A DNA stretch of 64,000 bases from Owenia fusiformis. Lineage: Eukaryota. The notes under the pieces were generated by a model. That model saw only the letters and a list, made by a program, of their open reading frames with translations. It was not told where the DNA came from and did not search any database. The position numbers and the translations under genes are program-made. Location of the stretch: NCBI GenBank assembly GCA_903813345.2, contig CAIIXF020000001.1, positions 17,794,001 to 17,858,000 on the forward strand. Reading direction: 5' to 3'. Position 1 is the first letter of the stretch. Every line of letters starts with the position of its first letter. Below are positions 1 through 64,000 of the stretch, piece after piece.

Positions 1-1850
1 CTAGATTTCTTACCTCTTTCGATTCTTAACACCACAAGATACATTCTTTCAATGACAAAAAGACATGGCTGTCTCAAATAGCAGTAATATACACCTCAAT
101 CTTTAAATCAACAAGTATTTTGAGATGTCTGCCATCAGATGATCAGAGGAAACAAACATTTCATCCAGTGCAGACATTTCTACATCTCTTCATTTCCAGG
201 ACCATTATCCTTTTAATATGGAATCAAGTCAAGCACTTTGATAAATCATGAGTGTTATCGGTACAACAATGTATTTGGCTGATTTCACTAAGAATCTCTG
301 TTGTATTTGATGTGTTGTTAGGTAAAAACATGCGAACTGTCAAAGCTGAATGATTATAACGCAAATATTCATTTATATATCACTCAAGTATGTTAGTTCA
401 GGAAGTGACTACGTCGCTATAATACCTGAGGTCATGCCAGACATCTTATAATACTGGTCAATTTAAAGATTGAAGTGTATATTACTGCAATCTGAGACAG
501 CCGCGTCTCTTTTCCATTGAAAAAATGTTATATGTGCATTGCTAGGGCCATGTGAGCTTCTATTGAACGCTTCCAAGACGAGAAAGTGACAACACAAAGA
601 GCTATAGCAACCTAGTGATAAACCAGCACAGAGAGACTAATAGGTGACATAAAAGCACCGTAAGAATATCTACAACAACAACAGCAGAAAGTGATTGGAC
701 CTAGATAAGATTTTGTTGAGGCAAGTCATGTGTGCAATGCAGGGAAAATTCTCCTATTTTGTAATCAGACAGACAAGCTATGCAGATGTTATCCCGTTCC
801 CGGACTATAGTCCTGCACTGATCGCATTCATTTGCCTGTACGATTACAACTTGGGAGAATTATCTACGCCCCTTACACTTAAGATACCTACCTCAATGCA
901 TTATAGAACTCAAGATGTAACTTCTAATATATTGGAACCGCCGATTGTCTGGGTATATCGGCAGAACGAGAACATTTTCTCTTTTTCATCGAGAGAGATT
1001 CCATCACTTTTCAAAATGGCGGTTGGATTTAAACGAGGAATCCCCCGTTTGGCTGTCCCGGATGTAGCCCGGAAGTACCAATATGGAGGAATTTGACGGT
1101 TGAAAAAGGTTAAATGTTACACGCAAATATTGCGATCAAAAACGAAAATGTCTTCGTTCTGCCGATAAACCCAGACAATTGTGGATTCAACTACACGAAA
1201 AGAATGCTAAATTACCAAGGAATCTATTGAAGTAGGTATCTGAAGTGTAAGATCAGTAAAAAATTCTCCCATGTTGTAATCGCACAGGCAAAAGATTGAG
1301 ATGTTCACAGGACCATAGTCCGGGAACGGGATAATGCAGATGTTCCTATGACTATAGTGAAAGTCCTGGCACGGGTAGAAACAGATGATAGACTGGAAAT
1401 CTAGCACGAAAAATAAAGCTTACCTTGACAAGAAAATATCTTCATATTGCACTGAAATTTATCTACTGTTTGAACAAAGGGTTCATGTCAATGTGTTATT
1501 CCTTTCCTTAGACACAGCGCTACGCTATGTTTTGTAGAAATCACAATATTATAAAAATAAAATCGTCAAAACAAAATTTGAGAAAAATTTCGACGCATGC
1601 GCAATGTTATCCTAATAGTTTTTTACAATCAATCAACAAAAATTGCAACAAATAATATTCCATCTTTCAAACATTAGTATTAAAACTACTTTTAAAATAT
1701 AGTTACCCAATTATAATTATATGAAGAATAGTAAATAATATTGAAAAGAATTAAACTCGGGCCAAAGAGAGGGATTTTATTTGTTGATCGATTCGTCGTG
1801 TCTCTACTGGGCGATAATAGAAAATTTGTGGAACATTTAAAAATTTTAAA

Positions 1851-4800
1851 ATGTCTAAAGTTTGTGTAATATTTGGAGGTTCGCGTGGAATTGGGTTTGC
1901 TGTTGCCAACATAATGCTAGAGCAATGTTTCAAGGTTGCAATAGTCTCGAAAACCTCAACGAGTATTGACAATGCTTGCAAGATTTTACACAGCAAAGCA
2001 AAAGGTAGATCTAAGTCTTCCACTGAACACAGCTGGCTCAAAAGCCTTCTGTCAGCTCGGTAGAGTAACTTCCATCTGATTTTTCTGACTAGACTACATG
2101 TACATGTAGGCCCTAGATCTATATCTATTTTGATCATGAAAAATAATACTAACTAGGCTTAGAGTCCATTTCACTGCTTCATTTCATCAGTAGAACGGCA
2201 AAAATAAGAAATTGGGAGACCATTGTGCAATAATATATGGAAAAGTATATTCATAATGTACATGAATGACATTTGTATATTTCAGATTTTTTAGTTTTTT
2301 GTGCAATAAGCCTGTGCCGTCTTGTAATTTGAAGAATTTCAGCCATGTTAATCTTATTGAAAATAACATGGCAGAGAAGCATCCAAATATAAGAGGCCAA
2401 ACACTTTATAAGCCAAACTAGAAGCAATCCAAGATATACAAATGTCATTCATGTACATTATGAATATACTTTTCCATATATTATTGCACAATGGTCTCCC
2501 AATTTCTTATTTTTGCCGTTCTACTGACGAAATGAAGCAGTGAAATGGACTCTAGGTTCAGCTGGAAAGTAACATTTTGGTAAAAATTGCTACAGCTGTA
2601 CATGTACAGTGGGGGACAAAAATAAAACTCAACGTTCACAAGTTGTCGCAATGAGCTTATTCATACCTGCCAACCTACCGCATTTTTACGGGAATCTACC
2701 GTAATTTTTTCGTTTTTCCGTAAAAAAATGACAAACTACCGTAAAAAAATACCATTTTTTTTCCCGTAAAAACGCCCGTAAAAAAATCTACCGTATTATT
2801 TTCGTAATCTACCGTAAATTTTCTTTTTAAAAAACTAGTTTATTCCATGAGAACGGCCGTAAAATCTACCGTAAATTTTTGAAAATCTACCGTAAATTTT
2901 CGAAAATCTACCGTATTTCTGCTAAAATAAACAGTATTTTTGTTCTAACTACCGTAAAATTTCCCGTTATTGTTGGGAAATGCTGAAAAATTGGAAGTCT
3001 TCCTGTACTGTCCCTGTAATATTCCTTCACCAACCCGAATATAAATAGGTATCGGCAGGTCTATGGTTATCAGTTTATTGCGCATTTATCTAAGTAAGCT
3101 TGCGTGTAATCAGTCCAAACACCAACTACCACTGGCTAGAAAGAATTCTTTCTGCCATGATTTTTGTAGTTAACCAAACCCTTTTGTACACAGATCTTTA
3201 TTCCGATTGCAACAAAAATATGATTTTAGTTGCGCTTCATCTAAATAAATGATAGGAAATGACAAAAACTACTTGTTTTAGCGTATGAAATATGCGTAGT
3301 TTGATTTGTTATGATCAGTAACACGCCACATATACATTATACATAGTTTTAATCAATTTGTTTACAGTACGATAAAATGTTGTATTTTTCATCAGAACAC
3401 ATTATCACGCAGTACTAACTCACCGGGGCGTATTGAAACCAAAACGCCCCGCAAAACCGTTAATTTGAATTTTAAACCTGCCCTTTCTTTGTAAAATCAA
3501 TGATTGTGAGTCTCACAGTAAACCGTTTTTCTTCAAACCTGTTCCATTAAAACCTTCACAGAAATACCTTTCACTCGGTACATTGTTTTTGTGTACATTT
3601 TGCTGAAACATTAAAATCCAAAGTTGCTGTCAGTCCATTGTAAGCATGGTAAATGAAGAATAAAAAGTGTTTAGTCTCTATTTATTCTTGGAAATAGTAT
3701 ATCTATTTTTTCTTGAAAATAATAGTTTCGTATAATTCTCAGGTGGTAGTTCTGCTTTACAAACTGTAATTATCAAAAGCACTCTTGCAGTAAAATATGT
3801 ATTCACAATAACAACAACAATATGACCACGGAAACATTGTATTAATACAGAAAACCGCATTGTATAAAGGTTTAACTACAGCATTTTTCAAAATCTACCG
3901 AAAAATACCGCATTTTGGCAAATCTTCCGCAAAAGTACCAGTTTTTCAAAAAACTACCGTAAAAACTACCGCAATTTTCAAAATCTACCGTAAAACTACC
4001 GCATTTTTTCAAAATCTTCCGCAAAAGTACCGGTTTTTCAAAAAATTACCTTAAAAACTACCGGTTTTTCAAAAAATTACCGTAAAAACTACCGCAATTT
4101 TCAAAATCTACCGTTAAACTACCGCATTTTTTCAAAATTTTCCGCATAACTACCGGTTTTTCAAAACCTACCGTAAAAACTACCGCATTTTTTCAAAATC
4201 TACCGTAAAACTACCGCATTTTTTCAGAATCTTTCGCAAAACTACCGGTTTTTCATAAAACTACCGTAAAAACTACCGCATTTTTAAAAAACTACCGCAT
4301 TTTTTCTAAATCTTCCGCAAAACTACCGCTTTTTTTCAAATTTCTACAGCAAAATTACACTTTTTTCAAAAATCTACCCTAAACCTCTGAAACTACAGTA
4401 TTTTTTGAAAATCTACCGCAAAAACTACCGTATTTTTTAAATCTACCGCAAAAACTACCGTTTTTTTTAAAATCTACCGCAAAAACTACCGTTTTTCTTT
4501 AAAATCTACCGCAAAAACTACCGTTTTTTCTAAAATCTACCGCAAAAACTACCGCAATTTTATTGAAAAATACCGCAAAAACTACCGTATTTTGAAAAAA
4601 TCTACCGCAAAAATACAGCAATTTTAAAAAAATCTACCGCAAAATTTTGGTCTTAGGTTGGCAGGTATGTTATTTCCAAGTTTCGTGTCTCAAACTCTCC
4701 CAAGCGGTAGAAAAATAATTCCCGTTCACTAAAGTAGCACAATAAATGAATCCAAAGCTTCATACCTGCAAATAATGGATAAATCCCTACCAAATCGAAT

Positions 4801-7800
4801 GAATGTTTTCATGAATCGCCATGATTGTTATCCAAGGACGGTTGACTCCCAGAATGCAACATCAGTTAACCATATTTACTCATGACAGGTTTCAAAATGG
4901 CGGAACAGCATTTTGAAAGCTGGCACGTGTTATGTTGCATTCTGGGAGCCAATCCTTCGTTCCGGCGCAATCAGGCGACAAAATCACCTCAACATTTGAA
5001 GAGTCAGCATAACATGTGAATATCCAATTCAACTTTTGAAGTTCTTATTTGTCATTAGGGACACAAATTCCACTATATTTGGACTTACTAACATACCTGC
5101 CAACCTACCGTATTTTTACGGGAATCTACCGTAAATTTTTCGTTTTCCCGTAAAAAAATGACAAACTACCGTAAAAAAAATACCATTTTTTCCCGTAAAA
5201 AAACCCGTAAAAAAATCTACCGTATTTTTTCGTAATCTACCGTAAATTTTCTTTGTAAAAAACTCGTTTATTCCATGAGAACGGCCGTAAAATCTACCGT
5301 AAATTTTTGAAAATCTACCGTAAATTTTCGAAAATCTACCGTATTTCTGCTAAAATCAACAGTATTTTTGTTCAAACTACCGTAAAATTTCCCGTTATTG
5401 TTATTGGGAAATGCTGAAAAATTGAAGTCTTCCTGTACTGTCCCTGTAATATTCCTTCACCAACCCGGTATCGGCAGGTCTGTGGTTATCAGGTTATTGC
5501 GCATTTACCTAAGTAAGCTTGTGTGTAATCAGTCCAAACACCAACTACCACTAGCTAGAAAGAATTCTTTCTGCCATGATTTTTGTAGTTAACCAAACCC
5601 TTTTGTACACGGATCTTTATTCCGAATGCAACAAAAATATGATTTTAGTTGCGCTTCATCTAAATAAATGAGTGGAAATGCGTATGCATATTTAGCGTAT
5701 GAAATATGCGTAGTTTGATTTGTTATGATCAGTAATGAACGACACATATACATTATACATAGTTTAATCAATTTGTTTACAGAACGATAAAATGTTGTAT
5801 TTTTCATCAGAACACATTATCAGTAACAAATGCTTAATTAAAAAATAAAGCATTGAGTTCTGGTTTATTATAAAAGTATTGTGATATCCGAATCTGAACT
5901 ATGTCTCAGGGGAAAGGTTTCGGCAAATGCTCATAACAAATTATTTTTGAAAGACAATTGATCTGTACTTATTTTCTATTTGTGCCAGACAAACACATTG
6001 ATATCATTAGAGACTTGCAAGTGAACAAATCAATATTTAATACCATATGATTCCAATGTTATATGAACATTATGTCTGTCATTTCAATTCGTTAAAATGA
6101 TAGATCATCTAAGATGGTGAGTAAAAACGTGTAAAATCCATATTTTGTATTTCAGTAAATGTTTCATTCATGGAATTTCCAAACATCCTGATATCTAAAA
6201 AAAACTGGTTAGAAGGTGAGTAAAAGTGGAGATATGAATATTGTGTTCGTATTTTGAATCAATCTAGATTTATTGTAAAAAAGTTGCTATATGTACATTT
6301 TGCTGAAACATTAAAATCCAAAGTTGCTGTCAGTCCATTGTAAGCATGGTAAATGAAGAATAAAAAGTGTTTAGTCTCTATTTATTCTTGAAAATAGTAT
6401 ATCTATTTTTTCTTGAAAATAATAGTTTCGTATAATTCTCAGGTGGTAGTTCTGCTTTACAAACTGTAATTATCAAAATCACTCTTGCAGTAAAATATGT
6501 ATTCACAATAACAACAACAATATGACCACGTAAACATTGTATTAATATAGAAAACCGCATTGTATAAAGGTTTAACTACCGCATTTTTCAAAATCTACCG
6601 AAAAATACCGCATTTTGGCAAATCTTCCGCAAAAGTACCAGTTTTTCAAAAAATTATCGTAAAAACTACTGCAATTTTCAAAATCTACCGTAAAACTACC
6701 GCATTTTTTCAAAATCTTCCGCAAAAGTACCGGTATTTCAAAAAATTACCGTAAAAACTACCGCAATTTTCACAATCTACCGTAAAACTACCGCATTTTT
6801 TCAAAATTTTCAGCAAAACTACCGGTTTTTCAAAAAACTTCCGTAAAAACTACCGCATTTTTTCAAAATCTACCGTAAAACTACCGCATTTTTTCAGAAT
6901 CTTTCGCAAAACTACCGGTTTTTCAAAAAACCACCGTAAAAACTACCGCATTTTTAAAAAACTACCGTAAAACTACCGCATTTTTTCTAAATCTTCCGCA
7001 AAACTACCGCTTTTTTCAAATTTCTACCGCAAAATTACACTTTTTTCAAAAATCTACCCCAAACCTCTGAAACTACAGTATTTTTTTAAAATCTACCGCA
7101 AAAACTACCGTATTTTTTAAATCTACCGCAAAAACTACCGTTTTTTTTAAATCTATCGCAAAAACTACCGTTTTTTTCTAAAATCTACCGCAAAAACTAC
7201 CGCAATTTTGTTGAAAAATACCGCAAAAACTACCGTTTTTTGAAAAAATCTACCGCAAAAATACAGCAATTTTAAAAAAATCTACCGCAAAATTTTGGTC
7301 TTAGGTTGGCAGGTATGTACTAAGACGGAGAAAATAGAGCACTGAATACACTGAGGTAAGAATTTATTACATGTGCGACAGCATGTAATTTTCATAGCTT
7401 TTGCAATTCTTTATGATCCCCACTGTATACAGTACATGTACTGTACCTGCACATGTTATTTTCTGGTACAAAATTAAGTACGAAGGCATGTGTGTATTTC
7501 CTTGCTTTTTTCAGGAAAGTATCATTACATTGTCTACTTTTAGTAAACCTGGAAACGGGTCAATAGTAGCCCCCTCCTGTGTTGTCTGGAAACTTTGAAA
7601 GAAAATTTGGAATAATATAAAGTGTGAAATATCAGAATTTCCTGGAGTTCCCATTGAACTCCTACCAGATATTCTAAAAGAAGACAATGTAATGATACTT
7701 TCCTGAAAAAAGCAAGGAAATTGACACATGCCTTCATACTTTATTTTGTACCAGATATTAACATGTGCATGTATAGCAATTTTTTACCAAAATGTTATTT

Positions 7801-10800
7801 TCCAGCTGTACCTTAAGAATGAAACTGGAGCCGACCAAATGGTTTACAAGTTTTTCTAGCTTTAGAGTCAATTTCCTTTTCCTATAATTCTGCCTTTTGA
7901 AGTACATGTATGCATGAAGGTTCATTCAAAGTCGGCTATTGAATCTGGAAAAGCCATATTTAGACTAAGGATTGAAAGTTGTCATGAGCTTATATTTGTT
8001 GTGATCTACGAGAAGTGAATTTTCGAGTCGAGTAACCCCCCTATCACACCAAACTAGTTCTTACCCGTTCTTGCCAGTCCTATGAAAATGTCGTAAAACG
8101 GGCTCAATCTGGCTGCGGTCGGGATATATGTCTAAAATAATTAGCTACTTCGTTCATAAACAGTCTTCAATACGTCCATCTCATTCGCAGTTCGTTCAGG
8201 TTGCACCACGTCGGTGTGCAACGTAGTATAAACCGTCCCTTAGTCTAGAAGGTCATGACCTGATTACAGAACGGTATGGTTGCCATCGGATTTTGAATCG
8301 ATTCAAAATTCTAAATCACATACCCCGTCCGGGAAAGTCCATGAAGTTCGTAAACAGACCGTAGAACGTTGTAGCTACGTTCATTCAGTTCGCACACAGT
8401 TTAAAACCGATTCGGCAATGTTTTGACGATCACCAGAAAATTTAAGTGCTGGAGGACCTACTCGTTCTAGTAGTTTCATGAAGTTTGTAAACAGATCCCA
8501 AACGGTTCTTAGTGGGTTATTAGTACGTCAAATCCGTTCGTGCACAGTTTAAGCCTGTTTTCGAGAACGTAGTGAGAACTAGTTTGGTGTGATAGTAGGG
8601 TAAATGTTGTAATGTTCTTTTGAAGGGGGTTAAAATATTTGCTCACCCATGTCAGAGAACACACTTAACCTATGATTTTATCAATCAAAAAATGTTTTTA
8701 TGAATTTGTCTGATATCTGCTTGAATATGCAATGACTAAATGTATACAGTGTGTCCCGAAAGTATGGGGCCCCCCCTAGGCAGACATATACCAGTGTCGT
8801 CATAGTATGTCTCATATATCATTTTAAAGCTTATCCAAAGTTACATTGATTCGCCAAGTATCATGGTTCAACTCTCAAATGTGAGAAAATTACAGGCATT
8901 TCAAAATTAAGTGCCTGGTCAAAATTAGGTTCAATTTTACACCAAATCAACAGTCAATGTGTCAGTCAACGGTGAGGGTAGAAACTCTAAGGAAACTCTT
9001 CTAAAGTGCCTTTACAGGTTTTAAGAGGGTTATAAAATTCCACACCCCTATTTGAAGGGCTTTTAAGGTCATATCTGAAAATAATTGCTGCTGTTAACAT
9101 GGCCAAGGGGGGCTCATTGACTAGTAATGTGGTATAAAATTGAACTTTATTTTGACAAAACGCTAACTTTTAAAATGACTGTAACTTTTTCCCATTTGGG
9201 AGTTAAACCATGATACTTGGCAAATCAATGAAACTTTGGATAAGCTTTAAAATGATATATGACACATACTATGAGGACACTGGAAAATGTCTGCCTGCCC
9301 CCATACTTTCGGGACACCCTGTACTTGTGTTAATTGTTGTTTAATAATAATGGGCTCTGGAGTATCATGCTTCAGATAAATTGGTTTCAGAGTAAATTGA
9401 CATGTCCCCACTTCATGTATTGAAATAGCCTAGTAGGGCAGATTTGCAGTTCAAGTCATCATTCTAGCAATCATAATAGCTATCTACAATTGTAAGTTCC
9501 CTAACAGGTACATGTACATGTCATCGTGGTGTCTTATTATGCATTTGATCACTGATTATGACTTTTATTTTTATGTCCATATTTTAGATTAATAATTTAA
9601 CATCCCTCTAAATTGCTGTGGAACGTGTATGTACTGTATTTCTACTATATCCATCAAAAGCCTCAGCGCTGTTCATATATTTTATAACTTCACTCTGTCC
9701 ATCATAAATTGCACATGTTCCTTCTTCTTCAGAACTCTGGGCATTTTAAACTGACTAGAGTTCAATGTCGTTGATGCAATGATGTGCTCTGAGAGTGCTC
9801 TGAATGTCCCTTGCTTTACACTGAACACTTGGAATCCACTGGGGATGTATCTGAGCTTAGCATCTCTGGCAGTCAAATATGTCTGTTCTTCTTCTTGGAG
9901 GACACGATCCATCTAAATAATACAATAAATAAATAATATAATAAATAAAGTAATGAATAAAAAAATCTAAATAATTCTGATTAAATTTTTTATTCATCGT
10001 TTATTCAAACTGTTGTTATTTTATTCATTTGTTTGTGTATGTGTATTTTGAGCATGTGACTCTAAGGCACACCAAAGTATATTTATTCCAATTTCCCTTA
10101 CTAAGCTCATTTGAGCCAATTTATCTCCAGTTTGTTTTTATCTCTATCCTCCAATCTAGAGCCAATTATTTAATACTTTATTTGAAACCCCTTCGACATT
10201 TGTTTATGTGTAACTACAACTACATGTAATGTATGTACCTGATCATCATTGACTGCCTTTGTAGTAACATCTTCTTTGAACTCCACAAACATTACATAAT
10301 ATGGTTCAGTAAGTGCTTCATTTACTGAAATGTAATCAAGTTATCATTATTAAAATTCAAGCAATTTACCACCACAAAATGCTGGTAATGTTTTCGAGAG
10401 TTGAAATTGGACTAATCTCCAAATGTGATATATTCAAGGTCTCCTAAGATCTTATAAGCCATTCCTTATAGCACATTGCAGTTCATGCTCAATTCATTGC
10501 TTTCCAATGGTGCAAAATCTTCCCCTTTCCAAAGGTGCAAAATCTTCCCCAAGAGTCAACAAACAGTTTAATGTGGGAGTTTTCAAAAGTGGGCATTGTA
10601 TTACATATTTATTGTTTATTTACCTTTGTTATCAATCAGTAGGCTGATGGTGCAGCTGTAGTCTACCATTGTCTTCTTTCCCCAGTGATCCTTCATCCTA
10701 CGCACACTCCTCAGTATGGCATCCTCTGATACTTTCTCATTGACAATGTTCAGCACTTGGCCTTGCCTGAAAGAACCGAACTATACTACTCATATGGACT

Positions 10801-13800
10801 AGATATTATTTGCAAATTACATCTTCATGTAACTTTTAATTGTATATCAAGTTGCAAATGTTCTTTTGCAATGTTAGGAGAGGATGAATCCTTTAACTGA
10901 ATCTATTTAGATTTATACATCAACAATATCATATTAACTGCAATATATCTGTAATACAATTTACAAACATAGATGAATAAACGTTTTCAATAATAGAAAT
11001 GCTATTCATTTCTAGTGAACACCTCTGAAACAATTGAATGATATGAATATTCACAATATTTTGAAAAAATGACATCTATCTGTAGTTAATATTTTAGTGG
11101 GCTTTAGTACCTGTACATGTATTGTATGACTGGGGCCTCATTGTAAAACCGTGTTACTTTTACAACATCACCGAATCTGTATCGGAAGCATCCTGATCGA
11201 TTAGATGGCACAAGTTCATAACATTCTCCAACTTGTAACTAGAATGAAAATATCAGCATACAACTGAGATTCTGTCAACATTTTTAAATCACAAATCCCA
11301 GCCTATCGTCAGGCGCAATATTGGTCAATATTTGAGGTCTACTTTTGGTCTACTCATGAGGCGTACTTCTGGTCTACTTTTGGTTTTTCTCTGTGTTAAA
11401 TCCCCATAGTCAGGCGCGTTTCAAATATTTAAATTAAGCCAAAAGTAGACCAGAAGTAGACCTCATTTAATGACCTCATCAGGTTTATCAGGTCTATATT
11501 TGAGGTCTAGACCTCATTTAAGACTCAACTATCTGTAAATCAGGTCTATATTTGAGGTATACTTTTGGTCTACGCCTTATTTGGGGTTCACTATTGGTTT
11601 TCAGGTCTACTTCTCTTCTGCTTTTGGTGTACACCTTACGTTAAGGCACATTTCAATTATGGAAATTAGGCCTGAAGGTCTACTTTTGGTCTAGACCTCA
11701 TTTCAGGTACAAGCCTCATATACCTGTAAGTAAGGTCAGGTCATGTTTTGTTGTTTCAAAGTAGAAAAGTACTTAGTACATATCAGTACCCTCCATAGTT
11801 GTTAAATAAATTGCATTTATTTTGAATTGCTGGGTTGTTTTCTAGGATTAACTTGTCTCATGGATAAGATACAGATCTATGAACACATTAGAAGGATGAA
11901 GCAAAAATTACACAGTATTCTTATATAAATTATATGTAGGCTTCTTATATGATGTATTTTTGTTTCATCATTTAAATTTAACAATATTTCAATATTTTAT
12001 TATTTTCAGACATCCTTCTTTAGGTTTCCCAGATTTTGATTATTTTTTTAAGTTCTGATAAAAACCATTAATAGCATAGCCGTAGCCAGCGGGGGTTCGG
12101 TGGGTTCGAACGAACCCCCGGTCAGGATTTCCCAAAATATAATATTGCGGAAGAATGCATATAACCAGAAACATTAAATTACTGTGCTATTTGAAAACAA
12201 CATATATATTATATGAGCAGTAAATGAATTGATATTTGTTATGGGGAACACGATCCGCGAGAGCATTATTTTGTTAAAAACATGTCATAGTGAAGTTACA
12301 CTTCCCTAAACGTTTGGCAACCTTAGGCACGGGGTGAGATTTAATTTTGGGAAGACCCCAGAGCATGAGATTTTTCATTTAGAAATATCAATAATTTCGC
12401 ACAATTAACTTAAAAGCTGCCTTTCTCGGACAAAATAACCCATCTTGGGCAATGGCTAAACCAGTCCTTTGTAGGAATTTTGTTTTAAGCCAGTTCTGGT
12501 CCAATACGAAGTTATTGAAAGTTATTGAAAACAATGCAGACGTCCCATACTCCGAATGATTTTTACAACAAATAAATATCTGGAATAGTCGTAATATTGA
12601 TGAAACACACGTTCTTTCAAATGTGTAAGGGGACATGGGGCAAAACGGCCCTAAAATTTATTTTTCGAGTGTTATATTTGCCTAAGACTATCTTCTGTGA
12701 TTTTTTAATTGCCAAAAATAATGTCGAGAGTGGGGCAAAACGGCCCACCCTCTGTTACAAGGGTTTTAAAACCAAAATTAATCAATTACAAGACTCGTCA
12801 ACACACTCATCTTTTCTCAGACGTTCAAACCTTTGACAGCTAAAGTATTCTTAACCCCTACCATAATTCTAGTCATTCGATATGTGTCGGAAGGAAGGAA
12901 GTAAGGTTAAAACCAAATGTTAGAATTGTTATATTTGAAAATCAATTGTTCTTGCATTACGATTTTTGTATGTTATAACCTTTGTGAGCCGTTTTGCCCC
13001 AAAGACATGTGAAATTTCAAATAGACGTCATTTTAATTTGCCTAATATTTGAAGCTCGAAATGTTTACAAATAAAGAATAAATATGCATACCCTATGTAA
13101 AATGTTAAATCAAAACGATATTGTATTGTTGCCGGACTTTTTAGAGATTTTCGTGGGAGGGGTAATTTGCAAAAAAGAGATGAAAAGTAGAATTACCTCT
13201 TAAGTATAGCGAGACGCTGCTAGGTTAAAAATGGGCGGTCGAGAAGGTGGCGGAAATTTCAAAATTCGATCATGTGACTTTTGAAGAACCATCTTTTTAT
13301 AGTTCAAAAGATATTTCGATGGGCCATTTTGCCCAGCAGGGCCGTTTTGCCCCATGTTCCCTTACATCTCTGTTTTGTTTTATTTCAATTAAAATTTGAA
13401 ATATTTTTTGGGACGTCCCTGGGGCTGACAAGTCCCCGACACCAATTGCGTTAAATAATTAAAAACGTTGTGAAATGAATTATTTAAAAGCGTATATCAA
13501 TTATAAACACAAGCATTTGTTCAAATTTATTCATTCTTTCATTTGTCCAGTATTTATTTTTTTTATTTACCCATCACTTTTCCAAAGAAAAATCAATCAT
13601 TGCAAAAAATGATTTTGTTTTTTCAGATACACTCCACTCATCTAAGAGATTGAATAGAATTCAAATTGTTATCGTTCCAGTTTACTTGCTCTCCATTTTC
13701 ATGTTAATGTCATGATATAAATAAGTCACGAATAAATTACATAAAATACGTTTTATATTCGAACAGTCGCTTATCCACCAAAACGTTTTTATTATTATCA

Positions 13801-16800
13801 ATTGCAGTTGATCTGCTACGGAGGACTTGGCACTGAGCTCCGGGGACGTTTAAAACAAAGCATAACTGAGACCCACTTATTTGAATAATAGATATTTTAA
13901 TAAGTAATACGCCTACCGGATAGTTTAAAAAGCCTTCGTGTAAACGTTGTGAAAAGTTATCGTAGAAGAACGATCTTTCGGAGTATAGGGTGTTTCATTT
14001 GCGCCAAAATCAAAAACCTTGCATTTGATCCGAATTGGCTTCCAACAAAATTCCTGGAAAATAATAATAAGCCATTGCATGAGGTGATTTATTTTGTTCT
14101 AGATGAAGTAGCTTAAGTTAAAGAATAAATTGTGCGAAATAGTTGATATTCCTTGGAAACAAATCATGCTCCAGGGTCTTCTAGAAATCAGACGAAATAA
14201 TGGTGGATTCGGGACAAATCAGATTTCAGGATATGTATCATGTCAGTAAAAGATTCCCCGAAATATATTTTGATGCAGAAAATCAATTATAAGTTGTCTG
14301 ACTTTTTTGCACGTTGCACGTTACTTGTGAACATTAAAGTAACAAAGCTACAAGGTCATTTTTGAAAATCATTTTACGTCCGGTGTTATTTCAAAATGGG
14401 AGAGGTTTCTTGATAAAGCCTAGTATTCTTTCAGACTTTGCTTGACGTAAATAAGCATCATTTTTATTAAATAAAATTCAAATTAAATTGTCTACTTAAC
14501 TTAATAAAGTTATGAAAATGAATTATATTTCCCCTCCCAAATAGGTTTTTTCTTTACAAATGAGAATTCAAATTTAAAGATGCTTTAATACATAATCCAA
14601 TGGGTTTGTTAGGATTGCCAAACTTTTGGAGGGGATGTAATTGTACAAATTGCATTGTTTGAGGAACCCTAATGAAGGGGGGATTTGTGAATAACATAAA
14701 AATAGAACCCCCGGTCATCAAATCCTGGCTACGCCACTGAATAGGGAGTTGAAAATACAGTTTACTGGTCTGTTAACCTAATATATTATAATCTGTCTCC
14801 TTCGTGATTCTGACAAAATACTACAGTAAGTGTGGCTTTTTCAGATTTATGTTTTTAAAGTTTTTAAAAAAATTCTATGTTTATCAGGTCTAGATTTGGT
14901 CATTTTATAAATGTTTAAGTTTTTAAGGCGCAGTTTTGGTCTATACGCCTGTCAGTGAGGTCTATTCTAAAATGTTCTTAGTTTATCAGGTCTAGATTTG
15001 GTCATTTTGAAAATTGTTCAAGTTTTTCAGGCGCACTTTTGGTCTATACGCCTTACAGTGAGGTCTATTCTAAAATCTTCTAAGTAAATGTGGTTTAGAT
15101 TTGGTTTTTAAGGCGCAGTTTTGGTCTATACGCCTGAAAATAAGGTCTATAACTGGAATTAGTGTGAGTAAATGAGGCTAGGTTTTGGTCTAAGCCTTAA
15201 AAATACCTGTAAAAGAGGCATACTTTTAGTCTAGACCTGAAAGTAAGGCGCATTTAAGGTTAACTTTTGGTCTACGCCTCAAAAACCTGATGATAGGCTG
15301 GGATGGATGGTTTGAAACATTTTTCTACTTCATGGCAGTTTAATTTGCTTTCATAAACAAAACCATTATATATATATTATTATATAGTGAGATGTGTTCA
15401 CTGGGAGAGGTCTAAGGAGATTGCTCCCAGAGTGCAGCATTGATATTCTGTCCCGTATATGGGCATGTTGTAATACAAAATTCGAATTCAAATTGTTCAC
15501 TAGATTTGAAATGTGAATTTTGGTCTTCTTACGAAAAATTTCAAAACTCACAAGAAATGATCGAGATATTGGTTCGATTCTTTTGAACTGTTTATTTTGA
15601 ATTTATTGTCAGTTATAAATTCAGAAAATAACAACATTTTGACATTTTCATTGTTGGAAAATATTGAGTTTCGATCCGGGGAGCTTATCCTCCTTGGGGA
15701 GAAGTGTTCACTAACACAGGTTTTACTATTACTCTTCTTGAACTCAATCAAATCGATCTAATTTTTAGTTACAAACACATTAGTATTTGGATCTTAAAAT
15801 TACCTTTAATTGTTCTGAAAGTTACCTGATCAGAAAATAGGGTTTTTGGTTGATCTTCACCAGCATCATCAACAGGTATAAACTCATAGAAAATGGCTTC
15901 TGGGAGGAGAACATATTCCCTCTCAGCTCTTCTAGGCCAGATGTTAATTCCACAGAAGCCCTCTGTTGCTCCATAGAGCCTGTTGTAGAATGGAATACCC
16001 TTACAGTAGATATCCTTTAGGGCATCACCATATAATTCCATACTCCCGGTGTCTATCACTTGTATCACACAGCACCTTGGCCACAGCCTTTGTATGATTC
16101 CAACAAAACCTTTCTCTAATTCAGCCTCAATTTCATCAGCTCGTTTAGGATTTTGTGTCAATTTACTTTCAAGGAACTGCAGCTTTTCATTGGGAACATT
16201 CAGTTCTCTATTGATGGTGCCATTTCTGACATCTTTTACCAGGAGATGGCATTTCTGCTCTAAAACCTTCATAGCTGTATATAAGCCAAATGAGAAGATT
16301 CCCTCTATCGCAATTATGTGTTTATCATGTAGTCCAAACAGCAGGTGCACATACATTCCATCAGGTCCACTTGGTAGTTCTTGAGCCTCCTTTGGACTTG
16401 TGAAGTTGAACTCTGGTTTTAGATTATCCATAGTTGCAGAGATAGGCCCTAAGGGAATACCTCCCTCAGTTTCCTTCACAAACTTTCTGAAATACAGACC
16501 TAGAACTTTCCCCAACTGCCACATACCAGGAAACTCATCTAGTCTACAAGCGTTGCAAATCTGAACTGGTTCTATAGCATATTTCTCCAAGCATCTCTCG
16601 GTTATCGGGAAATATGTTTGTTTCCCTGTTGTGCCGGATGTCAAACAGATAGCTTTTGGGCGGTCTTGTACAAGAATCTTCTCCTCACCTTGGAAAATCT
16701 TCTCAACATAACTCTCATAATCAGCATACTTTGTCAGTTTGTGCTGTTTGACCAATTCCTCTCTGGTCATCTGGTGGGTCAGTCCCTTATCCTTACCATA

Positions 16801-19800
16801 TTGTGTCCCTTCGCTATCTAACAGAAGTTCCCGAAGTGTTTTAGCCTGTAGAGCATTAAAACTTTTGGTTGCTTCATGAAATTTTGAAAGTTTTGATCTG
16901 TTAACAAGCCAAGTAGACCACTTGTTGAGGTGAAGGAAGATAAGGGTCATCCAGGGGTAGTTAGTATCAGGTGCGCATTTAGAGAAGAAGTCAAAGAACA
17001 CCAAACTTGCAACAGCCAGTTGAGGCACCAAACAGGCTCCTTGAAAAGTTAAATAAATTGACCATGATCTACATATTATAAAAAAGTGAATTAAAATAGA
17101 TTGTACAGGTTAGGGAAGTTATAATATTAATTTTATGCACAAATAATTTTATACACAAATTGCTTAAGTCTTCCTTAGCTCTCCTGGTTTAAACAAAATA
17201 AAAAAGTAATAGAGGCGGCTCTCTCATGATTTTGTTTTTCAGTTCCTTTTAAATGTGCAAACCCACCTGCAATTTTCCATAGTGAATCTGCCTCAAAGAG
17301 AACATACCATGATAACTCTAAGACCAGCAATACACACCAGATAGCCAGACAGAGTACAATATTCCTCTTAGTAACCATTTCAAAAATCAATCCAGTTGAA
17401 TCAAATCTTAAGTATCGTGAATTTGTTTGATTATTAAATATTACTTAAATTTCTAGCAAGCAGCGACCTTAAATAAGACCTTGTGGTTATTGTTAGAATA
17501 GACCACACTACAAATTAGACCACACTTGAGTATACGACGATACATGTTCATTGATAAGCAACTATAGAGACATATTTGAACATATTGTAATTGTACTGAT
17601 TAGATGTGACATTTTGAGATTTAATACAATGTAAAGATAGACTGCCAATATATATTGTATAAGTGCCAAAGGATCCGGGAAAGGACTAAAAAGTATTACA
17701 GAACACAGCAAGAAGAGGACAAAAGTCATAAGAAAAACAAAACCCAACTATCCCAAACCATAATCTATGTGAAAATAGCAATGTCTAATACCCCCCCCCC
17801 CCCTCCCCACCATTCAAGTACCATTATCACGACCAAGACTTTTAAAAGATTTGACATTTAAAATTAATGACAAACATTGTAACATGAAATGATCAGTCCC
17901 TTGATTTGATTCTAATTGCAGGTGGTGCTTCAGTCCTTGGCTATACCTGTGACATTACACAAGAAGCAGACATTAATAAGACAATTGCAGCAATCACAAA
18001 AGATATTGGACCTATTGCTATATTAGTGAACTCTGCAGGAATCAACAAAGATGGACTTCTGATGAAAACAAAATTAGAAACAATTCAGAATGTTTTACAA
18101 ACAAACCTTATTGGTCCTATGCTGACATCAAAAGCTGTCTTGAAGTCAATGATCCAACAGAAAGAAGGGTGTATCATAAATATAGGTAATGATGAGTTTT
18201 ACTTTCAATAGCACCTGGATGCTACTGGGACCGCCTAGAAGTTGGTCACATATCAAAGTTTTTTTAAGGTGGGAAAGAGAGGCTTGAAAATTGGGTCCAA
18301 GAAAGGGTGTTCATGTTGAGAGGTCTAAGGATTACAGATGTGTTTGGATAATAGAGGTTTCACTGTATCTGGTTGATTTAAACATATGTCATACAAAGCT
18401 GAGGTAAATTAGGAGTAAGCTATAAAATATTGAAGTTGAGTTAAAAGTAATTCAAAACTTAAGTGCTGTGAGTAGGCTTCCTGTACCTTAATTGTGAAGA
18501 CAGCACTTCCATTGAACAGGAACACATACAGTAGAACCTGTGGAAATAGAACACCTTTGGTACACCAAAAGTTTTCTTTGGGATGTTCCACTCATAAAGC
18601 CTCATTTACATTAGTCATTGGGTCATAGAAACAAAGGAAATTGTTCTACTTATGGAGAGGTTCCACTCATAGATGCTCATTAGCATTCTAGTATTTTGGT
18701 CATGGCACCCATGAAATTTAAGTGTTCCATTTACAGAGGGGTTCCACTTAATAGGGGTGTTGTCTTTTTCACAAGGTTTTAGTTGTCTTTTTTCCAGGTA
18801 GCATGGTTGGTCAGCATGGTAATGTTGGACAGTGTAGCTACAGTGCCTCAAAGGCTGGGCTAGTAGGTTTCTCTAAGTCCCTGGCCAAAGAGGTGGCCTC
18901 AAGAGGAATAAGGTGCAATGTCATTGCCCCAGGTAAGTACAGGGGGGTGCTGGAGTAATAACACCCCTTTCATCCTTTCAAACTGTTCGTTTTTATCGCA
19001 CTTTGAAAAAGTGCTATATTGTCGTCGTCTTGTGCTGTTGGGCGGGCGTGCGGTCGTGCGGGCGTGCGGGCGTGCGGGCGGCACATAAACCAAATCTTGT
19101 CATCAAATTTCCAGGATAACTGCTTACCTGTTCAACTTAAAATTGAAGATTGAAGATGCAAGAGCAGACTAGTACCAAGATCTGATTAGGTTAAGGGCAT
19201 GCTGGGTAAACTACGTGGCGGCCATTTTGAATTTTTCAACAAATCTTGTCATCAAAATTCCAGGAAAACCACTTATCCGTTCAACTTGAAATTTTTACAG
19301 ATGCAAGAGCAGACTATAGCCAAGATCTGATTAGGTTTTGGATATGCTGGCTGAATGACATGGTGGCCATTTTGAATTTTTCAATTTGGCGGCCATTTTG
19401 AATTTTTCAGCTTGCTCCAAATTGACCCAATTTTTTTTTAAAAAACATCTACAAGTTCTCAGAAGTTCAAATCTGACCTTAGATTTCAGATTTGACCTTT
19501 CGTTGACCTTCAGTGGCCTTGAAAAGGTCAAAAAGTTGATTTTCTAAATTGATATTTTGGATTTAAATTTAGGTCAGCTTAATTACAAAACACCTACTGA
19601 GGTCTGAAAAAGTAAAATTTTCAAGGTCGAAGGTCATCAAATTAGGTCACAAACAATGTTATCTAAATTTTCCCAAAGTTCAAGACTACAAATAAATTCT
19701 TGTCATCAAAATTGCAGGAAAACCGCTAACCTTGTCAACTTGAAATGTTTACAGATGCAAGAGCAGACTAGTGCCAAGGTCTGATTAGGTTTTGGCCATG

Positions 19801-21748
19801 CTGGGTGAATTGCATGGTGGCCAGTTTGCTCTTCAAAGTGCGATATTTATCACTGTGTGTCTTGTTTATCACACCATCGGTGGGATATAGTCGTCATACT
19901 GGTCGTGGTCGTGGTCGTGATCGTGATCGTGGTCGTGATCGTGGTCGTAATCGTCCCGCTTTTTGTCATCGCCTTTTAAGGAAAACTGCTCATCAGATTT
20001 TCTCCAAATTCGCAGAGATGATAGATCATATGAAGTACTAGAGCTGATTAAATTTTGGGTGGCCATCTTGTTTTCTGGCGGCCATTTTGAAGGTTTTTCG
20101 AAAAATCTTGTCATCGCCATTTCAGGAAAACCGCTCATTGGATTTCCTTCAAATTTACACAAATGATAGAGGATATCAAGTACTAGAGCTGATTAACTTT
20201 TGGGCGGCCATCTTGTTTTCTGGCAGCCATTTTGAAGATTTTTCCAAAAAATCTTGTCATCGCCATTTCCGAAAATCCGCTCATCGGATTTCCTTCAAAT
20301 TTACACACATGATAGAGGATATCAAGTACTAGAGCTAATTAACTTTTGGGTGGCCATCTTGTTTTCTGGTGGCCATTTTGAAGGTTTTTCGAAAAATCTT
20401 GTCATCGCCATTTCAGGAAAACCGCTCATCGGATTTCCTTCTAATTTACACAACTGATAGAGGATATCAAGTACTAGAGCTGATTAAATTTTGGGTGGCC
20501 ATCTTGTTTTCTGGCGGCCATTTTGAAGGTTTTTCGAAAAATCTTGTCATCGCCATTTCAGGAAAACCGCTCATTGGATTTCCTTCAAATTTACACAAAT
20601 GATAGAGGATATCAAGTACTAGAGCTGATTAACTTTTGGGCGGCCATCTTGTTTTCTGGCAGCCATTTTGAAGATTTTTCGAAAAATCTTGTCATCGCCA
20701 TTTCCGAAAATCCGCTCATCGGATTTCCTTCAAATTTACACACATGATAGAGGATATCAAGTACTAGAGCTGATTAACTTTTGGGCGGCCATCTTGTTTT
20801 CTTGTTCTTGAAATTTGTAAACATAATAGGAGAACAGTTTTCCTGGTTCATAGTGTCTGCCTATTTGATGGTGTGATCTCGTTCACGTCCTGTGCCTTGT
20901 TTGTGGATTGTGTTCAGTGTCTATAGCAAATGGCTGGTGGTAACTAGAAACAATCTATAATTTAGAAAACAACACATGCATGCTTACTTTCCATCACACA
21001 ATTCAAATTGTGATGTCTTTCAAAAAGTGATTCCAATGTAAATACTTTTGATTTATTTTACTTCAGGGTTCATTGATACTGACATGGTACAAGATGTTGC
21101 CAATAGAGATAAGCTGGAGAAGCATACCTTATTAGGAAGGTTTGGTAAGCCAGAGGAAGTGGCCCAAGCTGTACAATATTTGGTGGAGGCAACATATGTC
21201 ACTGGGCAGGTCAGATTATGAATCTTAAAATGAATTACATGTAGAAGGAATAGAGGAACCATCATTTAAAAAATCATTTTAATTTTTGAAAAAAAAGGAA
21301 TTCAGATGTCTGGTCAAATATAGATTAAAGCTATTAAAGATTTTAGATGCAGAAATGTCCAAATCTATAAGAATTGAAAATACTACTAGTATGTCCACTT
21401 TTTCAATTTATTGCCAGATAAACTTAAAATTATAGGTTTTTCTTGATAGTATTTCAGAACTGTTGGACTTTTTAGGAGAGAGACATGAGACATGGCATCA
21501 AATAGTGTGAGCAGAAAGTTGTAAATTTTGACAATCGTGACAATAGTGAGCTACAATGACATTTCTTTGGCATTATCTCAATACTGTCAGTTTTCCTATT
21601 GGAAATAAGCAAAATAATTCATGACATGGTCCACTTCACCACTTTACCCTCTTTGGATATGCAACCCGGAGGCCATTTGAATTCAAAATTTTCACCATGA
21701 TTATTGTAGGTGTTGACTGTAGATGGCGGGTTTAGTTTGAACCTGTGA
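1851..21748 (+). CDS. CBR4: Carbonyl reductase 4 / mitochondrial 3-oxoacyl-ACP reductase (SDR family), 5 coding exons
   Basis: Exons 1851-2004, 17922-18185, 18798-18932, 21067-21209, 21710-21748, all GT-AG with matching phases. Motifs: Rossmann GGSRGIG, LVNSAGI, IINIGS, catalytic YSASK, NVIAPGFIDTDM, C-terminal VTGQVLTVDGG. Confidence 0.9.
2162..2552. mobile_element. Palindromic MITE with about 120-bp TIRs
   Basis: GAGTCCATTTCACTGCTTC... at the left end and ...GAAGCAGTGAAATGGACTC at the right, with near-perfect inverted arms and TA on both sides. Confidence 0.8.
2662..4669. mobile_element. Non-autonomous TIR element (hAT-like), copy 1, with dense AAAACTACCG/AATCTACCG subterminal repeats
   Basis: TIR CATACCTGCCAACCTA / TAGGTTGGCAGGTATG. 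5-bp TSD TTATT, confirmed against the empty site in the host copy at 39828-40401. Confidence 0.85.
5092..7317. mobile_element. Non-autonomous TIR element (hAT-like), copy 2
   Basis: Same TIRs and ends as 2662-4669. 6-bp TSD TACTAA, confirmed against the empty site. Confidence 0.85.
8036..8600. mobile_element. MITE with CCC...GGG termini
   Basis: TIR core CTATCACACCAAACTAGTTCT / AGAACTAGTTTGGTGTGATAG, flanked by TAA on both sides. Confidence 0.7.
8747..9321. mobile_element. Tc1/mariner-like MITE with long (about 200 bp) TIRs
   Basis: TA-CAGTGTGTCCCGAAAGTATGGGG ... CCCCATACTTTCGGGACACCCTG-TA. A related deleted copy is at 49937-50280. Confidence 0.8.
9682..17378 (-). CDS. GHDC: GH3 domain-containing protein, 6 coding exons, nested antisense in CBR4 intron 1
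   Basis: Minus-strand exons 17378-17267, 17039-15826, 11238-11111, 10766-10624, 10324-10239, 9912-9682 with consistent phases. GH3 motifs [32 protein letters not shown]. Hydrophobic N-terminus. The first exon and start codon are less certain. Confidence 0.87.
12075..14739. mobile_element. hAT-like non-autonomous element nested in the EnSpm-like element
   Basis: Imperfect TIR CATAGCCGTAGCCAG / CTGGCTACGCCACTG, flanked by AATAG on both sides (5 bp). Confidence 0.65.
12628..13362. mobile_element. pogo-like (Tc1/mariner) MITE
   Basis: TA-AGGGGACATGGGGCAAAACGGCCC ... GGGCCGTTTTGCCCCATGTTCCCT-TA. Confidence 0.75.
18991..19867 (+). mobile_element. Helentron/HINE-like non-autonomous element
   Basis: T-run start, subterminal inverted repeat ATCGCACTTTGAA / TTCAAAGTGCGAT, a GCGG/GCGT microsatellite near the 5' end, about 150-bp internal repeats, and a CTTGTTT end. 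Confidence 0.6.
19865..20902 (+). mobile_element. Second Helentron/HINE-like element containing a 145-bp tandem array
   Basis: Subterminal inverted repeat ATCACACCATC / GATGGTGTGAT, (GGTCGT/GATCGT)n microsatellite, and a CTTGTTT end. Confidence 0.62.
19963..20801. repeat. 145-bp tandem repeat, about 5.5-6 copies
   Basis: The anchor AGTACTAGAGCT recurs at 20034, 20179, 20325, 20470, 20615 and 20760. Confidence 0.92.
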
Positions 21749-23657
21749 CATCCCCAAAAATGTAATGTAGAAAAGATGAACTGATACTTCAATGACAACA
21801 TTGGTTGTGACCTGCAGTAATATAAACTAGGTACAGTATGGTTTAAGGTCAACCTGCATTATGAGAATCTCCATGTTGTTTTCTTGGTTACAATTACCAA
21901 TCATTTTTATGGCTATTCATATTATTCACATGTTATTGATTAGCATTATTCATAATCAAAATGTTTGTTAGAACTACATGTATGTTGAAATGATATGAGT
22001 ACAATATCACATGGTTTACTAAAGAGAAATGATTCCTGAATGCTGTACTAATGAAAGACATTTTTCCTTTGGTATCACTAAGATTCTTAAAAAAGTACAT
22101 TTATCATATCATATTTTGGTGATCTGATGTTATCGATCCCTATTTACATAATTGCTGCTTTGTCATTTACAAATAGATTTGTTTGAAAATTTTATTCCAG
22201 TTCCTGATCAGACTATACTGGAGCAAGTTGTTTGACGATATCGATTGGAGCTGTGAATCAAGCAAGAGAATCGTATATCCATGTATTCAGATGTATACTT
22301 TGGATTACTTGTTCGTTTATCAATCCCAAGCAGTTATTCAGCAAGTACTGTATAAAGGATTTAAGGAATGAAACTCATAACTGGTGAATCTTGACAACAT
22401 AGGGGCAATTACGTCTTCCTTGTAAACACTGCATTTGTTTGAAGCTGGTACTTTCATACTGGTAATTTCATGATTTGTTGATTTATCCAAAGCCATTGTT
22501 TAATGTCATAGTTTTTTATCACAGTATTCAAATGGCTCTGTAATTTCATTAGCTAATGAAAGATAAGATGGGGAATCTAGTCTCGCTGGACCTTGTTAGA
22601 TTATAATATCAGTATTAACCATCTTGAATTGGTCAGAATAATGGGCAACAATTGAAAAGTATGTAACTTAAACAATCATATATATTTTATTTACAGTTCA
22701 TATTTACAGTTTCAATGCAAATGCAACATCATTATATACATACTGTTGATATTGAACAGTAACATGAATATTATACAAAATAATAATAACTATGTACAGA
22801 ATAACAAGATACAACAGAAAAAAGTATGTACAATTCGGCACAGAAGTCCAGAATCAATCATTCATTCATGTATGAACTGATGAATTCTGAATCCCTCTGC
22901 CCTTTTAATCCATTTTATAATAGATAATAATACTGAACCAAAAAGATTGTAATACTATAAATGTTAGTCTATTTGTTTGATGCATTTCTTGAAAAAACCC
23001 TCATCCACTCTGGACTCTGGGTACACACTTCTTAAAGGCACCCAGAACAAGAGAGGCACATCAGGGCAAATAAAAGTAAAACAAGTAGAGGTCATGCAAA
23101 ACAATTATAAAATTACAATTATAAAATTAGAATGCAAATGTTTATGCATGGTTTAATTTAAAATGCATAATAATATTATATGTATGCAACTGTACTTGCG
23201 CTTTCCCTTCATTGGGTGCTGCCAGTAAATAATAAATGATTAACAATAAAGATCTAAGATCTTGTTGCATTTAATGGCTAAAATTTTTTTGCCCTTTGTG
23301 CAATATGGCAAAAGATATGGAAGCAAAATATGATAATGATAATGCTGTATGACACTTTGGTCATCACTAGCCAATCAACAGGCAGTTTTTAGAAACTCCT
23401 GTGAACATTTAAAGAAGAGAAATCATAAAAGCTTATTGCTATTCACAGTTAAACACGAAACACTGAAAACTACTGGATTTTCTCAAATAAAATATTAATT
23501 TTTTGGCCAACAAATGTGTCCAATTGAACAACTTCTCTTAAATATATTTGACACTTAACATTATAAAGAGAAAATCCACTAATTTTTACTGTCAGTTAAA
23601 AAGTATTCGTGCATATAATGAATAAAATTGTAGAAATATGCACATATGAGTATATAC

Positions 23658-23971
23658 TATAAGTTATTGAATGATTTGAAGTGCAATACAGGATATATTC
23701 TGCTCGAGAAATTCCGTATTGGAACGAGATAAAATCAAAGTGCCAATACAGAATATCGAGAGCAGAATATATCCTGTATTGCACTTCAAATCATTCTATA
23801 ACGTTTTTATCGTGTGGTCCTCGGTATTGCTACTGAGAATGTCCCCTCCGTACCAATATTTTCTGTATTGCGATGGAGGTGATCAATGGGAACAATCTCA
23901 GTAGCAACACAGATTGGTACGGCACAAGAACTGACCAATCAGAAGGCTTCATTTTACAGATCATATGATAA
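23658..23971. repeat. Interspersed repeat of about 310 bp with an internal hairpin (copy 1)
   Basis: GAATGATTTGAAGTGCAATACAGGATATATTCTG is followed by its reverse complement about 60 bp later. A highly similar copy is at 35667-35979. Confidence 0.8.
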
Positions 23972-24965
23972 ATGTATGTACAGTAAGATAGAAAACATCA
24001 CATAATAAGTTAACAGTATGATCAATAGTCAACAGTTGCAGCTAGCACTGTAACTTCAGATCAAAGAAATTATATACAATAAAATGTAAGATTTCGTGTA
24101 ATAAGTCAATTATGTAATATATACAGTTGTATAGATAAGACTAAATGTGCACTTTGCATCATTCAGTTAAAATCAGTTATAGAAAATAAAATGTTAAACA
24201 TAACACTTTGTGGAATGTATTAATGTATAAATAATGTATAATTAACCACACATTATGTATGTATAAAAAAAGTGCCATAGTCAGCTAGCGATATATACAA
24301 AGCCATTAGATAAACAAAATAATGATTACAATAATGAGTATAGTATTTAGACTGGTAACCCCTCTCCCTTCCATCAATTGTTTCTCCAATTTAGCAAGAA
24401 GGAAGGAGGGGGGGGGGACAGTATCAATACTGGACAAAGTAAGTATGTGCAAAATGAATAACATGTACATGCACCATGATATGTACAAAGTTCTGTTTCA
24501 ATCATGAAAATCAAATACACTGTATTATAAACACAATATCATTAAAATATTTACATGACTAGACATTCTAGTTTGAATACTAGTTGTCAGTTTGTATCTA
24601 TTAACATAAATTCATAAAGTAGGCTTATGCCTTTTGCAGTTCGTGTCATGCTGATAAACAATATCAGCATTTAAATGTACAACAAAATATGTACAACTTG
24701 GCAAAAATCACTTGAAAATATACTGCTGTTATATTCTTTATGTACATTTAAAAATAAAGGTTTTTGTTATCATGAAAAGAAAATATGTGTATTTTTCATG
24801 TTTTTGTTATCACTGTCCATAGGTTTGCTGCTGTGGTTGCTGTTTGCTTCTGTGACCCTCTCTAGGAATTCAGTCTGTTATATGTTACATCATTTCAATT
24901 TGGATTCATGTTTGAACATGTGTGTTCTTAGTACAATGTTCTCCAACTAGTCCTTAACTATTCAT

Positions 24966-27900
24966 TCACTTTTTTAGTGTTTTAATATGTTTTAGAAATG
25001 CCCGTTTAGTTTTTACTTCTTGGAATGTATTTATGTTACCATTGCTCAATTCACGAGTGCTAGGGGCATTTATGCTTGTAGTATCTCCAGGCTTGCTGTC
25101 ATCTGCCTTAAGATTTATAATGTCACTTTCATTCTTAACTTTTGAGGGTGAACATTTCACCTTACCAATGTCCTCACTCTTTTTGGTATTCCCTAACACC
25201 TCTCGGACTAGTTTCTGGTAGGGTGTTTCACTGTCTTCTAGTTTATTGTCTAGGTTGTCACTATCACCTTTATATATCTGGCGAAGAAGCTTGTTTGCTT
25301 CATTAATGACACATTGAATATTCTTTGAATTATGAAGTGTAATTTCAGGAAGTTTGGCACTTGCACGCAGCTCCTCTCTAGTTTTCATACGTTCTGGGAC
25401 AAATTCAGGAGAGTTAACATCAAGTTTTGGTTTATCTTCTTTGATAGAGGAACATGTAGCTGTGCTTGTAAACTCTGACCTAACAGCCTTACATGTACTA
25501 TTTGTTGGAGCAATCTCGTCAGCAGCTCCAGATTGCACTGTCTTATCGATGGTATGTTTGTTAGTTGGAATGTTGATTAGGTTGTCCTGGTTAACACGTG
25601 CAGAGGGCCACAATGGCGGCTGAGCCCAGCTGGTCACCAGTGGGAATGGTGGTGGTGGCGGCAATGGCTGCTGTTGCTGCTGTATCACATTCATATGTTG
25701 CATCTGACTCGAATAGCTGGGTACCTTTGAGCGGATGGTGGTCAAGTTATTTGACAGTTGTGTGTTCCACTGTGTGGGTGGAGGGCAGTTTGGTGGCGGT
25801 GGTGGCATATTGAGGCGAGGACAACATGCCATAGTAGGATTATGTTGGGGAGGCAGAAGATATGGGTTCTGTATGTGTTGTAGATTCGGTAGTGATGGTG
25901 GGGCAACATCCAACATGGCTATCTGCTGCAGTTCTCTCTGTTGAATCATCATCGGTGGTGGCTGTGAGAGTATGGGTGGCGGAGCTGGTATTATATAAGG
26001 GTTCACCTCCATTTGCTGATGAGGCTGTCTGTTATTTGGCATTTGTAACTGCCTTGGTTTGTTCATGTTATATACTGGTGTCAGAAACCGATGTTGTTGG
26101 TTAACTGTTGCAACGTTGCTTGTGTTGACTATCTGCTTTGTAGAATCTGCATTTGGTATGTTTTCCCAAAGGCCCCAACGGTTTGGCTGTACCCTGACTT
26201 GATCATTTCGTCCATCGGTCATTGAGACACCATGCGCCAAACCAACTCTGCTTACACCACAATCGTTTGGCAAATGACTTGTACTGTCAATAGGTGGTAA
26301 AACGTCATATTTTGCATTTGGAAACTGGGAGATATTACCTTGTGTAATATGACTACGAGAACTAGGAACATGAGAGTATTGACCTTGGGAACTCTGACCA
26401 TGTGAATTTGATGCGTGGGAAAAGTGTCCTTGGAAACGTTGACTCTGTGGATTGGAAATCTGTGAGAAGTGACTTTGTGAGTTTTGAGCTTGAGGATTTG
26501 GGGCTTGTGATATTTTAACCGGTACACGAATATTAAGAATGTTTGGGGCTCGAAACTCCGTAGCATTTGGATTTACCGTTTCATCTTTGGCTTCGCAGAC
26601 TTTCCAGTCGTTCACCTGAAAGTCAATACATTACATTTATGCGTGTATATTTTTAGTTACCACTTTAACCGAACGCAGAGCTTCAGACATCATCCACCTT
26701 GAACTTCCCTGGACGAAGGATCAGTCGATGATGCCTCTAACCCTGCGTTTGGCGGATGGACATCCGTGACATCTAAACAAAACTTGCAATGTATTATGTT
26801 GAATATGTTAGCATTGTTTTGATACGAGTTATTACATATTCATCATCTCTGGATAACTTTTAACATTAGATTTCTAAACATGCATGTACCTTATTGGGTG
26901 CCATATGGTTGGCTCGGTCTTTTGTTATATGTTTGTGGAGCTGTTCCTTCATCCGCATTCTGAAAAGTAATAATTAAAGTACCGTATTTTCAATAACTTC
27001 GTATACTATGTGGTTTATTTCAATTTTCGAAAATGCCTTCCTCAACTATTTGAAGTTACCTGGTTGCCTTATAACCTCTGACTTTTGAATTTGATTCTTG
27101 AACGCACGATTGGTAAATGTCCGGGTCGGATATAGACGTGTAGCTCGCAGACTGCTTGGCTATTTTGTGCTCGCTAGGAGCTCCATCGGGGGCTTCTCGT
27201 GACATTCCGGGTAATATGCAAGTCCTCGTACATTCAGTATCTTCAACGTTTGAGGCCTGTTGCACTGCATAATTACATTCATCACGTTGTTGCTGAGGGG
27301 AGGTTTCTGGCCATATTGGGCTGTCTTCGGACCATTCATTCTGATTGAGTAGGGGCCATTCGGCAGTGTCACCAAGCTACAGACACGATGAAATGAAAGT
27401 GATTCTTATAATAATATTTCGGTCGGCTAAAAACGTTAAAAAGGTGGCACGGAATCGACATATAATGTGCGTAAGCTTGGTTTACCCGATGAAGGACACT
27501 TACCATGTTTCGTCCTTGGTTCATAATGGTTGGTATGGCGGCCCCATCATCGTCATGTATCATGTCATCACTGCAATCGTCTGTACTCCAAGAGACCGAA
27601 TAACCATAACCGCCGGGATCGTTCTGTGTAGTTTGAACTGGAGAATCGTTTGTAACAACGTCGATGCGTTCAGCAATTGGGCTACTACTGACTTCTTCGT
27701 CGTTCATCGTTTCATCTTTATCAGTACCAATGTTAATGGTTTTATCACTTAGATTGGAGTCATGGTTGGTCAGTGAAAGTGTACACGAATCATTTGTGAC
27801 AAAGGAATGTTTAGTCTCCAAACATGGAGGACTATCTAATATTTCTTTTGCTTTTAGTATTCTATCAAATTCAAATACCTCTTGTTTTGGAGAGATTTTG

Positions 27901-29785
27901 TTTGGATTACCAAAGCTGAAATCCAAATCTATAGAGTCATTTCCTGACCACATGCATTTGCCATTAGGTCTACCAATAGGAGGTAAAGATTTTGCGCGAT
28001 GTTGCCTCCATATTGTTCTTACGTCCTCGCTTAGAAGAATGTTGAAGGCCTTATCTGACTTGCTATCTTCTCTCAGCAGCCTGAGTATATTTGAAAATTG
28101 AACTTCCATAGCATCTGATTCATTGTTTGATGTGAACGAAGTATCTGCATCATCGGGAATGGTAACGGATGGCTCACTATCTAAGGACTTCAGAAACATC
28201 CTGCAGTACGATTAAATTGTCAATTATTTTTTGTTGGATAAATTGTGGAAAAGCCGTTATAAAACTCAATTCAGTTGACGATTTAACGAAGAATCGAACC
28301 TCCCCGTACCATTTTATTATGACCACAGACAAAAACTGATTTAAACATGCATAGTGGATGCAGATTAGTGTTTTTTAACCTTATGTATTTCATGATGTGA
28401 TTTCATGTTGTCTTTCCTAACTAAATTGTGGACATTTCTGTCACATTAGAAATTTTTTTTAATTTTGTTTAATTTGTGTTTCAAGCTACCTGTATTTCAT
28501 TGTGTGTTGCTCCAGAAGATTGCTTATATCGTCCACATTGAGAAATAAGTTCTGCTCGACCGATTCTTTCGGGACATGGTGTAGGCTAGGTAGATGTAAC
28601 GATGGTAACAGTACCTTACCAAAATACCTTGAAAAAGAAGGAAGTTTGAAAATAAATGTGACGCGTTGAAGAGTTGTAGTTGAACCGATTGTTATAGGAA
28701 TATACAATACAATGCGTATAGAAAGGGGGGGGTGAAGATGCAGTGATATATGAGCCAGGCCACAGGAAAAGGGGTCTTATCACAGAAAAACGAAAATACA
28801 CACTATGGTGGAGCTGCCGGTTAGCTGCTGTCAATTGACCCCCTAGCTGCATTAGGGTTACTAATCATAAATATTGGTAATACAAACGAACTGCATAAAG
28901 TGCATACCGGTTATATATTTTTGTAAGTCTATAAGCCTACTTACAATCTTGGATCGAACGGACAATTGTGTTCCTCAAAATCTTTATGGTGTGCACCTGG
29001 TCGCCCATAACCCACTGTTTTCAATGCATCGTGGTATAGATTTTTGACCTGGATTGAAATTCATTTGCACATGTCATGTCAATAGATCAACTGAAAGTCG
29101 CACGAAATCAAAGACTATTTATATTGAAAAAGGGAAGAGCTTACCTTAGGAGTATCTGATATTTGATCCAAGATATGTGTACACGATTCACTTGCACACT
29201 TCCCTTCATTAGTGAATCTGAATGCAGAAACATGGTATTATCGCGTTGCCAATGTGGAATATAGTAAAGCATGAAATTCACTTATAGCAGTCATCAAAGT
29301 CAATGATTTATCTCTCTAATGGAGTTGTGTTTTATATGTCTCTGTTCAAAACCAGTAAATGTTTAAAATATCCCTTCTGGAGCAAAACGTTGTACTCACA
29401 TAATGTGGTGGTCAGAGATACTGTCCAACAAGCTCTTCGTTGCTTCGCTACTCTCTTCCTTAAGAACCGAGTTTATTGCTGGATGAAGAAAGAATTCATA
29501 TCCTTGTGGTTGTCTCTTATTAGGGGTAAACTGTATGTGCGATAAAAGGTCTTTTATTGAAGTATTCCTGAGAGCATTAATACTTTTATTGTTTTCGAGA
29601 AATATATGTTTCACCGTTTGATCAAATCTATCCACTTTTGTTTTCCAAAATGCATTGATTAACGTATGGATGATTGCACCGTTGTCTTGCGGATGATGTG
29701 ATGTTGCCTTGGTATCTGTTCGACATTCAGTCGGTTCGTTGTTGAGATTTTGTGGTATAATAACTTCTCCATGATGGGGTGACAT
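24966..29785 (-). CDS. Uncharacterised multi-exon protein: apparently folded N-terminal part, acidic middle, long Q/P/S-rich low-complexity C-terminus with two PAM2-like motifs
   Basis: Phase-consistent exon chain 29785-29400, 29217-29145, 29048-28945, 28585-28490, 28200-27504, 27376-27060, 26959-26890, 26615-24966. It includes the 549-aa and 276-aa ORFs. Family not recognised; start codon uncertain. Confidence 0.72.
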
Positions 29786-30448
29786 GTCTCTTCATTTCTT
29801 AGCAGCATCAGGCCGTGTACGTTGATCAACCCCATTTGAAATAGGTAATCGTACACCTGTAATTACACTGTGACGTTGTACAGTGTGTTGTCATTGTTAC
29901 ATGTAATATTTACAGGTGTGCCAAATTGGGCGTGCCTTTATCTTCTGTGGTAGGCTCATTTAAAAATTAGCTTTCATCAACTGTGTATACGCAAAACAAT
30001 GTCTATTGCGGTCTTCAGTTTGTTACCACAACCCTGAAATGCGACTTTGTTGCGCCTGGACAATCTTGAAAATGGAACTTGGTTTTATTGTAAACTCTTA
30101 TGGGATTTTCTAGATTCATGGGATGCGAGTGGTTTAGTATTCCAAGATAGGGCCTAATCTGAATACCATGTAACGGGTTTACCAAAGGATTCGAGCCCAA
30201 GGCCCAAGATCAGAAAGCAGCATTTTGAAAATCACATTCTGTTTTATTGGCCACCAGCCGACATATCTTATTTTGATTCAGGACTGTCACCCCGGGAATG
30301 TGACATCAGGCCTGATTGAAAAGAACAATTCTTGGTAATGGAATGGCCCAGAAGATAAATCCTAGCCAAGAATTGCACCAACGTTTCCAAAGAATCCTAG
30401 AGAACCCTCCAACTTGACTATGCAGGGGCGGATCTTGGAACCAACAAT

Positions 30449-30479
<31 letters not shown>

Positions 30480-30849
30480 GGGGGGGGGGAATTTCAATTT
30501 TGATAAAAAAAATTCGGTCCCTAAAACCAAAAAATGGGCAAAAATTTGAAAATCTAAGGCCCATTTTCTTCAAAAGGCCTGAAATTAAAAATAAGGACTT
30601 AAAAAGGCCTTTTAATCCCCCAAAATACCCACTTTTTGAGGCCTTAAGTCAAATCAGTTTTTGGGCCCCAGATCAACCAGTGCTATTATATCATTTGGTT
30701 AGGTCGGGACAACACATCTTCAGGTCACTGTAACATGTACACAGTGCCATACATCTTTTTTAATGATAAACAAGTTGGTATCGCTCTTCAAACTTTAATA
30801 CAAGCAGATACATACACGACCAGTGAAGTCTCTAATTACTTGATGCGAA

Positions 30850-33800
30850 ATGGCCGAGAATAGGACATTCGCTGATCTATATCGTTACAAACAAAAGGTT
30901 ATAAAGGGACACCTATTTCCAAGCTTTACAGACTTCAAGGCAATAGAAGAAATGGACAAATTGGAGATTCGAAGTGATGACATTTTGATCAGTTCATATC
31001 CTCGGTCGGGTAAGTATAACGAAGGTATAAAGGGAGGCTGCTTATAATCTTGCTAAAATCTATAGCTATATGGATCTATTTGGTGCATATGGTGGAGCCG
31101 CCAGGCCAATGGCAGGTTCCCATTGAATCATCGAGTCGAGTTACCTTTTCATTTTTTTCCAGGAACACACTGGGCTGTTGAATTAGTAGATATAATACGC
31201 AGAGATGGAGACATTGAGAGCGGAAGCCACATCCATATACACGACAAGTTTAGATGGCTCGAAATACCCAGAGAATGTGAGTGCCAAGAGGCAAAAGGGA
31301 GTCTTCCAGATAAATACATAGATTTTATTCAGAATTCACAGGCGAATCTGGGGGACAGATGGCATTAATTTGGGACCTCGATTTCACAATATTGCATATG
31401 GTCAACTTTTGGAAGGAATACACCAATTTGAAAAACTGGTGCAAAATTTCCTAAAGATTTTCCATGCTAGAAAGGAATTTCAAGCTTTTTACCCTTCCCT
31501 TTAAATGGTCACGTCAGATCAATTACTGGTGGTTTTCCTGCCTTTAATGGTTTCTATTTGAGATAAATACATTTACATCACTTCCCCAATTTGTAACACG
31601 AGATCGAAATGTGTGTATTTCTTCTAGTCATAATTTAAAGGCAACAATATACGTTGATGAAATACGTACATCGAACATGTAAGGTTCGGGTCAATGCTGA
31701 CAGAACATCACAATATGTTTCATAAATGATCGGTATGGATGGGGGCAAAAAAGCTTAAATCCCTTCACAGCACGAAAAAACTATTTTTAAGAGAATTTGA
31801 CCTGAAATCTAGGTCCAACTTTGGCCAACTCAATATATATCTATATCCTCGCTGATGACATAAGTACAACGAACATGTACAGTACTGTTCACGTCAACCC
31901 TGACACAATCACCATGTTTCTCATGAAATGATCAATCTGATCAATGACGCTTTAATTTTGTATATACTATTTTCAAGATCTTAAAGGCGGTGTAAGTTTA
32001 GCTGATTTTGAAGGAGTTGGTAGTCCGATAACTGATGCTGCTGCGATGCCGTCTCCAAGATTACTAGTAACTCACATGGGGTATGACTTACTCCCTGAGG
32101 AAGCAAAGCAAGGAAGGTGTAAGGTGATGCTTATTTTCAAACTCAATTTTCATACTGTCGATTTTGAAGCGCCTGTTTAGTATATACTACAGGGTGCTCC
32201 ATATGTGCAGTACAATGTCTATTGTATGCAGGTAGTCAGCCTTTGATGGGTAATTATGAAATAATGGTTTTGTTTCAATCATCAAATGATCTTCTGTTTT
32301 AGACCATAGTTGTCTTCCGGAATCCCAAATCTGCACTTGTCAGTCACATGCACCTCCTCAATTCTTTCTCAGCTGCGTACAAATCTCTCTTCAATATGGA
32401 TATTATGCTAAATGGAGAGCTCACGGAAACAAATGACAAAAGTAAGCATAATTAGTCTATATAATTTAGTGAAAACTAACGTGGAACACCTTGAAGTGGA
32501 ACATCTGTAATTGGAATGCAGAGTCCCAAGACCAATATACTTAATGTTAAGTGAACCTCTATAAGTAGAACACCTCCAAATGGAACACATTCTGTTGGAT
32601 ACCAACAGTGTTTACTCAAACATGTTTTACTGTCCATCAATGTCCACATCCACGGTTAATTTTATTATCCTTTTTGACACAATCAGACAATATGTTGTAT
32701 TTCTGATCATGGTCTGTATATAAAATTATATATTGTTGTAAAAATGCATCGTTTATCATTTGTAACTGTCAGATTACTCTGTTAAGCGGCGTGGGGAACT
32801 TGGTTTAACTTTGTGAAAGGATGGTGCTCCAACAAAGACAGGCTACGAAAATACGTTCTGTTTATTAGATATGAAGAAATGGTGAAGGTAACACTATTAT
32901 TCGTTCATTGAGCGTTACCCGCACCTTGTTCTGTTCATTGTACAATCAAGGAAAAATCAAATTGAAATATAGTTTAATTTCACCGTTTTCCTGATTTTCT
33001 CGTTTTAATCCAAGTTAATGGGACAACAGTCTTTAGGAAACACCAACCCCATCATAAAGTGAAAAATGACAGTAAACAATATCTATTGTTTTAGGACATG
33101 GCTAAAGTTGTGAGAGATGTAGCAACATTTCTAGACAAGAGTCTCACCGAAGAGAAAGTGCAAACAATAGTTGATCACTTGTCATTTGGGAATATGAAGA
33201 AGAATCCCAGCACAGGTGATGCCTTCCAGCATATGAAGAAATCTGTCGGTAGTGATGGTGACACTCCACATATGAGAAAGGGTAGGATATTGCATTTACA
33301 TTTATTTAAACAAAACAACAACATTGCTGGGAATATTTCATATCATGGTGTTTCATTAATTCTAAGATAAGGATTCATTGCTCGGATTATATTGAATACC
33401 AAGACTCAAACACCTATAACTGGTATCCCTAATCTTGCAATGGAGATGTTGAAGTTTTGGATATTCAAAAACATACCGAGGCCTTACACACAAGCTCAAT
33501 ATACAGGAGAATATACAGGGTCGGCCAAATGTGTGACCCTTATAATAGAAGTATACTAGGATAATTGTGAGGCATGCCATATTGTTAATTATTAAAGCAA
33601 TGGAATTCTATATAATAATAAAATAATTGAAAATTTCATTGTAATTACTATAATTCACAATAGGCCTATTAAGCATTAATGAAACACCCTTTTCGATTTC
33701 ATTTTCTAATCTATAATATTATTGGCTGCCATTCTGTTAAATGTAAGATTTTCTACTTTTGAAACATTGCTACACACTATAAACTGATTTACTTTGATGT

Positions 33801-33924
33801 GTTTTAAACTACAGGCAAAATTGATGACTGGAAAAAGTACATGACTGTGAAACAAAGTGAGAGATTAGATGCCTACTTTGGAAATACTCTGGAAAATATG
33901 GGACTACACTTTCAATATGAATAA
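30850..33924 (+). CDS. Cytosolic (SULT1-like) sulfotransferase, 7 coding exons
   Basis: Exons 30850-31009, 31163-31276, 31978-32123, 32303-32441, 32787-32887, 33095-33281, 33815-33924. 5'-PSB YPRSGTHW, SPRLLVTH (catalytic His), RNPKSALVS (3'-PB), RYEEM, RKGKIDDWK, and KxxxTVxxxE dimerisation motif (KKYMTVKQSE). Confidence 0.9.
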
Positions 33925-33998
33925 ACATAGCATAGTATGTGAGATCAAAAAAATGGTGACATATGGTGAAACATACAGACTCTGAAACATATAGACTG

Positions 33999-34656
33999 TG
34001 TCCTTGTAGGAATTTAATCTTCAAAATGGCACAATTTGAACAAAATAAAGATCGAGCTTATCTTGCATTTATCTCAATTATGACAAAAATGTAAATTAAT
34101 TTTTACCCAAATATGAAATAAATGTTTAACTGAAAAATGAAAGGATTTGTACATTGCTCATAAAATTCAACACATTTAAGACTTTACTACATGTATATAG
34201 ATATAACCTCCAGCCAGATTTTGTCAAGGGTGGTAGAGCTCATTTTTTCTAATTTCTCAGATTGGAGGATGGGGCAAAGTTAGTAAATCAGATTCCTTTA
34301 GGATATACAGTAAAACCTGTATATATCTATGTATATGTCCTTGTAGGAATTTAATCTTCAAAATGGCACAATTTGAACAAAATAAAGATCGAGCTCATCT
34401 TGCATTTATCTCAATTATGACAAAAGTGGAAATCAATTTTTACCCAAATATGAAATATATGTTTAACTGAAAAATGAAAGGATTTGTACATTGCTCATAA
34501 AATTCAACACATTTAAGACTTTAAATATAGATATAACCTCCAGCCAGATTTTGTCAAGGGTGGTAGAGCTCATTTTTTCTAATTTCTCAGATTGGAGGAT
34601 GGGGCAAAGTTAGTAAATCAGATTCCTTTAGGACATACAGTAAAACCTGTATATAT
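33999..34656. repeat. Tandem duplication of about 330 bp downstream of the SULT stop codon
   Basis: TGTCCTTGTAGGAATTTAATC...CAGTAAAACCTGTATATAT occurs at 33999-34326 and 34336-34656. Confidence 0.9.
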
Positions 34657-35666
34657 TGAACATTTTTTGCCAACATTCATTGTTTGTAGGTGTTCACTAC
34701 AGAGGTAAGAGGGTAATTTATACAGAAGTCAGAAGAGTATGTACTGAGGATGGGTGTATACTAGAAGCGGGTGTTCACTATGACAGGTTTTACTGATCTT
34801 AGATGTTGGAATACATGGCTTGATATCTCTCAGTCTCATGCCCTTTGACTTAAGTGGAGATAAAACAGAATACATTTCATTTGGTCCTTGAATATTTACA
34901 TTTTATTCCACTTAACATATTTTATACAGGTTATCATGAAGGCCTATGTTACACCTGAGAAAGTGTAAATACATGAACAGACTAACAATATATGTACTGT
35001 GATTGTAGTCTTGTATCAAGACTATTGCCCAATTCCCACTACACTTACATTCAAAGTAATTGATACAATATGATCATAATGTTGCCCCTGACAAACAGCA
35101 GACTTAAATGGGGTGAGTAAAAATAATTCAGACAAATCTTGAGAATGCAACAAGTCTTCAATTTTCATTATGTACAAATTTAAACATTAAGACATTTGCA
35201 AAAATATTACAGGATACCCCTCTAACCCATGCATATGCTACAAATACACACCTATTTGTGAACATTAACTACAATTCTGCTGAATCTAATGAGCTTTAGG
35301 CTAGTCTACATGTTTACTTCATGATCAAATATATTTCATGTGGATGAAACGGCTATTGAAATGAATGTGATGATATTACAGACGTATTACAAGTGACCAA
35401 GTTAAAACATCCACCGAAGGAATATTATAAATATGAGAATGTGTTGTCTGACTAAATAATGAATAAGTCATCAAAATAACATGAACAAATATAATCATAA
35501 AGCCTCTGTGCATTCTAATATTCTGTCTTGAAGCTTTTCACCTGTAAGGTTATGTTTGTAGTTCTTCTGCAACATCACATTGTTAAAAATTCATAAACAC
35601 CGGGGTAAACTTCAAAAGTTACAAAGTTAATGATGCCACTGCTAGATTGCTTATTCTCAAAAATAT

Positions 35667-35979
35667 TATAAGTTATTGAATGATTTGAAGTGCAATACAG
35701 GATATATTCTGTTCGAGAAATTCCGTTTTGGAACGAGACGAAGTCGAGTGCCAATACAGAATATCGAGACAGAATATATCCTGTATTGCACTTCAAATCA
35801 TTCAATAACATTTTTATTGTGTGATCCTCTGTATTGCTTCTGAGATTGTCCCCTCCGTACCAATATTTTCTGCATTGCGACGGAGATGATCAACGGGGAC
35901 AATCTCAGTATGCAATACAGATTGGTACAGCTCAAGAACTGACCAATCAGAAGGCTTCATTTTACAGATCATACGATAA
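35667..35979. repeat. Interspersed repeat of about 310 bp with an internal hairpin (copy 2)
   Basis: Direct homologue of 23658-23971. Confidence 0.8.
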
Positions 35980-37140
35980 TGTAAATTACGATTCCTTAAT
36001 TTTTTTCAATAAGCCACAGTACTGTTATGAAAGGTGAAGATGTATTCCTGGGTAATAATTGAAAATATTATGAAAGACAGCTTCCTGATGAGTTCAAGTT
36101 CAGGAACAATGTATTCTTATAATGTTGATTGATTTTCATATTGACGTATATTTTAGTCTGAACATAAAAACCCTACTAGTATTTACAAATTCATGCATTT
36201 AACAGTTAAGAGTTCATAATTCGTCAATTCTTAATTGTAACATTGATCCAGGTTTTCTGTGTATAAGTATCCTCTATTTGAGCGATTTGTTTCACTCTTC
36301 ATTTAAGAAATAAGATGTCCCATCGTGTTTGTTTTAAACAACATTGCTGCACTGAGTCACTGAGTGTCTTTATTGGTGGTATGTGTCAGAAACCTGGAAG
36401 AATACAACACAATACAAAGCTTATTGTAAATCAAATCTCACAAATATCTACCAGGAAATGAAAGCCTGTGAGTGGGTGTAATGTTGAGTTAATGATATGA
36501 TACAATATAGTAACAGTTGAACAGTAGATGGATGATGTCAAACTAGAAAAGCAGCAACTTCAGGAAGTGGCATCTTAAAAATCTGAAAATGTATTTTTTA
36601 CAAAAATGGTGGCCATTTTGAACAGTCATTTTGGAATATTCTTCTCAACAGAAGTCTGGCATTTTTGTCACAAAAATGGTGACCTTTTTGTTGAATTCAA
36701 TAGGCATCTTGAACATTTCTTAACTAGAGGTCCCTAAGGCATAAGCAGCTGTGGACATATATTATAGTTAATTTCATGATGGTTGATTTGTTGTTCACTT
36801 GAATATTCACAAAATCAACACGTTTTGCCAAAAATAATCATTTACCCTCCCTCCTAATGACGTTAACTGTTCTTCCGCACATGTTGATAATTATTCATTG
36901 ATAGCATCCTTTGGAGAGTAAATCACCATATCAATGTTGCATTTTGTTTATATGTAGAGGGGGAAAGCCCGATTTATTTGCCACTTTTACTCATTTCACT
37001 ATAGCAATCACAGAAGTCAGTAATTTAGGAAAGTGGTTCGTATGAGACAAAGTAACTTTGTCATTACCAACTATATGGATATTTTATATATATAATCTCT
37101 TGTGTTTATCACATATACTAGTGGTAATAAGATTGTGTAC

Positions 37141-37598
37141 CTAAACTTCTTTCAGATCTTGTGGTAATTCAGCTTTGGGATGTTTGTTTTCAAAATGTTG
37201 TTTGTAAGTTTTTAGGTCAGGCATCTGAGACTGCAAAAATCAGAAAACATGTATTACATTACAAATTGTATGATCATTGTATATTGGTACAATTGTGCAT
37301 TCTATAAAAGCATTCTTATTTAATTTTGAATTGGACCCATACTGAAGAGTTTCTTTCAGCTTGAACAAACTAAAAAAATAAACCAAAAACAAAAAGTAGC
37401 CAAAAATTATATTCATAATTAATTGATCAATGGGATCTGAATGGACATTTAAAAAAAACTTACCTTGCAAACTTTACATGAAATCGTTAAGGCTTTTTGT
37501 GCGGCCTTCCTCTGGTCTGGTCCAGAAGCCTTCTTCCTTTTGGCAGCAGCCTCTTGTGCTTTCTGTTGAGATTGAATCTTTTGCTGACCTCGAGCCAT
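37141..37598 (-). CDS. ZNF706: Zinc finger protein 706 (4F5/SERF-like N-terminus plus C2H2 finger)
   Basis: Exon 37598-37464 (MARGQQKIQSQQKAQ...ISCKVCK) and exon 37230-37141 (SQMPDLKTYKQHFENKHPK...EV*). Non-coding exons likely flank both sides. Confidence 0.93.
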
Positions 37599-38093
37599 GA
37601 CTACCTGTATATTCATAATAAAATTAAGCCTATGCATAAGTGATATAGGAGGAAATATGGATCAACATTAATCACTTCAGCAGCTCTTGGGAATTAATCT
37701 GAAATGGGTGATACTATTGGGCTGTCAACTCAAATTTCCCGGAAATTACAAGAAAATGTTGTGATCTGATTGGGGGCCCCTAGTATTGGACTGGATAATT
37801 GAGGTGATGGGCACCAAACTGAGTTGACAGGTAAACAGAAAATGAAACGGCAGCGCTCAAACTGTGATGGTGGGTACCAACTTAGACTGTATCCTTCGTC
37901 TGAATAAATTCAGACTGTAAGTCACCTATTGTAAAATGTGGTGTTGTATAAATGTTACAAATAAGTTTGCTTAATGATAAAATGATTACCTTATAAAGAA
38001 CTTACAATATTAATTATTCGTATATTGTCCTCTTACTGAAGATATTCATAAAATGTACAGACGCTTCTTGTAGCGAAGCCATTGATTAGGTCA

Positions 38094-38200
38094 AGCCATT
38101 TTGGCAATGCCTATTCTCACGATAAACGAGATTTAGCTAGTGACGTCAGTCTATTTGTAAACAAATAACACGTGGAGCGGACAGAGCAACATTACGGAAG
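38094..38200 (-). promoter_or_regulatory. Probable ZNF706 promoter: YY1-like, CRE, E-box and ETS motifs
   Basis: GCCATTTT (38095), TGACGTCA (38141), CACGTG (38169) and CGGAAG (38195) are clustered just upstream of a minus-strand donor site at about 37989. Confidence 0.45.
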
Positions 38201-39714
38201 CGTATTGATAAATTCTATTTGTGCGGGAATATATTAGATCTAGTCATTTATGATCATTATCTCGATTAATTTTCTTCATTTATAGTAAATAGAGCGGAAA
38301 TATTCATGAAGAAGGCCACGGTAATCAAGTGGTCATGTGTTTGAAGTTAAAAGTCAAAGTTCAAAAATTTGCATATCTCGTTTGGATCTCGTGAACTCAA
38401 ACGTTCTTGACATTGATTTCGCGATCTACTTATGAACACATCCTGAAGTTTTGGTGAGTCTGAACATTTCATTATTTTATATCAACTTGTACCCACCTTA
38501 TACAGATATTTTTGCTTCTAGTTTAAGATGAACATCTCTTAACATATTCACCAATTTTCAAGGTGAACATTCTTGTAATAAACGAGAAATTTATGTGCAC
38601 AAAATATCGCCGCGATTTCCATGCCAAAGGTATCAATCATAACAGACCGAATATTATATTCGGTTCGTTGGATACATACTAGGTACCAACTGATGAATGA
38701 ATAAAAGGTAATGGTTGAAGTACTGTTCTCGATGATTTTTCAAAATTTTACTATCCCACAATTATCCATTTATGGACTGCCTTTTTGTTTCATATACGCA
38801 GGCCCCTCCCCTGCACTATTATTCCTACCGAATGGCCCGTGAACTGAGGTCGGAATACTGTACAAAGAAAAGGCTAGGTAGACATCATTACAAAAATAGG
38901 ATATATAATACGACCTATATAATATTGCGCAACCAACTTACATTTTTCCTAATAGGCTAATCATCAACATTGTATTCATTGTGAGTCAACATGTCAATGA
39001 AAAAGATGGCTTATTATCACCCACGTAAAACAAAGGCATAGATATTAGAAATTGAGCACTCAAACAGCACATAAATGATGTTAACACAGTAAGTAACATT
39101 TTAACTTCCACGAAACAATGTGAAGAGAAATAAATTATACCTACGTTGTGTGATATTCGAAGGAATTTGTTAGAATTTTCACGTTGAAGATTTTTTCAGT
39201 TTTTCCCACAATTCTGTTCGGTTTTTCGTTTTCGTTCAGTATTATTTAGTCTAGTAGTTTATTAACTTTTTGTCAGATTAATATCGATTAGCAATTGAAA
39301 TTGTTATTTTAGGGAGTTTTAATAATGTTACAATTTTCTTTTATTAAGATTTTTTTCCTTCAATTTCAGTATTATAAAATGAAAACAATGATGTGATTCC
39401 CGGGAACTTCAGAATTAGGTCAAGTTTTCATGTGATGAGTTTTGGAAATTTTAGGGGAGTATTCGAGCATTCACAACCGGCAACCAAACGTACTTCATTG
39501 GTCACATGTCTTTACAAAGTCAACTATACGGTTTATTTATCTCATAGAGTAAGTATAGATCTCAATGCTTTGTATATTTTTCATCAGACTAATTCATTCC
39601 TGTGACATTTGACTTGTGAGGATTTTTTTTTATCATTTTTGACATTCTATTTTTGGATAGAATTTCTATCCCAAAATAACTCAAACTCTGTTCACTGTGG
39701 TATGGATTATGCTA

Positions 39715-41085
39715 CAGGCCTGTCGACTGTCCTGCAACTTGCGTATTTGTCACGCATTTGCTGAAGAATTTGAAGTCACGCCAGTTTTTTTTGCGTGACC
39801 CAAAATGTCACGCAAATACGCATTTTACAGTGGGGATCATAAAGAATTGCAAAAGCTATGAAAATTACATGCTGTCGCACATGTAATAAATTCTTACCTC
39901 AGTGTATTCAGTGCTCTATTTTCTCCATTTTAGTAAGTCCAAATATAGTGGAATTTGTGTCCCTAATGACAAATAAGAACTTCAAAAGTTGAATTGGATA
40001 CTCACATGTTATGCCGACTCTTCAAATGTTGAGGTGATTTTGTTGCCCGATTGCGCCGGAACGGAGGATTGGCTCCCAGAATGCAACATGACATGTGCCA
40101 GCTTTCAAAATGCTGTTCCGCCATTTTGAAACCTGTCATGAGTAAATACGGTTAATTGATGTTGCATTCTGGGAGTCAACCGTCCTTGGATAACAAACAT
40201 GGCGATTCATGAAAACATTCATTCGATTTGGTAGGGATTTATCCATTATTTGCAGGTATGAAGCTTTGGATTCATTTATTGTGCTACTTTAGTGAACGGG
40301 AATTATTTTTCTACCGCTTGGGAGAGTTTGAGACACGAAACTTGGAAATAAGCTCATTGTGACAACTTGTGAATGTTGAGTTTTATTTTTGTCCCCCACT
40401 GTACCTGGTAGTCTAATTGGCAAGCAAAAATATTTCTGTAGAAAAAATTCTAAAAAAGTTGTTGATACAGCAAAAATACCATGCCAAAAAAACGTATATG
40501 TCACGCATTCCGTTCTGAATTTTTCGTACCTACCCGCCCCCCCCCCCCTAGTCTATATCTAATAGACTGAATTTCCTGGGAAAAAACAGGAAATTTCCTG
40601 CACACAATTATCAATTTTAGGAAACTTCACTTCCCCAAAATAAGCATTAAAAGAATTCAATTAATTAGTAAGGTACAATTAAATGCTATAAAAAGTAACA
40701 CAGCATATTGTCAAATGGAAATAAAGCTAGGGGAAGTAACAAATATGCAAATTAATTTAACCAGTCGGCCATTTTGAATGGCACTTCCTATGTAAACAAA
40801 TCATTTTCAATCCCAAGTTTTAACATATATGGGCTATAGTCTGAATATTTTCATTCCAAATTTCAAAAAAATTTCAGACTAAAGGATATAGTCTACCCCC
40901 CCCCCCCCCCCGTTGATGTACCTTTGAAAAGCGAGGTGTTCAAAATTTGGCAAGATGCAATAAAATTTAAACCAAGGTGTTCAAAATTTGGATCAAGGTG
41001 TTCAGATTTGGACCAAGGTGTCCACATTTTGAGGGGAGGTGTTCAACATTTCCAAGTCACTCATGTTCCCAAGTTGACAGGCCTG
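39715..41085. mobile_element. hAT-like TIR element with 6-bp TSD, carrying nested insertions
   Basis: CAGGCCTGTCGAC ... GTTGACAGGCCTG with TSD ATGCTA. It contains 39828-40401 and a further probable MITE at about 40550-40895. Confidence 0.8.
39828..40401. mobile_element. Tc1/mariner-like non-autonomous element, uninterrupted copy
   Basis: TA-CAGTGGGG...CCCCCACTG-TA. Reverse-complement homologue of 2607-7425 without its insertions. Confidence 0.85.
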
Positions 41086-42718
41086 ATGCTATGTATTTAA
41101 GGTTCGTAATAGACAATATAACATTAGAATTTAGATGAACTACTTTATTCTCAGAGGGTCAGCACACTATAGTGACGTCAGCATCACCTGCTAAGGTCAT
41201 GTTATCTCTTTTAGTACACAACAGATTATGAATGTAGGTTTCGCGTACATGTGTCAGCTGATATCAGCTGAACCCTGCCTTCAGTTCTTTCTCGCTTTGG
41301 GGGAGGGGGGTCCACATAGTCTCGGGGGGTCTGCACTATATTGTGGCCTTAGTCCAAAGATAAATCCCTGCATGTTTTTTAATGCTGTAAACAGGTCATG
41401 TCGTAGTCATAAAATTTGATATCAAATGTTCGCCATTTTTCCACATCACAATTTGAATTGCATGTTTTGGTCTTATTACATGTACCCTACCAAAAATTCC
41501 AAAACACACATGAAGTGATCAATGTATTAGTTCACATCTTCTGGATCGCTAACTTAGAATTTACAGCCAGTTACTAATTAGTCAGACAATAACGACATTT
41601 CGTCCAATTTTCGAATATCGCCATTTTTCTTGGATCGAAATCATGCAATATTCATCGAGGAGCTCAGCCAGTTCCATTTTAAATCATGATTTATTTATCT
41701 AAGTGAATAGATATTGAGTCTTGTATCTGAACTCATGTTTTCATCAGATAATAAGATCGATATCTACCCTGGATAAAAATAGTGTTTTATTTAAATCTAT
41801 GTGTTGCAGGGTGGTCCCATACTCTTTAGGGGGGGGGGGGGGGTTCTTTACCAAGTGCATGTGACATATTGTTATGGTCTCCGTTTTTTGTGATGGTGTG
41901 TGGCAGTTGTGTCTAGTGTCTGTACCAAATTCTTACAACTTCCGATAACTTTCAAATGTTTTCAAAATCAGCTACATGTTCTCAGAAGTTCAAATCTGAC
42001 TTTAGCTTTGAGATTTGACCTTCAACGACCTTTTCAAGGTAAAAAAGGTCAAAAAGGTATCTTTCAACTTGCTTCAAATTGACATTTTTTGCAAATTGCC
42101 ATCATACCAATGCTTTCTTTCAACAAAGCTTGACTGCAACTGACCAGTTGAGAAAATCTAGTGATTGACACAATTGTTTTTTTGGAGATAATAGAAATGT
42201 ATTTGCATCATGTTGAGCCAAATTCTCTTCAATTTTTTGATGATCCAAACTTGCAGATTATGAACACCATAAAAATAGGGTGGACGAAACTTGAATTTCA
42301 GTTATTAGCAGCATCTTTCTACATATCACTTCAGTAATTCATCATCTAGACATCAACAGATGCAGAATAATCGCAGAATAAAATGCTCATAATAATAAAT
42401 ATATGCTTATTCAGCCTTTTTTGAGTTAGCCCATGGACCCTCTCTATATGGAACACCTGTCGACAAGGAACAGTTTGTCCTGTCCAGAGAGCATTTCTTG
42501 TCCTCAGGTTTTACTGTATATGTTATTTGGAATAAAAAATCAATAATAACCTCAATTTGCATTTCAGTCTCTTGTTAATTTAGTTATCATTCTGTACCCA
42601 TTTTTGGGCAACCCTTTACATGCAGTTGTTGAGGTGTATTTAGTGTCTTTGAAATAACTAGAGATCTTTATTTAAACAGAATTACATGCATTGACATTAA
42701 GATAAAACGTTACATTTA

Positions 42719-43205
42719 CAGGGCTGTCAACTTGGGACCACCTAATATGAGTGACTTACAAATGTTGGACACCGAAGTCCAAATCTGAACACTTTTGTCC
42801 AAATTTTGAACACCTTTGGCCAACTTTTAAACACCTTTGGCCAAAGTTTGAGCACCTTTGCCTAAACTTTTATCACCTCAAATTTTTCGCGCTCGCTACA
42901 CTCGCGATGTCGTCAACAGGGGGGGGGGGGAGGTACGAAAATTTCCTATGAACATGCGTGACATATACGGGATTCGCGTGACAAATCCGAACAAATTGCG
43001 TTCGTTTTTTTCCGACGTTCGTATTTTTACCGTATCATAAACATATTTTGAAAAAAATTTTACAGAAACATATTTGCGTGACAATTACCAGGTAAAATGC
43101 GTATTTGCATGACATTTTGTGTCACGCAAAAAAAACTGGCGTGACTTCAAATTCTTCAGCAAATGCGTGACAAATACGCAAATTGCGGGACAGTTGACAG
43201 GCCTG
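42719..43205. mobile_element. hAT-like TIR element with 6-bp TSD (uninterrupted copy, inverted relative to 39715-41085)
   Basis: CAGGGCTGTCAAC ... GTTGACAGGCCTG with TSD CATTTA. Confidence 0.82.
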
Positions 43206-43397
43206 CATTTATATCTAGACTATGTGTCAGAATACAAATATTTAAATCTTATCTCACATGTACAACCGTATTTAACCTACAATCCAACAATTGACCTGAA
43301 ACCTCAATAGAAGTATGAGATCTAAATTTTATTAAAAATATTTTCTGTTTGTTTCAGTGAAAGTACAACTTGTGCTGATGACTTAAAGAGTGTTTAA

Positions 43398-46300
43398 ATG
43401 GACAGAACTGACATCATGGCTGAAGAAGAAAAGAGGCCCCTACTTAATGGCGACCCAGATGTTGCAGTAGAAACAGTCAATCCAGGATCAGTTGATGTCA
43501 ATAAACCACCTATCATAAAACTTTATAAACGGAGATGGTATATTTTGTTACTGTTCAGTTTTTTGACATTTACTCAAGGAGGAGTCTGGAACACATTTGG
43601 ACCAATCGCAGATTCAGCTGAAAGTGCATTTGGATGGAATGATGCAGATATAGCACTGTTGACAAATTGGGGCCCTATTACTTATGTCATTTCAACACTC
43701 TTCTTCTCTTGGCTCGTTGATGTAAAAGGTAAGACAATTTTGGTATAAGTATGTGACCAAAAGTATCACTACTTTAAAAGATGTAAATGAGATATAATCA
43801 TTTATTGGCCAGATAAAATGATGTGCCAGATTATCCATTATACCACATGCAAAATTCCTGGCAGTTCAGGAATTAAGGAGTACAGTAGTTTCAACCAACA
43901 ACAGCCAATCAAAAGTCATGTTATATATACGTGAGCTTGGGTACGAGAATATTTTCACGTTTCAACAAGTCAAGATGAAAAAGGCAGAAAATGTGGGGAA
44001 TTTGTAGGATTTCCACACTGATGAAATGTAAGTTCTATTCATGGGCAATCTAACAGGTGTCACAAATGTCTGGCTGGCCTATATGTCTGGGGTGTCGTAT
44101 CAAAACAAGCCTTCTATTAATTATTTTAAGCCTTCTATTAATTATTTTGTCTGGTCGATGGCTGGCGTCAGACGTCTATTTCAAGCACTGCGTGGATGAC
44201 TAATTTGAGAAAACAATTATTTATTTTTCTACCTTCAGATTGTTTCACCTACATGAAGTATAGGTGTCTCAAAAAAATGTACCCAAAAGTATATCATCAC
44301 CATTGACAAACCAATCAATATTTTCAGACTTTTTTTGCATGGTCTTGTAGATAAAAGATGAAAGTTTTTTCCCCTATACACAGTTTTTAATTCAGTTTTC
44401 TTTTGCCTTTTTGATACTTTAACCTGTTACCTTTTACACCACATACTGATAACTACATGATTATTCCAGGTTTAAGATGGGCCACTCTCATTACTGCAGC
44501 TCTGGTGTTCTTTGGAACAGGAATACGGTGTATCACATCAGACCCAGCACATGCAAAGTGGTAAGTAAAACTATAATAAACTTAGTTAGTAAACTAATAT
44601 AATTTAGTTTATTTGTCCAAGTTATGTTGAGTAGGCATATTAATTGCTTAAAATTTCAGCAAAATACTGAAACATTAAAATCTATAACTTGGGGCTTATC
44701 AAAATGCATGGATGTTAGAATACATGTACATGTACAGTACATGAAGTTAAGTTGATCATTTTCAATTTTTACTTTAAAATGCATAAATAAACATTGTTTG
44801 GTTAAAAATAATTTTGATAATTACATTTCCTATCTTTGTAAACTTGGGAATTGTTTACCAGAATGAAATATTGGAATATATCGAATAGTATATCAAACAC
44901 AATATACAATATAGGACGATGAACATTGGTGCAATACTCAATGGGTTAGCAGGTCCCATATGTATGGGAGGTCCACCTAAATTATCTCAGACATGGTTTC
45001 CATCGTACCAACGTACAACAGCCACAGCTATTGCTCTCAATTGTCTTGGTGACTCATTCCCATTTTTATTTGGTAATCCCCCGTGAAAGTTCTTTCACCT
45101 TGTCATCTAATGGCTTATCACCAGAATGCACTAAATGTGATAGTATACTGTATTTAAGAATACACTGTATTTCATGTAATTTATAATTCTGCATAATTAA
45201 TTTAACAGTTCATTTCTAATCCTAATGTCAGTGTTTTGAGTGAGAAACAGTGGAAACATCAATTCTTCACAAAACAAGGAATATTTAATTCAAAATGGTT
45301 GTCTTTAGGCTAATACATGTGGGTCACTTTCTAAATGGTCTCGGTGGACCCATTGCAATGGGAGGACCCCCAGCATTGTCAGCACATTGGTTCCCACCCC
45401 ATGAGAGAATTACTGCCACTGCTATTTCTCAGATCTGGAATGGCATGGGAGTGGGAGTTTCATTCATTATAGGTACACAATACAGCCTAAGCTGAACCAT
45501 GGGCTTTCAAGAAAGGCCCATGGCTGAACCTAGAAGTAGGCTAAAAATCTTTCATAGGCATTTCCTCCATTTTCACTAATATCATCCTTATACAACATGC
45601 ACGCCATATTTAACAACCATCCTGCATGCATATAGCTCAGTGATCTCCCCATCATTAAAGCAAATGGGTGCAGCACCCACCTGAGATTTTGAAAACAGGG
45701 TTGTACCCACCTGAAAATACATTTGCAACCACTTGAAAAAGACAAAAATCATGAAAAATTGGCATATTTGGTTGAGAAAAAATCCTGTTGAGAACAATGT
45801 AGCTGTTTTACAATCATTTAATATGATTTTCTGTTACATCATTTAGATTGTCAGCTTTCCAATGGTATGATGAACCACATAACTGCACAAATCTAAATAG
45901 AAATATTTAAGGCTGACCAAAATAACCTTGATTTCACATTGTTCTATTATTCTGACATGGGGTTAGAATTGTTACACTCATATTTTGTGAAACTTCTGGA
46001 CATTGAGACTAAGAATAGTTACCATGATATTATCTTCTGGTGTCCAAAACAAGGTCATCTGTATAATTATGTGTTCCAGACATGTAGTTTGGGTGTTCAA
46101 AATGTGTGATAGACATTCAAAATCGAATTGATGATAAGTTGAATTGAAAATCAATGAGAAAACTTTTTTGTTATAGGTTGATTCATTTGGGCCAGATATT
46201 GAATGGATTAACAGGCCCTATTGTAATGGGTGGCCCTCCTTCAATATCCATTGTGTGGTTCCCTCCCCATGAGAGAGTCACAGCAACAGCTATAGCAGTA

Positions 46301-49300
46301 GCATTGGGGTCTTCTGGTATAGCAACTGCATTTATTATAGGTGGGTTTGTGTTCAAGTTTCAGGCTTCATAATTAGTCCTTCTAATTTGCTTTTCCTTCC
46401 TATTTTCCTTGCCCTTGCTTGAGTACTTTGCCCAAGCAGTGTACCTGACTTTTTGGGGTTGTCGTTGTTGAGTTAGCCGAGCGGTCTTGAGCACTGAACA
46501 CACTAGGCTAGGTGATGTTGCCATAACCATGAGGTTGTGAGTTCAAGATGTGTGAGCTCCTTGCTTTTAATCATTTTAAAGTCTCCAGACCTCTGTCTGA
46601 TGGTTGGTTATTGTTTTTGGGATTTCTAGAAAAATCAAAGATGCAAATTCTAAGATCAAAGTCTTTAACCCCCAGTTGAATTAATAATATGTTAATTTAT
46701 AGGTTGATCCACTTGGGGCACATCTTGAATGGTCTCCCTGGTCCTATCTGTCAAGGGGGTCCACCTATCATCTCTATTGTGTGGTTTCCCCCACATGAGA
46801 GAACAACAGCCACTGCAATTGGCACGATATTTGGTATTGGTTTAGGAGTTGGTTCATCTTTTGTAATAGGTTAGTCATTGATGGTTGATCTCATTTGAAT
46901 AAACGTTACACCCTACATATGATGCTTCTCAACTGCTTTTGTGCATGACACTATTCCATGATTTCCAAATTATCATACACTACATGTACTTCACATGTAT
47001 GTCCATGCTCTGTATGTCCATTTTTAGGTAATGTTTCACTCAACACTGCAATTGGAGCACAGAAGCAGAAAAATTAAGGTCAATTTGTTAATACATTTTC
47101 TACAATGTGCAATTATCATTTGATCAAGATCTGACTATACGTACATAAGCATGAAAATATATGTTCATGTTGATAATCGCATCAGATTCTCCCAAATCCT
47201 CTGCGGTTTAATATCACATTGTAGCTATTGATTCTATTAACATATTGACTCTAAATGAAATAGTCCAAAGCAAAATGATCTGATTGGCATTTTGATGTAA
47301 TTCATAGGCTTATCAATCTTGGCCACGCACTTAATGGCTTTGCTGGACCAATAGTAATGGGTGCTCCTCCCGTCCTCTCTGTGACATGGTTTCCACCCCA
47401 CGAACGCACCACCGCCACTGCCATCTCTACAGTCTTTGGAGCAGGCTTTGGCACAGCTGTCTCATTTGTTATAGGTAGGTCCCTCTCCCTTGTTAGCTAT
47501 AAGGACATTATATAAGTGTGACATCATAGGGCAATCTTTTTTATAAATGTTGTACCATGAAAGCTATTGAAGAGCCATATAATCTAATTGTCTTAAAAGT
47601 TGGTTAGGACAAGATGGTAGCAGTATTCACTTTTGCCTATTGGGTTTCTTTTTATAAAATTCCAAGGGAATTCATTTGTCACAATTTTGGTAAAAAAATA
47701 GTCAAAAAATCGCTTGTGCAATTAATCATAAAATGCTCAGAACTTTTTGCCAGGGGACAGAACAATTCAAAAGCTTTCAAGAATCATGCCTTTGAGTACC
47801 CTGCACCTAGTATAGGAACTTTGTTTAAGAATTGCTTTATTTTAGCTTAGTCACAACACAAGATAGACACAGACAGAAAAGCACATACATGTCATGTAAT
47901 ATACCTATACGCGCTAACTTTTAACGTGCGAAATATTCTTATCTCCGCGTTGGAGAGTTCAGTTTCATGGTACAACTTTCTCAATATCCGGGCACTTTCC
48001 CATTGGAATAACATTGGCTGTGTTTTTCAATGACACATTGTGACTTTATTAGAGGTTTATCATGAATTATATTTGCACATACGATAGATATGATCATTAT
48101 AAAGACATTTGACAAGTTTTTTAAAAATATATTCACCAGAATCGTCAAAATCGTAAGTTTAAAATTCAAGTGACGTCACAGATTTCCCGGAAGTTGGTCA
48201 GTTCCCGGAACTTGCTCAGACGCCATAGAAAAAATAATCGAAGCAAATTGAATTTCCATCTTCTTTTCTAATTATTGTCTGGATTATAGAATATTATTAT
48301 ACATATGTACTAATGTTGGATCGGGATAATGCCTATGACGTTGTGTTTTGTGGACCAATAGAAAATTGTCCATGTTATCGTGTTGCATTGCGGGAAATAT
48401 TTATGTTAATGACCAGTAATTTCCTAACGCGAATAGGACTATTGTATAGGTATTCACATTAAGATTTATATTTTCTGAGCTAGAATGAAATAATTTTAGA
48501 TAATTTCCCATCTAATTTTTATTTTATTGCTGAGACTTTATAAAACCTTCAGAGTATCAAACTATCATCATGCTAAACCATGTAATCTCATTCTGCTCTT
48601 GTCTTCGGATCGATGCTTTGATAATTTGTGTTAGATTGATGGATCTGGCTGATTCCTAAATCCAGCAAAATTTATGTCTTTCATCTCAGTTCATACTTCA
48701 ATTTTAAATCAGAGCATGTTGCTAGCTGAAATATAGCAAAATTAGATAAAAATTGAAATGTTGCACTACATGTAAGTCAGTGTAATTATGCTTATGCCAA
48801 CTTTATTCATATTCTTTAGGTCCTTTGCTAGTAAGAGAGCTTACAAACAATACATTGGACAATAGTACAACTGGCATGTAAGTACACTTGGTTTATCTTT
48901 TATTTTCTCAATTTTTTGGGAGATTTAGATTTACCAAGAGTTTAGGTAGATAGCTTGTGAACTAATTTCTTTTGCGTAGTCTTGTCATTATCCAACCTAA
49001 CGAAGTTCGAGGGGGATATAGGAAAGCCATTCAAATTTTATATAATGATGCTTAGAGATAAACGAGGTCTAGCTGCTCAAGATGAAAATTCAAGATGGCA
49101 ACTTATTGTTTGTCTCAATATATGTTTTGTTTGGTGGGATTTGCTACTCAGTGGAGTTGCTGTTTTTCTAGCTGTTCCAGATTTTCTACTATTTATACCA
49201 TCGACTTGATATACTTAATATGTTTCATTGTTTTCTCTTTTACAGGCTGCACAATATCACAAATCATACAAGTAAGTCAAAAATATTGGAATACTGAATA

Positions 49301-52300
49301 TTGGAAGTTTCAACGAAACCAATAAAGAATGATATTCAAAGTGTAGACATAAGTGTTCACTTCACTGAAATTATATGTCCTAAAGCATGTATCTAAAGAA
49401 CTTGAAGTTTTCACAAAGTGTGTTCATTGAATGTTGGTATAGAAGAATGATCATTGAATGTAGCTTTTTATCATGATAAATAGTGTTCATTAAAAATAGC
49501 TAAATGTAATCAGTGACAACAGAATGCAGCCGATGAACACTCTATGTAAATTAACAATGTAGTTATATTTGGAGGTCTGAGAAATAGTACTGTTACGAAT
49601 TGTATTTACGTGAAGTCATCCATAATTTTACTTACAGATACAGAAGAAGTGAATGCTCAAAGGCAAGACATCATGAAACTCATGTACATAGGTAAGGTCA
49701 ATGGACTCAGATGAATCTTACATGCAGATTAATTAGCATATGGAATACCCAACTTTTCTGTCCATCTGTTCATCTTCTGGTCAGTTTGTGATTCTGTCCC
49801 AACATCTGTCTGTCTGTCAACAATTTATGAACAAATGTCAGATCTAAAGCTCATATCCATTTTATTGGGATCCATACTGGCTAGTTCTGCTACTTTTGCC
49901 TCATTTTGAACAAATTCATTTATCATATAATACATACAGGGTGCCTCGAAAATATGGGACCTTTTAAAGCAGTTTAGAAGAGTTTCCCTGGAGTATCTAC
50001 CCTCAGCGTTCCCCTTTCCAACTCAATATCCATCTGACCCAAAAAGTATCGCTGCTGTTAGATGGCATGGGAGGACACATTTGACTAGTGATTTGGTGTA
50101 AAATTTGGGCCAAACACCAAATTTTTAAATGTCTGTAATCTTTTCACATTTGAGGCTTGAACCATGATACTTGGCGAATCAATGTAACTTTGGATAAGTT
50201 TTAAAATGATATATGACACATACTATGAAGACACTAGTATATGTCTGCCTAGGGGGGGGGCATACTTTTGGGACACCCTGTTTATTACATTTTTACAACA
50301 CTTTTAAAAAGAATGTAAAAATTTCCCCAACAGATCAGTGACTTATGCAAATGACTGAATGATTATTGTCATTTTGTATTTCAGAGTTCGGATTCATGGC
50401 AGTCTTGATGTTGTTGATTTTGATATATTTTCCTGCCAAACCGCCATCTCCGCCCAGTATATCAGCTGCCACTGAAAGGATGGAGTTTAAGAAAGGACTC
50501 TCTGCTTTGCTCAAGTGAGTATTGTAATTGTATGACTTATGTAATATTTGACTTGTACATGGATGATAAAGAAAAATTAGCTTATTGAATAAGCTGTACT
50601 ACATGCATGTATATGACATTGTATTATATTTACATGTATTACATACCTAGCGAAGCATTTGTATGGAAGTCAATGGGAAAGTTAGCGAGCTATATCCACC
50701 GATATTGCCCGATTACCCCGATATAGCCCGCTTACCTCGTTTTGATATTAGATTTCTTTAATAACCATGATAATATCATGACGTCACGTCATTGATACAA
50801 AGTAACCATGGGAACAAAGGCATGTAATACATCAGTTATGTCACTATGACGTGAAATATGCCTTCGTTCTTGCCCAAATATAGAGCCTCCCAAGGTCGGC
50901 CTATATTGGGAGAACTCAGGCATATTTCACGTCATAGTGACATAACCTCTAAGTATATAGTAATGATACTTTCTTGATTCATTTAATTCATCCTCCAAAT
51001 GTTCAAGACATCATCAAGAAAAAGATTAAACCACTAAATTGGCGTACATTGTAATCGTACCTGATGTACTATCAAAATGTGATACACAATTCTTTTTTCA
51101 AATTTGCTTTTGAAGGATTTTTGTCCCAAGAATTGTAAACTCATTTGAAATTAAATTTTGGTTGGCACATGCATGCATTGATTTATTCAATAATATGAAT
51201 TTTATATCATGAAGTAATCTGCACCATAAGAGCATATATCCTTATATAATTTGTGTGGAAATCTCTTTCGCAGAAAGTTGATCAGGAGAAAAATACATTT
51301 TAGGATTTTAGTTCTCGTTGTAGTCTATTGTCAACCTATTGGCACAGAAATATATTAAATATGAGAAGTGCTTTTCAAAAATGTATCAAACAATTTGTTA
51401 AAGGCATGGCAAATAATATTTGAATGATTAGATTAACGATATTTTGATATTTTATAAAGGCCTTAAGAACATGTAAAAATAATGATCAATGTGGTTCATT
51501 AATCCAGAATTCTAGAATTATATAGAATTATTTTGGAAATTTCAAAAGAGTTCCCAATTAAAAAGGCTAAATGCTGTTTACAAATAGGAAACTATAGCAG
51601 AATCAACAAAAGTTTTGTGAAAAAATTAGGATAAGGTTTCAAAATTATGCACAGGACAATATATAACTACTTAATGCAGGCAGGGACTTTTAATTGCCAA
51701 AAAGTTGAGTATCAAAAAGAATTGGTATCTATTTTAGTTTGTCGTCTGAACTAACTTCATTTATGAACAATGTTGAATCACATTTGTTAATTGATATTAC
51801 CATTAGACAGTAAGACACCCAATTTTTTATTCATTATTCCTTATACTGTTATATGATATAAAACCTATATAGAAACATCTACAATGAAAAATATTTTCAT
51901 TTTGTACTATACTAGGATTAAACCTCTTAACAGGATATTTAACATACATGTACATATATGGGTTATTTCAAGATTATATTTCAAGATTATTCAAACTTAT
52001 TGATTCCATTCATTGAGATTTGCTAATCTATAGAATTACCATTTTCCTCTTTTGTGAAGGGTTATTGCATAAAGTTAAGCTGCAAATAATCCATCCAAAT
52101 AGTAGATCTAAATTTCTTCATTTATATGAACATAGATGTTAAGTTTTAAACTTTGGGAAACTTTTAGAAAAACCATGGGCTTTCAATAGAAGATCTGACT
52201 CGCTCAAGTATTGCTAGTGAGTGTTAATAAAATAAAGCTGTTACGCTGCAGATTAATTTCAGGATATTAGTTGACATAACAGAAGACGGTAGAGGTTTTT

Positions 52301-55300
52301 ACTTATAAACACAAATTTTAAACACTTTTATTAAGTACACAGTTGAAGTATCTCATGGAACAATGGGTAGATGGAAGAAAAGACAATGTGGATTAATCTC
52401 TCTAGCTCTTTTTACTAATGCTATATTTATGATTTATGTCATATCTTACACAAGCAGAACAACGGAAATATATTCAACATTTACGAATGATGGTCACTGT
52501 AGTACTAAAGGTTTGGCAAAGTTACCAGATTCAACAAATCGTAGGAATATAACAAAAATCGTGATTTTCACATACTGGAGAAGTGGATCAACTTTCGTCT
52601 CTGAATTATTTTCGCAGCATCCAGATGTGTTTTACATGTATGAGCCACTGCGTGCTTGTGACTGCTCAAAACACTGCGATCATCCCAAAGACAATACCAT
52701 AATACAAAATGCATACATAAAAGACATATTGAATTGTGATTTCGATAACAATGATTTTCTGTCAAGGTTAAAAGATCATAAAGAATTCAAATGGGAAGTA
52801 ACTTTTCGTGGTGTTGATGACTTTGAAAGTATTCCACACCAGTGTGCCAGTAAAAAGATAAAAGCGATAAAAGTAATCCGTGCAGAGTCATTGGAGCGTG
52901 TTGCTGGTGTTCTAGGCAGTGACACTGCTTTGTTCTTCTTGACCAGAGATCCTAGGGGTGTACTGAATTCGAGGAAACAGTTTCCTTATATATATATGAA
53001 TATGGCTGGCAAAGTTAGAGACATGAACGAATTGTGCAAGAAGCATTTAGCAAATTATGAATTTCTGCAGGGACTCACCAGAAAATCAGCATCTCAATTA
53101 CGTAATATGCCATTGATAAAACTGATTCAGTATGAACACATTGCTCATGATCCATTAGGAAATGCAAAGGAGTTGTATGAGTTTATTAATATTCCATTTC
53201 ATGATGGAGTTGCTGATTGGATAAAGAAAAATACAGTGTCAGGACGTGACTCTAGCCCTTTTGGCACTAAACGCAATTCAAAGAAGGTCTCAAACAAATG
53301 GCAGAATGAATTAACGAAGAGAGAAATGCATATGGTTCATAGTATCAACGATTGTGCCAGAGTCATTGAATTTTTAGGAAAACGATAATTGGCAGTACAA
53401 TGAAATAAGAAAATAACTGGATTTTGTATTCAGTAGGAGACTGCAAAATTTTTATAGTGATATTGAATTCTTGTAACATTAAGACAACATATATTGTATA
53501 GACAATGTTGAACATGATGCAATTAACATACTGTACTCATTTGTCAAACATCTATTCTACAATTAGACAAAATTATACAAATGAATTCTTTGCGAAAAGT
53601 GAATTTAGTCTTTGTAAAAATCCCACTGCTCATGAAGAAGTCAAAAAAGAAAAAAATAATTTGTATTTTCAATATCAAAGCAGTTATGAAATATTTTATT
53701 CTTAAAATATGTTTTGTTTCATCAATAAAATGGAAAATGCTGATTGTTGGATCCTTTGATTGATTCCTTTGATAACAGAGTATAATTGAGCAATAGTTAT
53801 GTAAACAGTAAATGAACTAATGCAAAGCAAAGACAGCAGCGACTTGAAAAGAAGGTACTGAAATTGTGTAAAAAAAATCAATCGGTATGTTAATACATTT
53901 TTAATGAATAGAAGAAAGATATTCAAATGTTCAGAATTTTGAAATTTATAAATGTGTCTGTGAGTGTTAAATGTTTTAACTATACAGGATGGTCCAAAAA
54001 ATTGGAACATTTGTTAATTGAACGCAAAACCTTTATTTTTCTTCTAAAATGTACCAAACTTTTACTGAGCATAGTTCAATCACTTATATATCTGAAAATA
54101 AAGTTTATAGGTGAAAACCACAAAGTTAATGCATTGAACTAGTCAATGTTTGATAGGACCCTCTTTTCTTAAATATACACTTGTCAATTCCGCGGCTACT
54201 TTTTCAAGTATCATTTATTTCAAAGCTTTAATGCACATGTTAATTGCTATAAATATTTTATAAAATCATATTCAGTTGACAAAGGGTATTTACATCTGGG
54301 GTTTGCCAGAAAAAAATTGTGTTAACTTAAACAAAACCCAAAATGATCATTTTCATTTAAGAGTAGGGAAGAAGGAACATGTCAGAGGTGCAATTGCATA
54401 ACCCTCACAGCTACTCAAGTGACAAAAGAATTGTTCCCACTTTTCAGTAAAGGGAAAACTGACCAGTTATTCACAAAGTTTTATTAAAAACCAACGCTAA
54501 TAGCGAGATCAATAGTGCAAAAATAGTTCATTCATGGAACGAAGCGTGAAACTTTCCACATATCATCAGAATACCATTCCCTTTGATTTAAGAGCCAGAG
54601 CCATTTTTGTGGTCCACTAGAATGATCAAAAAATAGTAAGTACCCCCTCCCACCAAATCCCATGGGGTGGGGAGATATCGAAATATTTTTTTCATAAAAA
54701 AATTTCTTTGAATATGGTCATACTACAGTTTTAGAGTGCTATTTTCATGGTAAAGAAATTTTGAAAACATAACAAGATGATTTATCATCGATTTTCATCA
54801 TTGTTAAAGACTAATCATGGGCGACGCCCACTTTTCATACCTTGAACATTTAGGTTATTAAATCTCTATCATGGGTTGAACAAATGAATGTAATTCAGTT
54901 TTCTGGATAACACCAGATACCTTTTTGATGTAAGGTGCTATAATTAATCTTTGCATTTGACTTCTTAAAGGCTTAGACCATATATATATATATATATCTT
55001 TTATTGACTCTTTAGATGTCATATCATGACATATTAGTCACTAAGGTAGAGCAGATCTTCCCATTGTCGAGTTGAAGAACTGGTATCTTTATCCTGGCTA
55101 GAACCATAGACAATTCTAGCCAGTGCCAGCCTTTTATCGAGTTAGCAGCACTCTAGTAATCGCGGTATAGGTCAGCAGTCATAGGTCAAAGACAAATCAC
55201 AAGAAGTGCGGTGACATATCACACCCCTGTTTAGAAGAAGAAAGCAAGCAACAAATGTCCCAGATCTACAACATGTATCCACTATTCTATGTACATGTAT

Positions 55301-58300
55301 GTCGAGTCTCTATACTCTCCTTGAGAGAACCTATGCTACAGACACAACTGTCCAGAATTTAGATGATGATGTGCTTAAACAGTTTGATGAATGGTGTGCT
55401 GACCAAGTGCCTAAACAGTTTGATGAATGCCGTGCTGACCAACAGAAAGTACCAGTCTTCAAGCTTTGGTTTCTGATTATTCAAATTGAAATACTGTGCC
55501 TTGACTATGTGAGGGCTATAGGACAGGAGAATTTTCCTCTCCAGATGGTTTCTCTTTAATTTTCATAGTTGTTCAGGGGTTTCAATAAGCACAGGCGGGT
55601 GGCGAAAACGCCTGTTCAAATCTCAATTACGCCTGTTCAAATATGTAGAAATAAAATTCACTGTTACTTACCTTACCCTAAGTTATTTTAAGTGAAATAA
55701 GTTTCAGCCTGTTGAAATTGCCAAAAAGCCTGTTGAAAAAATATTTATTGAAACCCCTGGTTGTTAAAGACTAGTCATGGGCGACGCCCACTTTTCATAT
55801 GCTGAACTTTAGGCTATTAAACCTCTTTCATGGGTTGAACCAGAACCAGAAGGGCAGCCACAGTCACAGCCTGCAGTCTCTAAATTCTCAAGAAAGCCTA
55901 TACTACATATACAGCTGTCCAGAATCTAGATAATGAAGTGATAAACAGTTTGATGAAAGATGTGCTGACCAACAGAATGTACCAGTCTTTAGTTTTGGTT
56001 TCAGATTATTTGAATCGAAATACTGTGCCTTAACAAAGTGTAGGCTATTAGAGAGGGAAATTTTTCTCTTTATCTCCAGTCAATTAGCAAGCTTATCACC
56101 TGGTTTTTCGTTTTTTGACCTTGTCAATATGCTTGCTGAGTACCAGTTCAGTATATCATCAGAACTCAAAAGTTCAAAAATGGATAGCTTTTGGAAAAGT
56201 AAAAAATTAGAAATACCTCACTTCCCATGAAATTGCAGCTGCCCTTTGACATGGTAGGACTATGTGTCTCCCCTTATTTCATGCTCCCACAGGTTCAGAC
56301 ACTACACCAGCAAAGGCTGGAAAAATGATTTGGGTGCCATTGTAGAAAACATTGCCCCAAGCTTCAGATGCATGCCAAACGCTAGTAAAATGCAGGGATT
56401 GTAATGGACATGACACCTACCTCAGTGATACTGATAATAGAGTGTTGAAGTGCTTAAATGCACAAAATAGGTAAATTTCCTATCCATAATAGAAGACTCA
56501 TTAACCTGTATATTAACATGTTCATAAAGTGGGCGTCGCCCTCGGTCAAGCTTTAATAATGAATATCCATGAGAAATACGGAGGATGCAATCTTGAAAAT
56601 TGATTTTAAACACTGAAAATAACATACTAAAAATGAATATAGATCATATTAAAAAAGAAATCAACAAAAAATACTTCCCTCCCCCTCCCCCCAGGATTTG
56701 ATGGGAGGGGGCATTTGCAATTTTTCAGATATCATCACTACACCATTCCCTTTGATTTAAGAGCCAGGGCCATTTTTGTGGTTCACTAGAATGACAAAAA
56801 AGCACTTGCATCTTTTTGTTGAGCACTGTTGTTTGCAGCTGCATTTTACTAGCATTTGGCATGCATCTGAAGCTTGGGCAATGTTTTCAATACTGGCACC
56901 CAAATTATTTTCCCAGCCTTTGTGGTAATGGATTCCCAACTCAATTGTGAGGGTGAAGTAAGGACTGACATAGGTATAATTGTCTGGAACCAACTTATGC
57001 AACTTATGGTGGGATGTTCTCAATTTGAGTTGTTTTCTTTGTGAACATTTCTCGTCTTGCAGCATTTACAGTTATTTCATTGTTGTCTCTATTGTATAAA
57101 ATCACAACAAAACGTTCAATGATTGGAATCCAGATATAGTGTCTGAACCTGTTGGGGCAAGAAATAAGGGGAGACACATAGTCCTACCATGTCAAAGGGC
57201 AGCTGCAATTTCATGGGAAGTGAGATATCTCTAATTTTTTACTTTTCCAAAAGCTATCCATTTTTGAACTTTGAGTTCTGATGATATACTGAACTGGTAC
57301 TCAGCAAACATATTGACAGGGTCAAAAAACAAAAAAACAGGTGATAAGATTGCTCATTGACTGGAGATAAAGAGGGAAATTGCCCTCTCTGATAGCACAT
57401 ACTTAGTTAAGGCACAGTATTTCGATTCAAATAATCGGAAACCAAAACTTAGGTACATTCTGTTGGTCAGCACACCATTCGTCAAACTGTTTTTCACTTC
57501 ATTATCTAGATTCTGGACAGCTGTATATGTAGTATAGGCTCTCTTGAGAATTTAGAGACTGCAGGCTGTGACTGTGGCGGCCCTTCTGAATGGTTCAACC
57601 CATGAAAGAGGTTTAATAGCCTAAATATTCACTGATACTGGTACATTCTGTTGCTCAGCACACCATTCATCAAACTGTTTAGGCACTGGGTCAGCACACC
57701 ATTCATCAAACTGTTTAAGCACATCATGATCTAAATTCTGGAAAGTTGTATCTGTAGAATAGGTTCTCTTCAGGAGAAAATAGACTCGACATACATGTAC
57801 ATAGAATAGTGGATACATGTTGTAGATCTGGGACATTTGTTGCTTGCTTTCTTCTTCTAAACAGGGTTGTGATGTGGTGTAAGCCTTTAAAAAGTCAAAT
57901 GCTAAGATTAATTATAGCACCTAACATCAAAAAAGGTATCTGGTGTTATCCAGAAAACTGAATTACATTCATTTGTTCAACCCATGATAGAGATTTGATA
58001 ACCTAAATGTTCAAGGTATGAAAAGTGGGCGTCGCCCATGATTAGTCTTTAACAATGATGGAAATCAATGATAAATCATCTTGTTATGTTTGCAAAATTT
58101 CTTTACCATGAAAATAGCACTCTAAAACTGTAGTATGACCATATTCAAAGAAATTTTTTTATGAAAAAAATATTCCTATATCTCCCCACCCCCATGGGAT
58201 TTGGTGGGAGGGGGTACTTACTATTTTTTGACCATTCTAGTGGACCACAAAAATGGCTCTGGCTCTTAAATCAAAGGGAATGGTATTCTGATGATATGTG

Positions 58301-61300
58301 GAAAGTTTCATGCTTCGTTCCATGAATGAACTATTTGCCTGTTTTCTTGCACTATTGATCTCGCTATAAGCACATATACAGTGTATAATATATATAATAT
58401 ACCATTTGTGTTCTGGGAGACTCCTCTATGATATTGATAGACATATTGATATTTCCAATGAATATTATTCATATCAGAACAATAAGGGGGGGGGGGGGCG
58501 TCATTTACTAGTCAAATCAGACTGCCCCGACCTCTTTCTGGAGAACTATTGAATCAGTAGAACACCTAACAATAGCCATCAAAAGATGCTTGATACTCAT
58601 GAATTTTGGTAAAAAATGTTGAATAATGTTACTAGATTTGATCTTCCAATGAAACAAATAGGAAGTTTGATCAAGCTGAAATTTTTAATTAAGATGGCTT
58701 GGACAAAACAAACGAACAGCAAACTAATTGAATATTTACATATCTGAGCCACAGGCTTCAACTTGTAGGTCAGGAGAAGAGGGGTCATATCAAATATCGT
58801 CTAGTTTAATTCATTAACTTTGTGGTTTTCACCTATAAACTTTACATCAGATAAATAAGTGATTGAACTATGCTCAGTAAAAGTTTGGTACATTTTAGAA
58901 GAAAAATAAAGGTTTTGCGTTCAATTAACAAATGTTCCAATTTTTTTGGATCACCCTGTATATAGGTTTTCATGTGATAAGGGCATTATCACATGATGGA
59001 GAGTGTGATACATCAAATATCACCTCTTGGAAAAATATCGCACTTTGTTTTCCTTGAGCTGATAATTCAATATTTCACACTCTCCCTCATATAATAATGC
59101 TATTATATTTGATAAACTATTTGCATAAGATTCAATGTCATTTTTTTTTATCATACTATATATTTTTGTCTGTTATCAGTAAAGAAAGCCATATGGTCTG
59201 ATATAAGGTATGTTTGCTTTTTGATGGGGAATTGGGTCAAATTTTTATCTTAGTTAAAAGTTTTATATTTCATTCTTAGGTGTAGTCAGAAGATCTTCAA
59301 TTTTATCTGCTTTTATCTTTCAAGAGCCCAATTCGCTATAATTTAGACATCTCTTCAAAACATGTACTACATTGAAGATCACAAATATTGTACTGTCTTT
59401 TTGATTTTGCCTTTGATACTCCTAAATGGTTACTCAAATGCTTGAATTGGTAGAAATTCTAATATGCTGTATTCTCTCTAATGGGCGCACAGTGCGGTTT
59501 CCAAATTGAAATTTAAAAGGGTATGGTAATTAGAGATTCTCGTAAGTGCACATACAAAAGAAATATTGCTGATAGCCTCTTTAGTTGTTATCACTTACAT
59601 GTAGGTTTACATTCTCCTGTATTTCTTTCTCTGCATTAAATATAATCATCAATCAATATCTTGTTGTCTAAATAATTGAAACTATCTAAAACACGGGTTA
59701 TACTGCAACGATAGACATATAACCTACCTTATACAAACTAGTCAAAATCTAGGCCAACATTCACATCACCACAATAAACCATTCTTCAAAAGAGAGCAGA
59801 AAGATCATACATGTATTAAAGAACCAAACAATCTCACGCCAACCTAAATGCATTTAATTTTTCTGTGTGCTCACTAGAGAGAATCCAGTCCCAGTCTTAA
59901 ATTTTCTGCAAATCAAGGGTAGAGTAAATGGCTTAAAATATTTTTCAAATGTTCATTTAAGTTTTCCAATCCATTGTCCAATTGACCTACGGGGGAGGGG
60001 GTACTCCAATATATCGGCTTTATTGGGACGAGCCGCTAAAGTGGGTCACTTTTTCAGCAATAAATCCCTACATGTGAGTCCCATTTTGAAGAAGAACACC
60101 TAGATATGTGTCCTATTTTGATGAAAAAATCCCTAGATTGGGCATGGGTATACTTTTAAAAAATCAACAGAAGTGAGTCTTATTTTTTTTAAATTACCTC
60201 AAAGTGGGTCTACTACTAAGAAAAACCCTAGATGTGGGTCCAATGTTAGAGAAAAAATCTCTAGATTTGGGTAGATATTGAATTGAATATATATATATCT
60301 CAGCGGCACCCTCTTATACAAAAGGTTGACTAGTGCCCCCCCCCCTTCCCTCCCCTGGGAGTTGACCAAATCTGCAAATGTTTGATGAATATGCTACTTT
60401 TTCTTTAAAATAGCTTGTTGGACATGTTATATATTAATATATTTGATTTTTTCATCAGTTTACCTTAATTATCCAAACGAATGAAGTTTGGTAGGAATAT
60501 TAAGACCAAAAACTAGAAAAATACTTAGCAACTACACTTCTGCAATGATTTAAATTCCACTTAACCTATCTTAAATGTCTGTGTATTGTATGTTTTATTA
60601 TAAATTTTGTATGTTGTATCAGACATTGGCCATTCTGGCTGGTAGCAGCACCCTATGCCATAGCTGGAGGCGTGTACAACTGCTGGAGCTCAGTGATAGA
60701 TGTAAACTTAAAGCCACTGGGCATCAAACAGGTAGGCTACCAATAAATGAACAAATGCCTCATGTAAAAACATGGTGAACTCGTCAATTCCAAGTATGTT
60801 AATTTCAGTTGCTCGGGGAGGCTCCCATAATAGCGTGAAAAGCATGATATCTAATGGGAGAGATTAAATTTGGTACAATTCTTATAAGAATGCCTCTGTT
60901 CCACAAGATTTAAATTTTGTTCTGATAAATAACAAAAAGAGAATCAGTGGTTCGATTACAAAATATTGCTGAATTTTAATGAAATGCAACCAAATTATCA
61001 ATGGTTGAAATACATATTGTTACATGTAACACAATGGTTGATGTGATGGTTGTTGATGGTTTGAATCCAAACATTAAAGCTTGTTTTTTTCTTGAGTGCA
61101 TACTGTAGGAATCATATTCTCTGAGTTACATTTACTCATATTTCAATGTAACACTACAGGAAAGATCACAAGGACAGACTAAGAATATTAAAAATTCATA
61201 CCTGTGAACTAATTTACTGTAAATTGCTTTAATTTGATGCTATTTAATTTTGGTGGATTGGGCAAATTTTGGTTGCTATTTAATAAGGCTTATCGGGCCA

Positions 61301-62852
61301 TCATCAATTGTATTATTCACTTTACAACTCCCCACCAATAACGCATTTTATCTCTCGGTATCAGATTGTTGTATCTAAACCAGCAGGATTCTGTAGGTCT
61401 TTGGAAATAGTTTAAAATTGACATTTTATCCATAATCCAGTCAAGATTTCACCAACATTTTTATCGTGCAATGTGACACATGATAAAGGTACGGGGCGAA
61501 AATCCCTAGGAATTTCATTTTATAAAAATTGCCGGAGACTTAATTTGGTAGTTTTTATAGATCAGCCAAATCCACCAAATTATAAGCACCCGTCAAATTA
61601 AAGCAATTTTATGATTTACAGTATTTGATGGGAAGGTTTACACATTTATATGGATTTACGCCCTAACAGCAGCCACTATCAATATCTTCACAATTTTTTG
61701 CAGTTTTAAGATTTTAATTCTTACCAAAGTAATTAGTATTAGTGTGATTGTTAACATTTCTCCCAAGTTACTTCTGCTGACCCCATGGGAAAATAATGGG
61801 GGGTGAAATAAAAATCAATGATTGCCACTCAGCTTAGATCTGATTTTTGTCAAAATGTCTTAATAGGCAAATGCATGTATGTATTTCATTGTTTTGACAG
61901 AGTGCAACCTGATAACTTTAATACTGGGGGATCACTAGAATATATGTGTCATGGAATAATAATTTTAAAAAATGACAATGATACAGTATATGTATGTCTT
62001 TCAGACGGAGGCTGGCTGGATCGGCTTCTATGCAACAATGGCAGGGAGTGCTGTGTCCCTTTGTGTGGCCAGGTAAATATTGCCATGTATGCTCAATACA
62101 TATACACCATTCATTCATTATTCTTACAACACTTTGGCTATAAGCAAAAAATCAGCAACTTTCCATACTAAAGAAAGAAGCCTTTGATATGAATATTTAT
62201 GGTGTATTTTTGTTTTTTCAGATTTGCAGATGTGTTTTCCGGTCGCATGAAGACACTGTTGATCTGCCTGTATTTCTGCGCTGTTGGAGCCATGGCCTGG
62301 TTCCTTCTGCTATGCAATCAGTACATTCCATTCAACACACGTGAGGAACAACTTGTATTTTATTTGTAGTAATATAATATCATTATTGCTAGAGTCATTG
62401 TACTTAGTCGTAATCTATTCTGAGACAAGAAATATTTCACTCTATGCAGGGCAATACTTAATAAATAAAAAAAAATCACAGTACATGGGTTTGAAAAAAA
62501 TGTTCAAGTAGATTTCAGGTAAGTGTTAAGAATTCTGCTTAATTATAATTTGGCTACAAAACAAATATTTTTTCCACAACACACATTATCATCGTCCCCA
62601 TAGAGCAAGTTATTGAATTACAGTAAATACATACATGTATTGAAGCTCACCATGTAACTTTGATTCCAGCATCTTTGTACATATCTACAATCATGGTGGG
62701 TGTGTTTATAATGGCGGCCACTCCTTTGTTTTATGAGCTGTGTTGTGAATTGAGTTACCCTATAGCTGAGGGGATCACTAACCTATTCCTCACCATGTTG
62801 AATAATGTCACTGGACTCATATTTCTACTAGTCTTTATGATTCCACATGTTG
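43398..62852 (+). CDS. SLC49A4: Lysosomal MFS transporter SLC49A4 (DIRC2, FLVCR-related); last exon lies beyond the window
   Basis: Exons 43398-43728, 44470-44560, one of five alternative exons in 44915-47474, 48820-48877, 49246-49271, 49638-49691, 50385-50514, 60623-60731, 62005-62072, 62222-62340, 62670-62852. Motifs: dileucine EKRPLL, YKRRWYILLLFS, WNTFGPI, WFPxxERxTATAI, YFPAKPPSPPS, PLFYELCCELSYPIAEG. Confidence 0.9.
44915..45072 (+). CDS. SLC49A4: SLC49A4 alternative TM4-TM5 exon, variant A (158 nt)
   Basis: AG/GT bounded, open in frame: TMNIGAILNGLAGPICMGGPPKLSQTWFPSYQRTTATAIALNCLGDSFPFLF. Acceptor lacks a pyrimidine tract. Confidence 0.7.
45309..45472 (+). CDS. SLC49A4: SLC49A4 alternative TM4-TM5 exon, variant B (164 nt)
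   Basis: AG/GT bounded: LIHVGHFLNGLGGPIAMGGPPALSAHWFPPHERITATAISQIWNGMGVGVSFII. Confidence 0.85.
46177..46340 (+). CDS. SLC49A4: SLC49A4 alternative TM4-TM5 exon, variant C (164 nt)
   Basis: AG/GT bounded: LIHLGQILNGLTGPIVMGGPPSISIVWFPPHERVTATAIAVALGSSGIATAFII. Confidence 0.85.
46462..46550 (+). mobile_element. tRNA-derived SINE head remnant
   Basis: A-box-like GTTAGCCGAGCGGTCT and B-box-like GAGTTCAAG. No complete cloverleaf. Confidence 0.45.
46703..46869 (+). CDS. SLC49A4: SLC49A4 alternative TM4-TM5 exon, variant D (167 nt)
   Basis: AG/GT bounded: LIHLGHILNGLPGPICQGGPPIISIVWFPPHERTTATAIGTIFGIGLGVGSSFVI. Confidence 0.85.
47308..47474 (+). CDS. SLC49A4: SLC49A4 alternative TM4-TM5 exon, variant E (167 nt; absent from the ORF track)
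   Basis: AG/GT bounded: LINLGHALNGFAGPIVMGAPPVLSVTWFPPHERTTATAISTVFGAGFGTAVSFVI. Confidence 0.85.
49937..50280. mobile_element. Deleted copy of the 8747-9321 MITE family
   Basis: Shares the long arm sequence and the CAGGGTG...CACCCTG ends. Confidence 0.7.
50835..50946. repeat. Hairpin (about 28-bp inverted repeat), probably part of an interspersed repeat
   Basis: GTTATGTCACTATGACGTGAAATATGCC / GGCATATTTCACGTCATAGTGACATAAC. Confidence 0.7.
52363..53388 (+). CDS. Golgi carbohydrate 6-O-sulfotransferase (CHST1/GlcNAc6ST family), single-exon CDS nested in an SLC49A4 intron
   Basis: 341-aa ORF with a type II N-terminal TM segment, 5'-PSB [24 protein letters not shown], 3'-PB [10 protein letters not shown] and YEHIAHDP. 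Confidence 0.9.
   Translation: [341 protein letters not shown]
54501..58366. mobile_element. Academ-like DNA transposon derivative, largely palindromic, with transposase remnants
   Basis: TAGCGAGATC...GATCTCGCTA termini, 3-bp TSD TAA, and very long inverted arms. Decayed transposase-like peptides: FKLWFLIIQIEILCLDYVRAI..ENF, HEIAAAL..LPLFHAPTGSDTT, and ACQMLVKCSCKQQCSTKRCKC. Confidence 0.72.
55574..55759. mobile_element. Small hAT-like MITE with 6-bp TSD
   Basis: CAGGGGTTTCAATAA / TTATTGAAACCCCTG with TSD GTTGTT. Confidence 0.78.
61215..61623. mobile_element. TA-flanked MITE (copy 1)
   Basis: TACTGTAAATTGCTTTAATTT ... AAATTAAAGCAAT...TACAGTA. Homologue at 62901-63243. Confidence 0.65.
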
Positions 62853-62900
62853 GTAAGTGTAAGCATGTACTATATATCACTTGATACTTAATACAGTGTA

Positions 62901-63243
62901 TACTTTAAATTGCTTTAATTTGGCACTATTTGATTTGGCAGATTCGGGCAAATTTTGAAATTTTGGCTGCTATTTAATTTGGCATATTGACCATCATCAA
63001 CCGTATTATTCACTTCACAGCTCACCATCAATAATGCAATTTTATCTTTCCTGTTATCAGGTTGCTCTATCTAAACCGACAGGGACTCTGTAGATCTTCG
63101 GAAAATTGACATATAATGATCAATGTTTCAATCAAGATTTTCACCAAAGTTTTATCATGCAAGGTAACTCAAAGAAAATGCACTGGACAGAGACTTAATT
63201 TAGCCAAATTGAAACAGCTGTCAAATTAAAGCAATGTACAGTA
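62901..63243. mobile_element. TA-flanked MITE (copy 2)
   Basis: Direct homologue of 61215-61623 with terminal inverted repeats. Confidence 0.65.
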
Positions 63244-63375
63244 TTTGGTCTTGCAAGTAGTCCTTGTATTAATACTCCCTTTTGTTTCTCTTCTTCATAC
63301 TGAAGTCTCATAGGGTATATTAAGGAACTTGCAAAATACTTTGTGTAGCTACAATAGCACTGTATAGCTTTCTAG

Positions 63376-63837
63376 TAGGGGTGAGACGACAACCCGATGA
63401 GTCGAGGACTCGCGGGTTTGGGGCTTCGAGTCGAGTCGAATTGAGTCGAAGTTGATGAATCGAATCATTTTCGAGTTGAGAAAAAAATTCGAAAAAATAA
63501 AAAAATTCAGAAAAATACTGTCAATATGCATGTTTTTACTCGATATTGCGTTGAATATATAAGTTTCAATGACTTGGATATGCTTGTATTAAATTATTAT
63601 ATTGTATGTACACATAAATGAAAGAATATATGTAATAAAATCAGAATAAACTTACGACGAATTGTGTTTGTTTATATTTCCGGCTTTCCACCATTGACGC
63701 ATTAAAAATACGAACGGTCAAAAGCGATGTTGTTCGCACTTCGCGCGCCTCGAAACGGATTCGAAACTCGAATCGTCATTTTCTGACTCGATTCGGATTC
63801 GACTCGAATCGGATTTTTTCGACTCGTCTCACCCCTA
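63376..63837. mobile_element. Canonical hAT MITE
   Basis: TIR TAGGGGTGAGACGA / TCGTCTCACCCCTA with a perfect 8-bp TSD CTTTCTAG and subterminal GAGTCGA/GAATCGA repeats. Confidence 0.88.
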
Positions 63838-64000
63838 CTTTCTAGTATAATTATTTTTATTCAATCTAACCAAAAGTCATATAGTAAATCCTGCAACGTG
63901 TAAGGGACACCTCTGTAAGTGGAATACTTCATGTCAGTGAACCTCTGTCGGTCAATAGAACACCTCCAGAGTGGACCACTATTTTGAGCTATCAAATCGT

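Follow-up and report, generated by a model that had tools for sequence, protein, structure and literature searches.

The arthropod clusters of Dscam1 (exons 4, 6 and 9), Mhc, MRP/ABCC and 14-3-3 zeta consist of tandem homologous exons with like length and phase, one of which is chosen, and docking-site/selector pairing is known for Dscam and others. In vertebrates, SLC25A3, CACNA1C and the SCN genes are further cases of tandem duplicated exon substitution. According to PMC9741552, most such substitutions are ancient and ion transport genes are over-represented among them. The paper also mentions a three-way cassette of vertebrate SLC12A1, where a homologous membrane-helix exon is swapped to tune a transport protein. 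Human SLC49A4 (DIRC2) is a lysosomal pyridoxine exporter. To our knowledge, pyridoxine is the only known substrate of SLC49A4, and no exon cassette is known to us from human SLC49A4. An initial annotation of the DNA analysed here had called such a cassette undescribed for SLC49A4, which holds for the literature searched, where no description of an SLC49A4 exon cluster was found (the supplementary lists of PMC9741552, PMC5740500 and PMC3912159 could mention SLC49 genes), but molluscan isoforms with a swapped exon are already in RefSeq.

The window is a 64,000-nucleotide stretch of DNA from the annelid Owenia fusiformis. On its plus strand lies a gene which is, by its sequence, a SLC49A4/DIRC2-like transporter of the MFS (Table 1). 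This gene contains five tandemly duplicated homologous exons (A to E). In our reading, which we consider reasonably probable, they form a cluster from which exactly one exon can be placed between exon 2 and the next constitutive exon, at 48820.

Table 1. Exons of the Owenia SLC49A4-like gene and other sequence elements in and around the exon array (positions in the window)
Feature	Position	Strand	Remarks
Exon 1	43398..43728	+	Start codon, EKRPLL dileucine-type motif, TM1, TM2
Exon 2, constitutive, 91 nt	44470..44560	+	TM3 and start of TM4
Variant exon A, 158 nt	44915..45072	+	Donor with 5/8 consensus matches
Variant exon B, 164 nt	45309..45472	+	Donor with 5/8 consensus matches
Variant exon C, 164 nt	46177..46340	+	Donor with 6/8 consensus matches
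Variant exon D, 167 nt	46703..46869	+	Donor with 7/8 consensus matches
Variant exon E, 167 nt	47308..47474	+	Donor with 7/8 consensus matches
Next constitutive exon, 58 nt	48820..48877	+	End of TM5, start of N-glycosylation-rich luminal loop
Constitutive micro-exon, 26 nt	49246..49271	+	RNA joints on both sides
Constitutive exon	49638..49690 (end approximate)	+	RNA joint at start
Later exons	near 50384-50515, 60620-60731, 62002-62073, 62220-62339, 62672-62854		Located by tblastn alone
Best docking window	44690-44719		Worst-target energy -18.6 kcal/mol
Inverted repeat I3	44727-44747 with 46979-46999		86%
Inverted repeat I10	44733-44752 with 45164-45183		75%
24-nt direct repeat	46086-46109 and 46532-46555		83%; upstream of C and D

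The exon map was built from tblastn matches and RNA joints. Exon 1 is 100% identical to residues 1-111 of the annotated protein P0001 and is joined to exon 2 (43728->44470) in 4 of 4 runs. RNA joints also fix the start of exon 2 at 44470 and the end of the downstream exon at 48877, and those of the micro-exon (48877->49246 and 49271->49638) are present in all four runs. P0001 carries variant E (100% match). In line with the initial annotation, tblastn of P0001 over the whole window found no second copy of any other exon among residues 1-446, where its coverage stops; the remainder of the protein lies beyond or near the window end. No tRNA was found by ARAGORN in 43000-51000. Owenia has at least three paralogues among the matches listed (P0001, P0026 and P0088). 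An annotation problem is apparent in this family, because a single isoform is listed for the transporter gene and the annotation of P0026 reads through two cassette copies.

By re-reading and translating the sequence, we recovered the five stop-free paralogous exons of the initial annotation with the same lengths and coordinates, as well as the flanking exon ends at 44560 and 48820. All five have AG before and GT after them, are 2 mod 3 in length, and are open in one frame alone (offset 1). Exon 2 ends in TG, two bases of a split Trp codon; the first base of every variant, G, completes this codon, and the last base begins a Gly codon. When frames were built from the coordinates, messages with a single variant were open in all cases (5 of 5), while skipping all five exons, or joining them in any of the 26 combinations of two to five, led to a stop within 71 codons from the cluster start (27 of 27 patterns). 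The array permits one variant per open message, and the earlier claim that skipping or multiple inclusion breaks the frame is borne out. A repeat search placed the five copies in one repeat family, with an identity of 64-70% in their first 67 nt. Homology among them ends at the splice sites, and the surrounding introns are unrelated.

The variants are 50-69% identical in amino acids and 54-63% in DNA, with an identity of 27-38% at third positions. Pairwise dN is 0.26-0.50, and dS is 1.7-3.8 in four of the ten pairs and not computable (saturated) in the other six; in the four computable pairs dN/dS is 0.09-0.25, with 0.22-0.24 for A against C or D. The core peptide was conserved as initially described, with 22 of 55 columns invariant. 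A is the most divergent copy, with QR where B to E have ER, and its TM5 is three residues shorter and contains Asp and Pro. At eight positions of the block (G151, S165, W168, F169, R174, T178, A179 and F194), a 49-protein family alignment shows hardly any variation, and all eight are kept in all five variants. Together, these values show that purifying selection has acted on old copies, as had been proposed.

The variant block supplies residues 141-197, which include most of TM4, a kinked TM4b and TM5, with the WFPPHER-TATA loop between TM4b and TM5 on the cytosolic side. In the AlphaFold2 model (pLDDT 87.4, pTM 0.86), helices span residues 136-152, 154-159, 161-168 and 171-200, and this helix map of TM4, TM4b, loop and TM5 agrees with the TM4-TM5 hairpin assigned to the cassette initially. 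The best 12 Foldseek matches listed from the PDB are all FLVCR1/2 (E 8e-19 to 2e-16), with TM-scores up to 0.93 (normalised by target) and 22-24% identity in the structural alignments. With phmmer against PDB chains, FLVCR1 was found at E 1.1e-28 and all five sequences found were FLVCR1/2, with no SLC49A4 structure among the chains searched. P0001 has a precomputed Pfam match to PF07690 (MFS_1), and three of the five exon peptides alone match MFS_1 positions 90-139 of 347, though short of its curated threshold. Among named proteins, the nearest carry the label of SLC49A4 or DIRC2 homologues, and no vertebrate sequence is present among the 120 matches listed for P0001. The protein thus combines a twelve-helix fold closest to SLC49 members with homology in sequence, and the SLC49A4-like identity given initially is upheld by both.

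Residues 11-16 of P0001 are EKRPLL, an N-terminal acidic dileucine-type motif, and PLL is the majority consensus near the N-terminus in the 49-protein alignment. In human DIRC2, residues 10-15 are ERQPLL, and replacing LL by AA sends the protein to the plasma membrane instead (PMC9719028); the human motif E10RQPL14L15 and the Owenia motif E11KRPL15L16 stand at almost the same position. From this conserved ExxPLL motif, we infer that the Owenia transporter is lysosomal. In the FLVCR structures, TM4 and TM5 face TM10 and TM11 across the cavity, a glutamine of TM4 binds substrate and TM4b closes the inner gate (PMC11168923). By analogy, the five variants may have different cavity walls. The scaffold kept in the variants (Gly/Pro kinks, S165, WF, R174 and TATA) would be common to all, while TM5, mid-TM4 and the gate positions of TM4b would be re-tailored, which could change substrate preference or gating of the putative lysosomal exporter.

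Four RNA runs were available, and three of them come from one study, so the sampling of tissues and stages is narrow. Junctions were listed from 3 reads upwards. The joint from exon 2 to E (44560->47308) is supported by 29, 17 and 11 reads (57 in total over three raw-read runs) and one contig, and the joint from E to the next exon (47474->48820) by 27, 20 and 11 reads and one contig. With joints in 4 of 4 runs, E is the sole variant seen spliced, and the sampled RNA shows it as the default. For A, B, C and D, no junction reached 3 reads in any of the four runs. B has zero depth in all of them, A is covered by about one read pair in run X13, which also covers both flanking introns, and the small number of reads on D, from X15 and X13, extend onto the flanking intron, with no joint listed. 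Such spill into introns, on A and D, is what unspliced RNA would give. C is covered by a 170-nt contig at 46176-46345 in run X9 (depth 3.9, no listed joint), for which the neighbouring unique intron bins are empty, and by about 112 aligned bases in X13. The initial annotation expected every variant to be joined to 44560 and 48820, which held for E but not for A to D, and its proposal that one locus yields up to five transporters is not shown by these runs, where E alone was joined to the flanking exons. Since the sampling is narrow, the missing junctions of A to D weaken the claim of a mutually exclusive cluster and do not refute it.

Protein databases were also searched for products of A to D. 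Among longer proteins, a search with variant E returned five matches, the only one from Owenia being P0001, and among shorter proteins residues 105-245 of P0001 returned seven (best 64%), none from Owenia. When 1.84 billion representatives were searched with a profile built from the five variants, 1574 proteins matched at E<=0.001; among the 144 new ones of the 150 listed, none carries A to D (best identity to any variant 0.70). The protein cluster of P0001 has a single member.

In order to compare, we also summarized the isoforms of molluscan homologues, which are among the closest matches to the Owenia protein (46-53% identity; 120 matches listed). Nine species were covered: Magallana gigas, M. 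angulata, Patella vulgata, P. caerulea, four Haliotis and Gigantopelta aegis. All 13 same-species isoform pairs (isoforms X1-X3, automated RefSeq models) differ only within one span of at most 54 residues, which aligns with Owenia residues 142-196. Since the annotated differences are confined to a block the size of this exon, the exon acts as a swap cassette in molluscs too, a second phylum. Among 15 members listed, the three full-length oyster ones derived from transcripts (497-498 aa) share a single variant. In each of the five species sets compared, variation within the cassette is highest in TM5. Cassettes are found in oysters, limpets, abalones and Owenia, and tandem genes in mussels and scallops.

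The array could be read in other ways. One is that only E is functional now, and that A to D were formerly used or are irrelevantly rare and heading to decay. All listed junctions go to E, which the annotation also uses, the donors of A and B are the weakest (5/8 matches), and the TM5 of A is odd, being shorter and containing Asp and Pro. However, silent sites are saturated, and A to D still keep an open frame, AG/GT borders, a length of 2 mod 3 and all eight invariant residues; dN/dS stays at 0.22-0.24 even where E is not a partner (A against C or D), in nine mollusc species the annotation treats the orthologous cassettes as alternatives, and run X9 contains a contig of the size of exon C. 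We judge this reading improbable. The extra exons might instead be regulatory, so that a second variant or skipping gives a frameshifted, degraded message which tunes the transporter level. The early stops in all 27 non-single patterns fit this idea, but poison exons need no conserved protein, whereas A to E keep 50-69% identity and all family-invariant residues, and no double-inclusion joint (e.g. D->E) is among the junctions listed in the four runs, which leaves the regulatory reading very unlikely. A faulty assembly, with haplotypes collapsed or expanded or with paralogues misjoined, has a negligible probability. Nothing was found in its favour, the DNA identity of the copies is only 54-63% and their introns are unrelated, five sequencing runs contain 53-74% of the words sampled from the 2.56-kb stretch, and splicing across the region, in RNA contigs and reads alike, falls exactly on the predicted sites. 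The Owenia array is a real mutually exclusive exon cluster, and probably a functional one.

Two histories can be considered for this cluster and the molluscan ones. That both arose independently, by repeated duplication of one exon and not from an ancestral cluster, has in our estimate slightly less than an even chance. A tree of 52 exon peptides is largely unresolved, with a tendency of C, D and E to group (87/67) and a pair formed by X1 and X2 of Crassostrea (98/95), and the AU test rejects neither a clade of all five Owenia variants (p 0.31) nor one of B to E (p 0.44). Against independence, Owenia B groups with one Haliotis variant in this tree (94/84) and shares with it PPALSAHWF, at positions where the remaining Owenia variants are not alike, and the block boundaries are the same in both phyla. 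These points would suit an ancestral lophotrochozoan cassette predating the annelid-mollusc split, which we put forward tentatively, as possible but doubtful. In that case at least two variant lineages, including the B type (PPALSAHWF), would have been kept for more than half a billion years for substrate or gating specificities, diversity in mussels and scallops would have moved to tandem whole-gene duplicates, and Owenia would be the richest known case, with five variants and a second duplicated cassette in P0026.

For a mutually exclusive cluster in Owenia, exclusivity could come from the frame rule, if messages with no variant or several were removed by nonsense-mediated decay, and also from a bias to the stronger splice sites of E. 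A to D may be used at low level, or in unsampled tissues, stages or conditions. Introns between the variants are 236-704 nt long, and all sites are GT-AG without U12-type donors; on these grounds, steric hindrance and U2/U12 incompatibility were rejected. Duplex scans of the cluster found no docking/selector RNA pairing convincingly above controls. About 325 windows were scanned, and the worst-target energy of the best of them was beyond 25 of 25 shuffles in a coarser scan (observed -18.3, best shuffle -17.2), but 7 of 25 shuffles matched or exceeded its summed energy, and its worst-target value was also reached by natural control windows (1 of 300 and 5 of 300). The inverted repeats I3 and I10, which have a common palindromic ACATGTA-rich site, were rejected as pairing evidence because the duplex scans are not convincingly beyond controls. 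The 24-nt direct repeat was rejected as well. It is without a complementary partner in the cluster, and with three mismatches allowed its core motif is not commoner than expected by chance (12 matches, shuffle mean 7.7, with 9 of 100 shuffles reaching 12).

Compared with known systems, the closest are the molluscan SLC49A4 homologues, in which the same exon of the same family is swapped and the isoforms are equal or nearly equal in length, with two or three annotated variants against five genomic copies in Owenia. The human protein resembles the Owenia one in its glycosylation-rich loop after TM5, with SLC49 membership by homologue names, while the Owenia family is expanded to at least three paralogues. 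FLVCR1 and FLVCR2 (SLC49A1/A2) are the nearest solved structures, and the cassette covers the helices with the substrate-binding Q214 of FLVCR1 and with R200/S203 of FLVCR2 at the TM4b inner gate; Q214 aligns to an invariant Gly in Owenia (G154), so the binding chemistry differs. In contrast to the arthropod and myosin clusters, the Owenia cluster is small, shows no docking/selector pairing convincingly above controls and has only E seen spliced. In contrast to the vertebrate cassettes, it has five copies and belongs to an SLC49 protein of the MFS, presumably a lysosomal exporter of organic solutes. A mutually exclusive exon cassette amounts to a natural experiment in helix swapping, here of a TM4/TM4b/TM5 unit, and if the variants are expressed, one locus would give up to five transporters differing only in this unit. 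The family also sets exon-level and gene-level duplication side by side, a choice between clustered exons and duplicated whole genes that is also seen in metazoan muscle myosin heavy chain (PMC3912159).

Between the two constitutive exons of the SLC49A4/DIRC2-like transporter gene that end at 44560 and start at 48820, there are five tandem paralogous exons, A to E. As read and translated from the sequence, each of them is preceded by AG, followed by GT and holds a single open frame, and all five lengths are 2 mod 3. A tryptophan codon begun in constitutive exon 2 is completed by the first base of each variant, and a glycine codon begun by the last base of each variant is completed in the downstream exon. 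Every inclusion pattern was built from the coordinates (239–242 codons per single inclusion). All five single-inclusion messages are open throughout, the E version giving the annotated protein sequence, and a stop appears within 71 codons from the cluster start when none of the five is included or in any of the 26 ways of including two to five of them. Inclusion of four variants regains the downstream frame arithmetically, yet the second variant is then out of frame and runs into a stop. The array is confirmed as the initial annotation had it, with its coordinates, AG/GT borders, phases and breaking of the frame by skipping or multiple inclusion.

Coordinates of the variant exons and of the splice joints, with supporting RNA from four Owenia fusiformis runs
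Feature	Position	Length (nt)	X13 reads	X14 reads	X15 reads	X9 contigs
Variant exon A	44915-45072	158
Variant exon B	45309-45472	164
Variant exon C	46177-46340	164
Variant exon D	46703-46869	167
Variant exon E	47308-47474	167
Joint	43728->44470		32	15	8	1
Joint, exon 2 to E	44560->47308		29	17	11	1
Joint, E to next exon	47474->48820		27	20	11	1
Joint	48877->49246		20	19	6	1
Joint	49271->49638		21	16	5	1

In a repeat search, A to E form one repeat family with 64–70% identity across the first 67 nt, and because homology among them stops at the splice sites, the introns of the cluster are unrelated. Using tblastn with P0001 (the Owenia protein annotated from this gene, variant E) against the whole window, no duplicates of other exons were found for residues 1–446, and the proposal that only this exon is duplicated stands for that range. 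An intron of about 10 kb (50516-60611), between the exon ending at 50515 and the next one near 60620, far exceeds the other introns of the gene. Moreover, a tRNA-like stretch (GTTAGCCGAGCGGTCT ... GAGTTCAAGAT) lies at 46455-46560 in the C-D intron, where ARAGORN calls no tRNA, and its 3' part recurs upstream of exon C in the B-C intron (46086-46109; 83% identity); this is possibly what remains of a SINE, or else left over from the C/D duplication unit.

Splicing was examined with RNA-seq raw reads from one study (X13–X15; about 6–12% of each run sampled) and with contigs (X9), a joint being accepted with 3 reads from 2 starts or with one contig. X9 contains RNA-derived sequence, because one contig of 645 nt is spliced over three exons. 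Junctions to every variant had been expected, and they are present for E in all four runs, whereas no joint into or out of A, B, C or D reaches the threshold in X9 or X13–X15, four runs with narrow sampling. E is the default variant, making up some nine tenths or more of the messages in X13.

Exon B has a depth of zero in 4 of 4 runs. Around A in X13, the depth is 0.11, 1.15 and 0.18 over three 211-nt bins (about 304 bases), which corresponds to about one 2x151 read pair; this RNA looks unspliced because it covers both flanking introns too. Likewise, the bases near D (X15 and X13) are more than exon D holds within those bins. For exon C, about 112 bases are covered in X13, and X9 has a contig of 170 nt (46176-46345; depth 3.9) whose ends fall within 1 and 5 nt of the exon; by comparison, the contig that ends in E has a depth of 9.6 and the one downstream 16.3. 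This contig carries no junction, and the unique intron bins neighbouring C in X9 are empty. It is suggestive of inclusion of exon C, a possible minor form in one sample.

The intronic stretches 44224-44434, 45490-45911, 47811-48443 and 49077-49287 also have RNA on both strands, with many mismatches and loose ends (summed word depth up to about 540 in X9). Their behaviour is that of dispersed repeats, or of transposon fragments whose transcription takes place elsewhere, and not that of exons of this gene. Exons 1 and 2 show single-base differences between assembly and RNA at intermediate to high frequency (43399-43511 and 44513; at 44513, for instance, 31 of 39 X13 reads have T>C), and these are probably polymorphisms between individuals.

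Amino-acid identity between variants is 50–69% in pairwise comparison, and third-codon-position identity is 27–38%, so that silent sites are saturated. The dN is 0.26–0.50, and dS, which could be computed for 4 of the 10 pairs, is 1.7–3.8 in these. In the four computable pairs dN/dS is 0.09–0.25, including A vs C (0.235) and A vs D (0.223), neither of which involves the expressed variant. Across A to E, 22 of 55 columns are invariant, among them all eight positions of the block that are nearly invariant in the family alignment (G151, S165, W168, F169, R174, T178, A179 and F194). Since frame, splice sites, phase and family-critical residues were kept despite such age, purifying selection has acted on the variant copies, and the view of them as old copies maintained by selection is upheld by the saturated silent sites and by the dN/dS of these 4 of 10 pairs.

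Exon E matches P0001 (495 aa, Owenia fusiformis, unnamed protein product, Pfam MFS_1) at 100%, so that the DNA is that of an annelid. Among the best 120 of 261 proteins at E<=1e-20, the closest named relatives are titled SLC49A4 or DIRC2 homologues; among solved structures, FLVCR1 and FLVCR2 come nearest (sequence E 1.1e-28). The AlphaFold2 model of P0001, built from a 49-protein alignment, has a pLDDT of 87.4; its best 12 listed PDB matches are all FLVCR1/2, and its helices span residues 46-64, 71-78, 82-109, 112-129, 136-152, 154-159, 161-168, 171-200 and 219-257, followed by more. By these predicted helix positions, the cassette (one variant exon; residues 141-197) is modelled as most of TM4, a kinked TM4b, a short cytosolic loop and TM5, which agrees with the original assignment to TM4-TM5. 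The N-terminus of P0001 contains EKRPLL at residues 11-16, and the lysosomal sorting motif of human DIRC2 is described as ERQPLL, residues 10-15, in which LL has been mutated to AA (PMC9719028). By inference, the Owenia transporter would be lysosomal and would carry pyridoxine. Paralogues of it, at least P0026 and P0088, are present in Owenia.

Homologues were surveyed in 30 clusters at 90% identity, with members aligned. In the first ten clusters (the closest matches with isoform names), five hold same-species isoforms that differ only within the block of residues 142-196; no clean swap was found in the second ten, where the Littorina isoform P0175 (see below) belongs, and no swap inside any cluster in the third ten, one of which has a single member. 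In Patella caerulea, P0253 and P0140, which share one locus tag and fall in separate clusters, differ at 22 positions, all in residues 163-210. All 13 isoform pairs checked individually, from Magallana gigas, M. angulata, Patella vulgata, P. caerulea, Haliotis rubra, H. asinina, H. rufescens, H. cracherodii and Gigantopelta aegis, have their differences confined to a single stretch no longer than 54 residues. These molluscan isoforms come from automated gene models, and the full-length transcript-derived oyster members have the X1 variant in 3 of 3 listed. The swapped block has the same boundaries as the Owenia exon, and judged from these protein sequences, the molluscan swaps are the strongest support for cassette function.

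Among cluster members from mussels and scallops no cassette swap was found. Mytilus and scallop SLC49A4-like genes share a contig in the case of P0014, P0016, P0222 and P0223, and another in that of P0002, P0216 and P0217; P0003, P0008, P0082 and P0241 are on one Pecten chromosome. This fits gene duplication in place of exon duplication. The Owenia paralogue P0026 (543 aa), on another chromosome-scale contig, contains two consecutive TM4-TM5 cassettes in one frame (residues ~140-250), which suggests a second duplicated cassette fused by annotation, and the unnamed protein P0254 also reads through two cassette copies. In Littorina saxatilis, isoforms P0175 and P0173 have an additional, incomplete copy of the cassette's TM4 half, then low-complexity sequence, ahead of the normal cassette, probably a duplicated exon partly taken in by the gene model. 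In the hemichordate Ptychodera flava, P0023 (X2) and P0146 (X1), both of 505 aa, have 17 differences, all in P0023 residues 298-330 (P0001 residues 287-319); here another exon is exchanged at equal length.

Most of the cassette tree (52 peptides, 54 columns) lacks resolution. In it, B of Owenia pairs with a single Haliotis variant (94/84), PPALSAHWF being common to both, and C, D and E form a weak group (87/67). AU tests leave two groupings unrejected: all five Owenia variants as a clade (p 0.31) and B to E as a clade (p 0.44).

In FLVCR1/2, the cavity is reported to open between TM4/TM5 and TM10/TM11, and the choline site to be lined by TM1, 2, 4, 5, 7 and 11; Q214 of FLVCR1 binds the hydroxyl of the substrate and shapes selectivity, and R200 and S203 of FLVCR2 (TM4b) lock the inner gate against TM11 (PMC11168923). 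By phmmer alignment, Q214 corresponds to the invariant G154 of the cassette, adjoined by position 153 (A, G, T, P, A in variants A to E), and the FLVCR2 gate positions correspond to 163 (K, A, S, I, V) and 166 (Q, A, I, I, V). The most variable segment is TM5 (181-196), where a column varies in a mean of 3.94 of 5 species' cassette sets, compared with 2.0–2.4 in other segments. By analogy with FLVCR, the variants may thus preserve the scaffold, with re-tailoring in TM5, in mid-TM4 and at the gate.

Exclusivity may work through the frame rule observed here, by which only single-variant messages stay open. Messages with zero or several variants are presumably cleared by nonsense-mediated decay. 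Steric hindrance between variants is unlikely, because the inter-variant introns are 236–704 nt long. All splice sites are GT-AG, and U12-type donors are absent. Scored against the donor consensus AG/GTAAGT, A and B match at 5 of 8 positions, C at 6, D and E at 7, and the neighbouring constitutive exons at 7, which is consistent with E being the default and with a need for activation of A and B. Duplex scans of the cluster introns against shuffles and natural control windows gave nothing convincing for docking/selector RNA pairing. The strongest 30-nt candidate in the upstream intron, 44690-44719, reaches -18.6 kcal/mol or lower against each of the four inter-variant introns. A coarser scan gave -18.3, which surpasses all 25 shuffles (best -17.2), but the summed energy is equalled or exceeded in 7 of 25; with about 325 windows scanned, the pairing energy was reached by 1 of 300 and 5 of 300 natural control windows elsewhere in the window.

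The main weakness is that RNA splicing is seen for one variant (E) of five. The main value is a natural helix-swap series within a poorly understood lysosomal transporter family. In the main texts of papers, largely from non-subscription journals, we found no description of a cassette of this kind for SLC49A4, DIRC2, FLVCR or MFS transporters, or for Owenia or lophotrochozoans. The swap is thus undescribed for SLC49A4 in this literature, as had been supposed, but the molluscan RefSeq isoforms already contain it implicitly. Generally, clusters of tandemly duplicated, mutually exclusive exons are a well-known class, and for those that exchange membrane helices in transport proteins, an ancient and recurrent origin is reported (PMC9741552, PMC3912159).
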